In this document: positions 1-64,000 of the stretch, piece by piece
How positions within the stretch are numbered: the stretch's first letter is position 1
Layout: each line of letters starts with the position of its first letter
From: Candidatus Omnitrophota bacterium
GTDB lineage: Bacteria > Omnitrophota > Omnitrophia > Omnitrophales > Aquincolibacteriaceae
Length of the DNA: 64,000 nucleotides
Direction: 5' to 3'
Assembly (NCBI GenBank): GCA_043803685.1
Contig: JAZDJU010000031.1
Location: 64,001 to 128,000, forward strand
The notes under the pieces: model-generated
Database searches by the model: none
What the model saw: only the letters and a program-made list of their open reading frames with translations
Told to the model about the DNA's origin: nothing
Translations under genes and position numbers: made by a program

Positions 1-858
1 CTCGGTCGCGATCTCCAGTTCACGTCTCACGCGTTCGTTCTCGCGCACCGTCGCCGCCAACTCGAGCATCATGCTCTTGAGGGATCCGGTCATGTTATTG
101 AAGATACCGGACATACGATTGAACTCTGTCTCGGAAAAATGCCCCAACTGGTGTTCAAGATCACCGCTCCCCACCGTCTCCATTCCCTTGACCACCCGCC
201 GGATCGGCTGCATAAGCCAGAGCGAACTCAGGAAACCGATCACCCACGAAAGACCCAGACAGGCTCCGATCGAGATCAGAAAAAGGCTGGAGAATTCCCA
301 CCGGATCTGGCGAACCGTCTGTTGGGCGATGTCCACTCCGATAACACCCACGGTTTCTCCCGAGCGGGTCTTGACCGGAGCAAACGAGGAGACCCAGGTC
401 CCCCACCGGTCCGTTTGACCTTTCAAATTCGCGAAAGGTTTTTGAAATCCCGTACGAACCGTGGGATCATTTCGGATATCGTAGCGTTCTCCGCACCCGA
501 CCGGTGTGCGTTCGCGATCAGCATTCGTCACAAAGCGGACATAATCCGGATCGGGATCCTTAACCATGATATAGACATCGAAGACATCACGGTCGACTGC
601 ACGAATACTCTGGAGCTTCTTGACGAGCGCCAACGCCTCGGGAGATTTCTCGCAGCCCGGTTGAATGGACACCGCCTGGATATCTTCCCCTGTGATCAGA
701 TTGGCGCTGACTTTGGTAAGATTCTCGAGGTATTGCGTGAAGGCGTCATCGCGCAGTTTGGTGACTTTAAAATAAAAAAAGGAAAAAATGCCCATGAGGA
801 CAATCGTACTGGAGAGAAAAAAAACGATCGAAAGACGGGACGCGAAGCTCTTGAACAT
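1..858 (-). CDS. Membrane sensor with HAMP domain, probably SpoIIE/RsbU-family PP2C phosphatase (3' end runs off the window)
   Basis: Manual translation, absent from the ORF track: MFKSFASRLSIVFF..TM..periplasmic (DRWGTWVSSFAP..VGVIGVD)..TM..HAMP (PIRRVVKGM..GDL..EF..M...FNNM)..ERVRRELEIATE, the typical linker before SpoIIE domains. Confidence 0.75.
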   Translation of the reverse strand, partial: MFKSFASRLSIVFFLSSTIVLMGIFSFFYFKVTKLRDDAFTQYLENLTKVSANLITGEDIQAVSIQPGCEKSPEALALVKKLQSIRAVDRDVFDVYIMVKDPDPDYVRFVTNADRERTPVGCGERYDIRNDPTVRTGFQKPFANLKGQTDRWGTWVSSFAPVKTRSGETVGVIGVDIAQQTVRQIRWEFSSLFLISIGACLGLSWVIGFLSSLWLMQPIRRVVKGMETVGSGDLEHQLGHFSETEFNRMSGIFNNMTGSLKSMMLELAATVRENERVRRELEIATE

Positions 859-973
859 GGCCGCATTCTAACTTTGCCCTGACCAAAAAGCTACTGGGAA
901 TCGAAACCAAAGAGATTTTTCCGGGGGAAGCGCTTTTTTAAAACAGCCTTTCGAAACGCCAAGAACGCAGGGT

Positions 974-3900
974 CTAGCGGGACGTAAGATCGTTGATCTT
1001 TTTCTCGAGATCCAGCAAGGTCGCTTCGAAACTTCTGGCGCGAGACTGGCTCTTCGCGTGCTCTCTTTTCTCGTTTTCAAGTCTTTCTTCAAGATCCTTC
1101 TGTAAAGCGATCTTTTCACTCAAGAGAGCTTCCTTCTCACGCAATGTCTTGGTCAAATCCTCCAACGCGCGAGCCTTCTCACCCCCTTCGGCAAAAGCCT
1201 TTCCTTTTTCTTTTTCAAGATCGGAACATTGTGTCCGGAACTGCTGGATCTGGGTCGCGGCAAAAGCCGCGGCTCTTTCGAGATCTTGGATCCTGGAGGA
1301 TGCCACATCGATCTCCCCGCGCATTTTCTTACCTTCCTCGGTCAAACGAGCCCGTTCCCGCTCGGAAGCCGCGATCTCCGCTATCCGTTCTTCGATCTCC
1401 TTATGGGCAATCAGATTTTGCTCCACACGACAGGCGAGATCCTTCTCGATGCGATGCCGTTCTTCTTCCAATCGTTTCTTATCCTCCTCGAAAGAAGCCC
1501 TGTCACTTTCCAGGTTTTTTTCAAGTTCACGAACCCGGGCTTTTAAGGTCTCCATCTCTTTTCCTCGTTCCGCCAGATCTTTTTGGAGACCCGCGCTGAG
1601 ATTCCCCAACGACTTGAGTTCCACGGCCTTCTCTCCGGCATCCTTCAATGCGGCTTGTTTCTCACAGTCCAAGCGCTTGGCATCCTCTTCTAATGTCGCA
1701 AGAGCCGCCCGATCCTTCTCGAGCGCCGCCTCCAACCCACTGACTTTCCCGACCAACTGTTCAACCATTTCTCTTGCTTCACGGAAACCGTCCTTCAACC
1801 GTTCTTCTTCTTTTTCTTTCTCCAATAGTTCCGAGCCTAAGGCTTTCCGGTCGACTGCAGCTTGAGCCTTCTCGACTTCAAGCGCGGCGCGCATTTTTTC
1901 GTATGCGTCCACCGAAGCGCGGTACTTCTCCGTAAGTTCGTCCGCCGCAACGTCCCTCACCTTGATCTCAGCTTCCGCCGCCGTACATTTCGTCTCCAAA
2001 CTCCGGAGATCCTCCCACAGTCGGGCTTCCTCCGAGGTCTTCACCTCCAAAGCCTGCAACAACTCCGACTTCCCTTTCTCTAACGCCTCGATCCGCGAAC
2101 GGTCTTCCGCCGATGTTTCCTCCAACTCGCGAACACGAGTCGACAAACCTTCAGATTCCTCTGTCTTTGATTCCAAGGTCTTTGAAAGATCGAACTTTTC
2201 TTTCTCCAACAACTGGATCTGGGATCGAGTCTCCTCCGCATTTTTTCAAATTGATCGACCCGAGCTCTCAGATCTCCCGATTCTTTCACACGCTCGGCCA
2301 GCTCTTTCTCAAGACCCGCGCTAATCTCGCCTAAAGACTCCAACTCGATGACCTTGTCCCCAACTTCCTTCAATGCCGCTTGTTTCTCACGCGCGAGATT
2401 TCTCGCATTTTCTTCAAATACAAGGAGCGCCACCCTGTTTTTTTTGAGCATTTCCTCAAAGACCTGGGCGTTGACCTTCACTTCTTCCGATTCTTTCGCC
2501 ACCGATGCCAGATCCTTCTCAAGACGGGCCTTCTCGCCCTCCAGCTCCGCACACTTTTTCTCGTAAGCTTCCACCGCCGCGCGGTGCTTCTCCACAAGTT
2601 CGGCCACCGCCGCATCTTTCGCCTGAATCTCAGCTTCCACCGCTACGCGGTGCTTCTCCGCAATTTCGCTCGCCGCCGCAGCATTCTTCCTGATCTCAGC
2701 TTCCGCCGCCACGTGGTTCGCTTCCACCTTCCCAAGCTCTTCACGCAACTGCGCCGCTTCAGCACGCTTCGACTCCAGAGCCTGCGACAACTCCGAATTT
2801 TCTCTCCCTAACACCTGGATCTGAGACCGGTCTCCCTCCGATGTCTTCTCCAACTCTCGAACACGAACCTGCAATTCTTCCAACTCTTTTGCCACCGATG
2901 CCAGATCCTTCTCAAGACGGGCCTTCTCGTCTTCGAGCTCCGCACACTGCTTTTCATAAACTTCCGCACTCTCAAGCTTTTCACGCAGTTGCGCTTCTTC
3001 AGCACGCTTCGATTCAAAGGCCTTGAAAAGATCCGCCTTCTGTTTCTCCAATCCTCCAAGATTCGCTTCCAACTCCTTCACACGCGATTGGATCTCAAAA
3101 AAATCTTCACGCAGCTTCGTCTCTTCCCTCACTTTTCCCGCGAGCTCCTCGTTGAGCGATCGCCGATCCTCCTCAAGACGGGTCTTTTCGACTTCAAGCG
3201 CCGCCACCACTGCCGCTTTTTCCTCGCCGTCCTTCAATGCCAGAATTTTGTCTTGCTCCAAACGTTTCTGATCATCCGCTAAAACAGTCAGCGCCGCCCG
3301 GCTTTCCGCAAGCGTCTCTTCTAATTCACCAAGACGCACCTTGAACTCCTCGGACTCTTTCGTCTTCAAGCCCAGGTCCTTTTCCAGGCGAACTGTCGCA
3401 GTTCTAAGCACCGCCAACTCCGCGGCTTTCCCTTCTCCGTCCTTCAACGCAGCCTGATTCCGGTGCTCCAACCCTTGCACCTCCGACCAAAGCCGCGCTT
3501 CCTCAGCTCGTTTCGTCTCGAGTTCTTTGAAAAGATCTGACTTCTCTTTCTCCAAACCCTGGATCCTCAGTTGGCCGGCCTCGAATGATTCCTCAAATCC
3601 GCGAACCCGTGCTTTAAGATCCTCCGACTCCTTCACCTTAGATCCCAGATCCTTCTCAAGCCGGGCTTTGGCTTCCCCAAGCGCCGCCAATTCCGAAGCC
3701 TTCAATTCGGCGTTCTTCAATGCCGCTTGTTTCTCTTGCTCCAAACATCGCCTATCATCCCCGGAGGCATCCAGAGCCGACCGGGTCTCTTCCAACGTTT
3801 TCTCTAATCCCAGGATCCGCGTCTGCAATGCGTCCGAATCATTGGCCTTTAAAACAAGATCCTTCTCAAGACGAGCCTTGGATTCTTCTAAGGCCGTCAA

Positions 3901-4569
3901 CTGGGTAGTTTTTTCTTCGATCTTCTTGATCTGCGCACGCGCGGCTTCTATTTCGATCTCAAGCTCCGCCATCTTCAGTCCGGCTTTTTCTTCGTCCGCA
4001 CGAAGCCGCTTGATCACTTCAAGAAGCAAGGCGTTCTCTTTCTCCAGAGTTTTGCGTTTATGTTCCTCGGCGGCGCGTGCTCCCACCTTTTCATGGAGGG
4101 CCTCGCGGGTTCCTTCCTGTTGAAATTTCACCTTGAAGGCTTCTACGTGGGCTTTCTTCTCCGCGGCTAGCTCCGCTTCGAGCCGCTCGCTTTTTTTCTG
4201 CAATTCCTCAAGACGCGATTCCCACTGCTTCCTCTCGGAGGCAAAACGATCCATGCCGGAGGGCACCAGATATTCCTCTTTGTTTTCATGGAGAAAATGC
4301 GTCGGAGAGCCAAGCGAATACACCTTCTGAGGAGATACTGTTTGAGAGGGAGTCGTGGTTTTGGGGGATTCCTTCACTTTTCCCAACAGATCCATAAGGT
4401 CCATCAGTTCCATAAGATCGACCTTGGAGGGCGCTCGAGTCGCCTTGCTTCTATCCGCCGAAGAGTCGCCTTGTTTGAAATAATGCTCGGTCAGGGCCTC
4501 CGCAACGAGGGTGGAGAGACGCCCGCTTTTCACCAGCTCATGGATCTGCTCTTCCAAGGAATTTTTCAT
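974..4569 (-). CDS. Very long coiled-coil repeat protein (~1198 aa if joined), split by a frameshift at 2241-2246
   Basis: ORFs 2080..4644 and 974..2212 share the same E/K/L/A repeats. Adding one A to the A6 run gives FEKNAEETRSQIQLLEKEK, which matches the sibling repeats. ATG at 4569 has a GGAGG RBS. Confidence 0.7.
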
Positions 4570-4736
4570 ACCAAAACCTCCGGAAATAAAGAATCCGAAT
4601 CCTGTGAGGAAAACCCGCTTCGAGGGCGCACGCGACGGAACCACCTTCTTCCATCACAGCCTCGATCCGGGAGGAGTTCTATTTTCTTCGCTAAAAAGTA
4701 CCATGTAAATGGATATTTTTCTAGTCCTTCGCAAAT

Positions 4737-4767
4737 AAAAAAGCCATCGGCACCCATTCCCGATGGC
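4737..4767 (-). terminator. Intrinsic terminator after the TPR gene
   Basis: GCCATCGG..CCGATGGC stem followed by a T6 run on the minus strand. Confidence 0.65.
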
Positions 4768-4816
4768 CCTGCTAGATTCGCTCTTCTGTCACCCCAAACC
4801 GGTCGAGATAATCTCG

Positions 4817-4902
4817 CTAGTACTGTTCTCTATTTAATTTTAGGGGTTAACAGTGCTGTACCGCATACCCCTAATTTCAAATGTAATGTGATGCGGTGCT
4901 AG
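4817..4902. repeat. CTAG-flanked double-hairpin miniature element
   Basis: CTAG-tactgtt..aacagtg-CTG-taccgcat..atgcggtg-CTAG. Confidence 0.6.
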
Positions 4903-4908
4903 TGGATG

Positions 4909-6078
4909 CTAGCCCTTTTTCTCGGCCGCATCCAGATAGAGCTTGGCGATAAGGCACTTCTCTTCATATCCATTGATAATGAACTCGATCCTCCGATCGC
5001 GGTCTTCGTCGGTCAAAGCGTCCGGACCCACCGGCTCGTCTCCAATGATCTTGCACACATCGTTGGTCCTCGAAAAGATCGCCCTCGCCCACTCCCCTTC
5101 ACTGCATTTTCCGAGAAGATACAAAATAGTCACGACGTACTGTCCGCCATAGAGCGAGCCGAGGTTATAAAGCACCGTTTTCTGGTACCCCGTAAAATCG
5201 GCCACAATATCCTGAAAAAAACTGACGATCCTTCTCCACTCTTCGCCGGTATACCGGTCCCACGCGGTAAGGGAGAAACCTTTCTCTTCCAGAAACAGCT
5301 TGACCCGTTCCTGCTGGACCTCCTGGTACATGGAAGTAACAGGATACCCCACGGCAGGCTCAAAAACAGGGTCACTACGCAGCCAGTGCGGCAGCTCTTT
5401 GAAAGGATCATTCTCCTCATTGAGGAAATCGACCTTTGAAGAAGCCAGGACATACGCACTGAAGAATTTGGGTTCCAGAACGATCCCATCCTCGATCAAA
5501 AGGTCGTCGCATCCTTCAAAATCACCCACGATCCTGGCCGCTAAGGCTTTTGTCGCTAATTCCAGCGGATTGCCTCGGAGAGTTTTGAGCCGTTCCCCGC
5601 CCGCCTCAATGTAATACCGGCCGTTCTGGCTGACCCATTTCAAAGCGCTGATCGGGATTTTTTTCAAGAGACCTTGCAGGATCATCGCCTGGAGAGCCTT
5701 CTGGCGATTGTCTAATGCGATCCGCATGCGGGGATCGACATGGATCGCGGCATCAAAACATTGAAGCGCTTCCTTGAAATTTTTCCCCATCATCAGCATC
5801 GAACCTTTGTTGACCAGTTCGTGCGTGCGTAAAAAATTACAGTGGAGCGCCTCCTCGTAGCATTCAAAGGCCTTACCAGCATTCCCAAGCCTGTCATAGC
5901 AACGGCCCAGATTGATCCAGGCCTTTTCATTATTACTATGAACCGCCAAAGCTTTTTCATAACACGCCTTGGCTTTTCCCCAAGCTCTGTTCTTGATGAA
6001 CTCAAAGCCGTCCGTCAGGAACATTTCGCATTCTTTACATGGTTCCTCGTGCACGGGGCACCTCCCCATCAAAACCAT
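4909..6078 (-). CDS. TPR protein with a possible ATP12-like C-terminal region
   Basis: N-terminal TPRs (AWINLGRCY..A..CYEEAL). The segment LKTLRGNPLELATKALAARI resembles the ATP12 N-terminal motif. Confidence 0.7.
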   Translation of the reverse strand: MVLMGRCPVHEEPCKECEMFLTDGFEFIKNRAWGKAKACYEKALAVHSNNEKAWINLGRCYDRLGNAGKAFECYEEALHCNFLRTHELVNKGSMLMMGKNFKEALQCFDAAIHVDPRMRIALDNRQKALQAMILQGLLKKIPISALKWVSQNGRYYIEAGGERLKTLRGNPLELATKALAARIVGDFEGCDDLLIEDGIVLEPKFFSAYVLASSKVDFLNEENDPFKELPHWLRSDPVFEPAVGYPVTSMYQEVQQERVKLFLEEKGFSLTAWDRYTGEEWRRIVSFFQDIVADFTGYQKTVLYNLGSLYGGQYVVTILYLLGKCSEGEWARAIFSRTNDVCKIIGDEPVGPDALTDEDRDRRIEFIINGYEEKCLIAKLYLDAAEKKG

Positions 6079-6191
6079 TGCTTACGATGATTGCGCCGTA
6101 CCAATCTTCCTTATAACATTATAGCTCATTTTGAGCAATAATGAGAACGCAACAGCTCATAAGCGATCTTCTATTCGTACAAATTATCGCC

Positions 6192-6782
6192 TCAAGACTT
6201 CGCCGGACCTCCAAACCATAATTCGCTGTACCGGACAAACAGTCCACCCAAAAGAGAAAACGTCTTACCATAGAGCATTGATGCACTTTCTTGAAATACG
6301 GAGAAAACAACAGCCCCAATAATGGTCATAATAAATACAATAGAAAACGTCTGAGCCGCGAGACCGAGTCCTCTCTCGCGTTCGTTAGCCTTATTGTTTG
6401 AAGCCTCGGCCAGTTCCTTCCGATAGAAACGTTCCTCCTCCCCAAGACCTTTCAGAGCCTCCCCAAGTCTTGATCCCACGGGAAAGAACACGGCAAAAAT
6501 GGCCGCGAACAGGACGACCTTTTGCACTCCTTGGTCGTGGAGGGCAGACATCGTCCACCGTGACACAAAAGCCACATAAATGAGATAAACATAGGACTGC
6601 AAAAGAGCCGTAATCGCAACTCCAAAAACGAAGCGGGCTTTACCACACTTCCCCGACCGGTCGGGAGTGATCATCAACTTCCCCGGAACACTCAAAGCGT
6701 CCAGCACGAATGAAGCTATGAATTTCATGACGACGCCTAAAACCCCCAGCGCAACAATGAAACAAAACGTCCTCAAACCCAC
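6192..6782 (-). CDS. Hypothetical membrane protein
   Basis: 196-aa ORF, about 4 hydrophobic segments, GGAGG RBS. Confidence 0.65.
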   Translation of the reverse strand: MGLRTFCFIVALGVLGVVMKFIASFVLDALSVPGKLMITPDRSGKCGKARFVFGVAITALLQSYVYLIYVAFVSRWTMSALHDQGVQKVVLFAAIFAVFFPVGSRLGEALKGLGEEERFYRKELAEASNNKANERERGLGLAAQTFSIVFIMTIIGAVVFSVFQESASMLYGKTFSLLGGLFVRYSELWFGGPAKS

Positions 6783-7018
6783 AATTCCCCTCCTGTTCCA
6801 CTCGTTCTGATCGAAAACCGCATCTCATGGCGACCCTGTGCGACACCTTTCTCCCTACATCCTTCTTACCTCAAACTTCGGCATTCAAGAAAAAAAACAT
6901 TACCTTATTCGTCACTTTGCTTGTGAGAAGCCCCGTCGATCCAGGACAAGAAAGCAAATTCTAAGAACCGGCCCGGGGGTGATAACATGTGTCGCTTTAC
7001 TTCAAAATGCGGGACGTA

Positions 7019-7264
7019 ATAGCGGCTCGCAACAAGAAGGGATCTGAGTAACCGCTAGCACCATTGCAAGTTTGATCTTACCGGTGAACGGTGCTAGTCC
7101 CAATTCTTATCAATTTTAACGAAGTGGTCCCAATACCAATCAATCGAAGCACAGCTGAGATTGGGGCCATCCAAGTCGCCATTAATGAAATGAAAATGAA
7201 GACTTGGGTGGAAATTGGGGCAAGCCTTGTCGCCCTTTAATAAAAAAATGCAAGACAAGGCTAG
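7019..7264. mobile_element. Tandem and nested double-hairpin miniature elements (7019-7097; 7094-7264 containing insert 7124-7211)
   Basis: 7094-7264 matches the reverse complement of 48581-48667 apart from a few substitutions and an 84-bp insert flanked by GTGG direct repeats. Confidence 0.7.
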
Positions 7265-7517
7265 AAGCGGTTTCATAAGTATGCGTAAACCTATAAGCAG
7301 TATGTCATTCCCGCATGCTTCTAGCGGGAATCCAGCTCTGGTATGTATTCTGGATCCCCGCACTGAACAACCTATAACGCATTCAAGGAAGTTTAGTGCT
7401 GCACTTGTTCTCATTCAAAATTTTATTGAAAACAAGCGCGATTAATACATTCGGGGATGACAATCTGGAGAATGATGCCACAAAAGCATTTAGAGAGACT
7501 TATGAAACAGCTTCTAG
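7261..7517. mobile_element. MITE with ~20-bp terminal inverted repeats ending in CTAG; contains a REP-like palindrome that is itself interrupted
   Basis: CTAGAAGCGGTTTCATAAGT (7261-7280) vs ACTTATGAAACAGCTTCTAG (7498-7517), 19/20 inverted match. Confidence 0.7.
7304..7461. repeat. GTCATTCCCG..GGGAATCCA..TGGATCCCCG..CGGGGATGAC REP/RPE-like palindrome, interrupted at 7361-7440
   Basis: Same architecture as the intact copy at 53424-53496. Confidence 0.7.
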
Positions 7518-8698
7518 CGATCTTGAGCGACATTCCTGGGAAGAATGAAAATGAAATGAGAGCCTTTGCCGGGTTCGCTCTCCACCCATATTTTCCCCCG
7601 GTGAAGCTCGACGATCTCCTTGGCGATGGGAAGACCGAGCCCTGTGCCTTCCTGTTTTTCGGCCGTGATGCGCTCGAACTTATCAAAGACTTTCGTCAAA
7701 AACGCCTTCGGGATGCCGGGCCCCGTATCCGCGATCTCGAAACGGACCTCTTCCCGGTTACCTTCAAGCTTGACCGTGAGCGTTCCGCCGGAAGGCGTAT
7801 ACTTGATGGCGTTATTCAGGAGGTTGATAATCACTTCGCTGATCCTGTCCCGGTCCACCCGGATCGCTCCCAAGTCTGGTGCCATTTCCAGTTTGAAGGT
7901 CAGCCCTTTTTTTGAGATCTGGCCCCGGTAAGAAACCATTATTTCGTCGACGAAAGGAGCGACGGCGAACATCTCTTTTTGAAGCTGCATATGCCCCGCT
8001 TCCAGTTTGGCGAGACTCAAAAGGTCCCCGAGCAGCCGGATGAGGCGGTCCGCGGTCCGCTCCCCCGCCGAGAGGCACCGTTTCTGCTCCTCATTGATCT
8101 CCCCAACCGTACCGCTGTGGATGATATCGAACGATTCTTTGATGATCGAAAGAGGTCCCCGGATCTCGTGCGAAACGTTGGCCACAAAAGACTTCATCTG
8201 TTCGTTCATCTTCTTCACGGTCTCTGAGGCCTTCCGTAACGACTCTTCAGTTTTTTTGTGAGCGGCGATCTCCAACGCCAGGCGAGCATTGGTCTCCGAA
8301 AGTTCGGCGGTCCTAAGTTCCACTTTCTTTTCCAATTCCCTGCCCGCCACTTCGAGCAGATCCCCCCTCTTTTTGCTCTCCTCGCTCAGGGTGCTTATCA
8401 AAAACCCGATGATGAAGAACATCGCGACACGGACTCCTTCGCCCATGACCTGGGAAAAATTCGAGTCGACGAAGAAATGGATGCCCAGCAACTGTACCGC
8501 AAGAAAGAGAACGACCCAGAAAACCTTCCGCTCCCACCACACGGCAGCAAGAATGATCGGAACATAGAACAGGTGGGTATAAACAACTTCCGTGCGAAGG
8601 ATCAAATGGAAATAATAGATGCTTGCGGAGGCCGTCAGGAAAAGAACCGCGATGACAACATTCTTGTAGGGTGCCACTACGACGTTCGTTTTTTTCAT
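7514..8698 (-). CDS. Membrane sensor histidine kinase
   Basis: HisKA VSHEIRGPL, N-box NLLNNAIKY, G-boxes DTGPGI and GTGLGL, N-terminal TMs; start taken at MKKTN. Confidence 0.92.
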   Translation of the reverse strand: MKKTNVVVAPYKNVVIAVLFLTASASIYYFHLILRTEVVYTHLFYVPIILAAVWWERKVFWVVLFLAVQLLGIHFFVDSNFSQVMGEGVRVAMFFIIGFLISTLSEESKKRGDLLEVAGRELEKKVELRTAELSETNARLALEIAAHKKTEESLRKASETVKKMNEQMKSFVANVSHEIRGPLSIIKESFDIIHSGTVGEINEEQKRCLSAGERTADRLIRLLGDLLSLAKLEAGHMQLQKEMFAVAPFVDEIMVSYRGQISKKGLTFKLEMAPDLGAIRVDRDRISEVIINLLNNAIKYTPSGGTLTVKLEGNREEVRFEIADTGPGIPKAFLTKVFDKFERITAEKQEGTGLGLPIAKEIVELHRGKIWVESEPGKGSHFIFILPRNVAQDR

Positions 8699-8858
8699 TC
8701 TGAAATACCTATTCTCATCTTCACGATCCCAGAACAGCAATGCGCTGATTGTACATCTTTCGACCGGACTAACAAAGAAGAACTGTCGCCGCAATATCGC
8801 CGGTGATCCCGAATGGGATATAAATTCATTTCTCAACGAACATAAGAACAAACTTGCT

Positions 8859-9098
8859 CTACGAGTTCCTTGATTCCGGCTCCGAACGTTCTAACTTCTC
8901 CAGATTCGGGTTCGCCGACTGAAAGGCCGGGGCTTGCTCCGTGGAATTTTCGGGGGAAGTCATCGCCTTTTCCGCTCTCCGTGCCGCGATCGCTTTTCGC
9001 GCAACCCGGATCCCGAAGATGGCATACGCCGGAGGCGCCTCAAGAAAAAATGTTCCCGCCACAAGTCCGACCATCATCCATTTCAATGTCCTCGGCAT
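8859..9098 (-). CDS. Small secreted hypothetical protein
   Basis: Signal peptide ending AYA, GAGG RBS. Confidence 0.6.
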   Translation of the reverse strand: MPRTLKWMMVGLVAGTFFLEAPPAYAIFGIRVARKAIAARRAEKAMTSPENSTEQAPAFQSANPNLEKLERSEPESRNS

Positions 9099-9122
9099 CT
9101 CTGACCTCCTCGATTCCAGTTT

Positions 9123-9464
9123 TTATTTTTTATCGTGAACAGTAAGCCAGATCGTTTTTTTCCGGGAAGAGGTCCAGTCGACGCGATGGCAGGTCTTCGC
9201 CGGAATGAACACGTGACCTCCCGCCTTCATATCAAGTTTCCCGCGAACTCCCTTAAAAAAGAGTCGTGCCCGGCCACGCAGAACGATCACCCACTCCGCC
9301 CTCTTCGAACAAAGCCATTGGCCTCCCGGCGTTACTTGCCCGCAGGAAACGATCCGCTCGACCTTAAAACCCTTCCCCGTGTGCAGACACGTGAACGCTT
9401 CCCGCTTTCTTGCGCTCGGAAGCCCTGTGAAAATGTTGCGGTATTTTATTTTTATCTTTGTCAT
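9123..9464 (-). CDS. Cupin domain protein
   Basis: ERIVS.GQ.TP..W..EWVIVLRG.A..HRV.WT pattern. Confidence 0.8.
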   Translation of the reverse strand: MTKIKIKYRNIFTGLPSARKREAFTCLHTGKGFKVERIVSCGQVTPGGQWLCSKRAEWVIVLRGRARLFFKGVRGKLDMKAGGHVFIPAKTCHRVDWTSSRKKTIWLTVHDKK

Positions 9465-9490
9465 AAAGATTTAAAAATGCGAAGTCTGCA

Positions 9491-9925
9491 CTATCGGAGC
9501 TTTTTATAGATAGCCCAAAGGGCCTTGACCCGACGACCTGAACGGCAGTGAAGGATCGCCGGCTTCGCCCCGTCCTGCAACAGAATGACTTTCAGCTCTT
9601 TGGCCTGAGAAACAGTAGGTGTCGTCACGGGAATATTGACGTACCGCAGTCCGTATTTTTCGACGAGAAGTTTTTCTCCGGCCGTGCCTTCCTCGGGAGT
9701 TCTGAGATCGATCACGGTCCGGTATCCCTTTTTCGCTGCGATCCCGATCCCCTTCTCACTCAGCAACCCGCCCCCGACAACGCCTTCTTCCAATTGTATT
9801 GCGCTCACGATCGAGCCCTTAAAATCATCCGCCTGCGACGCGCAAGCCGTCCGCGGCCCCAACCCCAGGATCATCCCGACCGGTAGCAAGATCCACCATA
9901 GTTTGGCCCAAAAGCGCCTCATCAT
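9491..9925 (-). CDS. DUF442/beta-lactamase-hydrolase-like phosphatase (secreted)
   Basis: VIDLR..E and HCRSGRR CX5R motif, signal peptide. Confidence 0.8.
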   Translation of the reverse strand: MMRRFWAKLWWILLPVGMILGLGPRTACASQADDFKGSIVSAIQLEEGVVGGGLLSEKGIGIAAKKGYRTVIDLRTPEEGTAGEKLLVEKYGLRYVNIPVTTPTVSQAKELKVILLQDGAKPAILHCRSGRRVKALWAIYKKLR

Positions 9926-10008
9926 CGTCTTCTCCCCTTTTACTTAGAGACCTAACGTCACTCGCGAACGCATCCCGTTACGAAATGAATGCAACAGAGC
10001 ACGAGCCC

Positions 10009-10692
10009 TCAGAGATTATTATGCAATAACAGATGATGACGCTCAAGCCAATGCTTGGCCTTCAGATAGTCCGGAGCCAAAGCTTTCACTTGGTGCCAGA
10101 ACGCTTGGGAGTGGTTCAGGATCTCGAGGTGGACAACTTCATGGACCACGACATAATCCACCACCTCCGGCGGAGCCATCATCAACCGCCAGCTGAAATT
10201 CAAAACCCCCTTGGAACTGCAGGATCCCCAACGCCTTTGCGCGTTCGAGATCGCGATCTCGGAATAACGAGCCCCAATCCTGTTGGCGTAATACCGAACC
10301 CGCTCGTTCATAAAAACCGCTGCCTGTTCCCGGTACCAGTCCCGGAAAATCCACCGGGCCAGGGACACACACCCCTCACGCAGAAAAAATCCTTTTCCAT
10401 TGAAGCTGAGAGCGCCGTACGTTCCCGGGACTATTAAAAGTTCGTATTCTTTCCCAAGATAAAGGAATTTTTCGCCCGCGGTGAAGGTTTTTGGCGCTGA
10501 GGGAAGATAATGTTCACGTGCAAAGTTTTGCCGCCGGAGGATCCACGGAAGTTTTTGCCGGACCAGTGCGTGAACCGTCTCAACCGGCATCCTGGGAGGC
10601 ACGCGAACGATCAGACGCGCATCCTGCGTCACCTGCAGACCGACCGTCCTGCGCTTCGAGCGAATGATCTCATGAATAAAAGGCTCTTCCAA
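10009..10692 (-). CDS. SprT/YgjP (DUF45) M48-like metallopeptidase
   Basis: RWGSCS, YVVVHEVVHL..NHS..FW. Confidence 0.9.
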   Translation of the reverse strand: MEEPFIHEIIRSKRRTVGLQVTQDARLIVRVPPRMPVETVHALVRQKLPWILRRQNFAREHYLPSAPKTFTAGEKFLYLGKEYELLIVPGTYGALSFNGKGFFLREGCVSLARWIFRDWYREQAAVFMNERVRYYANRIGARYSEIAISNAQRRWGSCSSKGVLNFSWRLMMAPPEVVDYVVVHEVVHLEILNHSQAFWHQVKALAPDYLKAKHWLERHHLLLHNNL

Positions 10693-10708
10693 CGGATCTT
10701 ACTCCTCT

Positions 10709-11281
10709 TTAAGCGTAATTTTTACCGAGAGCGACGGTTTTTTCGCGAACACCAAGTTGCTTTCGAATATCGCCTGACTCCCCTGCGTTCGGCACGAGAA
10801 GGGACGCGTACGGCATCCCGGAATATTCCGCCGTCAGAACGAACGGCTTTTCCAGCGCCTCCAATCCGACATCTTCGTAGGCGCTCGCCAAGAGAACCAG
10901 CGTCTTTCCCTGAAGCACGGTCCGCATCGTCCCCGCGGTGTTGTCCCACTTGTAGAGCGAGAACATGCGATCGATCAGAACCTTAAGCTGGGCGCTCGCG
11001 GCAAAGAAATAAAGCGGGGTCGCCATCACGATCACATCCGCGCTCGCCATTTTTGAAAGAACGGGACGCGCTTCATCCTCGATCACGCATCCGTAGGCTT
11101 CCTCTTTCTGGCATGCGCGGCAGGATGTGCAACCCGGGAACTTATATTTAAGGAACGCTGTGTGAACGAGTTCGATATGAGCGTTTTGGGAAACCGCGCC
11201 TTCGGCGAACCACTCGATGAGAGCGGCTGTGTTCCCGTTCTTCTTCGGGCTTCCCGACAGGATCAGAATATTTTTCGGCAT
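10709..11281 (-). CDS. Flavodoxin family / iron-sulfur flavoprotein
   Basis: GSPKKNGNT, CxxCxxC..C, ATPLYF. Confidence 0.85.
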   Translation of the reverse strand: MPKNILILSGSPKKNGNTAALIEWFAEGAVSQNAHIELVHTAFLKYKFPGCTSCRACQKEEAYGCVIEDEARPVLSKMASADVIVMATPLYFFAASAQLKVLIDRMFSLYKWDNTAGTMRTVLQGKTLVLLASAYEDVGLEALEKPFVLTAEYSGMPYASLLVPNAGESGDIRKQLGVREKTVALGKNYA

Positions 11282-11442
11282 GGGTCTGTTTTATAGCTGA
11301 TAGCTCATGGCATAGAGATAAAGGCGACTAACCGCCTAGAGTCTCTACTTCCACGGGAAAAGTTTCAAGAAATTTCTCAACGTCCCCGTCGCGGACCCCG
11401 GATGCCCCAGAAAACAGGATAAAAAAAACGGGAAAGGGTGCT

Positions 11443-11470
11443 TTGACTCCTCGGGGTTCTCTGATACAAT
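11443..11470 (+). promoter_or_regulatory. Sigma70 promoter of the tRNA
   Basis: TTGACT-16 nt-TACAAT followed by a GC-rich discriminator. Confidence 0.6.
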
Positions 11471-11521
11471 ACGCCCTCTGCTGGAAGAAAATTCCGTTGA
11501 AATTATTTTAAGGATCGCCGT

Positions 11522-13188
<1,667 letters not shown>

Positions 13189-13192
<4 letters not shown>

Positions 13193-13467
13193 GATGACGG
13201 GCCTCCTTTCAGGCAGGGATCGAAAGCGCCAGCCCGGCGCTTTGATCGAGAAACGAATAATACACCTGCCGTCAAGCGGACGGAAGTCCCGTCATTTTTC
13301 TGTTTTGCGATCCAATGCCGGACCAGCCATTGCGCAAGAATAGCCAGTGAACTGCTCCGGGCATATCCCGGAAGCAGTTCGGGCATCTCAAAATCTTCGA
13401 TGGTCAGATCTCTGGATTTATCAGCTCTATCCCGATCCTTATGAGCCGGATGGATCAGAGACAGCAC
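13189..13467 (-). CDS. Small hypothetical protein coupled to the recombinase (start uncertain)
   Basis: Its stop overlaps the recombinase ATG (ATGA). Confidence 0.35.
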
Positions 13468-14263
13468 CTCCCTTTTTCAGACGTTTAAGCTTTGCTTCTT
13501 CCACAACCCTAAGGTATTCCGCCTCATTCGCGTAGAAACGTGGGCCGAGTTCTTCAGGGCCGCCCAAGCTGTGATCGCAATACCGGTAAGGAATAATCTT
13601 GTCACTGTCCTTGTCTGAAAATTCAGTCTCGATTTTTCGGTCAAACAGATCACTGATCGAAGCGAAATAGAAAAATCTTTCGCAATGTTCGAAATTCTGG
13701 AACCACTGGATCATAGTTCTCTTCCCCACAATAAACAGAGTGCCGTTATTGTCCTTGTAATGCATCCAGTTATTGTGAAACATCCGTTCGTAATAGCGCT
13801 TGTTCTTCAAAGTCCGTTCGACCTCCACAAGAAACGAGTAACGGTCTCCGGAGAAGATCATACCGTCCGGGACCTTCTGCCGTTTGGCCTCCTTTCGCAA
13901 GACCCGTTCCGAAGTCCATTCGAACCAGGCCTCTTCCATGATGATTCGAACTTCCGTGACCCAGACGTCATGTTCATAGGTCTTTAGATCCACGTTTCTG
14001 AGAGGCCTGAGCCCGCTCGACAGATTCAGACTTTTCAAATACTTGACTCCCGAAGACGTTGTCAGATAAAGCGTCTCATGAGAAACCCGCGGCTTCACAG
14101 CTCTCAGATAGCCATGCTTCATCAGCAGATTCACCCTTCGCGCCGGAACCTTGTAAACGTTGCCGCTTTCAGGAAAGAACCTCTTTGCGATTTGCCGCAG
14201 AAGCAGAAACTTCTGCTCGAGGCACATCTTCAGGATCTCCGTATCCCTCTCGGTGATGATCAT
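13439..14263 (-). CDS. Replication-relaxation family protein (wHTH + PD-(D/E)xK)
   Basis: ITERD.EIL, HD..VT, KVPDG, EVERTLK...Y motifs. Confidence 0.75.
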   Translation of the reverse strand: MIITERDTEILKMCLEQKFLLLRQIAKRFFPESGNVYKVPARRVNLLMKHGYLRAVKPRVSHETLYLTTSSGVKYLKSLNLSSGLRPLRNVDLKTYEHDVWVTEVRIIMEEAWFEWTSERVLRKEAKRQKVPDGMIFSGDRYSFLVEVERTLKNKRYYERMFHNNWMHYKDNNGTLFIVGKRTMIQWFQNFEHCERFFYFASISDLFDRKIETEFSDKDSDKIIPYRYCDHSLGGPEELGPRFYANEAEYLRVVEEAKLKRLKKGGAVSDPSGS

Positions 14264-14900
14264 GTTTGCTCACTTTCATTCGCTTGAATGGTGGAACTCA
14301 TCCGGTCACTTCGGGATATGGACCACAATCCATGTCCTTCAGTCCCGGATTCTCTCGGTCTCGATACCTCTTGGGCTTCAGCGCCGTGTTAGCAACCAGG
14401 TTCTGGACTGGTCTTTGTTTTATTTATAATTCCAAATACTCCTCATGGGACATTGAGTTAAAGAGGGGCCGTTCAATGTTTTCGAACATTCCTAAGCTAG
14501 AAATAAATTTTCACGAACATCGATCAGATCCATTTAACCTGTCCGAGAGACCTCGAAATTGCCGAAAACCGTTCGGCAATAAAAACATCCACTTCCCAAA
14601 CAGGCCTCTCATGGGAGGTCGAGTTACGACATGGGCATTCACACCAAACGAACCTTTTTAAGCTAGAAATAATTTTTTCAGTGGTTTTCTCGTCATTTAT
14701 GCCTCGTCTGCCCTGCTCGTCCCCTCATGGTAGTGCCGTTTACGACGTGCCTGTTCATCCTTTGGGAAGGTTTTTAAGCTTGAAATAAAATTTATCGCAT
14801 GGCAGCTGCCGCACGGGTAAGAGCCCCGGAGCAAGTTAAGCTCATGGGAAAGATTCAAAAGATATATCTTCTTGGAAAACAGAAGTCAGGACCATTCAGA

Positions 14901-15050
14901 TCCAGCCCAGACCCACCCCAACAGCTTGCCCGAAGCCCGCCACAGTGCAGCCGACCACTCCCTTTCGATCTCAGGATGAAGAAAGGGAGTGGTCGGGTGC
15001 ATGCAACAAGGGCGAAGGGCAAGCTCCGATTGAAGTTAAGTGGGGCTGGA
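14901..15050. other. Long imperfect hairpin (candidate origin or structured RNA)
   Basis: Perfect 16-bp stem 14951-14966/14981-14996, extended by TGCA, GCCC, AGCTTGCCC and TCCAGCCC arms. Confidence 0.55.
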
Positions 15051-15117
15051 CTGGTGGAATCGTCTCCCTCACCTCATTCCACCAGATCGAGAGGGCGCGT
15101 CGGCCGCGTGTTTTAAT

Positions 15118-15246
15118 CTATTTCCTGTTAATTGCTTCCGGGGCAATTAAGGCGAAATACAATGATCAAATAATGCTTTACAGGCTAGTCGGCTAGCTTT
15201 ATTCTATTTCACGTAAATTGCCTTTGGCGCAATTAAGGAGAAATAG
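15118..15246 (+). promoter_or_regulatory. Two palindromic operators upstream of abiEi
   Basis: CTATTTC..TTAATTGC..GCAATTAA..GAAATA at 15118-15160 and a near copy at 15204-15246; AbiEi proteins are known to autorepress through paired inverted repeats. Confidence 0.65.
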
Positions 15247-15247
15247 A

Positions 15248-16054
15248 ATGAAGTTAATCGGAAGCAAGTTGGGGCGGCTGGAAGCCCAATTTTTCGCCTA
15301 CACCCAGTTTAAACGGAAACAAACGGTCCGTTGCGGGGAGATCGCTATGGCTCTCGGGATCACCCCCAAGCAAGAGTTGGAACTTCTAAGCCGGATGGCC
15401 CGAAGCAGGTGGATCACGCGTATCCGCCGTGGGTTTTACGCTGTCCCTGACCGTCTTCCCCCCGGTGGCAAGTGGACGCCGGGAGAATATCGGGCGTTAT
15501 CTCTGCTGATGGAAGACCGGAAAGCCCGCTATCAGATCAGCGGACCCAGAGCGTTCAATTTTTACGGGTTTGATGATCAAATGCCGAACTGGATCGTTGT
15601 TTATAACGACAGAATCTCCGGAGAACGGAAAATGGGAGGCCTTCGTTTTATTTTCATCAAGATCCCGACCTCTCGTCTCGGGGATGTTCATTCGTTCCGG
15701 GCCGGTGACGGAGCGCCCGCCATTTACTCTTCCAAGGCGCGAACCCTGATCGACGCGATTTATGACTGGTCCCGCTTTAACGGCATCCCGCGCGCCTTTC
15801 TCTGGATTCGTAAAACCGTAGCCGAAGATCCAAAAATGGCCGATAAGCTTGTGCGTTCTGCGCTTAAATACGGCAATCAGGGAACACTACGGCGGCTCGG
15901 GTTCGTTTTGTCTTGCTTGAATGTTAAAAAACAGCTTCTGAATCGGCTGTTTCGGGCTATCCGGCCTTCTAAATCCTTGATACCGCTTGTTCCCACCGCG
16001 CCGGTCCGGGGCAAAATTGACTCCGTATGGGGGCTTACGATCAATGAATCCTGA
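15248..16054 (+). CDS. abiEi: Type IV TA antitoxin, AbiEi family
   Basis: wHTH with RIRRGFY, A..FYGF.DQ.P, RTLID, RRLGF; AAGGAG RBS. Confidence 0.85.
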   Translation: MKLIGSKLGRLEAQFFAYTQFKRKQTVRCGEIAMALGITPKQELELLSRMARSRWITRIRRGFYAVPDRLPPGGKWTPGEYRALSLLMEDRKARYQISGPRAFNFYGFDDQMPNWIVVYNDRISGERKMGGLRFIFIKIPTSRLGDVHSFRAGDGAPAIYSSKARTLIDAIYDWSRFNGIPRAFLWIRKTVAEDPKMADKLVRSALKYGNQGTLRRLGFVLSCLNVKKQLLNRLFRAIRPSKSLIPLVPTAPVRGKIDSVWGLTINES

Positions 16055-16913
16055 AACTTCGAAAATAGATCCCGAAACTCTTTTGCTAATGATCCGAACG
16101 ACCGCGGAGCGGACGGGATTTGACGCACGGCTTGTTGAAAAAGATTATTATTGTTCCCTTCTTCTACAGGGCTTGAATGTGGAGAAAAACAGCCTGATTT
16201 TTAAGGGAGGCACTTGTATCAGCAAGGTTTTCTCTGATTTTTACCGTTTAAGTGAAGATCTGGATTTTTGTATCTCCATAGCGCCCAGTGATACGAGAAC
16301 CGTTCGCCGAAAGAAAATTGATCCTTTTAAAAGATCCGTGGCCGGCCTTCCGGAGAATGTCTCCGGGGTTCGTATTTTGGAGGCACTCACAGGCCGTAAT
16401 GTATCAACTCAATATGTCGCGTTGATCGGCTACGCCTCCGTGATTAGTGGCCGCGAGGAAACCGTTAAGCTGGAAATCGGCGTTCGAGAGCCTCTGATGT
16501 TGCCTTTTGAAAGTCGGCTGGCGCTGACTCTTCTGAAAGATCCATTCTCTGGCAAGGAAGTGTTGCCGCCGTTCCCGATAACGGTGATCAATGAACAGGA
16601 AGCGTGGGCTGAAAAGACCCGCGCGGCACTGGCCCGCTTGGCGCCCGCCATTCGCGATTTTTTTGACCTGGATTATGCAATCCGGAACAAAAAAGCGGCT
16701 ATAGAAAACGAAGAATTTCTTGCGCTGGTCCAGCGAAAAATAGCGGTTCCGGGAACAGGTCCCGTCAATCTCTCAAAAGAAAGGCGGGAGGAACTTGTCC
16801 GTCAGGTCAGCACTGAACTGCGCCCTGTCCTTCGCGGCCGGGATTTTGAGAAATTCAACCTCGACCGGGTCTGGGAAACTTTGACCGCGTTGGCCGAAAA
16901 ACTTCATGGATAA
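16044..16913 (+). CDS. abiEii: Type IV TA toxin, AbiEii nucleotidyltransferase
   Basis: VEKDY, FKGGT, RLSEDLDF, AEK, RDFFD. Confidence 0.92.
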   Translation: MNPETSKIDPETLLLMIRTTAERTGFDARLVEKDYYCSLLLQGLNVEKNSLIFKGGTCISKVFSDFYRLSEDLDFCISIAPSDTRTVRRKKIDPFKRSVAGLPENVSGVRILEALTGRNVSTQYVALIGYASVISGREETVKLEIGVREPLMLPFESRLALTLLKDPFSGKEVLPPFPITVINEQEAWAEKTRAALARLAPAIRDFFDLDYAIRNKKAAIENEEFLALVQRKIAVPGTGPVNLSKERREELVRQVSTELRPVLRGRDFEKFNLDRVWETLTALAEKLHG

Positions 16914-16943
16914 TACTGTTCGCGACAATAGAGGATTGCGATC

Positions 16944-17210
16944 ATGCAAAAGGAAAAAGAGGCGGCCTTAGCCGTCCTTTCGAGACATTGGAAGAAAAGA
17001 CAGTTTGATGATGGAATGACCGGAGAGGAGATTCTCGGTGTCCTCCAAAAGCTCGGGGTCAATCCCGGTAAGTTTTGGGAGAAGTTGGGAATAAATACCT
17101 GCGCTGTGGATAAGAAAACCAAAAAGGTTTTGCATTACCATTGTGACATCGAAACGGCACTGAAATGTTGCATTGAAAATAGAGAAAAATCTCTTGCGGA
17201 ATGGGACTAA
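16944..17210 (+). CDS. Hypothetical protein
   Basis: 88-aa ORF with GAGG RBS. Confidence 0.6.
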   Translation: MQKEKEAALAVLSRHWKKRQFDDGMTGEEILGVLQKLGVNPGKFWEKLGINTCAVDKKTKKVLHYHCDIETALKCCIENREKSLAEWD

Positions 17211-17274
17211 AGTTTAAATTATTGTTCCGTTTGTGGAATCAAAAGATCCAGAAAGAAATCAAGGGGAGGCGATT

Positions 17275-17478
17275 ATGCCGAAAGCCACACTGACTTTTAA
17301 TCTTCCGGACGAGGACGGTGCTTTTAAGATGGCACAACGCGGCGGCGATTACTATGGCGCCTTGATGGAGATCAGCAGGGTTTTTCGAGAACATCGGAAG
17401 TATGACAAACCGATGCAGGAGTGCTGGGACGAGATTGATTCAATCGTGCACGAGGCCAAGCTCGATGATATTGAGTGA
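17275..17478 (+). CDS. Small hypothetical (phage-like) protein
   Basis: MPKATLTFNLPDE.., GGGGAGG RBS. Confidence 0.6.
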   Translation: MPKATLTFNLPDEDGAFKMAQRGGDYYGALMEISRVFREHRKYDKPMQECWDEIDSIVHEAKLDDIE

Positions 17479-17800
17479 TGCCGTACTTTTGCGCCTGAAT
17501 AAGCAGCTTGGAAGTCTGGAATAGCATGAAAAACAGCTGGCAAAAGTTTTGCTCGCATGAACGACGCGAATGGTATCCTAAGTCTCGGAATGGTATATCA
17601 AATGGGATGCTCTCAACGCACGCACCCCAAGCGTGCCTACAGCCAATTTTTGTAACGCACCCCATTTAAACGACTTACGACATTAACCCCTACTGCCATA
17701 TTCAGATGCGTTTAGCATATCTTAGTATCCGTTAGTATCCGGTTGCATCTGGTTGTATCGAAATTAGCTTAATTCTAGCATAGGCGGCGGCTTGATTTTT

Positions 17801-20800
17801 CTATGGCCGGACATCGAAAGCGATCGGGCCTCGTGAGGAAAAGCCTAATTCAAAGCGCACCATTAGCCCAGGCCTAAGCATCTGCCTATTGTTCTGAGAC
17901 CGAGGGTCAAAGAAAATTCCTTCAAGCCAACCTGGTATGTTGTGCCCGTGGATATCTCCCTGTTTTTCGGTTAGAACACCAGAAATAGTCCCCCGAAATG
18001 TTCTTCGCGCGCCAGCCTCCATCCAGAATAATTGCACTCTCCTCTGGAGATATCGCGGAGCATTTCTATGCGACTGACTAAATAATCTTTTTGCTTCTTT
18101 AAAGTTTTCGTTCGAGGCATAGATTACGGCCATTTGGAATGTCGATTTCCATGCGGGGCGAAAATCAGCTCTCTCTGTCAGCAATCTCACTAAATCATGA
18201 AGCTTCTTATAATCCGGAGATTTGTTTAAAAGATCGAGTTCTATTTTTAATCTGAGAGCCGAGGTTGGGGCTATTTTTACTCCCAAAGACACATCTAGAT
18301 ATTGATTGGCCTTGACCACATCCGAATTTTTATAATATTCAATTGCTGCAAGGGTATAGTAACCAAGCCCGTTCCCTTGACCTAAAAGCACTCGCGCTTT
18401 CTCTTCAGCATCCTCTATTGATATTTCGAGAAGTAATTCGATTTGCAGAGCCTTCAGCCTATCTTCAGTCTCTGGATCATCAATATGATTCTCAAGCCCC
18501 TCAATCACAATGTCCAGAGCCTCACTAATCAACGCGATCTTGGAAGTATCATCCGCCGCTTGCTTGGCAAGCTCTTTTAATATCCTCGCGTGCACATCAT
18601 AGGCATGAGCATTGAAGTAAGGCGTTGCACCTCTTTCTTGCGCTCGCGCGGCATCTAGCATTGAAAAGATTTCTTCCATGGCAGGAGATTTTCGTGTAAG
18701 AGCCTGATGATTTTTTTTCTGTTGGCTCCACTTGACGTTTGCGAGCGTCGTAAGAATATTACTCTGTCTCTCCACCAAAGCATAAGACTTCTCCGGCTCC
18801 CGAAGAGCCTCTTCCAAAATGGGAACGATCCTGGGATCCTCAGGGTTACCGATGGAGTAAAACCTGGCTAAGTGATGCAGAATAGGACGTGCTGGGTGAC
18901 ATGATTTGAGGGCCAGCAATGCCTTTTCTAAACCAGATTCGGAAAAAGGAAGGCCTTTTTTTCGGAACGCATTCACGCCATTTGCTATCAGAATAGAGCC
19001 AGCAAGTTCGGCTTCAATCGTGAGTCTGAGATCAAGACTTTGGGCGATGCATATTAACACCGCATCCATTACATCTTTGCCAAGAATGGTGCAAATTCGT
19101 TTTGCGATCAAAGGATGGTAGATCGAAAGTAATATATTAAGCCTACTATCGATGCTGTCCTTTATAAAGACACCCGCCATATCCCTAACTAAGGAATAAA
19201 TGTCCGAATAGGAAATATCTTTTCCGCTAAGTCTGTTGACGCTATCGCGAAGAACGGAAATTGGCATCTCTAATTCAAGCGAAGATGCTAAGGCGCATAT
19301 TGCGACCGCATTCTGAGACTCTGAGTCAGCCAGTTGAGCAAATTGTTCCTCGACAATTTTATTGATAGATCTTTTTGTTGGGTCTAGCGTTCTGTAAACA
19401 ATCGCAAGAAACATTTTTTCATCAGAAATGATGCCCTCTATTTCCGACCGGTCTATTGAGATAAAACCGTGTCGCCTAATAGCATCCATTAAATAATCAG
19501 TAATCGCGGTTTTTTGGGTGGAAGGCAAGTCAACATCCGTATTAATTATCACGCGCTTAAAACCTTTGATTAAGCTTAGTTCGATTTGGGAAGGGTCTGT
19601 GTCTTCATACACAAATGCGGCCACTAAATGTTTGCTGTTCTTGCAAAGACTCAGAAATTGGTTTATCGCCAACTCACTAGCCTGGGTTTTAGACCAAAAG
19701 ACAAATAGTTTCGGAGGAGCAATGCCTGCAGAAACTGCCGATTTATTGACCCCTTCAACAAAATGGCTGAATTCCTCAGCCGCAGGTATAGGTCTTACCG
19801 CGTAATTAGATACCTGAATAGCAACGGCTCTGTGCTCATAAACCAATCTTTGAATAGCTGCCATAATTGCGAATGTTCTTCCCGAGCCGGGGCTTCCGAC
19901 CACGGATACCAGCTTTGACTCTGTCGGATCTTTGAGAGAAGAGTTATCAAGCACTGCGTTAACAATGGCGTCAATTTCCCCCCTCTTGAAATGCCAGCCT
20001 TGGACAAACGGGTAAAAACTTTCCGTTTGCCCCTTCAGAAATGAATTGGCATTAACACTTTCGCGAAAGTTCTCCGACAATACTGGATTGTACCGAGACA
20101 AGAAGTTTGAAATTTCAACCGACTTAATAGGCACCACGTCTGCACCCAACTGAAGACCTTTAAGAGAAAAATCATTTGGATTATGGAGTTTTACCTGCTC
20201 GGAAATCTGGCTGGAGAAATCTTTTAAATCTTGTACGATGCACTGAACTTTTAACGACTCAAATAAATAGGCTTTTTCCTCGGAAGGCTTATCTTTGAAT
20301 AAAGCATAGTGCGTATTTGATGGGTTACCCAAGATCTTATTTAGTTTTTCAAGAATCTTAATAAAAATACCATCATCAAAAGAATATCCGACAAATAAAA
20401 ACGAGAGATTAGCCGCATGTCTCTCTAATAAGTCAAAAAGTTGCGCTCTGCTTGTTTCCGCCAGCGAAAGATCGCCTTGATCGAGCACCATTGCGCCTAG
20501 TTGTCCTGGAAGAGCATCGACACTTCCCATCAGTTTGACGCAAAGCAGTTCCGAATTAATGCCAGTCAGAGCGAATTCATCCCCCTTAAAAACTTTCCTG
20601 ACTGCTTTCTTCTGGTTTTCAGCAAGTGCGTTCTCGAGACCCGTGTCATAGTTTGTAGTAAAAGCCGTAAACCAAGGGAGAGCAGCTAATTTATTTACAG
20701 GCGGAATGACCTTAGCATCTTTCAGTCTTTCCTGAACAGCTCGGTACGTTACGTCATAACCATTTTTCTTGCAGAGATCACCTACGATTTGGAAAGTATC

Positions 20801-20998
20801 CTTAAGGGGGCTTGTATATTTGAATTTTTTTATTAGATATTCAACCAGCTGACTCCACGTAGCTCCGCCACTATCCACCGTTAAGCCCGCACCAGCAAAA
20901 ATAACACAACGTTGCTGGGCTATCGCGACGGATAGTCTTTTGATTTCATTCGAAACCGCACCCGCTTCGGGAGAAATCGAACGTTTGCTGTCACTCAT
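17801..20998 (-). CDS. SIR2-like + P-loop NTPase + TPR + C-terminal OB/cold-shock fold protein (SAMD9/Avs9-like putative antiphage protein)
   Basis: IFAGAG, TTNYD, KLMGS, LFVGYSF.D; Walker A GSPGSGRT; HP.IA; helical repeats; C-terminal G.I..G.I..IFF..V.FELGFS.RGP.A. Confidence 0.8.
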   Translation of the reverse strand: MSDSKRSISPEAGAVSNEIKRLSVAIAQQRCVIFAGAGLTVDSGGATWSQLVEYLIKKFKYTSPLKDTFQIVGDLCKKNGYDVTYRAVQERLKDAKVIPPVNKLAALPWFTAFTTNYDTGLENALAENQKKAVRKVFKGDEFALTGINSELLCVKLMGSVDALPGQLGAMVLDQGDLSLAETSRAQLFDLLERHAANLSFLFVGYSFDDGIFIKILEKLNKILGNPSNTHYALFKDKPSEEKAYLFESLKVQCIVQDLKDFSSQISEQVKLHNPNDFSLKGLQLGADVVPIKSVEISNFLSRYNPVLSENFRESVNANSFLKGQTESFYPFVQGWHFKRGEIDAIVNAVLDNSSLKDPTESKLVSVVGSPGSGRTFAIMAAIQRLVYEHRAVAIQVSNYAVRPIPAAEEFSHFVEGVNKSAVSAGIAPPKLFVFWSKTQASELAINQFLSLCKNSKHLVAAFVYEDTDPSQIELSLIKGFKRVIINTDVDLPSTQKTAITDYLMDAIRRHGFISIDRSEIEGIISDEKMFLAIVYRTLDPTKRSINKIVEEQFAQLADSESQNAVAICALASSLELEMPISVLRDSVNRLSGKDISYSDIYSLVRDMAGVFIKDSIDSRLNILLSIYHPLIAKRICTILGKDVMDAVLICIAQSLDLRLTIEAELAGSILIANGVNAFRKKGLPFSESGLEKALLALKSCHPARPILHHLARFYSIGNPEDPRIVPILEEALREPEKSYALVERQSNILTTLANVKWSQQKKNHQALTRKSPAMEEIFSMLDAARAQERGATPYFNAHAYDVHARILKELAKQAADDTSKIALISEALDIVIEGLENHIDDPETEDRLKALQIELLLEISIEDAEEKARVLLGQGNGLGYYTLAAIEYYKNSDVVKANQYLDVSLGVKIAPTSALRLKIELDLLNKSPDYKKLHDLVRLLTERADFRPAWKSTFQMAVIYASNENFKEAKRLFSQSHRNAPRYLQRRVQLFWMEAGARRTFRGTISGVLTEKQGDIHGHNIPGWLEGIFFDPRSQNNRQMLRPGLMVRFELGFSSRGPIAFDVRP

Positions 20999-21254
20999 AG
21001 GTCTACACTAAATTCCTTTAGACAAAGATTTTCCGACATCCCAAGTGCGTACCTTTGTCATATTTTTATAGAAACGGATCACTAACTGGGTAATTATACC
21101 CCCGTCGGAATGGACTGGCTAGGCAAGTTTCCATGACCGTCTGATTCGTTCTTTAAGAGTCAAACACACGCACCCTAAGTGGGTGTTCTACTCACGAGAA
21201 TTTCTGGCTTTGATTGGAATTTTATTTTATTATGATTTTTCATGTGTGGTGTTT

Positions 21255-21794
21255 ATGGTCAGAAGTTTCGAGAAAATTCTAAGGCTTGCCAAACGGGCGG
21301 CGGAATTTGCGCTAGATAAAGATGAAGGTTACGATCGGATGCGGTTTCTTGCGCTTGAAGAAGGGATGAGACGCGAAACACTGGAATATTATGCGAATGC
21401 TTATCAGGCTGCCGGAGAATCGGGAGTACGCGCGCTTTCTTACAAGAAAAAGATGCCGGAAAGCATCCGAGCCGAAGCCGTTAAGGCCGTGAATGAATTT
21501 CTTCTCAACCGTCTTCCCAAAAATCTCCCTGCCGGAACAATCTGGTTCCAGTCCGTTGCCAAGGACAACCATATCACCGCACTTGAGAAGCGGCCTTTGT
21601 TCAGTGCCCCTAAACAGTCCTCAGCTATTGAAATTTTTCAGATTCGGTATACCGATTACGATCAGCGGTGGCACCTTTACTGGAAGCGCGCTTCAGGGAA
21701 ATGGTGGCCCTACATCGGGAAAAAAGAGATGAAATCCGTTAAAGATTGCCTTCGTGAAGTAACGGACGATGATTCAGGATGTTTTCGGGGTTGA
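21255..21794 (+). CDS. DUF3024-domain protein with an N-terminal extension
   Basis: IFQIRY....W.LYWKRA.GKW.PY......L.EV..D..GCF.G. Confidence 0.75.
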   Translation: MVRSFEKILRLAKRAAEFALDKDEGYDRMRFLALEEGMRRETLEYYANAYQAAGESGVRALSYKKKMPESIRAEAVKAVNEFLLNRLPKNLPAGTIWFQSVAKDNHITALEKRPLFSAPKQSSAIEIFQIRYTDYDQRWHLYWKRASGKWWPYIGKKEMKSVKDCLREVTDDDSGCFRG

Positions 21795-21807
21795 GCCCAA
21801 CATTACC

Positions 21808-21840
21808 GTTTCAAACTGCAAATTCTCCTCGAGCCAGTAT
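21808..21840 (+). repeat. 33-bp direct repeat copy 1 (att-like)
   Basis: GTTTCAAACTGCAAATTCTCCTCGAGCCAGTAT, 32/33 identical to 23328-23360. Confidence 0.8.
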
Positions 21841-21950
21841 TTCTCTCCGCCACAATGCACTGGACGGATCCGTCCTTCGGCGGAGAAATGTTCCTGTGTT
21901 TTATGACCAAAGCGGGGAAATTTGGGGGTCCAAAGCACTGAGAACAGGGC

Positions 21951-21979
21951 TTGATGCTGACGTATAACAATGTTATATT
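21951..21979 (+). promoter_or_regulatory. Promoter and palindromic operator of relBE
   Basis: TTGATG-17-TATATT overlapping the palindrome TATAACAATGTTATA. Confidence 0.6.
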
Positions 21980-22000
21980 TTCAATAATTGGAGGTGGATC

Positions 22001-22219
22001 ATGACAGTGCTTAAGGCTTTCCGGTTACCGGTTCCGTTGACCAAACGATTGGCGCGGCTTGCAAAAGCAACGCACCGCAGTGAAAGATTTTATGTCGCTG
22101 CGGCCTTGCAATACTATCTTGAAAATTACGTGGATGCGCAGATCGCCAAAGACCGTTTTCAGGATCCGGGCTCCAAGGTGATTTCCGGGACAGAATTGAG
22201 AGCGCGGCTTGGCTTATAA
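22001..22219 (+). CDS. RelB/CopG-like RHH antitoxin
   Basis: FRLP..L..RL..LA..T.RS..F....AL..YLE; overlaps the toxin gene. Confidence 0.8.
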   Translation: MTVLKAFRLPVPLTKRLARLAKATHRSERFYVAAALQYYLENYVDAQIAKDRFQDPGSKVISGTELRARLGL

Positions 22220-22469
22220 GGTTGTTTATCTCGATCAGGTTGAGAAGGACCTGAGAACTCTTGATAAGGCGACTGCCCGTAAGATCCTGAACCGGATCGA
22301 GACCTACCTTGTTCAAGATCCCAAAGAACTGGGCAAAGCCCTGACGGGCGAATTTCGCGGGTATTGGCGCTACCGGTGGGGTGATTACCGCGTCATTTAC
22401 AAGATCGTTGAGCACGAGATCCTGATCTATATTCTCAGGATCGGGCATCGTAAGGACATCTACGAGTGA
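22209..22469 (+). CDS. relE: RelE/StbE family toxin
   Basis: GK.L.G...G.WRYR.GDYRVIY.I......LRIGHRKDIY. Confidence 0.92.
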   Translation: MAYKVVYLDQVEKDLRTLDKATARKILNRIETYLVQDPKELGKALTGEFRGYWRYRWGDYRVIYKIVEHEILIYILRIGHRKDIYE

Positions 22470-22543
22470 ACGGCTACGAGAACGGCGAAAACGGTACCGG
22501 ATTCTTAGGAATCATATCGTGAAAAACAAAGATCAGGACTCAA

Positions 22544-23296
22544 ATGACTGATTCCAGCGTGATCCCCATTGTCCATGATTTCAGCAAGTTGCTTCAATAT
22601 GCCGCTGAAAAGAAACCGGCGCTGACGCCGTCTCAGGGGCTAATTCCGTTGAAACATGTCAGGGCAATGATGGATGGGTTCATGGTCAAAGAGCCTCATG
22701 AGCATATTTACGGCGACACGGTTTTTAAAAAGCGGGATGAAATGGAATATGAGAGGTTTTATTTTCTCGATCTCTTAGCGGTAGACGGCGAATTTCTTAA
22801 AATCACGGGACGGAATACTCTTGTCAAGGGACCGGGTTGGAATATTTTTTTTGCTGTTCGCCCGGAAGAGCGAGGATTTCTGCTATTTCATTCCTTTCGA
22901 TACAGCTTTTCCATGGATGGATGGTTATCAAGGGGCCCAGATTTTGGCGAGCAACTGGAGGAAAATTCGGAGAAGATCTGGCAAAAGATGCTGCCATGGG
23001 CCAGTCGTGAGACTGTAGAATGGCAACCCTGGGCGGAAGAGCTTCTCCGAAGCTGTGCCCTCCGCTGGAATTCACCCGACCAGAGCTGTGCAAAGGACCT
23101 CGCCACTTGGGCGTTAGAGTACTGTCTTATCAAACCTCTCGAATACTTTGGATTGGTTATTGCAGACAGAAATGAGGGAAAGTTCGCCAGATTGAAGTCT
23201 TTTCGCTTAAAGCCGGCCGGATGCGAGTATTTCGGAAGAATGGCAACAAAATCCGGCCATTTCGTCGCCACTTTACCGCCCTTCTCTTTGAACTAG
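22544..23296 (+). CDS. Hypothetical protein
   Basis: 250-aa ORF, AGGA RBS. Confidence 0.7.
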   Translation: MTDSSVIPIVHDFSKLLQYAAEKKPALTPSQGLIPLKHVRAMMDGFMVKEPHEHIYGDTVFKKRDEMEYERFYFLDLLAVDGEFLKITGRNTLVKGPGWNIFFAVRPEERGFLLFHSFRYSFSMDGWLSRGPDFGEQLEENSEKIWQKMLPWASRETVEWQPWAEELLRSCALRWNSPDQSCAKDLATWALEYCLIKPLEYFGLVIADRNEGKFARLKSFRLKPAGCEYFGRMATKSGHFVATLPPFSLN

Positions 23297-23327
23297 TTTT
23301 TGCTTGGTTTATTTTCCAAGCTCAACA

Positions 23328-23475
23328 GTTTCAAACTGTAAATTCTCCTCGAGCCAGTATCGCTCGAAATGTTCCCCCGCTACCAATTTACGAAAAGACC
23401 GTCGGAGAAATCCGGCGGTCTTTTTTTATGTAAATTGGTAGCGGGGGCAGCCTGCCTGCCGCGGGCAGGGATTTG
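23328..23475. repeat. 33-bp repeat copy 2, tRNA 3'-end copy, terminator-like hairpin and an inverted tRNA 3'-end copy with a REP insert
   Basis: CCCCCGCTACCA at 23374-23385; inverted copy at 23436-23475 interrupted by CCTGCCTGCCGCGGGCAGG. Confidence 0.75.
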
Positions 23476-23488
23476 GCGCCCTTCGCTT

Positions 23489-24397
23489 TGCAGGGTAACC
23501 TTTTTTGTTCTCACTTCCGGTCCCATAGGTAAAAGAATCCCCAAAGCAATACACAAGAAAGGCGCCATCGTTGATATTCTTTGCCGCTCCTAATTCCTTG
23601 TGATAGAAGGAACCCGCGATCCTGAGACCGATCTCGATCATGACAAGGCACAACAGTACAGTGATCAGACTTATCAAAAGGCCGTGAATGAACAGCTCCA
23701 GGATCTTTGTAACAAACAATATCCTGGCAAGAACACAAAGATCGTCAACTTTGGGATACCGGGGTCGAATTCCAGGCAAGCCTTCAATTATTTCAAACAC
23801 GTTCTGACTTCCGGTGACTACGCGAGACCGAACGCCGTTATTTTAATGACGGAAATGAATGACTGGTAGAATATTGTGGATAATAACGAAGCCTTTTTGC
23901 GGTATAAGCCGAATCCTTTTTTGGCAAAATGCTACATGATGCTGATCCATTCCAGGGTCTTCAAGTTATTAACGTTGCGCTTCGCTCCGCGCAACACCCT
24001 TGCAGGGACTCATTTCAACTCCCGAACTGCTATCGCAAACGCTGATGCCCCCGGGGCGCGAAAGCGGCTGGGGGATAAATACCTGGATACCGTTCGTGTT
24101 GTTTTTGAGCGAAATGTGAATGATTTTATTAATTTTGCCCGGAGCGCAGGTGCCGACGTCCTATTTTCTCAATATCCCACGGGATCTTTGTTTGATCTCA
24201 GCCTCAAGCGCATTGCTAGAACAAAAAACGTCACAACGATTTATAACCAAAAGAGGTTTAAGGGACTTTTATCGAAGGATCGACGGGACGAATATTTTTC
24301 GGCGAGCTGTTCTTACTCTCATCCTAACGATAAGGGATACGCCATGATGGCGGAGGAAACCCTAGCGACTCTTGAAAGAAAATGGAAGTGGACGTGA
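23489..24397. pseudogene. SGNH/GDSL hydrolase pseudogene: 5' part inverted (minus, ~23489-23692), 3' part on plus with an in-frame TAG
   Basis: Minus strand: EIGLR..CFGDSFTYG..GYPA. Plus strand: QLQD..IVNFGIPG..MNDW*..HPN..GY. Confidence 0.7.
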
Positions 24398-24709
24398 CAA
24401 TGCTTAAGAGCGACCCTTGCTCCTGGCTCCCTCACAATCCAAAGGCAGCAGATTTCCCATGGGATTTCCTCCGGCCGAAAATCCCTGCGAACCGCAGCCC
24501 CTCAAGAACTCGCGAGCGCAGTGAAGACATTTGTTTCAAATTAGCCCCCGCTACCATTTGTAAAATGAAGAGCCGCTATCTATTGCAAGCGAAAATCAGA
24601 AGCTTTGTTTTCTGACATTGAACGACCTATCGCCCAATCTTGAGACATGGTCCCTAATAACATTTTCGGGTCAGGATCAATAGAATCACCATTTCATTGA
24701 ATTTCAGGT

Positions 24710-25807
24710 TCATTTCAGAAGATTGTGTCTTTCGAGTTCGAAAAGCATTGCCTTTGCGATTAGGCCATGCCCAAATTCATTCGGATGGCACCTGTCTTCA
24801 GGATAATCCGCAAGTTGCAAGGAGCCCGCAGAGATGCCTTTTGCTTTGTAATATGAAACCATATAGAAATAATCAAAATCGAACGTTTGAGCGATATCGG
24901 CAAATTGATGGTCGTTGGGAGATTCGCTATAAAGCAAAATGGGATGGATGCAAATCAAAAACCCAAAACCGTATCGTTTCTTCAATTGACTGATTTCGCG
25001 AAATCCTCGACAAATGTTTTCCATATTTTTATCAACCACTAGAGGGTCGGAAACGCTAGCCATTCTTGACAGGTCGACTCTCGCTTGAAAATATGCGAGC
25101 CGGGTTACTATAAAAAGATACAGTTTCGACCGGTAGAGCACATTCCTTTCAAACACGCGGAGGAATGAATGACGCTTGGACACGTACTTCCTGACAAGGG
25201 AAATTTGCTGCGCCTCGGTAAGATGGTTATAGTTCCCTTGGAACAAGAGATCGACGCCAGGAATGCGTTCATTATCATTAAAGAACATATTCAATATGAC
25301 AATATCCGGATCGTAAGGCAGCACTTTTTCTTTTAAGATTTCCACCTCGGCTTCTAAATTATATCCTCCCACGCCGAAGTTCATCACCTCATACCTTTGA
25401 GGGGATCCCCGATCCTGTTCTCGTCTATTTAATAAGTCCTCCAGCTTATCAGAGAAGTTTCTTTTCGCCGGAACGTTTTCGCCTTTAGTGATGGAGTCTC
25501 CGAGCATTGCAATCCTAATTAAACCTTTCGGTTTTTCTAAGACAAAATCCGCATCATTAAATCCCTGCTGATTGACTTTGACCGTGCCCACAATAAAATT
25601 GGGCAAATATTCGTATACTATTTTAGGATTTTCAACAAAGCGAAGAATGCCTGATGGACGAATGACCTCAGGGGCGAGCTCAAACTTCCGGAGGATATAC
25701 TCTGAAAGGCAAAGGCCAACGGCTAAAGAAATAGCCAAAAGAATCAGATTGAGTCTTATAGACGACTCTTTAGGATTCAAAGAAGCCACAGGTATTTCCT
25801 CTTCCAA
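24710..25807 (-). CDS. SGNH/GDSL hydrolase with N-terminal TM
   Basis: LGDSIT.G, NFGVGGY, ND, D..HPN. Confidence 0.85.
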   Translation of the reverse strand: MEEEIPVASLNPKESSIRLNLILLAISLAVGLCLSEYILRKFELAPEVIRPSGILRFVENPKIVYEYLPNFIVGTVKVNQQGFNDADFVLEKPKGLIRIAMLGDSITKGENVPAKRNFSDKLEDLLNRREQDRGSPQRYEVMNFGVGGYNLEAEVEILKEKVLPYDPDIVILNMFFNDNERIPGVDLLFQGNYNHLTEAQQISLVRKYVSKRHSFLRVFERNVLYRSKLYLFIVTRLAYFQARVDLSRMASVSDPLVVDKNMENICRGFREISQLKKRYGFGFLICIHPILLYSESPNDHQFADIAQTFDFDYFYMVSYYKAKGISAGSLQLADYPEDRCHPNEFGHGLIAKAMLFELERHNLLK

Positions 25808-25914
25808 AGGTCATAAAACTCCCCTCCGTGCGTAACGCGGTAACTTCTTCCACTTCGAAGACAGGAGACGACGGTTGTAAAGGCCGATCCAAGCGGATAT
25901 TTCCTGGCAGAAAT

Positions 25915-26030
25915 TTTCCGCATAAATTCACATTTGTATTCGATACTATAGGCGTTGTGAACTAGCCGGTCAAGAAACGCATACGAAAGCGTCGGATTCC
26001 CGAGGACCTCATGCCCGTCTTTGACCGGAT
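25915..26030 (-). pseudogene. istB: IS21 IstB helper ATPase C-terminal remnant
   Basis: HEVLGNPTL..A.LDRLVHNAY.IE....MRK. Confidence 0.7.
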
Positions 26031-26137
26031 GTGGGCTCACCTTCCATCAACTTTAAAATGTATTCCTACTGGCCTTTTTGGCTTATACGGGTAGAATGTC
26101 TCCCTCAAATTCACTCATATCCATCAAAGGAGCTACC

Positions 26138-27091
26138 ATGTACAGGGAACAGATCAAGGTGTTGGATTGCACGATCCGCGACGGCGGACTGATGAACAAC
26201 CACGATTTCGACGACCGCTTCGTCCGCGCGATCTTCAAGGCAGTCTCGGAGGCCGGGATCGACTATATGGAGATCGGCTACAAGAACTCCAAAAAACTTT
26301 TCCCCGGGGACAAGTACGGCGCCTGGAAGTTCTGCTCCGACGAGGACATCCTCAAGGTCACCGACGGGATTCCCTCGAAGACGAAGATCTCGGTCATGGT
26401 GGACGTGGACCGCGTGGACCTGAATGACATCAAACCCCGGAAAGAAAGTCCCGTGACCATGATCCGCACGGCGTGCTACGTCAAGGATGTCGACAAAGCG
26501 ATCGCGCTGGCCAACCATTTCGCGGACAAAGGTTACGAGACCGCTGTCAATCTCATGGCGATCTCGAAGGTGCTTGAGGTGGAGCTGAACGAATGTCTGG
26601 CCCAGCTCGAAAAAGAATGCAAGTGCAACGTGGTATACCTGGTCGATTCGAACGGTTCGCTTTATCAGGAAACCGTGGAGTATCTGATCAAGAAAGCCAA
26701 GAGCATCATCAAGACCAAAGAAGTCGGAATCCACGCGCATAACAATCAGCAGTTGGCCTTCGGTAACACGATCGAAGCGATCATCCATAACGCCAACTAC
26801 CTCGACAGTACGATCTTCGGCATGGGCCGCGCGGCCGGCAATTGCCCGACGGAGCTCCTCCTCGGTTTCCTGAAAAACCCGAAGTTCGACATCCGCCCGA
26901 TCCTGGACGTGATCTCCAAGGAAATGATCCCCCTTAGCAAAAAAGTCGAGTGGGGTTACGTGATCCCCCACGCGATCACCGGGATCCTGGACGAGCACCC
27001 CAAGTCCGCGTTGGAACTCCGCGAAAGCGACCAGAAGGACAACTACCGGGAATTCTACGATAGTTTCGCCGGGAGCTCCGAGGTCGAATAA
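26138..27091 (+). CDS. HMGL-like / 4-hydroxy-2-oxovalerate aldolase-family catalytic domain protein
   Basis: LDCTIRDGG, HAHNN, GMGR.AGN.PTE. Confidence 0.85.
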   Translation: MYREQIKVLDCTIRDGGLMNNHDFDDRFVRAIFKAVSEAGIDYMEIGYKNSKKLFPGDKYGAWKFCSDEDILKVTDGIPSKTKISVMVDVDRVDLNDIKPRKESPVTMIRTACYVKDVDKAIALANHFADKGYETAVNLMAISKVLEVELNECLAQLEKECKCNVVYLVDSNGSLYQETVEYLIKKAKSIIKTKEVGIHAHNNQQLAFGNTIEAIIHNANYLDSTIFGMGRAAGNCPTELLLGFLKNPKFDIRPILDVISKEMIPLSKKVEWGYVIPHAITGILDEHPKSALELRESDQKDNYREFYDSFAGSSEVE

Positions 27092-27715
27092 GTGGATCTT
27101 GAACGGTTCCGCTCAAAGCCCCTCCTCGGGATCTTGCGCGGGATCACACCTTCGGAATTGGATCCCCTGTTCGAGACGATCGTAGTAAGCGGTCTTGAGA
27201 CCGTCGAGATCACGATGAATACCGAAGGCGCGACCGGGCTCATCAAGAGCGCGGTCAAACATTTCGGCAGCCAACTCATGATCGGCGCGGGCACCGTCCT
27301 GACTCTAAAAGACCTCCAAAGCGCGCTTCGTGCCGGCGCGACCTTCATCGTCAGTCCCGTGGTTGTCCCGCCCGTGATCGAATACTGCGTCAAACGCAAG
27401 ATCCCCGTTTTCCCGGGAGCACTTACCCCTCAGGAGATCTATCAGGCCTGGCAGGCCGGAGCGACCATGGTCAAGGTGTTCCCTGCCGGTTGTTTCGGCC
27501 CGGATTATTTCAAGGAGATCCAAGGCCCGTTCCCCAAGATCAAGCTTCTGGCGTGCGGTGGCGTGACGCCTGAGAATCTTCCGGTCTATTTCAAGAATGG
27601 GGCGAGCGCGGCCGCTATCGGAGGAAGTGTTTTCCGGAAAGAGTGGCTCGGCGCAAAGAAGTTCCACCTGATACGCGCCAAGATCCAGACATATTTAAAA
27701 GCTCTGGGTCATTAA
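27092..27715 (+). CDS. eda: KDPG/KHG aldolase
   Basis: GILRG, EITM, IGAGTV, PGALTP.E, VKVFP, GGV. Confidence 0.9.
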   Translation: MDLERFRSKPLLGILRGITPSELDPLFETIVVSGLETVEITMNTEGATGLIKSAVKHFGSQLMIGAGTVLTLKDLQSALRAGATFIVSPVVVPPVIEYCVKRKIPVFPGALTPQEIYQAWQAGATMVKVFPAGCFGPDYFKEIQGPFPKIKLLACGGVTPENLPVYFKNGASAAAIGGSVFRKEWLGAKKFHLIRAKIQTYLKALGH

Positions 27716-27731
27716 TCCCTAAGGGATTTTC

Positions 27732-27802
27732 GTGTCAAAGTATCAGGGTATCAGAGTGTCAAATTCCCGCTTTGACACGTTGAAACTTTGACACTCGGAC
27801 AC
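27732..27802. repeat. Palindrome built from 8-bp tandem units (GT[GA]TCA.. / ..TGACAC)
   Basis: Same family at 43234-43307, 46984-47057 and 52202-52269. Confidence 0.75.
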
Positions 27803-27841
27803 TTCTCTCAGCATTTCTTGCGGGGCTTGGGGCGGGATCTT

Positions 27842-28597
27842 TTACTTTACCGCCTTCACGAGGACCATTTTCATGGTGTCCCAAATATCATCCTCTTTCC
27901 ATTGCACGTCATGCCTGGCTTTAAAAGCTTCTGAGGCGTTTGTATAAACGGCCCTGATCTTCAACCTGGCGTCCTCCCCGATGGCGCCGTGGTCGGTCCA
28001 CTGATCGATCGATTCCCTTGTAAGATATTCGGAGGATTGAATGGCCTTAAAACCCTGCCCCCTCAGCAGACGTGAAAAGTCGTCGGGCATAAAGAAATTC
28101 TTGCGGGAAGGGTTCCGGAGTTTTTGGATCAGGAACGTCTCATCCTTATCCTCCTCGCCATAGGCCGTAAGATGCGCCAGGACCACGCGCCCGCCGGGCT
28201 TCAAAACTCTGTGTATTTGCGCAAGGACGGCGCTCAATTCCATGAATTGCAGCCCCTGGCGGCACACGCAGACATCGAACGTATCATTTTCGAAAGGCAA
28301 CTTTTCGGCAGACGTCAGGACGATCTTGTCCGCGTGGGGCCGGGCCTGCGCCACCATCTCCTGGCAAATATCCACCCCCACCACCTGCTGGACCCGGCCA
28401 TGAAATGCCTGCGCGATCTTCCCCGTTCCAATCGCAAGATCAAGAACGCAGGCTTCCGGTCCGGCATCCGCCTGTTCCCGGATCTTTTCAATGAGCGCGG
28501 TATCCTCGACCCATCGGGAGGACTGATCGTATTTCGCGGCCCTTTTGATAAAATGGTCCCGGGCCGTTTCAGAGGCCGGGACATTTTCAGGACTCAT
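27842..28597 (-). CDS. Class I SAM methyltransferase
   Basis: VLDLAIGTG, LPF....FD, LKPGG. Confidence 0.9.
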   Translation of the reverse strand: MSPENVPASETARDHFIKRAAKYDQSSRWVEDTALIEKIREQADAGPEACVLDLAIGTGKIAQAFHGRVQQVVGVDICQEMVAQARPHADKIVLTSAEKLPFENDTFDVCVCRQGLQFMELSAVLAQIHRVLKPGGRVVLAHLTAYGEEDKDETFLIQKLRNPSRKNFFMPDDFSRLLRGQGFKAIQSSEYLTRESIDQWTDHGAIGEDARLKIRAVYTNASEAFKARHDVQWKEDDIWDTMKMVLVKAVK

Positions 28598-30002
28598 AGC
28601 AAGACTCCCGCTCTTTGGTGATGCTCCAGACCTGATGGAAATAATCCCTCAGCGTCTCTTCACTCAGGTCCGTCAGGTTGATGATCTCATCATCGTGATC
28701 GCTCACCTTCCTCAGGGAAAGCATCTTCAGGAACGCGAGCGTGTCCGTGATCTTCCCAGTCTTGACCCCGTAGTGATAGAGACTTGTTCCCGGAAAAGGA
28801 ACGAGATATTTGACCAACGGCAGGAACCGGCTCTTTTTGATGAAGGCGACCATCTCCTTGAGGGATCGTTCCGTCTCGCCGTACAAGCCGACGATAAAAA
28901 GCCCGCGTACGGCCAACCCCCGGTCCTGGGCAACTTTGACGGCGTGATCGATCTCCCGGACCTTGATATTCTTCCGGTTCTGGTCCAGGACATGCTGGTC
29001 ACAGGATTCGATGCCGAACCATATCCCCAGGCATCCCGTCTCTTTCAGGACCGCGACCAACTTCTCCGTGACTTTTTGCACGCGGGCGAAACAATGATAC
29101 CGGACCCCATGCTTCTTCAGGATCTTGCAGATCCCGATGGCGCGTTCTTCAATGACGTTGAACGTAAGATCGTTCAGCCAGGTGTAGTCAAAACCGGTCT
29201 CTTTTTTTAAGTGCGCGACCTCCTCTTCGAACCGTTCAAGGCTTTTGAGCCTGAGACCCGGGATCGTTTTAAAGCAGAACGAGCATTCCTGAGGGCAACC
29301 TCTCATCGAAGAGATCAGGATCTGGCCGTTCTTGAGGATCTCGTCGTAATTCGGCCAGACGGTATAATCCAGATGCGGCAGGTTATCGAGGTCCTTGATC
29401 TGAGGTCTCGGCGGGTTGATCACGACCTTCCCATTGTCTTTATACGCCATCCCCTTGATCGTTTTGAACGCCACCATGCCGGACCGGAAATATTCCTGAA
29501 GAAATTCAATGAGCGTGAGTTCACCCTCTCCGAGGATCGCACAATCGGCCTCGGTATGCTTAAGCAGAACCTCGGGCAGCGACGTCACGAGCGGCCCCCC
29601 GAAGAAGATCCCTTTCTCGGGATAGCGTGCCTTGATCGCGCGCGTGATCTCCTGAAGGAAAATGAACGAATCACAATAGGTGGCGATCCCCACAATGTGC
29701 GCGTCCTTAACGCCCTCGAGGACCCATCGCTCATGATCGCTTTTCAGGCGGCAATCGATGACCTTTAAGGAATAGCCCATTTTTTTGATCACGGTGGCAA
29801 TATACGTAAAGCCCTCAAAGGGGCCGGTGACCAAAAATTCCCGGCCGGGGGTCGGGATCTGGGGAGAAGGCGGCACGATTAGAACGACAGTTCCGTGTTT
29901 CCGCACAACCGCTGCCGAACGGGAAATGCTCCTTAAGACGTCTTCCTGGGGGTCCGTGTCATGAGACAAGTAATAGTTGGATGGAGGCAAGGACGTCGTC
30001 AT
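28587..30002 (-). CDS. B12-binding radical SAM protein
   Basis: GGP..T, GEGE, RGCPQECSFC, GIES, PFPGT. Confidence 0.9.
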   Translation of the reverse strand: MTTSLPPSNYYLSHDTDPQEDVLRSISRSAAVVRKHGTVVLIVPPSPQIPTPGREFLVTGPFEGFTYIATVIKKMGYSLKVIDCRLKSDHERWVLEGVKDAHIVGIATYCDSFIFLQEITRAIKARYPEKGIFFGGPLVTSLPEVLLKHTEADCAILGEGELTLIEFLQEYFRSGMVAFKTIKGMAYKDNGKVVINPPRPQIKDLDNLPHLDYTVWPNYDEILKNGQILISSMRGCPQECSFCFKTIPGLRLKSLERFEEEVAHLKKETGFDYTWLNDLTFNVIEERAIGICKILKKHGVRYHCFARVQKVTEKLVAVLKETGCLGIWFGIESCDQHVLDQNRKNIKVREIDHAVKVAQDRGLAVRGLFIVGLYGETERSLKEMVAFIKKSRFLPLVKYLVPFPGTSLYHYGVKTGKITDTLAFLKMLSLRKVSDHDDEIINLTDLSEETLRDYFHQVWSITKERESCYES

Positions 30003-30077
30003 AAGGCACTTTCCGGAACATGCCCCGCGCAGGGTACGCGCAAGGACAACCTGTCTGTGATCATACACACTCCGAAG

Positions 30078-31550
30078 TTAGGAATTCGGGACTCCCTGAC
30101 CGCAAGGGTGCAAAAGCGTTTTGAACTTTTTCGGCTTTAAAAAATAATAGTTAACGGGATTGGAATAATCGTACGGCCGCACTTCGATCTGGCGATTGAT
30201 CATCCGGTAGGCCCGGCGCAGATCTTTTTCAGGAAGGTCCGTAAAGTTCAGTATCTTATCATCTTCCACGGAACGCTCCCGTGCCAGGAAATACAAGTGC
30301 GCGACCTCATCCTTGATAATGCCCCGCTTGAGGGCATCGTAATAAAGCGGTGTTCCCGGAAGCGCGGACATATATTTGACCCGCGTCACTTCTTTGAATT
30401 TCCCGCAAAAAGCGACCGTTCTTTTAAGGCTTGCGGCGGTCTCCCCCGGGCCGCCAAGGATAAAGAGCCCGCCAATCTTCAGTCCCGCCTGCCGCGTCAG
30501 CGTGATCGCCTTGATGATCTGGCTTTGGGACACCTTCTTCCTGAAATAATCCAGGATCTTATCGGTGATGGATTCAAACCCGTACATAACGATGTCGCAG
30601 CCGCATTCCCGCATATGACGCAAGATCTTTAGATCGATGCCGTCGACCCGTGTAAAACAGCTCCAGCGAAAGTCGATCCCCTTGAACGCTTCCTCCATTA
30701 ATGTGTGAACGCGGGTCCTGGAGTCAATAAAGGTCAGATCGCTCCACCAGACATAACGGTAGCCGTATTGCTTGAGATGTAGCAGCTCCGCCCGGACCCT
30801 CCCGGGCGACTTGTGACGAAGAAGAGGCATGGCCCTGAAACAGAACGTGCAACGGCCGGGACACCCGCGGCTGGAGGTCATGTAGATCTCTGGGACGATG
30901 CCTGTCTTTTGAACGAGCGGCCAGACTGAAAAGTCCTGGAATGGAACGGCATCGAGATCATGCATTTGGGGCCGCCGGGGATTGATCTGCGTCTTCCCTC
31001 CGGCATCCTTCCAGGCGAGGCCGAGGATATCCTTTGAACCCGGAGCGTTCTTTCTTTTCATCAGAAGATCGAACAATTCGATCGTGGTCAATTCCCCTTC
31101 GCCGATCACGGAATAATCCGCCAACGTTTGATCCATGATCAGGCGCGGCACGGATGTCACCAGAGGACCTCCCAGGATCACGGGCCTCTTGGGATCCTCT
31201 TCCTTGGCGATCTCGATCGCCCGTTTCAAAAAAGGGAAACTGTCTTCATAGGCTGCGGCCATCACGACATCAAAGGGCTTGAACGCCCCTTGCGCCAAAG
31301 CCTCTGGATCAGAATCCTCTCTCTGATCCAGAATCGCCACATCACAACCAAGACCTTTCAGTACCGCTGCAATAATGGACGGACCCTCGAAAGGGGCTTC
31401 GTGCACGAATTCCCATCCGTGAGGAACCACGAAACACGAAGGAGGGACAAGGATCGCTACCTTGATTCGATGTCGCCGTGCGGGAGCGGTCGCGTGGGCG
31501 ATCTTCCACAACCGGCCGTAAGTGGGAGAAGCGTCAGGACGATCGTTCAT
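30078..31550 (-). CDS. B12-binding radical SAM protein
   Basis: GGPLVT, GEGE, SRGCPGRCTFC, GFES, LPGT. Confidence 0.9.
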   Translation of the reverse strand: MNDRPDASPTYGRLWKIAHATAPARRHRIKVAILVPPSCFVVPHGWEFVHEAPFEGPSIIAAVLKGLGCDVAILDQREDSDPEALAQGAFKPFDVVMAAAYEDSFPFLKRAIEIAKEEDPKRPVILGGPLVTSVPRLIMDQTLADYSVIGEGELTTIELFDLLMKRKNAPGSKDILGLAWKDAGGKTQINPRRPQMHDLDAVPFQDFSVWPLVQKTGIVPEIYMTSSRGCPGRCTFCFRAMPLLRHKSPGRVRAELLHLKQYGYRYVWWSDLTFIDSRTRVHTLMEEAFKGIDFRWSCFTRVDGIDLKILRHMRECGCDIVMYGFESITDKILDYFRKKVSQSQIIKAITLTRQAGLKIGGLFILGGPGETAASLKRTVAFCGKFKEVTRVKYMSALPGTPLYYDALKRGIIKDEVAHLYFLARERSVEDDKILNFTDLPEKDLRRAYRMINRQIEVRPYDYSNPVNYYFLKPKKFKTLLHPCGQGVPNS

Positions 31551-32278
31551 AAGGATGCTCTGAGGACGACCCAGTGCCAATCCTCAAAAACCTCTCCGTG
31601 GGTCTCTTCGACATAGTGCCATTTCTTATAAGCCGCCGGCGCGCCCGCCACCGCGGCAATGACCTTCCTCCGGACCTCCAGCGATAATTCCGGCGCATGG
31701 TCCATCCACTTCGTGATGGACTCGCGGACCTTCAAGGTCTTCGTCTCCTGGACGCGGAACCCGGCCTCCGTTAATTCCCCGGCAAGCGCCTCGGCCGTAT
31801 AGAACTTCAAAAGAAGCGCCTGCTTCATCCGGTGGATCTCGGCAAGCCACGCCGCATCCTCATCGGAAAATGGGACCGTGAGGCTTACCACAAAGATCCC
31901 TCCGGGGGCCAGGACCCTGGCGATCTCGGCCAGAACTTCTTTCACATTCAAGAATTGGAACGCTTGGCGGCAGACGACCAATCCGAACGCTGCGCTTTCG
32001 AACGGCAGTTTTTCAGCCCTGCCTTCCGAGACGGAAAAATAGCCGGACGCAACCCGGACCATGTCGGCACAGATATCAAGTCCCCGGACGTCCCACCCCA
32101 CCGCCTTCATGGCGCGCCCGATCTGTCCCGTCCCGCAACACAGGTCCAACGCTTTGCCCGACGGTTTTCCGGCCAGGTCCACATGGGCTCGGATCAGCGC
32201 TGGATTCGAGATCCAGTTTGCGGAGATATCAAAATCCGAAGAACGGACCGAAAATTGATCTTTTAATTTTTTATCCAT
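31547..32278 (-). CDS. Class I SAM methyltransferase
   Basis: LDLCCGTG, LPF, LAPGG. Confidence 0.9.
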   Translation of the reverse strand: MDKKLKDQFSVRSSDFDISANWISNPALIRAHVDLAGKPSGKALDLCCGTGQIGRAMKAVGWDVRGLDICADMVRVASGYFSVSEGRAEKLPFESAAFGLVVCRQAFQFLNVKEVLAEIARVLAPGGIFVVSLTVPFSDEDAAWLAEIHRMKQALLLKFYTAEALAGELTEAGFRVQETKTLKVRESITKWMDHAPELSLEVRRKVIAAVAGAPAAYKKWHYVEETHGEVFEDWHWVVLRASL

Positions 32279-32297
32279 ATTGAAATGCCTTTTGTGT

Positions 32298-33176
32298 TTA
32301 TCCTCTCGCCAGAACGCCCGTCATGCAAGCCAGCCCGCCTCCGGCATTCACGTACTGGGTGGTCGGCACTTCCGCCGCGACCTTGATGCCAAGTCGTTCG
32401 TAGGTCTTTTTTGTCCGTTCGCAACCTGCCGTCATCAGAATGACCTCGGGTTTCAGAACGACGAAATTCATGGCATGCTTGTTCCTTATTCCGGCATCGG
32501 CCGGAATCAAGGTCGTCTTTATCCCGCGATCCTTCAACAACTTGAGCGTTCCGGAACCCAAGGAACCTTTTTTCACGAAAGCCCTGCCTTTCGCCACGAA
32601 TTGGAGAGCGCCCAGAAGATGCAGCCCCCTGCACGGCGCCGGAACGGGAACGCATTCGACGTGATCTCGCTTTAACTCCTTCGCGACCTGGCAGAATCCT
32701 TCCTCATTCGTCCTTTTCCCAACGCCGACCAGGACGAGCCCCGGATGCACCCATAAAGCATCGGCGCCTTCAAAGGTCGCGGGACTCCGGAGGGTTTTCC
32801 GGATACGGATCCCCGCTGCGGCGATAGCTTGCTGGACATAACGGACCTCGCCGCGCCTCACTTGGGAGAACATGCTCGCCATGATGGCTCCACGCGGCGT
32901 CATAAAAAAAGCATCCCGGGTGAACATGAGATTGAAAAGATGACGGTTGTCGGAATTTTCCGCTTGAGCCGGATCCATGACGAACACTTTTATTTTCAAT
33001 TTCTTGTACATGGCAACGATGCTTTCGAATTCCGTTCTCATGACCAAATAACGGATCTTTTTCAAATAAAGGACTTTTCGGGGATCATGGGCATGCTCGA
33101 TCCAGGGATGCGGCGGGCATAACAATACCGCACGCAACGGCTTCCACTCAGCATCCACGGCGTAGTGCGTCATCAC
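32298..33176 (-). CDS. Amidinotransferase / arginine deiminase superfamily protein
   Basis: FTRD, R.GE, FEGAD, RTN.EG, GGGLACMT catalytic Cys. Confidence 0.85.
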   Translation of the reverse strand: MMTHYAVDAEWKPLRAVLLCPPHPWIEHAHDPRKVLYLKKIRYLVMRTEFESIVAMYKKLKIKVFVMDPAQAENSDNRHLFNLMFTRDAFFMTPRGAIMASMFSQVRRGEVRYVQQAIAAAGIRIRKTLRSPATFEGADALWVHPGLVLVGVGKRTNEEGFCQVAKELKRDHVECVPVPAPCRGLHLLGALQFVAKGRAFVKKGSLGSGTLKLLKDRGIKTTLIPADAGIRNKHAMNFVVLKPEVILMTAGCERTKKTYERLGIKVAAEVPTTQYVNAGGGLACMTGVLARG

Positions 33177-34582
33177 AACCAGTTTTCCATATCCTGGGGA
33201 TCATACCCAAGTTGGGCGCTCATCTCGTTCATGGGAGGAGTTTTCACAACAGATGTCAAGGCTTTACCCCGTTTTTTCCATCTAAAAAAACTGGGCGCTT
33301 CCGTCGCGTGCACCACACGCAGCAGATCCAGCTTCAACCCCTTCAGAAACTCCCGCTCCACACCCAGGAAATCCACGATCTTCTCCATCTCGCCCATACG
33401 AGTTCTCAGATCCTCAAGAATGTTCTCGCACTTCACCACGCAATAGGCTTTTTTCTTCGTATTCAAATAGGCTCTGATGGCTGTATGAGCAGAATGCCAT
33501 TGAAAGGCGCAGACCTCCTCCAGGGGGCGTTGCGAATAGTCCTGCCAGCCAGGAGGCAGTTCGAAATTCCACCACCACTTCCCCCACTCATACTTATCGG
33601 AATATCCCTGAATCCCGAGCTTTTCAAAGGCGTGCCCGTTCTTATTTTGGTCCAGGAAGATCTTCAAATTATGGGAAAAGAAACCTCGATGCATCCACCC
33701 ATCGCACAGACCGTTGACCGAAGCGGCCGGATTTCTCGTGAGATGGATGATCTTGATCGCGGCCTGGGGCATAAGCGACTCGATCAACGGCAGCCGGTAA
33801 CAATCCAGCGAAGTCTTTAAAAGCAACGTTTTGTCCGACAGATCGGCCCTACATGCCTTCCTCCTCGGCGATAGTAATATGAAAGGAGGCTCTTCAACCG
33901 CCAGGCAGGCATCCGGCGGCCCGGACGGGACCGGAAGACCCGGAAACTTCCCTGCGATCCTTTCCGCGGGGATATCGTAATAATATGGATCGATCTCGCT
34001 ATAGTCGCGCTTGAGGAGCCAAAGAAGTTCAAGATAAAAGGTCTCTTTGCAAAATTCCGGGTGAGACTTTCTCACGGTATCGAAGGCCTGTCGGATCCGA
34101 TCGCTGAGGATATCCAGAGAAAAACGGATCCCGGGCCATTGCAAAGGAAAACGCAATGTCAGATCATCCCAATACACCTCTGCGATTTTTTGATCCGTAA
34201 AGATATCCCCATGTAGCTCCGTGAAAGCAAAATCACTCAAGAGATCGCGGGATAACCCCGGAAGATAGGGGTCCGCCCCCATAAGCCCTTCCGGGACTTC
34301 GTCGGAACCGAACGTGTCATCCAACAATCTGTTCAGCTTGTAGAAGGGAACGTTCTCTCCGCTCAAGGAATAAAAAGACGGGATGTCTTTGAGGATCGAA
34401 AACAACAGGCTGGAGCCCGACCGGGAGGAGGAAGCAATGATGACAACGTTCTTCACATCCCGGAGCGAAGCGGTGAAACCGATCCTTCCGGGATCCTTGC
34501 GCTGGATTCCCTCCAGGACTGTCTCCCGGAAACGGATGATGTCTTGGATGCGCTCCCTGGCTTCGTTGACCCATGTCTTCAT
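33173..34582 (-). CDS. Sulfotransferase-like protein
   Basis: SRSGSSLL 5'-PSB-like motif, HLTRNP 3'-PB-like motif. Confidence 0.75.
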   Translation of the reverse strand: MKTWVNEARERIQDIIRFRETVLEGIQRKDPGRIGFTASLRDVKNVVIIASSSRSGSSLLFSILKDIPSFYSLSGENVPFYKLNRLLDDTFGSDEVPEGLMGADPYLPGLSRDLLSDFAFTELHGDIFTDQKIAEVYWDDLTLRFPLQWPGIRFSLDILSDRIRQAFDTVRKSHPEFCKETFYLELLWLLKRDYSEIDPYYYDIPAERIAGKFPGLPVPSGPPDACLAVEEPPFILLSPRRKACRADLSDKTLLLKTSLDCYRLPLIESLMPQAAIKIIHLTRNPAASVNGLCDGWMHRGFFSHNLKIFLDQNKNGHAFEKLGIQGYSDKYEWGKWWWNFELPPGWQDYSQRPLEEVCAFQWHSAHTAIRAYLNTKKKAYCVVKCENILEDLRTRMGEMEKIVDFLGVEREFLKGLKLDLLRVVHATEAPSFFRWKKRGKALTSVVKTPPMNEMSAQLGYDPQDMENWL

Positions 34583-35595
34583 TTTAAAGCCCGTAGTTTG
34601 AGGGACTTCAGGAATACAAATTTTCTGAACCTTAGAAAATTATTTCTATCGGTAAAAAGATGCCGGACCTGCACGATCAGCATTAAAAACATCTCCTCGA
34701 TCAAATACACCCCCTTGAACCGCGTCTTCTTCGCACGCGCCTCTTCTGAAGAGCAAGGAGGGGTTGTCAGCGCATAAGAGAAACGGCTCAACTCCAGGCC
34801 CGCGATCGCCTCGAACAGTTCTATTTCGTCTTTTCTCAGTTCTTTTTTATATTTTTCGAAGTTATCTTTCAGGATCGGGCTGGACGTATTTTGCCACGCC
34901 GCGCTCAGACGGCCGCTTTTCCGGGCTTCTTCGGTATCAAAAAACCGGAGCATCCCTTCCTCAAAGGGCTCGCCCAGGAACGAACATATCGCCGCCACCG
35001 TTTCACGGGACTGGCGCAAAAGGTCCTCATACCGGACGAGAAGCATTGCGTCCTTTCGAAGCGTGTTGAGCCACCGAATGCCGAGCTGCTGCTCCTTCGC
35101 CCACAGCTGCGCCGTAAAATAAACGCTGTAGTGGCTGAAGATGCTTTTTTTCGCGGACGCTGCGACATCCCGGCCGTCACGCACCATATAAATAAATTTG
35201 GCTGAAGGATAATTACGCCGGATCAACTCGATGTGATGGATCATGAAGGTGCTCTTACAGGCCCATCGCTCCTTCCCAGCATGTTCAAGATACTGATCAT
35301 AGACAGCAAAATAAATGTGGATTAGATCTCTTTCGCGAGCATTAAGGAATATCTTCTCCTCATCAATCTCAAAGCCCCAGGGATAGGGATGAAGCCGGAC
35401 GCTCGTCGCCACATCCTTGATAAGCCGCTTGAAGTTAACATCCTTGGACAGATCGGAATAAAGCGGTTCCAACCTTGAGAAATTCTTCATGATATGCGGC
35501 GGATGAGGGACTGCGATGTGGGGATGTGAATTGAGGATGAGTCTGAGAAGATTCGTACCGGAGCGTTCTGTGCCTACAATGAAGATGGGATCCAT
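34579..35595 (-). CDS. PAPS-dependent sulfotransferase
   Basis: IVGTERSGT, VRDGRDVAAS, RYEDL. Confidence 0.9.
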   Translation of the reverse strand: MDPIFIVGTERSGTNLLRLILNSHPHIAVPHPPHIMKNFSRLEPLYSDLSKDVNFKRLIKDVATSVRLHPYPWGFEIDEEKIFLNARERDLIHIYFAVYDQYLEHAGKERWACKSTFMIHHIELIRRNYPSAKFIYMVRDGRDVAASAKKSIFSHYSVYFTAQLWAKEQQLGIRWLNTLRKDAMLLVRYEDLLRQSRETVAAICSFLGEPFEEGMLRFFDTEEARKSGRLSAAWQNTSSPILKDNFEKYKKELRKDEIELFEAIAGLELSRFSYALTTPPCSSEEARAKKTRFKGVYLIEEMFLMLIVQVRHLFTDRNNFLRFRKFVFLKSLKLRALK

Positions 35596-35843
35596 TTTTC
35601 AAGAACGCCGGTGCGGCAAAACAACCTTCTCCAGTTAATGGTACCTCTGTTCAAGAAAAACGGTCACGTGCCGGAATCACTCCCTTTGAACCTCTTTCTC
35701 TCAAACGGCGGATCGTCAGACCTTTAGGAACGTAGTGCAAGTACGGTGTGATTATACCTCTGTCGGCATGAGCAAACCAGCCAAGTTTCTGAATAATCCA
35801 GAAATTTCGCACATCCCGTCCGACAAAACACGCCCATCGTCTA

Positions 35844-37853
35844 TCAGCGTTTTTTGCGGGAAGGACGCGATGTTTTCTTGGGAGCTGTTGTGCCCGCTCC
35901 TTCGATCCGGCGGATCTCGTCACGGTAGCGGGCGGCCTTGTCGAACTCAAGAGCCCGGGCACAGGCTTCCATCCGGGTCTTGAGAAAAGCGAGGTAGTTC
36001 TTGGCCTCATATTCCTTGCCGGATTCGTGGACCACATCGTGGACGAATTCTTCGGCTTTTTTCCATTGTTCGATCCCGTCCTTGATCTCCTTCTTGATCG
36101 ACACCGGCGTGATCTTGTGCTCCACGTTGTAATCCGCCTGAACCTTGCGACGGCGCGCGGTCTCTTCGATCGCGCGTTTCATGGAATCCGTGACCTTGTC
36201 CCCGTACATAATCACCTTGCCGTTGATGTGGCGCGCGGCACGACCCGCGATCTGAATGAGTGAAACGTCACTCCGGAGAAAGCCTTCCTTATCCGCGTCC
36301 AGCACGACCACGAGCGACACTTCCGGCAGGTCCAGCCCCTCGCGCAGAAGGTTCACGCCGATCACGCAATCGTATTTCTTGAGACGGAAATCGCGGAGGA
36401 TCTCGACCCTCTCGAACGCGTCGAACTCGGAGTGGATATAATTCACCTTGATCCCGAGCTCCTTTAAGTACCGGCTCAGGTCCTCCGCCATTTTCTTGGT
36501 GAGCGTCGTCACGATCGTCCGCTCCGATTTCGCCGCCCTCGCTCTCACCTCAGCGATCAGGTCGTCGATCTGTCCCTCGGATTTTCGCACCTCGATCTCG
36601 GGATCCATGAGTCCCGTCGGACGGATCACTTGCTCCGCGACTTCTTTCACGCGTCCCAGCTCGTAAGGCCCCGGCGTCGCGGAAACGTAAAGACACTTGC
36701 TCAATTTGGCCTCAAATTCCGGCCACTTGAGCGGCCGGTTGTCCATCGCCGAGGGCAGGCGAAACCCGTGGTCGACCAGGACTTTCTTGCGCGAGGCGTC
36801 CCCGTTGAACATCCCGCGGACCTGCGGCACGCTCTGATGCGATTCGTCGATAATGACGAGAAAATCCTTCGGAAAATAATCCATAAGCGTGTAAGGCGTA
36901 GAACCCGCGGTACGGCCGGAAAGATGTCTCGAATAATTTTCGACGCCGGAGCAATAGCCGACTTCCTTGAGCATCTCCAGATCATATTGCGTGCGCGACT
37001 CGAGACGTTTGGCCTCCAGGTCCCGGCCTTCGGCGGTGAGTCTCTTGACGTGTTCTTTCATTTCCGCTTCGATCGACACGATCGCAGCCTCGAGTCGTTC
37101 CCCCGGCGTCACGAAATGCTTGGCGGGATAGATCGCGAGCTTTTCGATCTCCCGGATCGCCGTCAACTTGATAGGTTCCAGGAGCGCGATCCGTTCGATC
37201 ACTTCTGTGCCAAAGTCGATCCGGTACGGGTTCTGTCCGTACGACGGAAACAGGTCGATCCTGCCGCCGCGCACGCGGAACGTCCCGCGACGGAGCTCCG
37301 TATCCACCCTTTCGTATTGAAGACTGATCAGACTCGACAGGAATTTGTCGCGGTCCGCGGCCTCCCCCTTCACGATCGTGACGAGAAGTCCCTCCCAGTC
37401 CTCCGGCGCGCCGAGGCCGTAGATACACGAGACGCTTGAGACGATGATGCAGTCCTTGCGCGAAAGAATGGAACTGGTCGCGGAAAGGCGCAGGCGGTCG
37501 AGGTCTTCATTGATCGACGCGTCCTTCTCGATATAGGTGTCCGTGTGCGGGATGTACGCCTCCGGCTGGTAATAATCATAATAGGAAACAAAATACTCAA
37601 CGGCGTTCCCGGGAAAGAATTCCTTGAGCTCGGAGTAAAGCTGCGCGGCGAGGGTCTTGTTGTGAGAAATGAGGAGCGTGGGAAGTCCGAGCCGGGCGAT
37701 CACGTGCGCCATGGTGAACGTCTTGCCGGAACCGATGACGCCTTTGAGGACCTGCTCCCGGGCTCCCGCCTCGAAGCCCTGAACAAGTTTTTCGATCGCC
37801 TGCGGCTGATCTCCCTTAGGACTCATCGATGAAACCAGCCTAAAATCTGACAT
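35844..37853 (-). CDS. uvrB: Excinuclease ABC subunit B
   Basis: GDQP.AI, GSGKT, YYDYYQPEAY, DESH, NLLREGLD, GRAAR. Confidence 0.98.
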   Translation of the reverse strand: MSDFRLVSSMSPKGDQPQAIEKLVQGFEAGAREQVLKGVIGSGKTFTMAHVIARLGLPTLLISHNKTLAAQLYSELKEFFPGNAVEYFVSYYDYYQPEAYIPHTDTYIEKDASINEDLDRLRLSATSSILSRKDCIIVSSVSCIYGLGAPEDWEGLLVTIVKGEAADRDKFLSSLISLQYERVDTELRRGTFRVRGGRIDLFPSYGQNPYRIDFGTEVIERIALLEPIKLTAIREIEKLAIYPAKHFVTPGERLEAAIVSIEAEMKEHVKRLTAEGRDLEAKRLESRTQYDLEMLKEVGYCSGVENYSRHLSGRTAGSTPYTLMDYFPKDFLVIIDESHQSVPQVRGMFNGDASRKKVLVDHGFRLPSAMDNRPLKWPEFEAKLSKCLYVSATPGPYELGRVKEVAEQVIRPTGLMDPEIEVRKSEGQIDDLIAEVRARAAKSERTIVTTLTKKMAEDLSRYLKELGIKVNYIHSEFDAFERVEILRDFRLKKYDCVIGVNLLREGLDLPEVSLVVVLDADKEGFLRSDVSLIQIAGRAARHINGKVIMYGDKVTDSMKRAIEETARRRKVQADYNVEHKITPVSIKKEIKDGIEQWKKAEEFVHDVVHESGKEYEAKNYLAFLKTRMEACARALEFDKAARYRDEIRRIEGAGTTAPKKTSRPSRKKR

Positions 37854-37893
37854 GTCGGGACCTTTCCGCCAGCGACGTGCGTGTCCGGAACGC

Positions 37894-38727
37894 TTAATCG
37901 ATCAGGAGCGAGAAATCGACGGCCTTCACGGAATGGGTAAGCGAACCCACGGAGATGGTATCGACCCCGGCTGCGGCAAACCTGCGAACGTTCTCGATCG
38001 TAATACCGCCGGAGGCTTCCAGAAGAACGCCCGGGGCTTCCTTGCGCACGATCTCGACCGCGCGCTTGGCGGCTTTCGGCGAAAAATTATCAAGGAGAAT
38101 GACCCTGGGGCGAAGACCGATCGCCTCCCAGAGTTCGCCATGGCTCCGGACCTCGATCTCGAATTTGCCCGGATGCTGACGGAGTTTTTTCAGATCGCCG
38201 TGAATGCGGTGGTTCTCTTTGATGAAAATGAATTCGTCGAGACCCTGTCGGTGGTTCCGCCCCCCCCCCACCTGCACCGCCACCTTTTCCAACTCGCGCC
38301 AAAGGGGTGTTGTTTTTCGGGTGTCGAGAATAAGCGCGGGATAATTTTTGACGCGCTTCACGAACTGACGCGTCTTGGTCGCGATCCCCGAAAGATGACC
38401 AATGAAATTCACGAGCGTTCGCTCGGCCTTGAGGATCGAACGGATGTTCCCGTGCATCTTGAAAACGACCTTGCCGGGACGGAGCTTACCGCCGTTATGC
38501 ACGCGGAATTCCAGTTTCACCTTCGGGTCCACGAGATTGAAGATCTCCCGAACGAGCCGTTCGCCGCAGAAAATGCCGCGGGCCTTGGCGATCACGCGGG
38601 CGTCACCGCGAGCGTGAGACGGGATCAAAAGGTCGGAGGTCACGTCCCCGCGACCGATGTCCTCGTGAAGCGCTTCTTTGAGAAAACCGAGCGTGCGACG
38701 AGACACCGGCAACGGGTGTCCGGGCAA
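37894..38727 (-). CDS. nadC: Nicotinate-nucleotide pyrophosphorylase (start uncertain)
   Basis: EDIG.GDVTS, AER, SGIAT, DTRKT.P, IKENH, LLDN, EASGGI. Confidence 0.95.
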   Translation of the reverse strand: MPGHPLPVSRRTLGFLKEALHEDIGRGDVTSDLLIPSHARGDARVIAKARGIFCGERLVREIFNLVDPKVKLEFRVHNGGKLRPGKVVFKMHGNIRSILKAERTLVNFIGHLSGIATKTRQFVKRVKNYPALILDTRKTTPLWRELEKVAVQVGGGRNHRQGLDEFIFIKENHRIHGDLKKLRQHPGKFEIEVRSHGELWEAIGLRPRVILLDNFSPKAAKRAVEIVRKEAPGVLLEASGGITIENVRRFAAAGVDTISVGSLTHSVKAVDFSLLID

Positions 38728-38734
38728 ACCGCCT

Positions 38735-41581
38735 TCAGAAACTGGTGAGCTGGGTCCTGTAGGATAGGAGAAGCTTTTTGGCATCGGCGAGTTTTTCTTT
38801 CTCTTTTTCAAGGATCTCTTTCGGCGCTTTTTCCGCGAAAGAAGGGTTCTCAACTTTTTTACGGATATTCTCGATCCACTGTTCGGTCTCCTGGATCTTT
38901 TTCTGGAGGCGTTTCTTTTCCTCTTCCGGGTCCAGGATCCCCTCGAGCGAGATAAAAACATCGAAGGCCGCGAAGGAATTGGCCGCCATCGCACCTTTCT
39001 TGGTGAACTCACGGACACACTGGAGCTCCGCGAGCCGGCCGAGCACTTTCACTTCACGTTCGAACGCGCGAAGCGTCTCGAGCGTCCCCTGTTCCTTGCA
39101 CACGATCACGGCGTTCAATTTATCAGTGGGCGCGATCTGGAAGCGGACCCGGAGGTCACGGATCCCAGTCACGGCGTCCTGCAAAAATCCGACGGCCTTC
39201 TGCGCTTCTTCGTCGTAGAATTTCCTTGTTCCCTCGATCGGCCAACCGGCAAACATAACAGTTTCATGCCAGGTCTTGCCGTCCGAGGCCTTGGACTTGA
39301 ACGTCTGCCAGATCTCCTCGGTAATGAACGGCATGAAAGGATGCAAAAGCCGCAGGGTCCTCTCCGTCACAAAGAAAAGGACTTGCTGAGTCTGAAGCTT
39401 GAGCTGCGCTTGCCCGCCAGAGCTGTGTGGTGGGGCATCCGAAGACTGGATCATGGGTTTCGCAAGCTCGATATACCAATCGCAAAGATCGTCCCATACA
39501 AAATGGTAGAGTTCGGTCGCCGCCTGCGCGAGGCCGAACTGGGCAAGATATTTCTCGATCACCGCGGCTTTTTCTTCGAAACGCGAAAGGATCCAGCGGC
39601 TTGGAAGCGATAGCGAACTCTTCTCGAACTGCGCGGGATCGGTGGAGGCGCCTTCAAATCCTTCAAGCTGCATCAGCACGAATCGGCAGGCGTTCCAGAC
39701 CTTGTTCGCGAAGTTCCGGCCCACCTCAAACTTTTCGCGCGAGAGGTACACGTCCTGCGCCGAAAGCATCACGAGACTGTAGCGAAGGGCGTCAGCCCCC
39801 ATCTCCTCGATCACCTCGAGCGGGTCGATGGAATTCCCAAGCGATTTCGACATCTTGAGGCCGCTCGCCGCGCGGACCGTGCCGTGAATATTGATCTGGG
39901 TGAACGGGACCTCCCCCATGAACTCGAGCCCCGCCATGATCATGCGCGCCACCCAGAAGAAAATGATCTCGGGGGCGGTCACAAGATCCGAGGTCGGATA
40001 GAATTTCTTCAGATCCTCGGTCTTGGCGGGCCAACCCAGCGTCGAGAACGGCCAGAGCCAGCTCGAGAACCAGGTATCGAGCACATCCTCGTCACGCTTG
40101 ATGTCCTTAGAACCACAGTGCGGACATTGCGTGATATCTTCTCGAGAAACGATGACTCCGTTAGACTTCAGACTGCAGACTTCAGACTGCAGGCTTTTTT
40201 CTGTGGTCTGGGGTCTAGAGTCTGTGGTCTTTCTAGTTTGGAGCTGTTCGCATTTTGAACAGTACCAAACTGGAATTTGATGCCCCCACCAGATCTGGCG
40301 GGAGATGCACCAATCGCGGATGCCACCGAGCCAGTTCAGATAGACCTTGGTCCAGCGGTCCGGAAAGAAAACCGTTTTCCCCTCGGCGTGCGCCTTGAGG
40401 GCCTTCTCGGCCAGGGGCTGCATCTTCACGAACCATTGCTTCGAAAGATACGGCTCCACCACAGTGTCGCAACGGTAGCAGTGCCCGACCGCGTGAAGGT
40501 GTGAATCGCGCCGGACAAAAAGCCCTTGTTCTTCCAGGTCCTGCAAAACTTTCTTGCGGGCCTCGAAACGGTCCATGCCTTTGTAAGGGCCGCCGTGTTC
40601 GTTGATCTTGGCGTCCGGCGTCATCACGTTGATCTGCTCGAGTTTGTGACGGTGCCCCATCGCAAAGTCATTGGGATCATGCGCGGGCGTCACTTTCACG
40701 ATCCCGGTCCCGAACTCGGGATCGACGAATTCATCGGCGATCACCACGATCTCGCGATTCACCAAAGGAAGCAGGACTTTTTTCCCGATCAGATGCTGAT
40801 AGCGCGGATCCTTCGGATGCACCGCGACCGCCGTATCGCCCAGCATCGTCTCGGGCCGCGTCGTTGCGACCACGATGTGGTCCTCACCCATTTTTTCGTA
40901 AGGACCGCTCTTCCCCACAACAGGATATTTGATGTGATAGAGCCCGCCCTGCACGTCCTTGTGAGCGGCTTCCTCATCCGAAAGCGCGGTCTGGCAACGC
41001 GGGCACCAGTTGATGATATAATTCCCACGATAAATAAGCCCGCGTTCATAAAGCGTGACGAACGCTTCACGCACGGCCTTGGAAAGTCCTTCGTCCATTG
41101 TAAAACGTTCGCGCGTCCAGTCGCAGGAAGCGCCAAGACGGCGGAGCTGACGCGTAATGGTCGAGCCGTGCTCGTGTTTCCATTTCCAAACCTCTTGGAG
41201 GAAGGCTTCACGCCCGAGGTCCCAGCGGGTCTTCTTTTCCTTGGCGAGTTTCTTTTCCACCACGTTCTGCGTCGCGATCCCCGCGTGATCGACCCCGGGA
41301 ATCCAAAGCGCGTCCCGGCCCTTCATGCGGTTCCAGCGAACGAGAATATCCTGAATAGCGTTGTTGAGCGCGTGCCCCATGTGCAGGATCCCCGTCACGT
41401 TCGGAGGAGGGATGACGATGACGTAAGGATGGGGAACGGGGAACGAGGAACGGGGAACTCTCTTAGGGTCTGTTGTCTGAGTGACGAAGTCACTCGCGGG
41501 ACGGAAATACCCCTTGAATTCCCAAAGGGTGTACCACTTCGTCTCTACCTGCTTGGAGTTGTATTGTTTTTCTAATTCCAT
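38735..41581 (-). CDS. valS: Valyl-tRNA synthetase
   Basis: PPPNVTG, HMGH, DWCISRQ, KMSKS. Confidence 0.98.
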   Translation of the reverse strand: MELEKQYNSKQVETKWYTLWEFKGYFRPASDFVTQTTDPKRVPRSSFPVPHPYVIVIPPPNVTGILHMGHALNNAIQDILVRWNRMKGRDALWIPGVDHAGIATQNVVEKKLAKEKKTRWDLGREAFLQEVWKWKHEHGSTITRQLRRLGASCDWTRERFTMDEGLSKAVREAFVTLYERGLIYRGNYIINWCPRCQTALSDEEAAHKDVQGGLYHIKYPVVGKSGPYEKMGEDHIVVATTRPETMLGDTAVAVHPKDPRYQHLIGKKVLLPLVNREIVVIADEFVDPEFGTGIVKVTPAHDPNDFAMGHRHKLEQINVMTPDAKINEHGGPYKGMDRFEARKKVLQDLEEQGLFVRRDSHLHAVGHCYRCDTVVEPYLSKQWFVKMQPLAEKALKAHAEGKTVFFPDRWTKVYLNWLGGIRDWCISRQIWWGHQIPVWYCSKCEQLQTRKTTDSRPQTTEKSLQSEVCSLKSNGVIVSREDITQCPHCGSKDIKRDEDVLDTWFSSWLWPFSTLGWPAKTEDLKKFYPTSDLVTAPEIIFFWVARMIMAGLEFMGEVPFTQINIHGTVRAASGLKMSKSLGNSIDPLEVIEEMGADALRYSLVMLSAQDVYLSREKFEVGRNFANKVWNACRFVLMQLEGFEGASTDPAQFEKSSLSLPSRWILSRFEEKAAVIEKYLAQFGLAQAATELYHFVWDDLCDWYIELAKPMIQSSDAPPHSSGGQAQLKLQTQQVLFFVTERTLRLLHPFMPFITEEIWQTFKSKASDGKTWHETVMFAGWPIEGTRKFYDEEAQKAVGFLQDAVTGIRDLRVRFQIAPTDKLNAVIVCKEQGTLETLRAFEREVKVLGRLAELQCVREFTKKGAMAANSFAAFDVFISLEGILDPEEEKKRLQKKIQETEQWIENIRKKVENPSFAEKAPKEILEKEKEKLADAKKLLLSYRTQLTSF

Positions 41582-41639
41582 ATTTTTCGGGAAACGGGTA
41601 ATGGGTAACGGTGAACGACAGACTTTTCGTTCCCCGGTT

Positions 41640-43211
41640 TTATCCTTTATGCAGTTTATACTCGATGGCTTCAACGAGGGCCTTCCAACTGGCCTCGATG
41701 ATGTTCTCGTGAACGCCCACCGTCGTCCAGGACTTGTCCTTGTCCTGGAATTCGATGAAGACACGCACCTTGGCCGCCGTTCCGGCCTCGGAATTGACGA
41801 CGCGCACTTTATAATCCGTCAGATGGATCTCGGCGATCGACGGAAACGAGCGGCCGAGCGCCTTGCGAAGCGCGGAATCGAGCGCGTTCACGGGGCCGTC
41901 CCCTTCCGCGGACTCGAAATGTTCCTCGCCCTTGGCCAGGATCTTGACGTCCGCGATGGAACGCGGAACGCCCTTGCCAATATTCTCGGTCCGGACCGAA
42001 ATGTCTTCGACCTTGAAGAACGGTTTGAATTTTCCGAGCAGTCGCTGCACCAAAAGCTCGAAGCTTGCTTCCGCGGCCTCGAATTGGTAACCTTCGTGCT
42101 CAAGTTTCTGGATCTCCGTCAGGATCTTCGCGGCTTCGGGAGAATCCTTCAGGAACTTGAGCTCCAGTTCCTGAGCCTTGATCATGATGTTCGTTTTACC
42201 GCCAAGCTCCGAAACAAGATAGCGACGATAATTGCCGAGGGCCTGGGGTTCCACGTGCTCGTAGGTCCTCGCGTTCTTCATCATCGCGTTGATGTGGACG
42301 CCACCTTTATGAGCGAACGCGGAGCGACCCGTGAACGGCTGGTGATTCAAGAGCGGCATATTGCAGACCTCTGCCACATAATGCGAAAGAGGGGTCAACT
42401 CTTTCATCTTTTTCGCCAGAAAACACGGCACCTTCATCTTGAACTGAAGGTCCGGTATGATGCTCATGAGATTCGCGTTCCCGCAGCGCTCTCCGTAACC
42501 GTTGATGGTGCCCTGCACAAGGACGCAACCTTCGCCAACCGCTTGAACGGAATTAGCAACCGCAAGCTCCGAATCGTTGTGACAATGGATCCCAAGCGGA
42601 GTCTTCAGGGTACGTTTCACCTTCAGGATGGCATGACGGATCTCATGCGGTAAACTTCCGCCGTTCGTATCGCAAAGCGTAAGGTTGTCGGCTCCGGCCT
42701 TGGCGGCCTGCCGAAGCGCTTGCAGGGCATATTCCGGGTTCGCCTTGAAACCATCGAAGAAATGCTCCGCGTCAAAGATCACCTCGATCTTCCGGTCCTT
42801 GAGATAGGCAACCGTCTCGTAGATCATCAGAAGGTTCTCTTTGAGCGTTGTCTTGAAAACCTCCGTCACGTGCATGTCCCAGGATTTCCCGAACACCGTC
42901 ACAACTTTTGTGCCAGCCTCGAGCAGCGCCTTGATCTGCGGATCCTCTTTGACCTTCACGTGGGCCCGGCGCGTGGAACCGAACGCCGCGATCTTCGCCT
43001 TCCGGATCCCGGCCTTCTTCACCATCGTGAAAAATTCCATATCCTTGGGATTCGAGCCCGGCCATCCACCTTCGATGTAGTGGATCCCGAATTGGTCGAG
43101 CCGCTTCGCGATCAGGACCTTGTCGTGCGAAGACAGACTGATGCCCTCAGCTTGGGAGCCGTCACGGAGTGTCGTGTCGTAAAAGAATATCTTTTTTTGT
43201 TTTGCAGTCAT
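41640..43211 (-). CDS. cimA: Citramalate synthase (LeuA/CimA family)
   Basis: DTTLRDG.Q.EG, EGGWPGSNPKD, DAEHFFDG, HKGG.H. Confidence 0.9.
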   Translation of the reverse strand: MTAKQKKIFFYDTTLRDGSQAEGISLSSHDKVLIAKRLDQFGIHYIEGGWPGSNPKDMEFFTMVKKAGIRKAKIAAFGSTRRAHVKVKEDPQIKALLEAGTKVVTVFGKSWDMHVTEVFKTTLKENLLMIYETVAYLKDRKIEVIFDAEHFFDGFKANPEYALQALRQAAKAGADNLTLCDTNGGSLPHEIRHAILKVKRTLKTPLGIHCHNDSELAVANSVQAVGEGCVLVQGTINGYGERCGNANLMSIIPDLQFKMKVPCFLAKKMKELTPLSHYVAEVCNMPLLNHQPFTGRSAFAHKGGVHINAMMKNARTYEHVEPQALGNYRRYLVSELGGKTNIMIKAQELELKFLKDSPEAAKILTEIQKLEHEGYQFEAAEASFELLVQRLLGKFKPFFKVEDISVRTENIGKGVPRSIADVKILAKGEEHFESAEGDGPVNALDSALRKALGRSFPSIAEIHLTDYKVRVVNSEAGTAAKVRVFIEFQDKDKSWTTVGVHENIIEASWKALVEAIEYKLHKG

Positions 43212-43233
43212 AAAAAGTTCCCTGAACAACAAC

Positions 43234-43307
43234 GTATCAGGGTATCAAAGTGTCCGAGTGTCATATTTTTAACGCTTTGACACGTTGATACTTTGACACA
43301 TTGACAC
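43234..43307. repeat. 8-bp-unit palindromic repeat
   Basis: GTATCAGG GTATCAAA GTGTCCGA GTGTCA..TGACAC. Confidence 0.75.
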
Positions 43308-44525
43308 TTATTTCTTGCCAAGCCCAAACGCCTTGTGGATCACTTTCGCGGCGAGCTTGCCCTTATCGCCGGCGACGACGACTGAGATCTTGATCTCCGA
43401 AGTCGAGATCATATCGATATTGATCTTGTTCTTGGCCAGGGTCGAGAACATCTTGGACGCGATACCGGAATGAGAACGCATCCCGATCCCGACCACGCTG
43501 ACCTTCGCGACGTTCTCGTCGCAGGTGACGTTCGTGGCGCCAACCTTCTTCATGGCCGCCTTGACGACCTTCATGGCCTTCACGAGCTCGTTCTTGAAGA
43601 CGGTAAAAGAGATGTCGGTGGAATTCGTCTGCGTTTTGTTCTGAATGATCATATCCACGTTCACGTTCGCGTCCGCCAGGGTCTGGAAGACCTTGGCCGC
43701 CACGCCCGGGCGGTCCGAAACGCGGAACAGAGTGATCTTCGCCTCATCTTCAGCTAACGCGACACCGCTTACAACGACTTCTTCCATGGCCTTATTCTCC
43801 TTCGTGATAAGAGTTCCTTTGTGGTCGTTCTGGGAATTGCAGACCCAAATCGGCATGTTGAATTTTTTTCCGACTTCGATCGAACGCGAGTGCATGACTT
43901 TCGCCCCGAGCGACGCGAGCTCGAGGATCTCGTCATAGGTGACCTGATTCATTTTTTGCGCGTCCGGGATCACGCGCGGATCCGCGGTGTAGATCCCGTC
44001 CACGTCCGTGTAGATCTCGCAATGTTTTGCCTTGAGGGCCACCGCCAACGCCACAGCGGTCAGGTCCGAACCGCCGCGCCCGAGCGTCGTGATCTCGCCC
44101 GAGGGCGTCTGCCCCTGGAACCCGGCCACGATCACGATCTTTCCTGCGGACAACGCTTTCTTAATACGGTCCGCGCTAATGTTCTGGATCCGGGCCTTGC
44201 TGTGGAATTCGTCCGTGATGGTCCCCACTTGCGAACCCGTGAACGAGACCGCCTCGTGTCCCAATTTCTGGACCGCCATCGCCAAAAGCGCGATCGAGAC
44301 CTGTTCCCCCGTCGAGAGAAGCATGTCCATTTCCCGGTCCTGAGGATCCTTGTTGATCTGATCGGCGAGCGTGATCAGGTCATCGGTCATGTCGCCCATG
44401 GCAGAAACCACCACCACGACCTTGTTCCCGGCTTTCTTGGTCTTGATCACACGTTGAGCGACCCTCAGGATCTTTTCCGCATTGGCGACCGAAGAGCCGC
44501 CGTACTTCTGAACAATAAGTGACAT
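43308..44525 (-). CDS. lysC: Aspartate kinase
   Basis: VQKYGGSSV, TLGRGGSD, two ACT domains. Confidence 0.97.
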   Translation of the reverse strand: MSLIVQKYGGSSVANAEKILRVAQRVIKTKKAGNKVVVVVSAMGDMTDDLITLADQINKDPQDREMDMLLSTGEQVSIALLAMAVQKLGHEAVSFTGSQVGTITDEFHSKARIQNISADRIKKALSAGKIVIVAGFQGQTPSGEITTLGRGGSDLTAVALAVALKAKHCEIYTDVDGIYTADPRVIPDAQKMNQVTYDEILELASLGAKVMHSRSIEVGKKFNMPIWVCNSQNDHKGTLITKENKAMEEVVVSGVALAEDEAKITLFRVSDRPGVAAKVFQTLADANVNVDMIIQNKTQTNSTDISFTVFKNELVKAMKVVKAAMKKVGATNVTCDENVAKVSVVGIGMRSHSGIASKMFSTLAKNKINIDMISTSEIKISVVVAGDKGKLAAKVIHKAFGLGKK

Positions 44526-44641
44526 CTGAATAGTCCTCCTCAAATAATTTATACGCTGATCACCTGATGGAGGAAGGAGGATGGCGGAGGGCGTCAAAGT
44601 CTTTACTCCAACCGCCATCCACCATCCGTCATCCTTGGGCG

Positions 44642-45847
44642 TTACCCCGCCTTCGCCATAAAAAAAGGCATCAGCTCCGTGGTTTTAATGAATTTCAGCT
44701 CGGAGGTCTTGGCCGCGATCTCCGAGAAGCGCTCGATCTCGTCGGGCATGACGTTCTTGCCCGTAACGGCGAACGGCACGCTATCGCGGACGATCTCTCT
44801 CATCTTCCAAAGCGTCGCGTGCCCCGGCGTGACCAGAAGACGGGATTCCTTGGAACGTTCGAGGTATTTCTTGATCTTGGAGAGCACGAAGAAATCGATC
44901 CCCTCGATCGCCGCGACCTTGTTCTTCACATCCCCGGTCCGGGACGCGACCTCGGGCGTGTGGAGGTGGAGACACACAAAATCTTTTTCTTCCAGCGCGT
45001 CAATCGCCACTTTGGAGATCTTGTCGTAGAAAGCCGACGGTTCCTCGCCCTCTTCCTTGACGTCCATCACCGTGAACCCGGTGAGCCGGCCCAGTCCCCG
45101 GGCATATTCGCGCGCGGAGACCATCGCGCCGCCGGCGACATCGAAACATTCGCGGAAAGGCTTGAGGGACGGTTTTTTTCCCTGTCCCCAGAGCCAGATC
45201 ATGTTCGCGGGATTCTCACCGAGATCCACGCGCACCTGGTTGATCTCGTGGTCCTGCAGAAGCAGCCTTGCATCGTACATCAATTTCCGCATCAATTCGT
45301 CACCCGGTCCGCGCGGCAGAACGTCTTCGATCTTCTCGCCAACCACACTTTCCGGCGCCTGGGTCTTCGCGGACAGCGCTTCGTACCCGTTCGCGTCCTT
45401 GATCACCGCAAGATGCCGGTACCCGGAGCTCGAAAAGAACCGCACAAAATCGCTCGCAACCTTTTTATTCATGAAATTGATGAGCGCCTTGGCCTCTTTC
45501 GTGCTCAGATCGCCAGCGGTCGGATCGGCGAGCGTCCCCGCGGCCTCCGTGATAAAATTCATGCAGAACGCGACTTCCTTGTCGTCGAGCGTCAGCTCTT
45601 TGTCAGCAGCCTCGAGCGGTCCCCGGCCCGTGTAGAGTTTCGACGCGTCGTAACCCAAAAGATTGAACAGGCTCACGTCCGCGGAAGCAGGCAAACGGTC
45701 GGACACGAGCTTCGCCGTCCCCACTTTACCGTTCTTCGCAAAGAAATTGAGATTCGGGACTTTTGCCACTTCGAGAGGTGTCTTGCCTCCGAGTTCCTCG
45801 GTCGGATGATCCGCAGCACCGGCGAGAACTATAACGATCGATTTCAT
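44642..45847 (-). CDS. apgM: ApgM-like / proposed alternative homoserine kinase with degenerate metal ligands
   Basis: LGGKTPL, YTGRGPLEA, YRHL, H.IN..R...G..PAN.IW.WG. Confidence 0.8.
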   Translation of the reverse strand: MKSIVIVLAGAADHPTEELGGKTPLEVAKVPNLNFFAKNGKVGTAKLVSDRLPASADVSLFNLLGYDASKLYTGRGPLEAADKELTLDDKEVAFCMNFITEAAGTLADPTAGDLSTKEAKALINFMNKKVASDFVRFFSSSGYRHLAVIKDANGYEALSAKTQAPESVVGEKIEDVLPRGPGDELMRKLMYDARLLLQDHEINQVRVDLGENPANMIWLWGQGKKPSLKPFRECFDVAGGAMVSAREYARGLGRLTGFTVMDVKEEGEEPSAFYDKISKVAIDALEEKDFVCLHLHTPEVASRTGDVKNKVAAIEGIDFFVLSKIKKYLERSKESRLLVTPGHATLWKMREIVRDSVPFAVTGKNVMPDEIERFSEIAAKTSELKFIKTTELMPFFMAKAG

Positions 45848-46914
45848 CGGATCACCTCCTTGACAGCATCAAGCGTGGACGGGACCTTGAAAACCGGGTC
45901 CTCGAAACTGAGCGCGAAATCAGGGTCCTTCAAACCCGCTCCCGTGAGGGTGATCACGATGCGGGATCCTTCCTTGAAAAATCCTTTGCGGGCGAGGTTG
46001 ATCACACCCGCGACCGGCGCGACACTAGCCGGCTCCGCGAAAACGCCTTCGCGCTCCGCGATAAAGCGATACGCCTTCGTGATCTCTTCGTCCGTCACAC
46101 TATCGATCAACCCGCCCGATTCATCGCGCGCGGCAACCGCGCCCTGCCAGCTCGCGGGATTTCCGATACGGATCGCGGTCGCGAGCGTTTCCGGCTTTTC
46201 CACCGGATGCCCGAGCACGATCGGCGCCGAGCCCGCGGCCTGAAAACCGAGCATCTTCGGCAACGTCTCCGACTTCCCCACTTTTTTATATTCCTTGTAA
46301 CCCTTCCAGTAGGCGGTGATGTTCCCCGCATTCCCGACCGGGATCGCGTGATATTCCGGCGCGTCCCCGAGATCGTCCACGATCTCAAAGGCCCCCGTCT
46401 TCTGTCCTTCGATCCGGTACGGATTGATGGAATTCACCAGAGTGATCTTACCTTCCGCCGTGATTTCCTTCACAAGCTCGAGGGCTTTGTCAAAATTCCC
46501 CTCGATCATGATCACTTTCGCGCCGTAGCGGTACGCCTGAAGGAGTTTTCCTTTGGCGATCTTACCTTCAGGGATCAACACATAACATTTCAACCCGCAC
46601 CGGGCCGCGTAGGCCGCAGCGGAGGCGGAGGTATTTCCGGTCGAGGCGCACATCACAGCCTTCGATCCCGCTTCAACCGCCTTCGAGATCGCCATCGTCA
46701 TTCCGCGATCCTTGAAAGAACCGGTCGGGTTCAGACCTTCGAACTTGTAATAGATCCGGACATTCTTCAGCCCGAGCTCCCGGGGCAAAGCCTCCGCGAG
46801 AATAAGCGGCGTGTTGCCTTCATTGAGCGAAACGATGGGAGTCTTGTCCGTGACCGGAAGATACTCCTGGTAACGTTCGATGATCCCGATCTTCTTAACC
46901 GCGTATTTTCCCAT
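45844..46914 (-). CDS. thrC: Threonine synthase
   Basis: EGNTP, NPTGSFKDRG, CASTGNTS, EGQKT. Confidence 0.97.
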   Translation of the reverse strand: MGKYAVKKIGIIERYQEYLPVTDKTPIVSLNEGNTPLILAEALPRELGLKNVRIYYKFEGLNPTGSFKDRGMTMAISKAVEAGSKAVMCASTGNTSASAAAYAARCGLKCYVLIPEGKIAKGKLLQAYRYGAKVIMIEGNFDKALELVKEITAEGKITLVNSINPYRIEGQKTGAFEIVDDLGDAPEYHAIPVGNAGNITAYWKGYKEYKKVGKSETLPKMLGFQAAGSAPIVLGHPVEKPETLATAIRIGNPASWQGAVAARDESGGLIDSVTDEEITKAYRFIAEREGVFAEPASVAPVAGVINLARKGFFKEGSRIVITLTGAGLKDPDFALSFEDPVFKVPSTLDAVKEVIR

Positions 46915-46983
46915 AAAATTTGATTCCGTTATTTCCAGATTCGCTTTTTTTTTCTTCCACCAACTCCGAAACTGAATCCTTCC

Positions 46984-47057
46984 GTATCAAAGTATCACAG
47001 TGTCACAGTATCAGGGTTTGAGCACCTTGACACTTTGAGACTCTGACACCCCGACAC
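46984..47057. repeat. 8-bp-unit palindromic repeat
   Basis: GTATCAAA GTATCACA GTGTCACA GTATCAGG..TGACAC. Confidence 0.75.
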
Positions 47058-47065
47058 TTATTTCC

Positions 47066-48361
47066 CTACGCCTCTTCGATACGGATGACCTGAGTACGTC
47101 CCTTGATGCAGGACATGCCGTCGATCTCGCGGATCGCGGCTCTCAGATCTTTTTCGTGCGTGTCATGGGTCAAGAGGATGAGCGGCACCACGCGCCCGGC
47201 GCTGCGTTCGCGCTGCATCACGTCCGAGATGCTAATCTTGTATTTACCGAGGATCTTCGAGATATTCGCGAGCACGCTGGGTTTGTCGATCACGTAAAAC
47301 CGCAGGTAATAACGCGACAGGATCGAAAAAATACTTCTCACCGGCAAGGTCTTCCCGAGCGCCCGGACCATGAAAGAGTCCTCGATCGGCCCGACAGCCC
47401 CGGCCTTGGCGATATCCACCAGGTCCGCGATCACGGCGCTTGCCGTAGGATGCGGTCCGGCCCCGCGGCCGTAAAAAAGAACGTCGCCCACTTCATCGCC
47501 GCGCATCAGGATCGCGTTGAACGACCCGTTCACGTTCGCGAGGATGTGCGAATTCGGGAGAAGCGTCGGTTGAACACGCGCCTCCATCCCCTCGCCCGAA
47601 CGTTTGGCGATCGCGAGCAGTTTGATCGTGTATCCGAATTCCTTAGCGAAGGCGATGTCATCGCTTGAGATCTCGGTGATCCCTTCGCAGTAAATGTCCT
47701 TGAATTTCACTTTCCCGCCGAACGCGAAACGCGCGAGGATCGCAAGCTTGTGCGCGGCATCGTGCCCGCTCACGTCGAGAAAAGGATTCGCCTCGGCAAA
47801 ACCCAGCTTCTGGGCGCCGGCCAGGGCTTCCGCGAAGCTCACACCCTTGGCGGTCATCTGGGTCAGAATATAGTTCGTGGTCCCGTTGATAATGGCATGC
47901 ATCGAATCGATGCGGTTCGCCACAAGGCCTTCGCGAAGCGCCTTGATACACGGGATGCCACCGCCCACGCTTGCCTCGAAACACAACCAGCGTTTCATCC
48001 GGTGCGCGAGCTCAAAGATCTCATCGCCATACTCGGCCAGAAGGGCCTTGTTCGCCGTCACCACATGCTTGCCGTTCTTCAGGGCTTCCTTGATCAATTG
48101 ACGGGCGATCGTCGTACCCCCGATCAGCTCGACCACCACGTCGATGGACGGGTCCCGCACGACCTCAAAAGCGTCCTTGGTCAGAATGTTTTTCGGAGGA
48201 CGGACTTTTTTGTTCCGCTCGGGATATTTCTCCGCGATCAGCGCAAGCTCGAAGGACACGCCGAGCTGGCGCGCGAACGAAGCCTTCTTCGCCGTAAGGA
48301 TCTCATAGAGTCCGGTCCCGATCTGTCCTAGCCCGAGAAGTCCGATCCTGATCTTTTTCAT
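47066..48361 (-). CDS. hom: Homoserine dehydrogenase
   Basis: GLG.IG, VVTANK, EASVGGGIP, INGTTN, C-terminal ACT. Confidence 0.97.
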   Translation of the reverse strand: MKKIRIGLLGLGQIGTGLYEILTAKKASFARQLGVSFELALIAEKYPERNKKVRPPKNILTKDAFEVVRDPSIDVVVELIGGTTIARQLIKEALKNGKHVVTANKALLAEYGDEIFELAHRMKRWLCFEASVGGGIPCIKALREGLVANRIDSMHAIINGTTNYILTQMTAKGVSFAEALAGAQKLGFAEANPFLDVSGHDAAHKLAILARFAFGGKVKFKDIYCEGITEISSDDIAFAKEFGYTIKLLAIAKRSGEGMEARVQPTLLPNSHILANVNGSFNAILMRGDEVGDVLFYGRGAGPHPTASAVIADLVDIAKAGAVGPIEDSFMVRALGKTLPVRSIFSILSRYYLRFYVIDKPSVLANISKILGKYKISISDVMQRERSAGRVVPLILLTHDTHEKDLRAAIREIDGMSCIKGRTQVIRIEEA

Positions 48362-48580
48362 GGTGTCCCTCGTTCAAACATCCTAAGTTCAATAGTAGTA
48401 AAACCTTAACAAGGCAGGGAGTATAACTTACATCAGATGAAAAATCAAACAGGCCTTCCTCATAAAATCCGGGAAACGTTCCTCGGGGAACGCAGGCATT
48501 TTTTCCGTCCGCTTCCCGTTCCCCGCTCCCCGGGATCGTGTATTTTCCACTTACTTTACTTTAGAACCTGTTGATGTATA

Positions 48581-48667
48581 CTAGCCTTGTCTTACATTCT
48601 TTTCTTGAATGGCGACAAGGCTTGCCCCAATTTCAACTTCGTTAAAATTGATAAGAATTGGGACTAG
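48581..48667. mobile_element. Intact 87-bp CTAG-flanked double-hairpin element
   Basis: Near-identical reverse complement of 7094-7264 without its insert. Confidence 0.7.
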
Positions 48668-48706
48668 CGTTGCTTTTTCGGGAAAATCTCAACGGAGAGG
48701 TCCAAA

Positions 48707-49132
48707 ATGAATAAGAAATTGATTCCCGCCCTTGTCCTTATCTCAGCGATCACCGGCTTCGGCATGGCGCGATCCGGTCAATACGACGAAGACGCGCGCG
48801 CGCAGGAAAAGATCCAGAAACAAATGGATGTAGAAACAGCGACGCCGGAGGAACGTCACCCCATGAAGAATTTCGCGACGGGCGTCAAAGAAGTCACCTA
48901 TGACAACGTCCGGGACACCTTAAGTGATACCGCCAAGGGAACCGCCCATGAGAAGCCGATCGTCGGAACTCTCGACGGAACCCAGCAGGCCGGCGAAAAA
49001 GTGGTCGATAACACCATCAAAGGCGTCAAGAAGGTTGCGTCCCTCGGTTACGCGAAAGACGACAGCTATGAGATCGCCCAACCTGAAAAAGGTTCCGGCG
49101 AAGCCGCCAAGATCAAGCTCTTCAAGTTCTGA
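48707..49132 (+). CDS. Secreted hypothetical protein
   Basis: Signal-like N-terminus, GGAGAGG RBS. Confidence 0.75.
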   Translation: MNKKLIPALVLISAITGFGMARSGQYDEDARAQEKIQKQMDVETATPEERHPMKNFATGVKEVTYDNVRDTLSDTAKGTAHEKPIVGTLDGTQQAGEKVVDNTIKGVKKVASLGYAKDDSYEIAQPEKGSGEAAKIKLFKF

Positions 49133-49133
49133 T

Positions 49134-49249
49134 CAGACTACAGTCGTTAGACTGCAGCATTTAAAAAATAGGGGTCGTCACCGTTTTTCTAAAAAGGTGA
49201 CGACCCCTTCTTTATTATTAAGTCTGTAGTCTCTGGTCTGAAGTCTGAG
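49134..49249. repeat. Heptamer-repeat palindrome enclosing a 12-bp inverted repeat (bidirectional terminator-like)
   Basis: CAGACTA../..AGTCTG arms around GGGGTCGTCACC..GGTGACGACCCC, between convergent genes. Confidence 0.6.
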
Positions 49250-49254
49250 GCCTA

Positions 49255-51018
49255 TTAAAGATTGAATTGCAGATCGTAAAGCTTCTTGTACATCCCGCCC
49301 AAGCGCAAAAGGAACTCGTTCGTCCCCTGCTGGACGATCTGTCCTTTGTCCATGACAAGAATGCGGTCGGCCTTTTGGATGGTGGAAAGACGGTGCGCGA
49401 TCACGAACACCGTGCGATCCTTCATGAGATTCTCCAAAGCGCTCTGAACTTCTTTCTCGCTTTGCGTATCAAGATGCGAGGTCGCCTCGTCGAGGATCAG
49501 GATCGGCGGATCCTTGAGGAGCGCCCGTGCGATCGCGATGCGCTGACGCTCGCCGCCGGATAGTTTGAGCCCCCTGTCCCCTAGCGGCGTGTCGTAGCCT
49601 AGTGGAAGCGCTTCGATAAAATGATCGGCGTAGGCGATCTCGGCCGCCCGCTTCACATCTTCGATGCTCGCGTCCGGACGCCCGTAAGCGATATTCTCGC
49701 GGATCGTGCAATTAAAAAGCACCGTTTCCTGCGACACGATTCCGATCATGCCACGCAAAGAATGAAGCGTCAGGTCCCGGACATCCCTGCCGTTGATCTT
49801 GATCACACCCTGGACAGGATCATAGAAGCGAAGGAGCAGGTTCACGAGTGTGGTCTTGCCGGAACCGCTCGCTCCCACGAACGCGACCACTTCATTGTGC
49901 TTGGCTTTAAGCTCGATGTCCTTGAGCACCCACTTCTCCGGCTCATAGCAGAAACTCACATGCTCGTAACTGACCTCGCGGACCGGCTCTGAAAAAACAA
50001 GGGCTCCGGGCTTGTTGTGTATCGTGGGCTTCGCGTCCAGTACCTCAAAAATGCGCTGTCCCGAAGCGATCGATTGCTGGATCGTACTGTTCACCTTGCT
50101 GATCTTTTTGAGAGGCTCGTAACAAACATAGAGCGAAATAAAAAAAGCCGCGAACCGTTCCGGCGACAGGTATTGCATCCCGTACCACACCGCGAACGCG
50201 GCCCCGATCGATCCGATCACTTCGATCAACGGACGCTGGATGATCGTGACCTTGATGGTCTTTCTGAAAAATTTAAAAACGCTGTCATTGATCTCCTCGA
50301 AACGACGGATCTCCCGCTCCTCGCTCGTAAAGGCCTTCACAATGTGAGCCCCGGCGAGGGTTTCGCCGATAAAAGACGTAATGTCCCCCGTGCGCTCCTG
50401 CATTTTTTTCGTCAGTTTGCGAAGCTGCTTGCCCAAAAGCACGATGGGGATCGCCACGAGCGGAAAGATCAGGATCGCGATGAGCGCGTATTTCCCGCCC
50501 CACATAAAGATGAAGGGAATGTTGAAGAGAATGACGAGCGGTTGCTTGACGAGGTCCGTGATCACGTCCGTGATCGCGCCCTGGATCTGGCCGACATCGT
50601 TCGTAATACGGGAGAGGAAATCCCCGGTGCGGCCTTTGGCATAAAAATCATGCGAGAGATAGACGAGGTGGCGGTAGAGGTCGTCCCGGACTTTGCGAAC
50701 GGCCAGGATCCCCACATTGGCCATGTGATAGTTCGACACGTAATCAAAAAAACCGCGCAAAAGGAACACGCTCACCAGGATCACCGGGATCCAGATCATG
50801 GGGACAGCCACAGAGGTCAACTGGGGGAAATATTTTGAAAGGTAAGGGATATTGTCGACGACGACCTGGCTCTTCTGAAAGAACCCTTTCGTGATCACAT
50901 AGAGCGCCACCGAGACCAGCGCGTTCGCCATCGAAAAGGCCAGCATGCACGCGAAGGCAATGGCCAGACGCCAGCGGTACGGCTTCACATAAGTCAGCAG
51001 TCTTTTATAAATGTCCAT
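49255..51018 (-). CDS. msbA: MsbA-like ABC exporter
   Basis: TMD, GASGSGKT, LSGGERQR, LDEATS; near lpxB. Confidence 0.85.
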   Translation of the reverse strand: MDIYKRLLTYVKPYRWRLAIAFACMLAFSMANALVSVALYVITKGFFQKSQVVVDNIPYLSKYFPQLTSVAVPMIWIPVILVSVFLLRGFFDYVSNYHMANVGILAVRKVRDDLYRHLVYLSHDFYAKGRTGDFLSRITNDVGQIQGAITDVITDLVKQPLVILFNIPFIFMWGGKYALIAILIFPLVAIPIVLLGKQLRKLTKKMQERTGDITSFIGETLAGAHIVKAFTSEEREIRRFEEINDSVFKFFRKTIKVTIIQRPLIEVIGSIGAAFAVWYGMQYLSPERFAAFFISLYVCYEPLKKISKVNSTIQQSIASGQRIFEVLDAKPTIHNKPGALVFSEPVREVSYEHVSFCYEPEKWVLKDIELKAKHNEVVAFVGASGSGKTTLVNLLLRFYDPVQGVIKINGRDVRDLTLHSLRGMIGIVSQETVLFNCTIRENIAYGRPDASIEDVKRAAEIAYADHFIEALPLGYDTPLGDRGLKLSGGERQRIAIARALLKDPPILILDEATSHLDTQSEKEVQSALENLMKDRTVFVIAHRLSTIQKADRILVMDKGQIVQQGTNEFLLRLGGMYKKLYDLQFNL

Positions 51019-51207
51019 AATCCTCCCGGATCGGGGAATGGGAAACGGGTCACGGGGAACGATGACGTTCAACGTTGGCCGCTGCACGGCTCCCTGTGAA
51101 ACAAGGGAGCACACTGTAACATATTCGTTGACACTCCTCAAGGTTATGATTTAAGCTTCCCGATCGCTATTTTTTCCTGATAACTCATGAAATACAAAGG
51201 AGTTAGG

Positions 51208-52173
51208 ATGCCAACACCTCTAAAGGTCGGCGTGGTCGGCGTAGGACATCTCGGTAAGGAGCACGCCCGGATCTATCGCGATCTCCCCGAGGCCGAACTC
51301 GTCGGGATCTCGGACATGGACCCCGCCAAAGAGGACAAGGCCAAGGAACTCGGGACCGTCTATTACAAAGACTTCCGGGACCTTCTGGGCAAAGTCGAGG
51401 CCGTGAGCATCGCGACCCCGACCTCCACCCATTACGCGGTCGCCAAGGAATTTCTCAAAGCTGGCATTCACACCTTGATCGAAAAACCCATTACGCTCAA
51501 ACTCGACGAGGCCGATGAACTTTTGGAGCTCTCGCGCAAAAATAATTGCGCCCTGCAAGTCGGACATATCGAACGTCATAATCCCGGATTCAGACGCATC
51601 GAGGAGATCGCGAAGAACATCCGCTTCTTCGAGATCCACCGCCTCGGCCCCTTCACCGGCCGCATCAATGACTGCGGCGTGGTGCTTGATCTCATGATCC
51701 ACGACCTCGACATCGTGCTCGGGCTCATGAAATCCGAAGTTGTGAGTTTCGACGCCGTCGGCGTGAACGTGCTCACCCCGTTCGAGGACATCGCGAACGT
51801 CCGTATGAAATTCAAGAACGGCGCCGTGGCCGACATCACGGCTTCGCGTCTCACCTTCGAAAAACAGCGCAAGATCCGCATCTTCCAGGAAGACGCTTAT
51901 ATCTCGCTCGATTACGGCGCGCAAAGCTGCAAGATCTTCCGCAAGAACGGCACGGAGATCGCCCAGGAGATCGTGGACATCGAAAAAGCGGAACCCCTGA
52001 AAGAAGAGCTGAAATTCTTTATCTCGAATATCCAGACCGGAAAAAGTCCGGGGCATCCCGACACCGCGGCCCGTGACGCGCTGAAGCTCGCGCTCGAGAT
52101 CGCGCACAGGGTCCAGACAGAACACCCCAAGCCGAGTGTGCCCCTCCAGGATCCTGTCGCCAAGAAACAATGA
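51208..52173 (+). CDS. Gfo/Idh/MocA oxidoreductase (GnnA-like)
   Basis: GVG.LG..H, EKP, VGH.ER.NP, DLMIHDLD; directly upstream of lpxB. Confidence 0.85.
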   Translation: MPTPLKVGVVGVGHLGKEHARIYRDLPEAELVGISDMDPAKEDKAKELGTVYYKDFRDLLGKVEAVSIATPTSTHYAVAKEFLKAGIHTLIEKPITLKLDEADELLELSRKNNCALQVGHIERHNPGFRRIEEIAKNIRFFEIHRLGPFTGRINDCGVVLDLMIHDLDIVLGLMKSEVVSFDAVGVNVLTPFEDIANVRMKFKNGAVADITASRLTFEKQRKIRIFQEDAYISLDYGAQSCKIFRKNGTEIAQEIVDIEKAEPLKEELKFFISNIQTGKSPGHPDTAARDALKLALEIAHRVQTEHPKPSVPLQDPVAKKQ

Positions 52174-52201
52174 CCTCACAAAAAGCCACACACCACGGTA
52201 A

Positions 52202-52269
52202 GTGTCATGGTATCAAGGTGTCAAAGTATCAAATCTTTGACACGTTGACACTTTTGACACTATTGACAC
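52202..52269. repeat. 8-bp-unit palindromic repeat
   Basis: GTGTCATG GTATCAAG GTGTCAAA GTATCAAA..TGACAC x4. Confidence 0.75.
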
Positions 52270-52279
52270 GATAAAAATT

Positions 52280-53443
52280 ATGTCTAAAAAAATCTTCCTT
52301 GTTGCTTGCGAAGCCTCGGGCGACCTCCACGGCGCTCATCTGATCGACGAGATCCGGGAACTTTCCCCCGACACGGTTTTTTGCGGCGTGGGTGGCGCCA
52401 AGATGCAGGCCACCGGCATGCAGATCTTCAACGACATGACGAAGATCTTGGCCCTGGGTTTGGGCGATGTCCTCCGGAATTACTTCAAGTACCTCAAGAT
52501 CTTTAATGAGACGATCGAGAACATCCGCCGCGAGAAACCTGACGCTGTGGTCGTGATCGATTCCCCGGCCTTCAATCTCCGGCTCGCGAAAAAGATCTCG
52601 GCTCTCGCGCCCGTCCTCTATTACATCTCCCCGCAGCTCTGGGCCTGGGGCAAGCGCCGGATCCACATCGTGAAAAAACACATCCGCGAAATGCTCGTGA
52701 TCCTGCCGTTCGAGAAGGATTTCTATGAGAAGGAAGGGGTCGCCGTCAAGTTCGTGGGACATCCCCTGCTCGATGCGATCCCGGAACTTCCGGCCGCTGC
52801 AACCCTTCGCGCCGGGATCGGGATCACTCCGAACCAGAAAGCCATCGGACTTTTCTCGGGCTCGCGGGAAAAAGAAGTGAAACGCATCCTGCCGATCATG
52901 CTCCGGGCGGCTGTTCATCTTCAGAAAGAATTCCCCGAAGCCGTCTTTTTCATTTCAAAATCCTCGAACGTGCGCCCTGAAGTTTATGACGCGCTCCTTC
53001 AAGGTCAGTCCCTTGTGACGCAATGTCCGGCTGTTCCTTTTTATGAACTGGTCAAAGCGATGGATTTCGCTTACGTGGCCTCCGGGACCGCGACGCTTGA
53101 GACCGCGCTTATCGGGACCCCGTTCTTTCTTCTCTATAAGGCTAGCTGGTCGACCTATTTCCTCGGCAAGCGCCTCATCAAAGTCCCCTACCTCGGACTC
53201 GTGAACCTTCTCGCGGACACCCGCGTGATTCCCGAGTTCATCCAGCAGGACGCCCACCCCGAAACACTCGCCCATGAAGCCAGGGTTTTTCTCCGAAGCC
53301 CGGAACTCCAGCAGAAGATGAAAGAGGAGTTCCGTCAGGTGAGGGAAAAACTCGGAGAAAAAGGCGCGAGCGCGCGAGCCGCCCGGGAAGTGACGGATTT
53401 TCTGGAGAATCCAGAAAAAAATCGTCATCCCCGAACGCTCTAA
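52280..53443 (+). CDS. lpxB: Lipid A disaccharide synthase
   Basis: EASGD..GA, ID.P.FN, SPQ.WAW, FVGHP, GSR..E, SGTATLE. Confidence 0.97.
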   Translation: MSKKIFLVACEASGDLHGAHLIDEIRELSPDTVFCGVGGAKMQATGMQIFNDMTKILALGLGDVLRNYFKYLKIFNETIENIRREKPDAVVVIDSPAFNLRLAKKISALAPVLYYISPQLWAWGKRRIHIVKKHIREMLVILPFEKDFYEKEGVAVKFVGHPLLDAIPELPAAATLRAGIGITPNQKAIGLFSGSREKEVKRILPIMLRAAVHLQKEFPEAVFFISKSSNVRPEVYDALLQGQSLVTQCPAVPFYELVKAMDFAYVASGTATLETALIGTPFFLLYKASWSTYFLGKRLIKVPYLGLVNLLADTRVIPEFIQQDAHPETLAHEARVFLRSPELQQKMKEEFRQVREKLGEKGASARAAREVTDFLENPEKNRHPRTL

Positions 53444-53496
53444 TCGGGGATCCATCGCTCTGGATTCCGGCTCGCGCTTCGCTTGGCCGGAATGAC
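53424..53496. repeat. REP/RPE-like palindrome supplying the lpxB stop codon
   Basis: GTCATCCCCGA..TCGGGGATCCA..TGGATTCCGGC..GCCGGAATGAC. Confidence 0.75.
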
Positions 53497-53554
53497 AAAT
53501 TCTCCAATCTACAGCCTAAGGTCTGTTGTCTATTCCTTAGTTTCCCCTCAAAAA

Positions 53555-56500
53555 CTAGAAAAGCGAAAATCCGTAAAGCTTCATATCGAGAGAGGACGAA
53601 CCGGTCCCTTCCGTAACGAAAACGATCTCATCCACCAGCGGATATCCCGAAAGAATGAGGTCCGTATTGACCGTCTTGACAGCTCCTCCGGTATTTTGCA
53701 GGTTCAGATATTGCGTTTTTACAATGATCAAATTACCAAAACTATCTCTCGCTTTATATTCGATCCTCGCATTGGGCACCGGCGTCAAAGAAGAATAACT
53801 GATCTGGAGCTGGCGAACATTGATGGAAAGATCATTAGTGATCGCCGCGACGCCCATGCCTTGAAAATTGCTGCTCGTAAGATGAAGGGCCCCTGAATCC
53901 CAACTCGCAGCGGCATTGCCTCCGTTCAGGGCAAACGTGGCGATCGGCCCTTTCAAGAGATCCGTCCCAAGGACATGATTGACGGAGAAATTCACGACCG
54001 TTCGATTTCCCGCCAGATCAGATTCTTCGATCGTAAGCGTATTCGCGCCTGTCACGAGATCCGTAAAAGTTTTCTGTTTTAGCGAACCGTCTAGAGTGTA
54101 ATTCACCGTAATAGAAGACGAGGCGATCATCGCCGGAGTCCCGGGATCCAGTACCACGACGGGAGCAACGGTATCCACCGTCACCTGATGGGTCACCGTG
54201 GTTGAATTCCCGGCCAGATCCTTCTCCGTAATGGATAACGTATTCGATCCTTCCGGAAGATCTGTAAAAAGTTTCGTCTTCGAAACTCCATCCACCGTGT
54301 AACTCACTGTCAGCGTCTTCGCCTTGATCAGGCCCGGGATCCCAGCATCCAGCACCACCACGGGGGGCGTGAAATCATTCTTGGGGATCTGTCTCATTTC
54401 ACCCCCAGTACTGATCACCCCCATCATATCGCCGTAGGCGTACCACAGTTCGACCTCATCCGATCCATTGAGACTCATCCCGCTCAGGATGTTCCCTTCA
54501 TAAAGACGAACCACTTCCCTTCCCGGGCGGAGATAATTCATTTCCGTGAACCATTCATTGATTGGACCGCTACCCGTCATTTTATAATACGCGTGAAACC
54601 CAATAGCGAGATTTCCGCCACGCGTGTAAATGAGATGGTATACGGGGGCTACCGGCATGGAAAGCAACTGCAGATCCGCCACATTCACCTGCGGCGCGTA
54701 CTGCAGCAATAATGCCTCCAGATCCCCTCCCGTGTACTCCACGCCCACTTCCACTCCCGCAGGCGGCACAAAGCGGGCGGCGGGCACGAGCGTCATGCTG
54801 GTGATCTTGTCGTTCGGATATCCCTGCGCGTCCGGGAACAGAACCACGGCATCGGTAATGTACCAGTAAAGATAGCTTTCGGGGATCGTGATCACGTACT
54901 CGCCGGGACCGGACTCCGTCGCCGGAAGGTCAAATTGAACACTGTAGGCCGGATCATTGCTCCCCGCGTGCTTCAGCTCAAGCTTCACGCCCGTGACCGG
55001 CGTTGAAGACTGATAGGTGATACGCAATTCGCGGTCGGAGGCCCGGACAGCTTCAGGAAGGTGCCAGGCGGTCCCTTTGAACCCGTTCCATTCGAAATTA
55101 CCGCTCGTCCCGCTCGTGAGCGAGACCGGTGTCTGCGGATCCCAGATCGACTCGAGTTTCGATGTCAGCCCTTTATTTTCGAGATACCGGGTCATGGAAG
55201 CTCCTCCGGTCCCGGCCATCCCGAGCGTAAACGAAACCACGTTGTTGAATACCTGCTCTTTGACCACTTTGCCCGAACTCATGTTGATACCTTCCCAGAG
55301 ACCGTGGCTTGTAATGAGCTCCGGATGCTCATTGATCAATCGCTGCAATAAGGCTTCGACCCCCTCAGGACGGAACATGTACGCCGCCCCCAGGTTGTAT
55401 GTCGAAGGCGTGGTCTCCGAGACCCCGTTCATGGCGATCTCGTTAATGCCAAGCGAAAAGTTATATTGAATGCGGTCCGTATCGATGCTGTAGAACGTGA
55501 GGTCAAGCGGCCCGCTACCTTCGGAAGTCACGAAAACCACTTCGCTCAGATCGCCCAATACGCCGCTCTCGGGCAACTGAAGCGAAAGCGTGCGCACTTC
55601 CCCTCCTGTATTTTCCAGCGTCAGGTCCTGCACATACACGGTCGTCAGCACACCATCGATCTTCTGTTTGAATTCCAGCCTCGCGTTCGGCACCGCCGTC
55701 TGAGAAGAATACCGGATCTGCAACGCCGACCCTTCGAGCACGTACTTGCTGTTGTCGGTAAAAGCAACGCCGATTCCATTCGTGCTTCCGGCCGTCAGGT
55801 GAAAACTGCCGTCAGCCCCATAGCTCGGATTCACTACGTCCCCCTGCCAGCTGAATGCACTGACAGAGCCGCTCAAAAGATCATAAGAACCCACGTCATA
55901 GCTCGCCGACAAAAGCCCCGGCTGGTTGTTACGCTGAGCGTAATCGAGTTGCACGTCCGTGTAGGTCTCGAGCATCGCACGCAGATCCGGATCATCCGCT
56001 TCCGGCAACAAGAGCGCCGGCCAGTACATCTGGAAAGCACCGCTGAAAGGCTCAACAACGGTTCGGGTACTGCCGTCCTGCATCGCGTAGTCGCTGACCG
56101 AGAAATAAAGCTTATTGTAAACACTCGCCGGAAACGCGTCGCCGTACTGCAAGATGAGGAAGAGGAGCGGACCCATACTTTCCGCTCCAAAAAGATCGAC
56201 CGTCCCTTCCAGGTGACCATCCGAGATCACCATCGTCCGGGCGAACGTCTGGTTCGCGGCGTTATACATGGCCACGTAGCCTGGCCGCTGGTTCTCAATG
56301 AAAGCGTCGATCTTGTCCAGAATGCCGCCGGAAGCGTGGACCGTCGCGTTGCCCGAAAGCGACGCGTCCAGGAGCGCGCCGTAAGCGACCGCAAGTCCCG
56401 CCGTCATGTTCGTGTTGTCCTCGAAACTGACCTGGCGGCCGTAAAGATCGTCCATCCTTTCCCAGTCACCGTTGTAATAGCCGAGCCAGGGCAATAATCC

Positions 56501-59500
56501 CTGGTAGCCCAGCCTCTGTTGATCTTCGAGCAGATGGGTCATCATCACATCAAGCCGGCGGATCGCTTCCGCTTTTGAGATGGTAGAGGTCACAAGATCT
56601 CCCGCGGCGATCGTGGCGAGCAGATTCGCGTAAAACCCGAAGTTGGAGGGCTGAGTGATGCGGCGCTGGAGCCACCCCTCGAGCGGATATTCATGAGTCG
56701 ATTCGACAAGGCCAAAATCGGTCTCTAAATAAAGCATGTTGATCTGCGTCAAAAGGTCGGCAGCGGTCGTGATCTCCCTGGGAATGGCCCGGTAAACAAC
56801 AGCCCCGCGATCCTGCGCCGGATCTTGCCAAGCAACCTCCCCGTAATGAGCGGCCACAAAAGTTCCCGCGGTCTGCCAAACGCCTGAGCCATCGTCAAAC
56901 TGAACCTCGTAACGGACTCCGCGCATCGCCTGATCGATCTTAAGCGACCACTGGTTCGCGGCGCTCGGGACCTGCGTGATCACGGGTTCGACGAACCGGA
57001 TCGCGGGCAGTTCCGGCAGGATCTCAAGCGTATTAAGATCAAAGCGAACGGTACGGATCGAACCGTCATCTTCACGGACTGTGTAAGTCGCGATATTGTT
57101 CTGATACGTAACCGAAGTGGCAGCTCCATCGAACGTGATGTTCTGGTTTACGAGGAATGTTTTATTGAACGTTAGCGAATCAAGACCGAGCGCGAGGACT
57201 GTCTGGCCTCCCGGCGCAACAACCGCATCGACCAGTGTAAAAGTCCCGCCCGCCGCACCCGGCGTTTCATTCCCGAGACTTACGGTCCGAACGGCAGACG
57301 AATAATCGTTCCCTCCATACAAGCTATAGATATGGGCGTAGTACTGGCCCGAGGTCTGGTCATATTCCGGCTGAACCGCGAGGGACAGCACGTCGTTGCG
57401 ATAAAACCCGGTTCCGGGAGTCACGAGCGTTAAATAGAAACTCGAAATAAATTCCGGGTTGAACGTGCTGATGCGGATCCCTGTGGAGGTGCGGATCACC
57501 GTGCCGCTGGGATAGGTCCAGTCCGTTTTGAGCATGACGTAATTGCTGTAATAGAGGATCTGCGTCAGATCGCCTGCGACAGTCTGGGCCGTCCAGGGCT
57601 CACCGATCCGTTCCACGCGCGCCGTCCCTCCGCCTTCGTAGATCACTTTGCTACCATCCGGCGTCACGTCAAAGGTATCGGGAACGTCTCCGGCGCCGGA
57701 ATAAAGAAGCGTGATCCCGCCGCTCGGAATATATTTCAGTTCGAGCCGGGAAATATCGCCGTCCTGTATCACGCGGAAAGCGAAATTCGCGTTAGAGGTC
57801 GCCGGGACCCAAGGCGCCGCGGGAGGAATATCCACGAGGATCGAATCGGTAAAAACCTCTGAGATCAGCCCCGCCTTGTCCATGAGCTGGCAATGCACTT
57901 GCCGCGCACCGTTCCCCTCAGGAAGCGTGAACGACTGCGTTTCGCTGAACGCCGTCCACTCCGACCAGATTGTTCCTTGATCGGTGGAAAAACGGACCTG
58001 ATCGACGCCTGAACCGGCATCGGAACCAGTCAAACTGAAGGTCACTTCCGAAGACGTTGATGTCGAAGCGCCGTCATTGATCGAAAGCGTACCGACGGGC
58101 TTCACCGTATCCAAAAGCACGGTCACAGACGCGGACTCCGACCATTTTCCGGACCTATCCTGGAATTTCACATACATTTTTTTGAGACCATCGCTTGCCG
58201 AAAAGATGACCGGCATGGAAGTGGCGTATGCCTGAGCCGCAGACCAATTGAGCCCATCCCCAGAAAAACTCATCTGGCTCACCCCGGAACCGGCATCCGT
58301 TGCTGACAAATCCATCGTGGCAGCACTTTGCGTAATATACTGGGCACCCCCGTTGATCTTGATCGTTCCGGTGGGCGGCAGCGTGTCCAGAATGATGGAC
58401 TTCGAATAAACCGCACTGGCGTTCCCGGCCTTGTCGTAATACTTCACAAAAACTTGCTTAGCCCCGTCCCCGTCCGTCAGAGTGAACGTCTTGGATGTTG
58501 CGTAAGCAACGGGCGTTGCCCAGTTCGTTCCATCTATCGAAAAACTCATCTTGCTTATGCCGCTCCGGCTGTCCGTCCCGGAGAGATTGAGCGTCACCGT
58601 CTGCGAAGAGGCATACACGGCACCCGAATTGATATTGAGCGAACCCGTCGGCGCTACCGTGTCCAAAGTCACGGTCACGGATGTCACCGCGGACCACCTG
58701 CCGACCTTGTCCTGGAATTTCACATACACTTTCTTCGCTCCATCGCCGGTCGCAAACGTCCACGCTTTTTGCGCCGCATAACTCTCCGCCGTAGTCCACG
58801 TCGTTCCGTTCGACGAAAAACTCATTTTACTTAGCCCCGAACCCGCGTCGGTTGCGGCAAGGTCCAGCGTCACGGCGGTCTGATTGATGTAGGTAGTCCC
58901 GCCGTTCACCTTGACCGTCCCCGCAGGAGGAAGCGTGTCCAGAATGATGGACTTCGAATAAACGGCGCTCACGTTCCCGGCTTTGTCGTAGTACTTCACA
59001 TAAACGGTCTTGTTGCCATCGCCGGAAGGAAGCGTGAATGTTTTTGAAGTCGCGTAGGCCACGGCCGAACTCCAGGTCGTGCCATTCGTCGAAAAACTCA
59101 TCTTAGAGATCCCGCTTCCGGAATCCGCGCCGGAGAGGTTCAAGGTCACGGCCGTGGAAGTGGCGTAAAGAGCCCCTGAGTTAATATTGACCGCGCCTGT
59201 CGGAGGCGTTGTATCCAGAAGGATCGACCTGGAATACACAGCGCTGGCATTTCCGGCCTTGTCGTAATACTTCACATAAACTTTTTTAGTCCCATCCCCG
59301 TCCGCCAGAGTGAACGACTTGGAAGTCGCGTAAGCGACGGGTGTGGTCCAGTTCGTCCCATCCGTCGAAAAACTCATCGTGTTTATGCCACTCCGGCTGT
59401 CCGTCCCGGTAAGATTCAACGTCACCGTCTGCACCGCGGTATAAAGCGCTCCCGAATTGATATTGATCGTTCCGGTCGGCTTGACCGTATCCAAAGTGAC

Positions 59501-60940
59501 GGTGACCGATGCGGCAGAAGACCACCTGCCGACCTTATCCTGGAATTTCACATACACTTTCTTCGCTCCGTCGCCGATCGCGAACGTCCACGCTTTTGTT
59601 GCGGCGTAGTTCTCCGCCGTGGTCCATGTCGTTCCGTTCGTCGAAAAGCTCATTTGGCTGAGTCCCGAGCCCGCATCGGTAGCCGAGAGAGTCAGTGTCG
59701 TGGCAGTCTGATTAATGTAGGAGGCCCCACCATTCACCTTGACCGTCCCCACAGGCGGAAGCGTGTCCAGCATGATCGAACTCGAGAACGGTTCGCTCTC
59801 ATTCCCGGCTTTATCGTAATACTTTACGTAAACGGTCTTGCTGCCATCGCCGGAAGGAAGCGAGTAAGTTTTTGAGGTCGCGTAGGCCACGGGCGCACTC
59901 CAGGTCGTACCGTTCGTCGAAAAACTCATGCTGCCGATCTCACTCCCGCTGGCTGTTGCCGAAAGATTCAAGAGAACGATTTGTGACGTCGTGTAAACAG
60001 CGCCCGAGTTGATAGTGATCGTTCCGGTCACAGGAGGGATCAGTTCGTCGTAGGTGATCTTCAGTCTTGCGTTGGCGAGTTGGATCTTGGGTATCGCGCC
60101 GTCCGGCGCGGCAGAAAAACCCGTCCAGGTTTTTCCGGAACGAAGATCACTAAGAACGGCTTGTGTGACGTCCGCAGAGATCGTCTGTGAAACGTTCCTT
60201 GCGAATGACTTTTGAGTCATGCTTGCCGCTAGGGTGGAGACCCCGGTGTAATGCTTCGCGGCTCCGCCGGACAAGGTGGGATAAAGCCCGTCTTCGTTCG
60301 CTTGCATATCATAGATCGAAAAGTTATAAGCCCCTGTCGTAGTCGAAACAGCGTCAAAAACGAGCTCGACCTTCCGGATCTTCTCGATATCGGCCCCCGC
60401 CGCGGACCATTCAACAAGGCTGACTTCCATGAATGCCCGGTAGTTGGACAGATCATAGACGGGTCCGGTTCTCTGAATGAATGCCCCATCCCGGTAATAA
60501 TAACTGGTGTAATAGACCGGATTCCCGTAGGAATCAGGGTAATAATGCCCACTCAGAGCCTGAACCGTTTTCGAACTCACCGCTCGGAGCTCCAGGGATA
60601 CCTCCCGGAAAAGTGGCGCTAGCTCACTCATCGTAGCTGCGGGAGCCTGGATGCTGGGGGGTACGGCACTATCTTTCGAAAGACCACTGGCCGCTGATAA
60701 GGGGAAACTTGACTGAACCGCTACTCCCGAAGGAATATCATTCTCTAAAACTGGAGGAACCTGCGCATTCGCCTGCTCCAGCGTCATGGCCGGCACGAAT
60801 TGCTGCGTTTCGTTCAGGACCCATTCACTGCCGGCCGCGAAGGAAACAGGCACAGAGATCCCGCTGAAAATAAAGCAAAGGGTTGTCGAAAGCGCGACAA
60901 GCTTGAAAGAGGATCGCTTCACTGGGAAGGAATGCTTCAC
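53555..60940 (-). CDS. Giant secreted protein (2461 aa): 8 Ig-like repeats, glucoamylase/beta-1,2-glucanase-like domain, C-terminal Ig/CBM-like modules
   Basis: Signal peptide; eight ~90-aa repeats (P.G...IN.GA.Y..VTL.L...D.GSG...MSFS..G..W..VYVK..D..G); TQPSNFGFY, LLPW, VSFEDN, GAFQMYWP motifs. Confidence 0.8.
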   Translation of the reverse strand: MKHSFPVKRSSFKLVALSTTLCFIFSGISVPVSFAAGSEWVLNETQQFVPAMTLEQANAQVPPVLENDIPSGVAVQSSFPLSAASGLSKDSAVPPSIQAPAATMSELAPLFREVSLELRAVSSKTVQALSGHYYPDSYGNPVYYTSYYYRDGAFIQRTGPVYDLSNYRAFMEVSLVEWSAAGADIEKIRKVELVFDAVSTTTGAYNFSIYDMQANEDGLYPTLSGGAAKHYTGVSTLAASMTQKSFARNVSQTISADVTQAVLSDLRSGKTWTGFSAAPDGAIPKIQLANARLKITYDELIPPVTGTITINSGAVYTTSQIVLLNLSATASGSEIGSMSFSTNGTTWSAPVAYATSKTYSLPSGDGSKTVYVKYYDKAGNESEPFSSSIMLDTLPPVGTVKVNGGASYINQTATTLTLSATDAGSGLSQMSFSTNGTTWTTAENYAATKAWTFAIGDGAKKVYVKFQDKVGRWSSAASVTVTLDTVKPTGTININSGALYTAVQTVTLNLTGTDSRSGINTMSFSTDGTNWTTPVAYATSKSFTLADGDGTKKVYVKYYDKAGNASAVYSRSILLDTTPPTGAVNINSGALYATSTAVTLNLSGADSGSGISKMSFSTNGTTWSSAVAYATSKTFTLPSGDGNKTVYVKYYDKAGNVSAVYSKSIILDTLPPAGTVKVNGGTTYINQTAVTLDLAATDAGSGLSKMSFSSNGTTWTTAESYAAQKAWTFATGDGAKKVYVKFQDKVGRWSAVTSVTVTLDTVAPTGSLNINSGAVYASSQTVTLNLSGTDSRSGISKMSFSIDGTNWATPVAYATSKTFTLTDGDGAKQVFVKYYDKAGNASAVYSKSIILDTLPPTGTIKINGGAQYITQSAATMDLSATDAGSGVSQMSFSGDGLNWSAAQAYATSMPVIFSASDGLKKMYVKFQDRSGKWSESASVTVLLDTVKPVGTLSINDGASTSTSSEVTFSLTGSDAGSGVDQVRFSTDQGTIWSEWTAFSETQSFTLPEGNGARQVHCQLMDKAGLISEVFTDSILVDIPPAAPWVPATSNANFAFRVIQDGDISRLELKYIPSGGITLLYSGAGDVPDTFDVTPDGSKVIYEGGGTARVERIGEPWTAQTVAGDLTQILYYSNYVMLKTDWTYPSGTVIRTSTGIRISTFNPEFISSFYLTLVTPGTGFYRNDVLSLAVQPEYDQTSGQYYAHIYSLYGGNDYSSAVRTVSLGNETPGAAGGTFTLVDAVVAPGGQTVLALGLDSLTFNKTFLVNQNITFDGAATSVTYQNNIATYTVREDDGSIRTVRFDLNTLEILPELPAIRFVEPVITQVPSAANQWSLKIDQAMRGVRYEVQFDDGSGVWQTAGTFVAAHYGEVAWQDPAQDRGAVVYRAIPREITTAADLLTQINMLYLETDFGLVESTHEYPLEGWLQRRITQPSNFGFYANLLATIAAGDLVTSTISKAEAIRRLDVMMTHLLEDQQRLGYQGLLPWLGYYNGDWERMDDLYGRQVSFEDNTNMTAGLAVAYGALLDASLSGNATVHASGGILDKIDAFIENQRPGYVAMYNAANQTFARTMVISDGHLEGTVDLFGAESMGPLLFLILQYGDAFPASVYNKLYFSVSDYAMQDGSTRTVVEPFSGAFQMYWPALLLPEADDPDLRAMLETYTDVQLDYAQRNNQPGLLSASYDVGSYDLLSGSVSAFSWQGDVVNPSYGADGSFHLTAGSTNGIGVAFTDNSKYVLEGSALQIRYSSQTAVPNARLEFKQKIDGVLTTVYVQDLTLENTGGEVRTLSLQLPESGVLGDLSEVVFVTSEGSGPLDLTFYSIDTDRIQYNFSLGINEIAMNGVSETTPSTYNLGAAYMFRPEGVEALLQRLINEHPELITSHGLWEGINMSSGKVVKEQVFNNVVSFTLGMAGTGGASMTRYLENKGLTSKLESIWDPQTPVSLTSGTSGNFEWNGFKGTAWHLPEAVRASDRELRITYQSSTPVTGVKLELKHAGSNDPAYSVQFDLPATESGPGEYVITIPESYLYWYITDAVVLFPDAQGYPNDKITSMTLVPAARFVPPAGVEVGVEYTGGDLEALLLQYAPQVNVADLQLLSMPVAPVYHLIYTRGGNLAIGFHAYYKMTGSGPINEWFTEMNYLRPGREVVRLYEGNILSGMSLNGSDEVELWYAYGDMMGVISTGGEMRQIPKNDFTPPVVVLDAGIPGLIKAKTLTVSYTVDGVSKTKLFTDLPEGSNTLSITEKDLAGNSTTVTHQVTVDTVAPVVVLDPGTPAMIASSSITVNYTLDGSLKQKTFTDLVTGANTLTIEESDLAGNRTVVNFSVNHVLGTDLLKGPIATFALNGGNAAASWDSGALHLTSSNFQGMGVAAITNDLSINVRQLQISYSSLTPVPNARIEYKARDSFGNLIIVKTQYLNLQNTGGAVKTVNTDLILSGYPLVDEIVFVTEGTGSSSLDMKLYGFSLF

Positions 60941-61073
60941 GGGGAACCTCCACTCTGTTTTCTATTCGAATCAGCTTTTTTAGCCTATTTTTTGCAGCAG
61001 GAGAAGCAGAAGCTAGCTCTCCAAGTCTCGATTAAATTTTTAACTGGGAACTTGGACTGCTCACACCAAGCTT

Positions 61074-61457
61074 TTATTTTTTTAAAGGAGTAGAGGGTGC
61101 GAGCTGCCACGGGAATTCTGGCTCGAGGATGGGCTTATAAGAACACGGCCAAGGGAACGGGAAAGTCACCATTTCATAAATTCCCACGCTAGCGCGACCT
61201 ACGGCATAAAGAGAACCGCGACATAATCCTGCGACCCAACTCGGAGGAAATGTGTCCGTGCGGACTTCCTTGGAGAGTTCATTCGAGATCTCGAACGGGC
61301 AGAGGGCCACGTTCAGAAATCCGCGCTGGAGCTTCCGGAGAGACGTTCCCTCCCCCTGGATCTGGGCTTCAGGGGCGACTTCCCCCGCCGCCATCACGGG
61401 AAGCGAGAACGCCAGAAGCACGAACAACGCGATCAGGACCGTATAGAGTCTCTTCAT
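61074..61457 (-). CDS. Exosortase-system-associated protein (TIGR04073-like)
   Basis: RKLQRG..NV...P.EI..G...G....VGR..VG.YE.VTFP.P. Confidence 0.8.
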   Translation of the reverse strand: MKRLYTVLIALFVLLAFSLPVMAAGEVAPEAQIQGEGTSLRKLQRGFLNVALCPFEISNELSKEVRTDTFPPSWVAGLCRGSLYAVGRASVGIYEMVTFPFPWPCSYKPILEPEFPWQLAPSTPLKK

Positions 61458-61648
61458 AACGCGGTTAATCTAACATTGAAGGCAAAACAACGCCAGCTAG
61501 AAATTACATTAACGGCCACGCGCCACGATACACGCTTTCCCCTCGCCCTTGGCCCGCTCCTGCCCGCCGAAGCAGTGAGGCGGGAACGGGCAATCTTTTG
61601 ATGCCTGTCCCCTTTTGGGTGACTGTCTCCTGTCTTACCTGTCTTTGC

Positions 61649-61751
61649 AGTTCTCTGGACAACCTAACTCCGAAGGAATATGCTCAGACGAACGCAAACC
61701 AACCCTCCGAAACACTAACTTAGCATTGGCACAATGAACGGGGGGAGGTCA
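61649..61751 (+). mobile_element. IS3-family right-end remnant
   Basis: Translates SSLDNLTPKEYA..* (IS3 transposase tail), followed by IRR-like TGGCACAA..GGGGGAGGTCA. Confidence 0.65.
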
Positions 61752-61811
61752 GCGGATCCCTATGATTCAAAGGTCGATTCATAATTTGCCTCTATAAACG
61801 ATGGAGATCAT

Positions 61812-62711
61812 ATGAAGCAACGCAGGATCTTTAGGCTCGTACTTTCAACATTGCTTTTGATAGGTGGGCTTGGGCTTTCGCTTGTCCTTGCGCAGGCGGG
61901 TCCTGATCAGAGCATTGAGAGGGTCAAAACAGCGACTTCTGCTGACGGCACAGCGATCCATTATTACGAGCATGGGCAAGAGGGGCCGACACTTGTGTTT
62001 GTTCACGGATGGATTTGTGACGCAAGCTACTGGAGAGAGCAAGTCGAGTATTTCAAGAAGAAGTATCACATGGTTCTGATCGATCTGGCTGGGCATGGTC
62101 GTTCCGGGAGTGAGCGTGAGAATTACACCATGGAAACCTTTGGCCAGGATGTGAAAGCTGTTGTCGAAAGTGTCGGGGCAAAGAAGGTAGTCTTGATCGG
62201 TCATTCCATGGGTGCCCTTGTGATCGCACAGGCGGCTCTCTTGATGCCAGAGAAGGCGATGGGATTGGTCGCGGTGGATGACCTTCAGAACGTAGAGTAT
62301 CCCCTGGGAGAAACACAGTTCAAGGAGATGACCACGCCCTTCAAAAAAGATTTCAAACAGGGCGTCAGAGATTTCGTCACAGATATGCTGCGTTCTGACA
62401 ACTCGCCTGTCAATGAATGGGTGATCTCGGATATGTCTTTGGCTGATCCCAAGGTTGCGCTCAACGCAATGAACGGATCTTTAGGCGGGTATCTGACAGG
62501 TGATGTAGCCAAGTTGTTTGATGGATTGGATGTTCCGGTGGTGGCTGTGAATAGCGACCTTTGGCCAACCGATGTCGAAGCGAACAGACGGCATATAAAA
62601 GATTTTGAGCTGATCGAGTTGGACGGACTGGATCATTTTCTGATGCTTAAAGCGCCTGAGCGTTTTAACCCTGCGCTTGAACAAGCTGTTAAAATGATAC
62701 TTAAGAAATAA
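61812..62711 (+). CDS. Secreted alpha/beta hydrolase
   Basis: FVHGW, DLAGHG.S, GHSMG, HF.ML. Confidence 0.92.
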   Translation: MKQRRIFRLVLSTLLLIGGLGLSLVLAQAGPDQSIERVKTATSADGTAIHYYEHGQEGPTLVFVHGWICDASYWREQVEYFKKKYHMVLIDLAGHGRSGSERENYTMETFGQDVKAVVESVGAKKVVLIGHSMGALVIAQAALLMPEKAMGLVAVDDLQNVEYPLGETQFKEMTTPFKKDFKQGVRDFVTDMLRSDNSPVNEWVISDMSLADPKVALNAMNGSLGGYLTGDVAKLFDGLDVPVVAVNSDLWPTDVEANRRHIKDFELIELDGLDHFLMLKAPERFNPALEQAVKMILKK

Positions 62712-62774
62712 ACAAAACGGGACGTCCGGCGGGAGACGTTAGGGTTTAGCTCCTCCCCGCAAGCTGCAGCCAGC

Positions 62775-63026
62775 TTACAAATGGAATTGGCTTTTTTTGC
62801 GCTCGAGGGTACGCTGGAATTTGTCTTCGACGTCCTGGATCGAATCCTTCAACGCTGCGAAGATCTTCGCCACCTGGTCGCCATTATAAGAATACTGGGA
62901 GGTCGCCAGATTCCCGATCAGGCGGATCTTATCGAGCGTCGCCGCGACTCTCTGCTCCGCCAACCGCTTGAACCGCGCTTCCTTGGATTCATTAGGTACG
63001 TTGCTTGCGTCTTCATTTTCTTCCAC
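62775..63026 (-). CDS. Small conserved hypothetical protein (RF.RLAE.RV..LIGNL..Y.Y..IF type)
   Basis: 83 aa, AAGGAG RBS before GTG. Confidence 0.75.
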   Translation of the reverse strand: MEENEDASNVPNESKEARFKRLAEQRVAATLDKIRLIGNLATSQYSYNGDQVAKIFAALKDSIQDVEDKFQRTLERKKSQFHL

Positions 63027-63095
63027 GTGAGTCTCCTTTATGGATCCGCTTCTTAGCCGGGACCGCTGTAAAATATCACACCCGATCGTGCCCTG

Positions 63096-63407
63096 AAAAC
63101 AGAAAAGGCTTAGCGATGGGGTCAGGAAGCTTGGGCCTCACTACTTGCCAAGCGCATCAACCCAAAGCTAAGCCTACCGCTGAGACCGCTGGAAGGGCGC
63201 TCGCTTCCTCACCCCCGGCCCTGAGGACCGTGGCCAGTCGCGCGTACTTTCTGGCGTCAGCGATCTCAAAAAACGTAAGCCCAAGATCGGCGCCCCGCTT
63301 TGATCGCGGTCAAGCCAGCCGTAACTCAGGCTCCGTACGACGCCAAGAGGGTCCCGGTTCCGTCGGGGGTTCATCGCCCCCAAGCCAGATCCACCATCTC
63401 TTGGCCT
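63096..63407 (-). ncRNA. Candidate ~310-nt structured RNA or leader
   Basis: Four consecutive stem-loops after a promoter, ending in a hairpin plus U-rich tail. Confidence 0.5.
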
Positions 63408-63413
63408 GATCTG

Positions 63414-63442
63414 ACTGTAGCCGACGAGTGTTCAAAAAGCAA
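63414..63442 (-). promoter_or_regulatory. Sigma70 promoter for the candidate RNA
   Basis: TTGCTT-17 nt-TACAGT. Confidence 0.55.
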
Positions 63443-63471
63443 GACCCCCGCGAAAAATAGGTGAAATATTT

Positions 63472-64000
63472 TCAGCAACAACAGGTGTTTGGTGGACGAT
63501 CGACAAAGGAGATCCCGGCAAAACGCCGGCGAATGCCGCGCTCAAAAGTCCCGGCCGCGTGTCCGAAAATAATCGCCAAACCATGCCGCATGCCCGGCGC
63601 GATCTTGTATCTTTCCCTGAACTCCCGACTCGTATGAGCCAGCATGGGAACCACCGTTCCGATCATACACGAACCAAGACCCAGGCTTTCCGCAGCGATC
63701 ATGGCATAAGTACACGCGATCCCGGCGTCGGCCGGATCTTCGGAACACGCAAAGATCATCGCGAGCGGCGCATCGTAAAACATGAGGTCCTTCCCCTGTG
63801 CTCGACCGTGGGTGAGTTCCTTATAGATCGGCACGACCAACTCACGCATACTGCGGTGCTCTTCTTTCGACATAAAAGGACGCAGCAGCCAGACACCGGC
63901 TTTCGAGAATAACCATGACATTTTCCTCACAGCGTCCAGGAAATCGAAAGCAAAGGAACGGACCGCTTCCTTGCCGTCGAGAACAACGACCTTCACAGTC
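63472..64000 (-). CDS. Nitroreductase family protein (5' part outside the window)
   Basis: Y.AP, DAGIA....MIAAESLGLGSC.IG. Confidence 0.85.
   Translation of the reverse strand, partial: TVKVVVLDGKEAVRSFAFDFLDAVRKMSWLFSKAGVWLLRPFMSKEEHRSMRELVVPIYKELTHGRAQGKDLMFYDAPLAMIFACSEDPADAGIACTYAMIAAESLGLGSCMIGTVVPMLAHTSREFRERYKIAPGMRHGLAIIFGHAAGTFERGIRRRFAGISFVDRPPNTCCC

Follow-up and report, generated by a model that had tools for sequence, protein, structure and literature searches.

Gene-less two-hairpin mobile elements of uncultured Omnitrophota, in which a central linker covaries with the target word

The elements described here are gene-less, two-hairpin mobile DNA of uncultured Omnitrophota, each about 85 bases in length, and what is new is the rule that relates the short linker between the two hairpins to the target word at the border of the element. 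The family was analysed in a stretch of 64,000 nucleotides (hereafter, the window), in the genome to which this window belongs, and in 20 genomes of the same genus.

Anatomy and extent of the family

The units within the window and the REP elements associated with one of them are as follows.

4817..4902, plus strand: two-hairpin unit of the CTAG/CTG family, identified by sequence and fold; CTAG word on the target side (4817-4820), hairpin (4821-4855), linker CTG (4856-4858), hairpin (4859-4898) and 3' CTAG (4899-4902), reading CTAG, TACTGTT-21-AACAGTG, CTG, TACCGCAT-24-ATGCGGTG, CTAG.
7019..7097, minus strand: degenerate two-hairpin unit, identified by a weak fold and short blast matches; an ACCGTT-type hairpin followed by a GCGGTT..AGCCGC hairpin.
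7094..7264, plus strand: four-hairpin composite, identified by sequence, a fold of z -5.4 and matches in genus genomes; its host unit consists of CTAG, TCCCAAT..(interrupted)..ATTGGGG (last arm 7214-7220), linker CAAG (7221-7224), hairpin CCTTGTC..GACAAGG (7225-7260) and CTAG (7261-7264).
7124..7211, plus strand: nested unit of the NTGG/CCAT type, identified by sequence and fold; 5' GTGG (7124-7127), hairpin A (7128-7166), linker CCAT (7167-7170), hairpin B (7171-7207) and 3' GTGG (7208-7211), reading GTGG, TCCCAAT-25-ATTGGGG, CCAT, CCAAGTC-23-GACTTGG, GTGG.
7304..7333, minus strand: uninterrupted REP of the family that hosts the unit at 7361, reading GGATTCCCG ctagaagcatg CGGGAATGAC on that strand.
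7352..7461, plus strand: host REP, GGATCCCCG .. attaatacatt CGGGGATGAC, carrying the 7361-7440 unit.
7361..7440, plus strand: two-hairpin unit of the CACTGAAC type inside the REP, identified by a fold of z -3.3 and by REP comparison.
48581..48667, minus strand: uninterrupted unit of the NTAG/CAA type, identified by sequence and fold; CTAG, TCCCAAT..ATTGGGG, CAAG, CCTTGTC..GACAAGG, CTAG.

On re-reading the sequence, the coordinates and layouts of the copies were found to be as the first-pass annotation had given them. Its description of six copies sharing one layout holds for the five clear two-hairpin units, but the copy at 7019-7097 is weak and degenerate. Both hairpins were recovered by DNA folding in five of the six copies (z -2.3 to -5.9), including the 4817-4902 unit on the plus strand (-10.1 kcal, z -2.3) and the 48581-48667 unit, for which z was -5.9 on both strands and the minus strand was more stable by 2.2 kcal. 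The degenerate unit, which has the CTAG at 7094-7097 in common with the next unit, folded feebly (z -1.1 and -1.3), and its blast matches were short and confined to ACCGTT-type hairpins. Within the composite at 7094-7264, the loop of the first hairpin of the host unit contains the second unit, 7124-7211, in the fold of which the linker, hairpin B and the 3' word make up one 11-bp stem. The uninterrupted relative of this host, already pointed out by the first reading, is indeed present at 48581-48667 on the minus strand. Four more nested composites of the same design were detected in this genome, and the full composite was matched in several genus genomes with 78-86% identity, as compared with 69-74% for the neighbouring genes. 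The nesting is thus real, but its interpretation as a one-off insertion is not, because the 171-nt composite recurs across several species.

By iterative blastn, about 133 loci and 12,700 bases of this genome were assigned to the family. The locus length clusters around 1, 2, 4 and 6 hairpins (24, 81, 14 and 6 loci, respectively), leaving 8 loci of intermediate length. The commonest hairpin is present in 11-77 copies in 19 of the 20 genus genomes. The pattern TCCCAAT-N20-30-ATTGGGG was detected in 19 of the 20, against 0-1 per genome for the reversed-pattern control, and the abundance of the family is far above chance; G013 is the sole genome without the hairpins. Adjacent hairpins were also sought de novo, but the outcome was too noisy for use, real and shuffled genomes being only about 1.4-fold apart. 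All units and arrays of the family loci in this genome were 281 bp or shorter and none contained an ORF, in agreement with the earlier classification as a non-autonomous element; the long versions with an ORF that had been proposed as a check were not found among these loci. An apparent recent burst of hairpin copies was observed in G015.

The two hairpins occupy the whole unit, are different from each other, and are aligned in tandem in one orientation. Their stems covary freely: in hairpin B, each of the stem positions 3-7 shows 2-3 types of Watson-Crick pair and is paired in 95-100% of cases. It is therefore the structure, rather than the sequence, that is conserved. The first hairpin has a T.G wobble at its foot, which is kept in 40 of 44 hairpins of this genome and 175 of 182 in the relatives, and is almost never changed to a Watson-Crick pair. 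This strand-specific conservation supports the earlier suggestion that folding of one strand is favoured.

Filled and empty sites

The mobility claimed by the first-pass annotation was supported by three sets of comparisons, which include the search for empty sites in relatives that it had itself proposed. Comparison of this genome with G005 gave 7 clean junctions of filled versus empty sites, together with 4 approximate ones. The filled site ATAG[..ATAG] faces an empty ATAG at L107, CTGG[..CCAT..ATGG] faces CTGG at L116, and TTAG[4-hairpin array..ATAG] faces TTAG at L168, while TTAG[..ATAG] faces TTAA at L120 and GCGG[..CCGT..ACGG] faces GCCA at L068; L113 and L114 gave further junctions with presence or absence of the whole unit. 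Left out of the junction count were L105, L115, L153, L049, L104 and L121 (G005/G000), which are too diverged for the break to be placed. The empty sites in this sister-species comparison hold a single word of 3-4 nt, and at L116 and L168, where the two flanking words are unequal and the empty site has been conserved, the latter is identical with the 5' word. Two more loci were informative against three species, G004, G005 and G007, all of which lack the 84-nt unit upstream of C106:35521 and, in the orthologous intergenic region, the 4817-4902 unit. The REP family of this genome consists of 25 short copies and 7 copies with a two-hairpin insert, and the insert point is identical in all 7 interrupted REPs, including REPs with different loop types. 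The insertion at 7361 noted earlier was confirmed as one of this kind: the unit lies directly after CCCCG of the REP 5' arm and before the REP loop, and its host REP (7352-7461) is paired, in inverted orientation, with the intact copy at 7304-7333. No public sequencing run was listed as containing positions 3000-9000 of the window.

An 84-nt unit was also found inside a 630-aa ORF of G005, the orthologue of which in this genome is without the unit. In this respect the family resembles the Rickettsia palindromic elements (RPE), hairpin repeats able to sit in frame within protein genes; the copies here differ from RPE in anatomy and target rule, and are mostly intergenic. Relative to neighbouring genes, the units show no uniform orientation (13 sense, 10 antisense, 12 divergent and 3 convergent), and no orientation bias with GC skew or local gene strand was seen among 40 loci of the fragmented assembly. 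The mixed gene orientation and the unit within the G005 ORF therefore stand as evidence against a dedicated RNA role. A structured RNA or DNA with a host role, such as terminator, mRNA stabiliser or protein-binding site, or copying via RNA by reverse transcriptase, has a very slight probability in our estimation. The G.T wobbles would equally be G.U pairs in RNA, and reverse-transcriptase genes are present in 7 of the 20 genus genomes, including three without Y1; these genes are, however, missing from the other 13, convergent gene pairs rarely enclose a copy, the occupancy of sites varies among species, and Rfam gave no match at E <= 1 for positions 4500-7700 of the window. The RNA intermediate, which the first reading had allowed as an alternative to single-stranded DNA, is not favoured; one insertion lies inside a coding frame.

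Linker and flanking words

The relation between linker and flanking words was analysed for 177 parsed units from 5 or more genomes. The linker CAA was accompanied by the 5' word TAG in 58 of 67 units, CCG by CGG in 29 of 32, and CCA by TGG in 9 of 10, while the linker CTG (n=33) was accompanied by CAG (12), CTG (10) or CGG (6). The number of paired linker-flank positions was 399, as compared with 346.8 +/- 5.0 after permutation of the flanks (maximum 366 in 5000 shuffles), although the permutation test overstates independence because the copies are mutually related. The same rule was replicated in the 67 units of G017 and G011 alone, so that the proposed relation of linker to target has gained statistical support, including that from an independent genome pair. 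The CTAG family of this genome (n=11) includes CTAG/CTG/CTAG (3 units), TTAG/CTA/TTAG (2), CTAA/TTG/CTAA (2), CTGG/CCG/CTGG (1) and mixed forms (3), and the 4817-4902 unit has ten sister two-hairpin units in the genome in which flank and linker covary. The pairing is not purely Watson-Crick, since A faces A at the central position in 83 of the 177 units, those of the CAA/TAG and CAG/CAG classes, and the linker CAG adjoins CTG in just 1 of 25 units. The check for a linker equal to the reverse complement of its flank therefore gave covariation among the 177 units, but not strict complementarity.

The 5' and 3' words behave differently. In the 177 units, pairing with the linker extends over all positions of the 3' terminal word, the first base of which is paired with the last linker base in 96% (T:A, C:G, T:G and G:C all occur). 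For the first base of the 5' word the figure is 51%, close to chance level. The 5' word is therefore target-derived, the 3' word is the element's own, and there is no true duplication of the target. The 5' and 3' trinucleotides are equal in 115 of the 177 units and unequal in 62, including 8 units of the form CAG..CTG..CTG, and a recent burst in a sister genome includes CTGG..ATAG and CTAA..ATAG. Overall, no true target duplication takes place, though a 3-bp duplication may apply to some subfamilies. The flanking direct repeats reported earlier are thus present as words, but the two are not equivalent, only the 3' word belonging to the element.

This asymmetry weighs against an origin as ordinary MITEs, mobilised by a DDE transposase and duplicating 3-4 bp of the target site, which we regard as very unlikely. 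Many copies carry identical words on each side (CTAG..CTAG, CTAA..CTAA and TTAG..TTAG), and CTAG is the target of IS630. The units, however, have no terminal inverted repeat beyond about 2-3 bases, their stems vary by compensatory substitution, the words are unequal in the 62 units above, the first base is free in the 5' word and fixed by the linker in the 3' word, and duplication gives no reason for an internal linker to match the target.

The words also bear on a tyrosine recombinase acting on the folded strand, by which a circle with a core of 3-4 nt would integrate at a matching core, the core remaining on both sides. Such systems include integron attC and the folded attP of CTX phage, in which a folded single strand is read by shape and the crossover word is short and fixed. 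The 115 units with equal trinucleotides, the recognition of structure while the stem sequence is free, and the pairing between linker and 3' word (at least 3 pairs in 92 of 110 units in the circularised-strand fold), which makes a symmetric dumbbell substrate, are all consistent with this mode. In contrast, the CTG-linker class most often carries 5' CAG, the complement of the linker, together with its own 3' CTG (8 units), and a simple core-identity rule is therefore contradicted; moreover, no recombinase gene is linked to any copy. Unlike integron attC as generally described, the units have neither a GTTRRRY core nor a linked integrase, and are dispersed and nested instead of being arrayed at one platform. 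A recombinase of this type is accordingly considered improbable.

Mode of transposition and the moving enzyme

The interpretation that we prefer, and to which we assign an even chance, is that the units represent IS200/IS605-like transposons of single-strand DNA (peel-and-paste, with hairpin-defined ends), non-autonomous and cut down to two hairpins. The active strand would be ordered as hairpin A, linker of 3-4 nt, hairpin B and 3' word, hairpin A starting with the nearly invariant T that forms the T.G wobble. After excision, the unit would enter a new site directly 3' of a short target word, which is not duplicated. The linker is predicted to pair with the 3' word of the element, lengthening hairpin B to about 11 bp, and also with the target word once that word sits 5' of hairpin A. 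As the linker would pair with both words, it may serve as one central guide for both cleavage sites and set the target, the predicted linker/target combinations being CAA/NTAG, CCG/NCGG, CCA/NTGG, CTG/CAG, CGG or CTAG, and TTG/CTAA. Since linkers and hairpin loops hold target words, new copies would land in old ones, giving the nested arrays of four and six hairpins. Based on the covariation, we infer that the linker guides target choice through base pairing; a single-strand intermediate and a trans-acting HUH enzyme (Y1/RAYT-like) are putative parts of the same scheme.

In IS608, as described in PMC3201880, the target and cleavage words are recognised by base pairing with 4-nt guides beside the hairpins, the left word lying outside and the right word inside the IS, with no DNA gained or lost, and PMC3201880 and PMC5934647 indicate for IS608/IS200-IS605 that an altered guide leads to an altered target. 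The units resemble IS200/IS605 and their gene-less derivatives (palindrome-associated transposable elements) in the hairpin at each end, the presumably single active strand, the insertion 3' of a short specific word external to the element, the internal word at the right end and the lack of duplication, and the topology of their right end is IS608-like. Unlike IS608, in which both guides are located 5' of their hairpins, the units have their left word immediately next to hairpin A, and the sole candidate guide lies 3' of hairpin A. The whole unit is only about 85 bp, one central linker replaces the two guides, and the words abut the hairpin feet, simply extending the stems. In further contrast to IS200/IS605, a single family includes at least four or five target specificities that occur naturally, copies are habitually inserted into one another, and a TnpA with matching ends was not found.

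The search for the moving enzyme covered this genome and the 20 genus genomes, and neither an autonomous copy nor a cognate transposase was found. Y1/RAYT genes are present in 15 of the 20, but scores at the level of bona fide IS200/IS605 TnpA were obtained in just 2. None of the 30 Y1 loci of the genus is a full-length TnpA element with the same ends. The RAYT-like genes have NF047646 (REP-associated tyrosine transposase) as the best profile, with 52-57 bits under a cut-off of 80 bits. None of the three RAYT-like genes of this genome is flanked by family hairpins: the repeats on either side of the C72 gene (inverted, 25 bp) and of the C16 gene (direct) are unrelated, and the C106 gene has one unit upstream, which is missing from three orthologous loci. 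One of the three proteins lacks both the catalytic Tyr and the leading His of the HUH motif, whereas HUH and Tyr are retained in the products of C72:67164-67847 and C16:13869-14381; a PDB sequence search with the C106 protein gave no match. Among the other enzyme domains, TnpB was detected in 1 and IS110 DEDD in 4 of the 20 genomes; by phyletic pattern, none of TnpB, IS110 DEDD, reverse transcriptase and Y1 fits the 19/20 distribution of the hairpins. A small GIY-YIG gene was also rejected as full-length partner, because 0 of 4 are bracketed and 1 of 4 has a unit within 200 bp; all 4 in this genome adjoin tRNA genes or tRNA fragments.

These genes invite comparison with strict REP/BIME elements, in which hairpins are spread by a domesticated RAYT (TnpA-REP) and the word 5' of the hairpin would correspond to the GTAG tag. 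As with REP, BIME and REPIN, the elements are high-copy, intergenic and hairpin-based palindromes in mosaic arrays, with a tetranucleotide at the hairpin foot, RAYT-like genes in the genomes, persistence genus-wide and conservation above that of neighbouring genes; the hairpin-free G013 is also without a Y1 match. For REPs, PMC8266576 describes a tetranucleotide 5' of the hairpin that can act as guide for the cleavage site. The family differs, however, in that the tag is not a fixed GTAG or CGTC but variable (NTAG, NCGG, NTGG and NCWG), the 5' word being target-derived, and in that each unit is a same-orientation pair of different hairpins and not one REP doubled in inverted orientation. The clean gain and loss of whole units beside a linker-matched word is another difference from REP/BIME. 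No RAYT locus is bracketed by family hairpins, and no family element lies within 2 of the 3 loci here and 21 of the 26 in the relatives. Among incomplete MAGs, G031, G015 and G006 have no Y1 match yet 23-77 hairpin copies each, and only an inactive-looking Y1 type was found in G004, G005 and G007. A strict REP/BIME origin is therefore judged unlikely.

Within the single-strand transposon interpretation, it is conceivable, albeit doubtful, that the units are minimal transposons of about 85 nt, with the target programmed by one linker of 3-4 nt that pairs with the 3' end as well as with the incoming target, the excised circle thus forming a continuous dumbbell, and the specificities diversified by co-mutation of linker and 3' word, all moved by a non-classical enzyme. 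The mover might then be host-encoded or a new HUH-like protein, not recognisable as classical TnpA.

Target choice by an element-encoded guide was demonstrated in IS608 through engineering, and the present family appears to be a natural counterpart, repeated many times: among its subfamilies, the landing word (TAG, CGG, TGG, CAG and TAA) changes in step with the linker and the 3' end, which offers a comparative handle on specificity change in single-strand transposons. Self-targeted nesting would account for the growth of multi-hairpin mosaics. For annotation, caution is needed, as insertions rather than regulators lie behind many of the 'structured leaders' and hairpin arrays of these genomes. 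The Omnitrophota genomes are marked as carriers of an active gene-less mobile family, and the protein that moves an 85-nt dumbbell becomes a concrete search problem. If the dumbbell arrangement is true, the family would provide the first worked example of how guides evolve in elements of this type, as well as a DNA-insertion system that is naturally retargetable.

Double-hairpin units in the window and the genome

Each unit is about 85 nt long and consists of hairpin A, a linker of 3-4 nt, hairpin B and a 3' word, with a short target word on its 5' side. When the sequence was re-read, the six stretches of the window showed the layout described in the first-pass annotation.

Copies in the window
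4817-4902, two-hairpin unit of the CTAG family
7019-7097, degenerate member
7094-7264, 171-nt unit-inside-unit
7124-7211, unit nested within 7094-7264
7361-7440, unit inserted in a REP
48581-48667, unit carrying the common hairpin

Folding with DNA parameters gave two adjacent hairpins for five of these copies (z −2.3 to −5.9), as had been claimed for all six; at 7019-7097 the fold is weak (z about −1.2), and this stretch is a degenerate family member.

An iterative blastn search from the window copies converged on 133 loci, occupying 12,700 bases, in the genome under study (G000; 133 contigs, 2.89 Mb, G+C 52%; the window is C31:64001-128000). Locus lengths were <60 bp (24 loci), 60-110 bp (81), 111-150 bp (8), 151-200 bp (14) and 201-300 bp (6). 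These classes match 1, 2, 4 and 6 hairpins, and the distribution indicates that the two-hairpin unit is the commonest form. With crude ORF calls, which took up 90% of the genome, 99 of the 133 loci lay mostly outside ORFs. Parsing showed a modular make-up, each module being a stem of about 7-9 bp topped by some 20 nt of AT-rich loop, and words of 3-4 nt standing between modules. Arrays are built up in onion-like layers. Inside the six-hairpin form is the four-hairpin form, and inside that a two-hairpin form of the 4817 type; each extra hairpin pair is placed at the linker of the next outer pair. The unit within a unit at 7124-7211 is real, but not as a one-off insertion: the 171-nt composite 7094-7264 has full-length matches in several other species, and four further composites of this design, with different second hairpins, exist in G000. 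The composite is therefore a recurrent architecture and not a unique event.

In the first hairpin, the closing pair is T.G in 40 of 44 hairpins of G000 and in 175 of 182 hairpins of the fetched relatives, and almost never C:G or T:A, in agreement with the earlier proposal that G.T pairs favour folding of one strand. Of 110 units, 88 were more stable on the wobble-bearing strand, a figure to which unit selection itself contributes. Stem positions 3-7 of hairpin B are 95-100% paired, with two or three Watson-Crick pair types at each. As judged from the compared sequences, the conserved feature is shape, not sequence. In silico folding of the circularised single strand pairs the linker with the 3' word, by at least three pairs in 92 of 110 units, so that an excised circle would form a continuous dumbbell.

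The loop of the common hairpin (window 7098-7123 with 7212-7220; 48623-48663) contains an inner mini-hairpin, TTTC-NNN-(3 nt)-N'N'N'-GAAA, with compensatory changes in its top three pairs (AAC/GTT, CGC/GCG, CAC/GTG, AGA/TCT and ATC/GAT). Its 3' arm is the source of the GCGG/GTGG word where other units nest.

Distribution and mobility among relatives

The commonest hairpin, TCCCAAT-N20-30-ATTGGGG, was detected by pattern search in 19 of the 20 genus genomes, at 11-77 copies, while the reversed pattern, used as control, gave 0-1 per genome in these 20. In an order-wide sample of 81 genomes, it was abundant in 13 of the 14 genomes from this genus, with 0-9 copies in the other genera of the family and 0-2 elsewhere. 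Between species, units share 78-91% identity, compared with 69-74% for the neighbouring gene. One relative (G015) carries dozens of near-identical copies, many at contig ends, which look like a recent burst. These copies (L131-L150) fall into two subfamilies told apart by coupled changes in linker and 3' word (CAAC and GTAG in one, CAAT and ATAG in the other); many follow a TTAG within the loop of an ACCGTT-type hairpin, and G015 has no Y1 (single-strand transposase) hit.

A total of 42 hairpin-bearing stretches of the sister species G005 were compared with G000, with colinear flanks in 18 element/flank pairs. Seven junctions were clean, four were approximate (L151, L154, L167 and L105) and six were too diverged for use; the L108 copy is common to both species, since the alignment continues through the unit.

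Clean junctions between G005 (filled) and G000 (empty), with the unit in brackets
L107: filled ATAG[unit..ATAG]; empty ATAG
L116: filled CTGG[..CCAT..ATGG]; empty CTGG
L168: filled TTAG[four-hairpin array..ATAG]; empty TTAG
L120: filled TTAG[..ATAG]; empty TTAA
L113: filled ATAG[..ATAG]; empty TCAG
L068: filled GCGG[..CCGT..ACGG]; empty GCCA
L114: filled GCGG[..]GCGG; empty GTGG

These junctions indicate that whole units, once a four-hairpin array, were gained or lost, the empty site having one short word. The unit at 4817 is absent from the syntenic intergenic region of three other genomes of the genus (G004, G005 and G007), and an 84-nt unit located 45 bp upstream of a RAYT-like gene on contig C106 is absent at their alignable orthologous sites. 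Empty alleles in close relatives, which the first-pass annotation had proposed to look for, thus exist. Its claim of mobility, including insertion into a REP at 7361, is also upheld by a separate REP family, GGATYCCCG-loop-CGGGRATGAC, of which 7 copies, including different loop types, are interrupted at the identical point by a 7361-type unit and 25 are uninterrupted. This REP family, with loops of 6-18 nt, occupies 32 places in G000 (25 short, 7 with the two-hairpin insert); its window copies 7304-7333 and 7352-7461 form an inverted pair, and the arm word GGRATGAC occurs 228 times in G000 on both strands.

At L068 (1497-1594; G005 contig C4), an 84-nt unit lies in a 630-aa ORF (1047-2939) with the frame intact. 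It is absent from the orthologous G000 gene (C37 near 201,377), and therefore represents an in-frame insertion of the Rickettsia palindromic element kind. Such a location within a coding frame argues against the units being functional RNA structures, a reading that is unlikely also because window 4500-7700 gave no Rfam match at E ≤ 1 and because the orientation to neighbouring genes varies (13 sense, 10 antisense, 12 divergent and 3 convergent). Among 40 loci, unit orientation followed neither GC skew nor gene strand, which in a fragmented assembly speaks neither for nor against.

Linker and flanking words

All units starting with the common hairpin were parsed into X (4 nt before), Y (4 nt between the hairpins) and Z (4 nt after the second hairpin), giving 177 units (41 from G000, 48 from loci of other genomes, 21 from G015, 37 from G017 and 30 from G011). 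The last three bases of X are predicted by the first three bases of the linker.

Linker and 5' word in the parsed units
CAA: TAG in 58 of 67
CCG: CGG in 29 of 32
CCA: TGG in 9 of 10
CTG: CAG 12, CTG 10, CGG 6, of 33
CAG: CAG 12, TAG 7, of 25

The first-pass annotation had suggested testing whether the linker is the reverse complement of the flanking word. This holds for the outer positions, paired in 93-94% of the 177 units, but often not for the centre, where linker A stands opposite A in 83, linker C opposite G in 42, and linker T opposite A, T or G in 16, 12 and 6. Paired positions numbered 399, against 346.8 ± 5.0 after shuffling X among units (5000 shuffles, maximum 366), a result not readable as a probability because the copies are kin. 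The rule also held for G017 and G011 taken alone (67 units, fetched afterwards). Linker and flanks covary likewise in 11 two-hairpin units of the CTAG family, that of 4817, the outer flanks differing in each unit.

CTAG family (5' word, linker, 3' word)
CTAG, CTG, CTAG: 3 units
TTAG, CTA, TTAG: 2 units
CTAA, TTG, CTAA: 2 units
CTGG, CCG, CTGG: 1 unit
mixed words: 3 units

For this family a 4-bp duplication is possible. Genome-wide, CTAG occurs 1,774 times in G000 (about 6-fold under-represented) and GATC 32,714 times (about 3-fold over-represented), given 52% G+C; unit borders supply a visible share of the CTAGs.

The two flanking words are not equivalent. Pairing between the final base of the linker and the opening base of the flanking word is seen for Z in 96% of units (via T:A, C:G, T:G and G:C), but for X in only 51%. 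X and Z have unequal trinucleotides in 62 of 177 units. Among these are eight CAG..CTG..CTG units, some with unique flanks, in which X, but not Z, is exactly complementary to the linker. Two copies of the young G015 burst have CTGG..ATAG and CTAA..ATAG. At L116 and L168, the two clean junctions with unequal X and Z and a conserved empty site, the empty site equals X. From this polarity, these junctions and the unequal words, Z is the element's own and X is target DNA, the unit landing 3' of X; Z lengthens hairpin B to about 11 bp.

Nearest kinds of element and candidate enzymes

IS608, as described in passages of PMC3201880, has hairpins at both ends, is cleaved on the top strand and forms a single-strand circle. 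It inserts 3' of a tetranucleotide outside the element, its right-end word lying inside, and element-encoded 4-mers pair with these words, so that a change of guide changes the target (PMC3201880). By analogy, the unit anatomy most likely fits this IS200/IS605 logic. The central linker, 5' of hairpin B, would stand in for the right guide and, being also opposite the target word across hairpin A, may guide both ends. Self-nesting would follow from one linker guiding both ends, as CWG-type linkers and the first-hairpin loop (..GCGG|AA, ..GTGG|AA) hold words targeted by other subfamilies. We infer three things separately here: the step from covariation to guidance, a single-strand intermediate and the enzyme class.

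The closest kinds are gene-less elements derived from IS200/IS605 and the REP/BIME/REPIN elements. Units resemble the former in every sequence-level respect, while IS200/IS605 elements have a cognate TnpA and the units are without one. REP-RAYT systems differ in three testable features, all lacking in the units: their tag is fixed, their REPs form inverted doublets, and these REPs flank the RAYT gene. No full text combined 'Omnitroph*' with 'extragenic palindrom*', and searches on Omnitrophota with REP, REPIN, MITE or IS200 returned only general REP work among the best 15 matches.

Three Y1-domain ORFs were detected in G000, none bracketed by unit hairpins; their best NCBIfam match, REP-associated tyrosine transposase, was below cut-off. 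The RAYT-like ORFs on C72 and C16 keep both the HUH motif and Tyr. The C72 gene (67082-67857; L001) lies between the arms of a perfect 25-bp inverted repeat, GAAAGGGGTCACACC.., and the C16 gene is flanked by a direct repeat. One further occurrence of the C72 repeat core, an inverted pair with a spacing of about 50 bp (C116:13301-13363), is possibly a miniature derivative. In the C106 gene (35521-36183; L002 1399-2064), HUH is changed to RIH and the catalytic Tyr to Phe; it is syntenic, with 82-84% identity, in G004, G005 and G007, where it is the sole Y1 hit. Its product may bind hairpins without catalysis, as a domesticated protein. In three of four species its frame continues into the next ORF (about 429 aa).

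Around 30 Y1 loci of the genus, units were no more frequent than density predicts. Phyletic patterns in the 20 genus genomes singled out no enzyme family, with hits for Y1 in 15, reverse transcriptase in 7, IS110 in 4 and TnpB in 1. One genome (G013) has neither hairpins nor Y1; in three others (G031, G015 and G006), hairpins occur without a Y1 hit. These MAGs are 69-97% complete. A tiny GIY-YIG gene was rejected as mover of the units, the small GIY-YIG genes of G000 being associated with tRNA genes. One such ORF (78 aa; C40:49933-50142; L173 1501-1737) lies between a duplicated tRNA 5' half and the intact tRNA, and two others (L172, L174) adjoin tRNA genes or repeated tRNA ends; they look like a mobile, tRNA-targeting nuclease element with no relation to the hairpin units.

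The first-pass reading was largely right: its observation is real, and the enzyme and guide-programmed targeting form a testable question. The new points are the rule that ties linker to target, the flanking-word polarity and the presence of several natural specificities.
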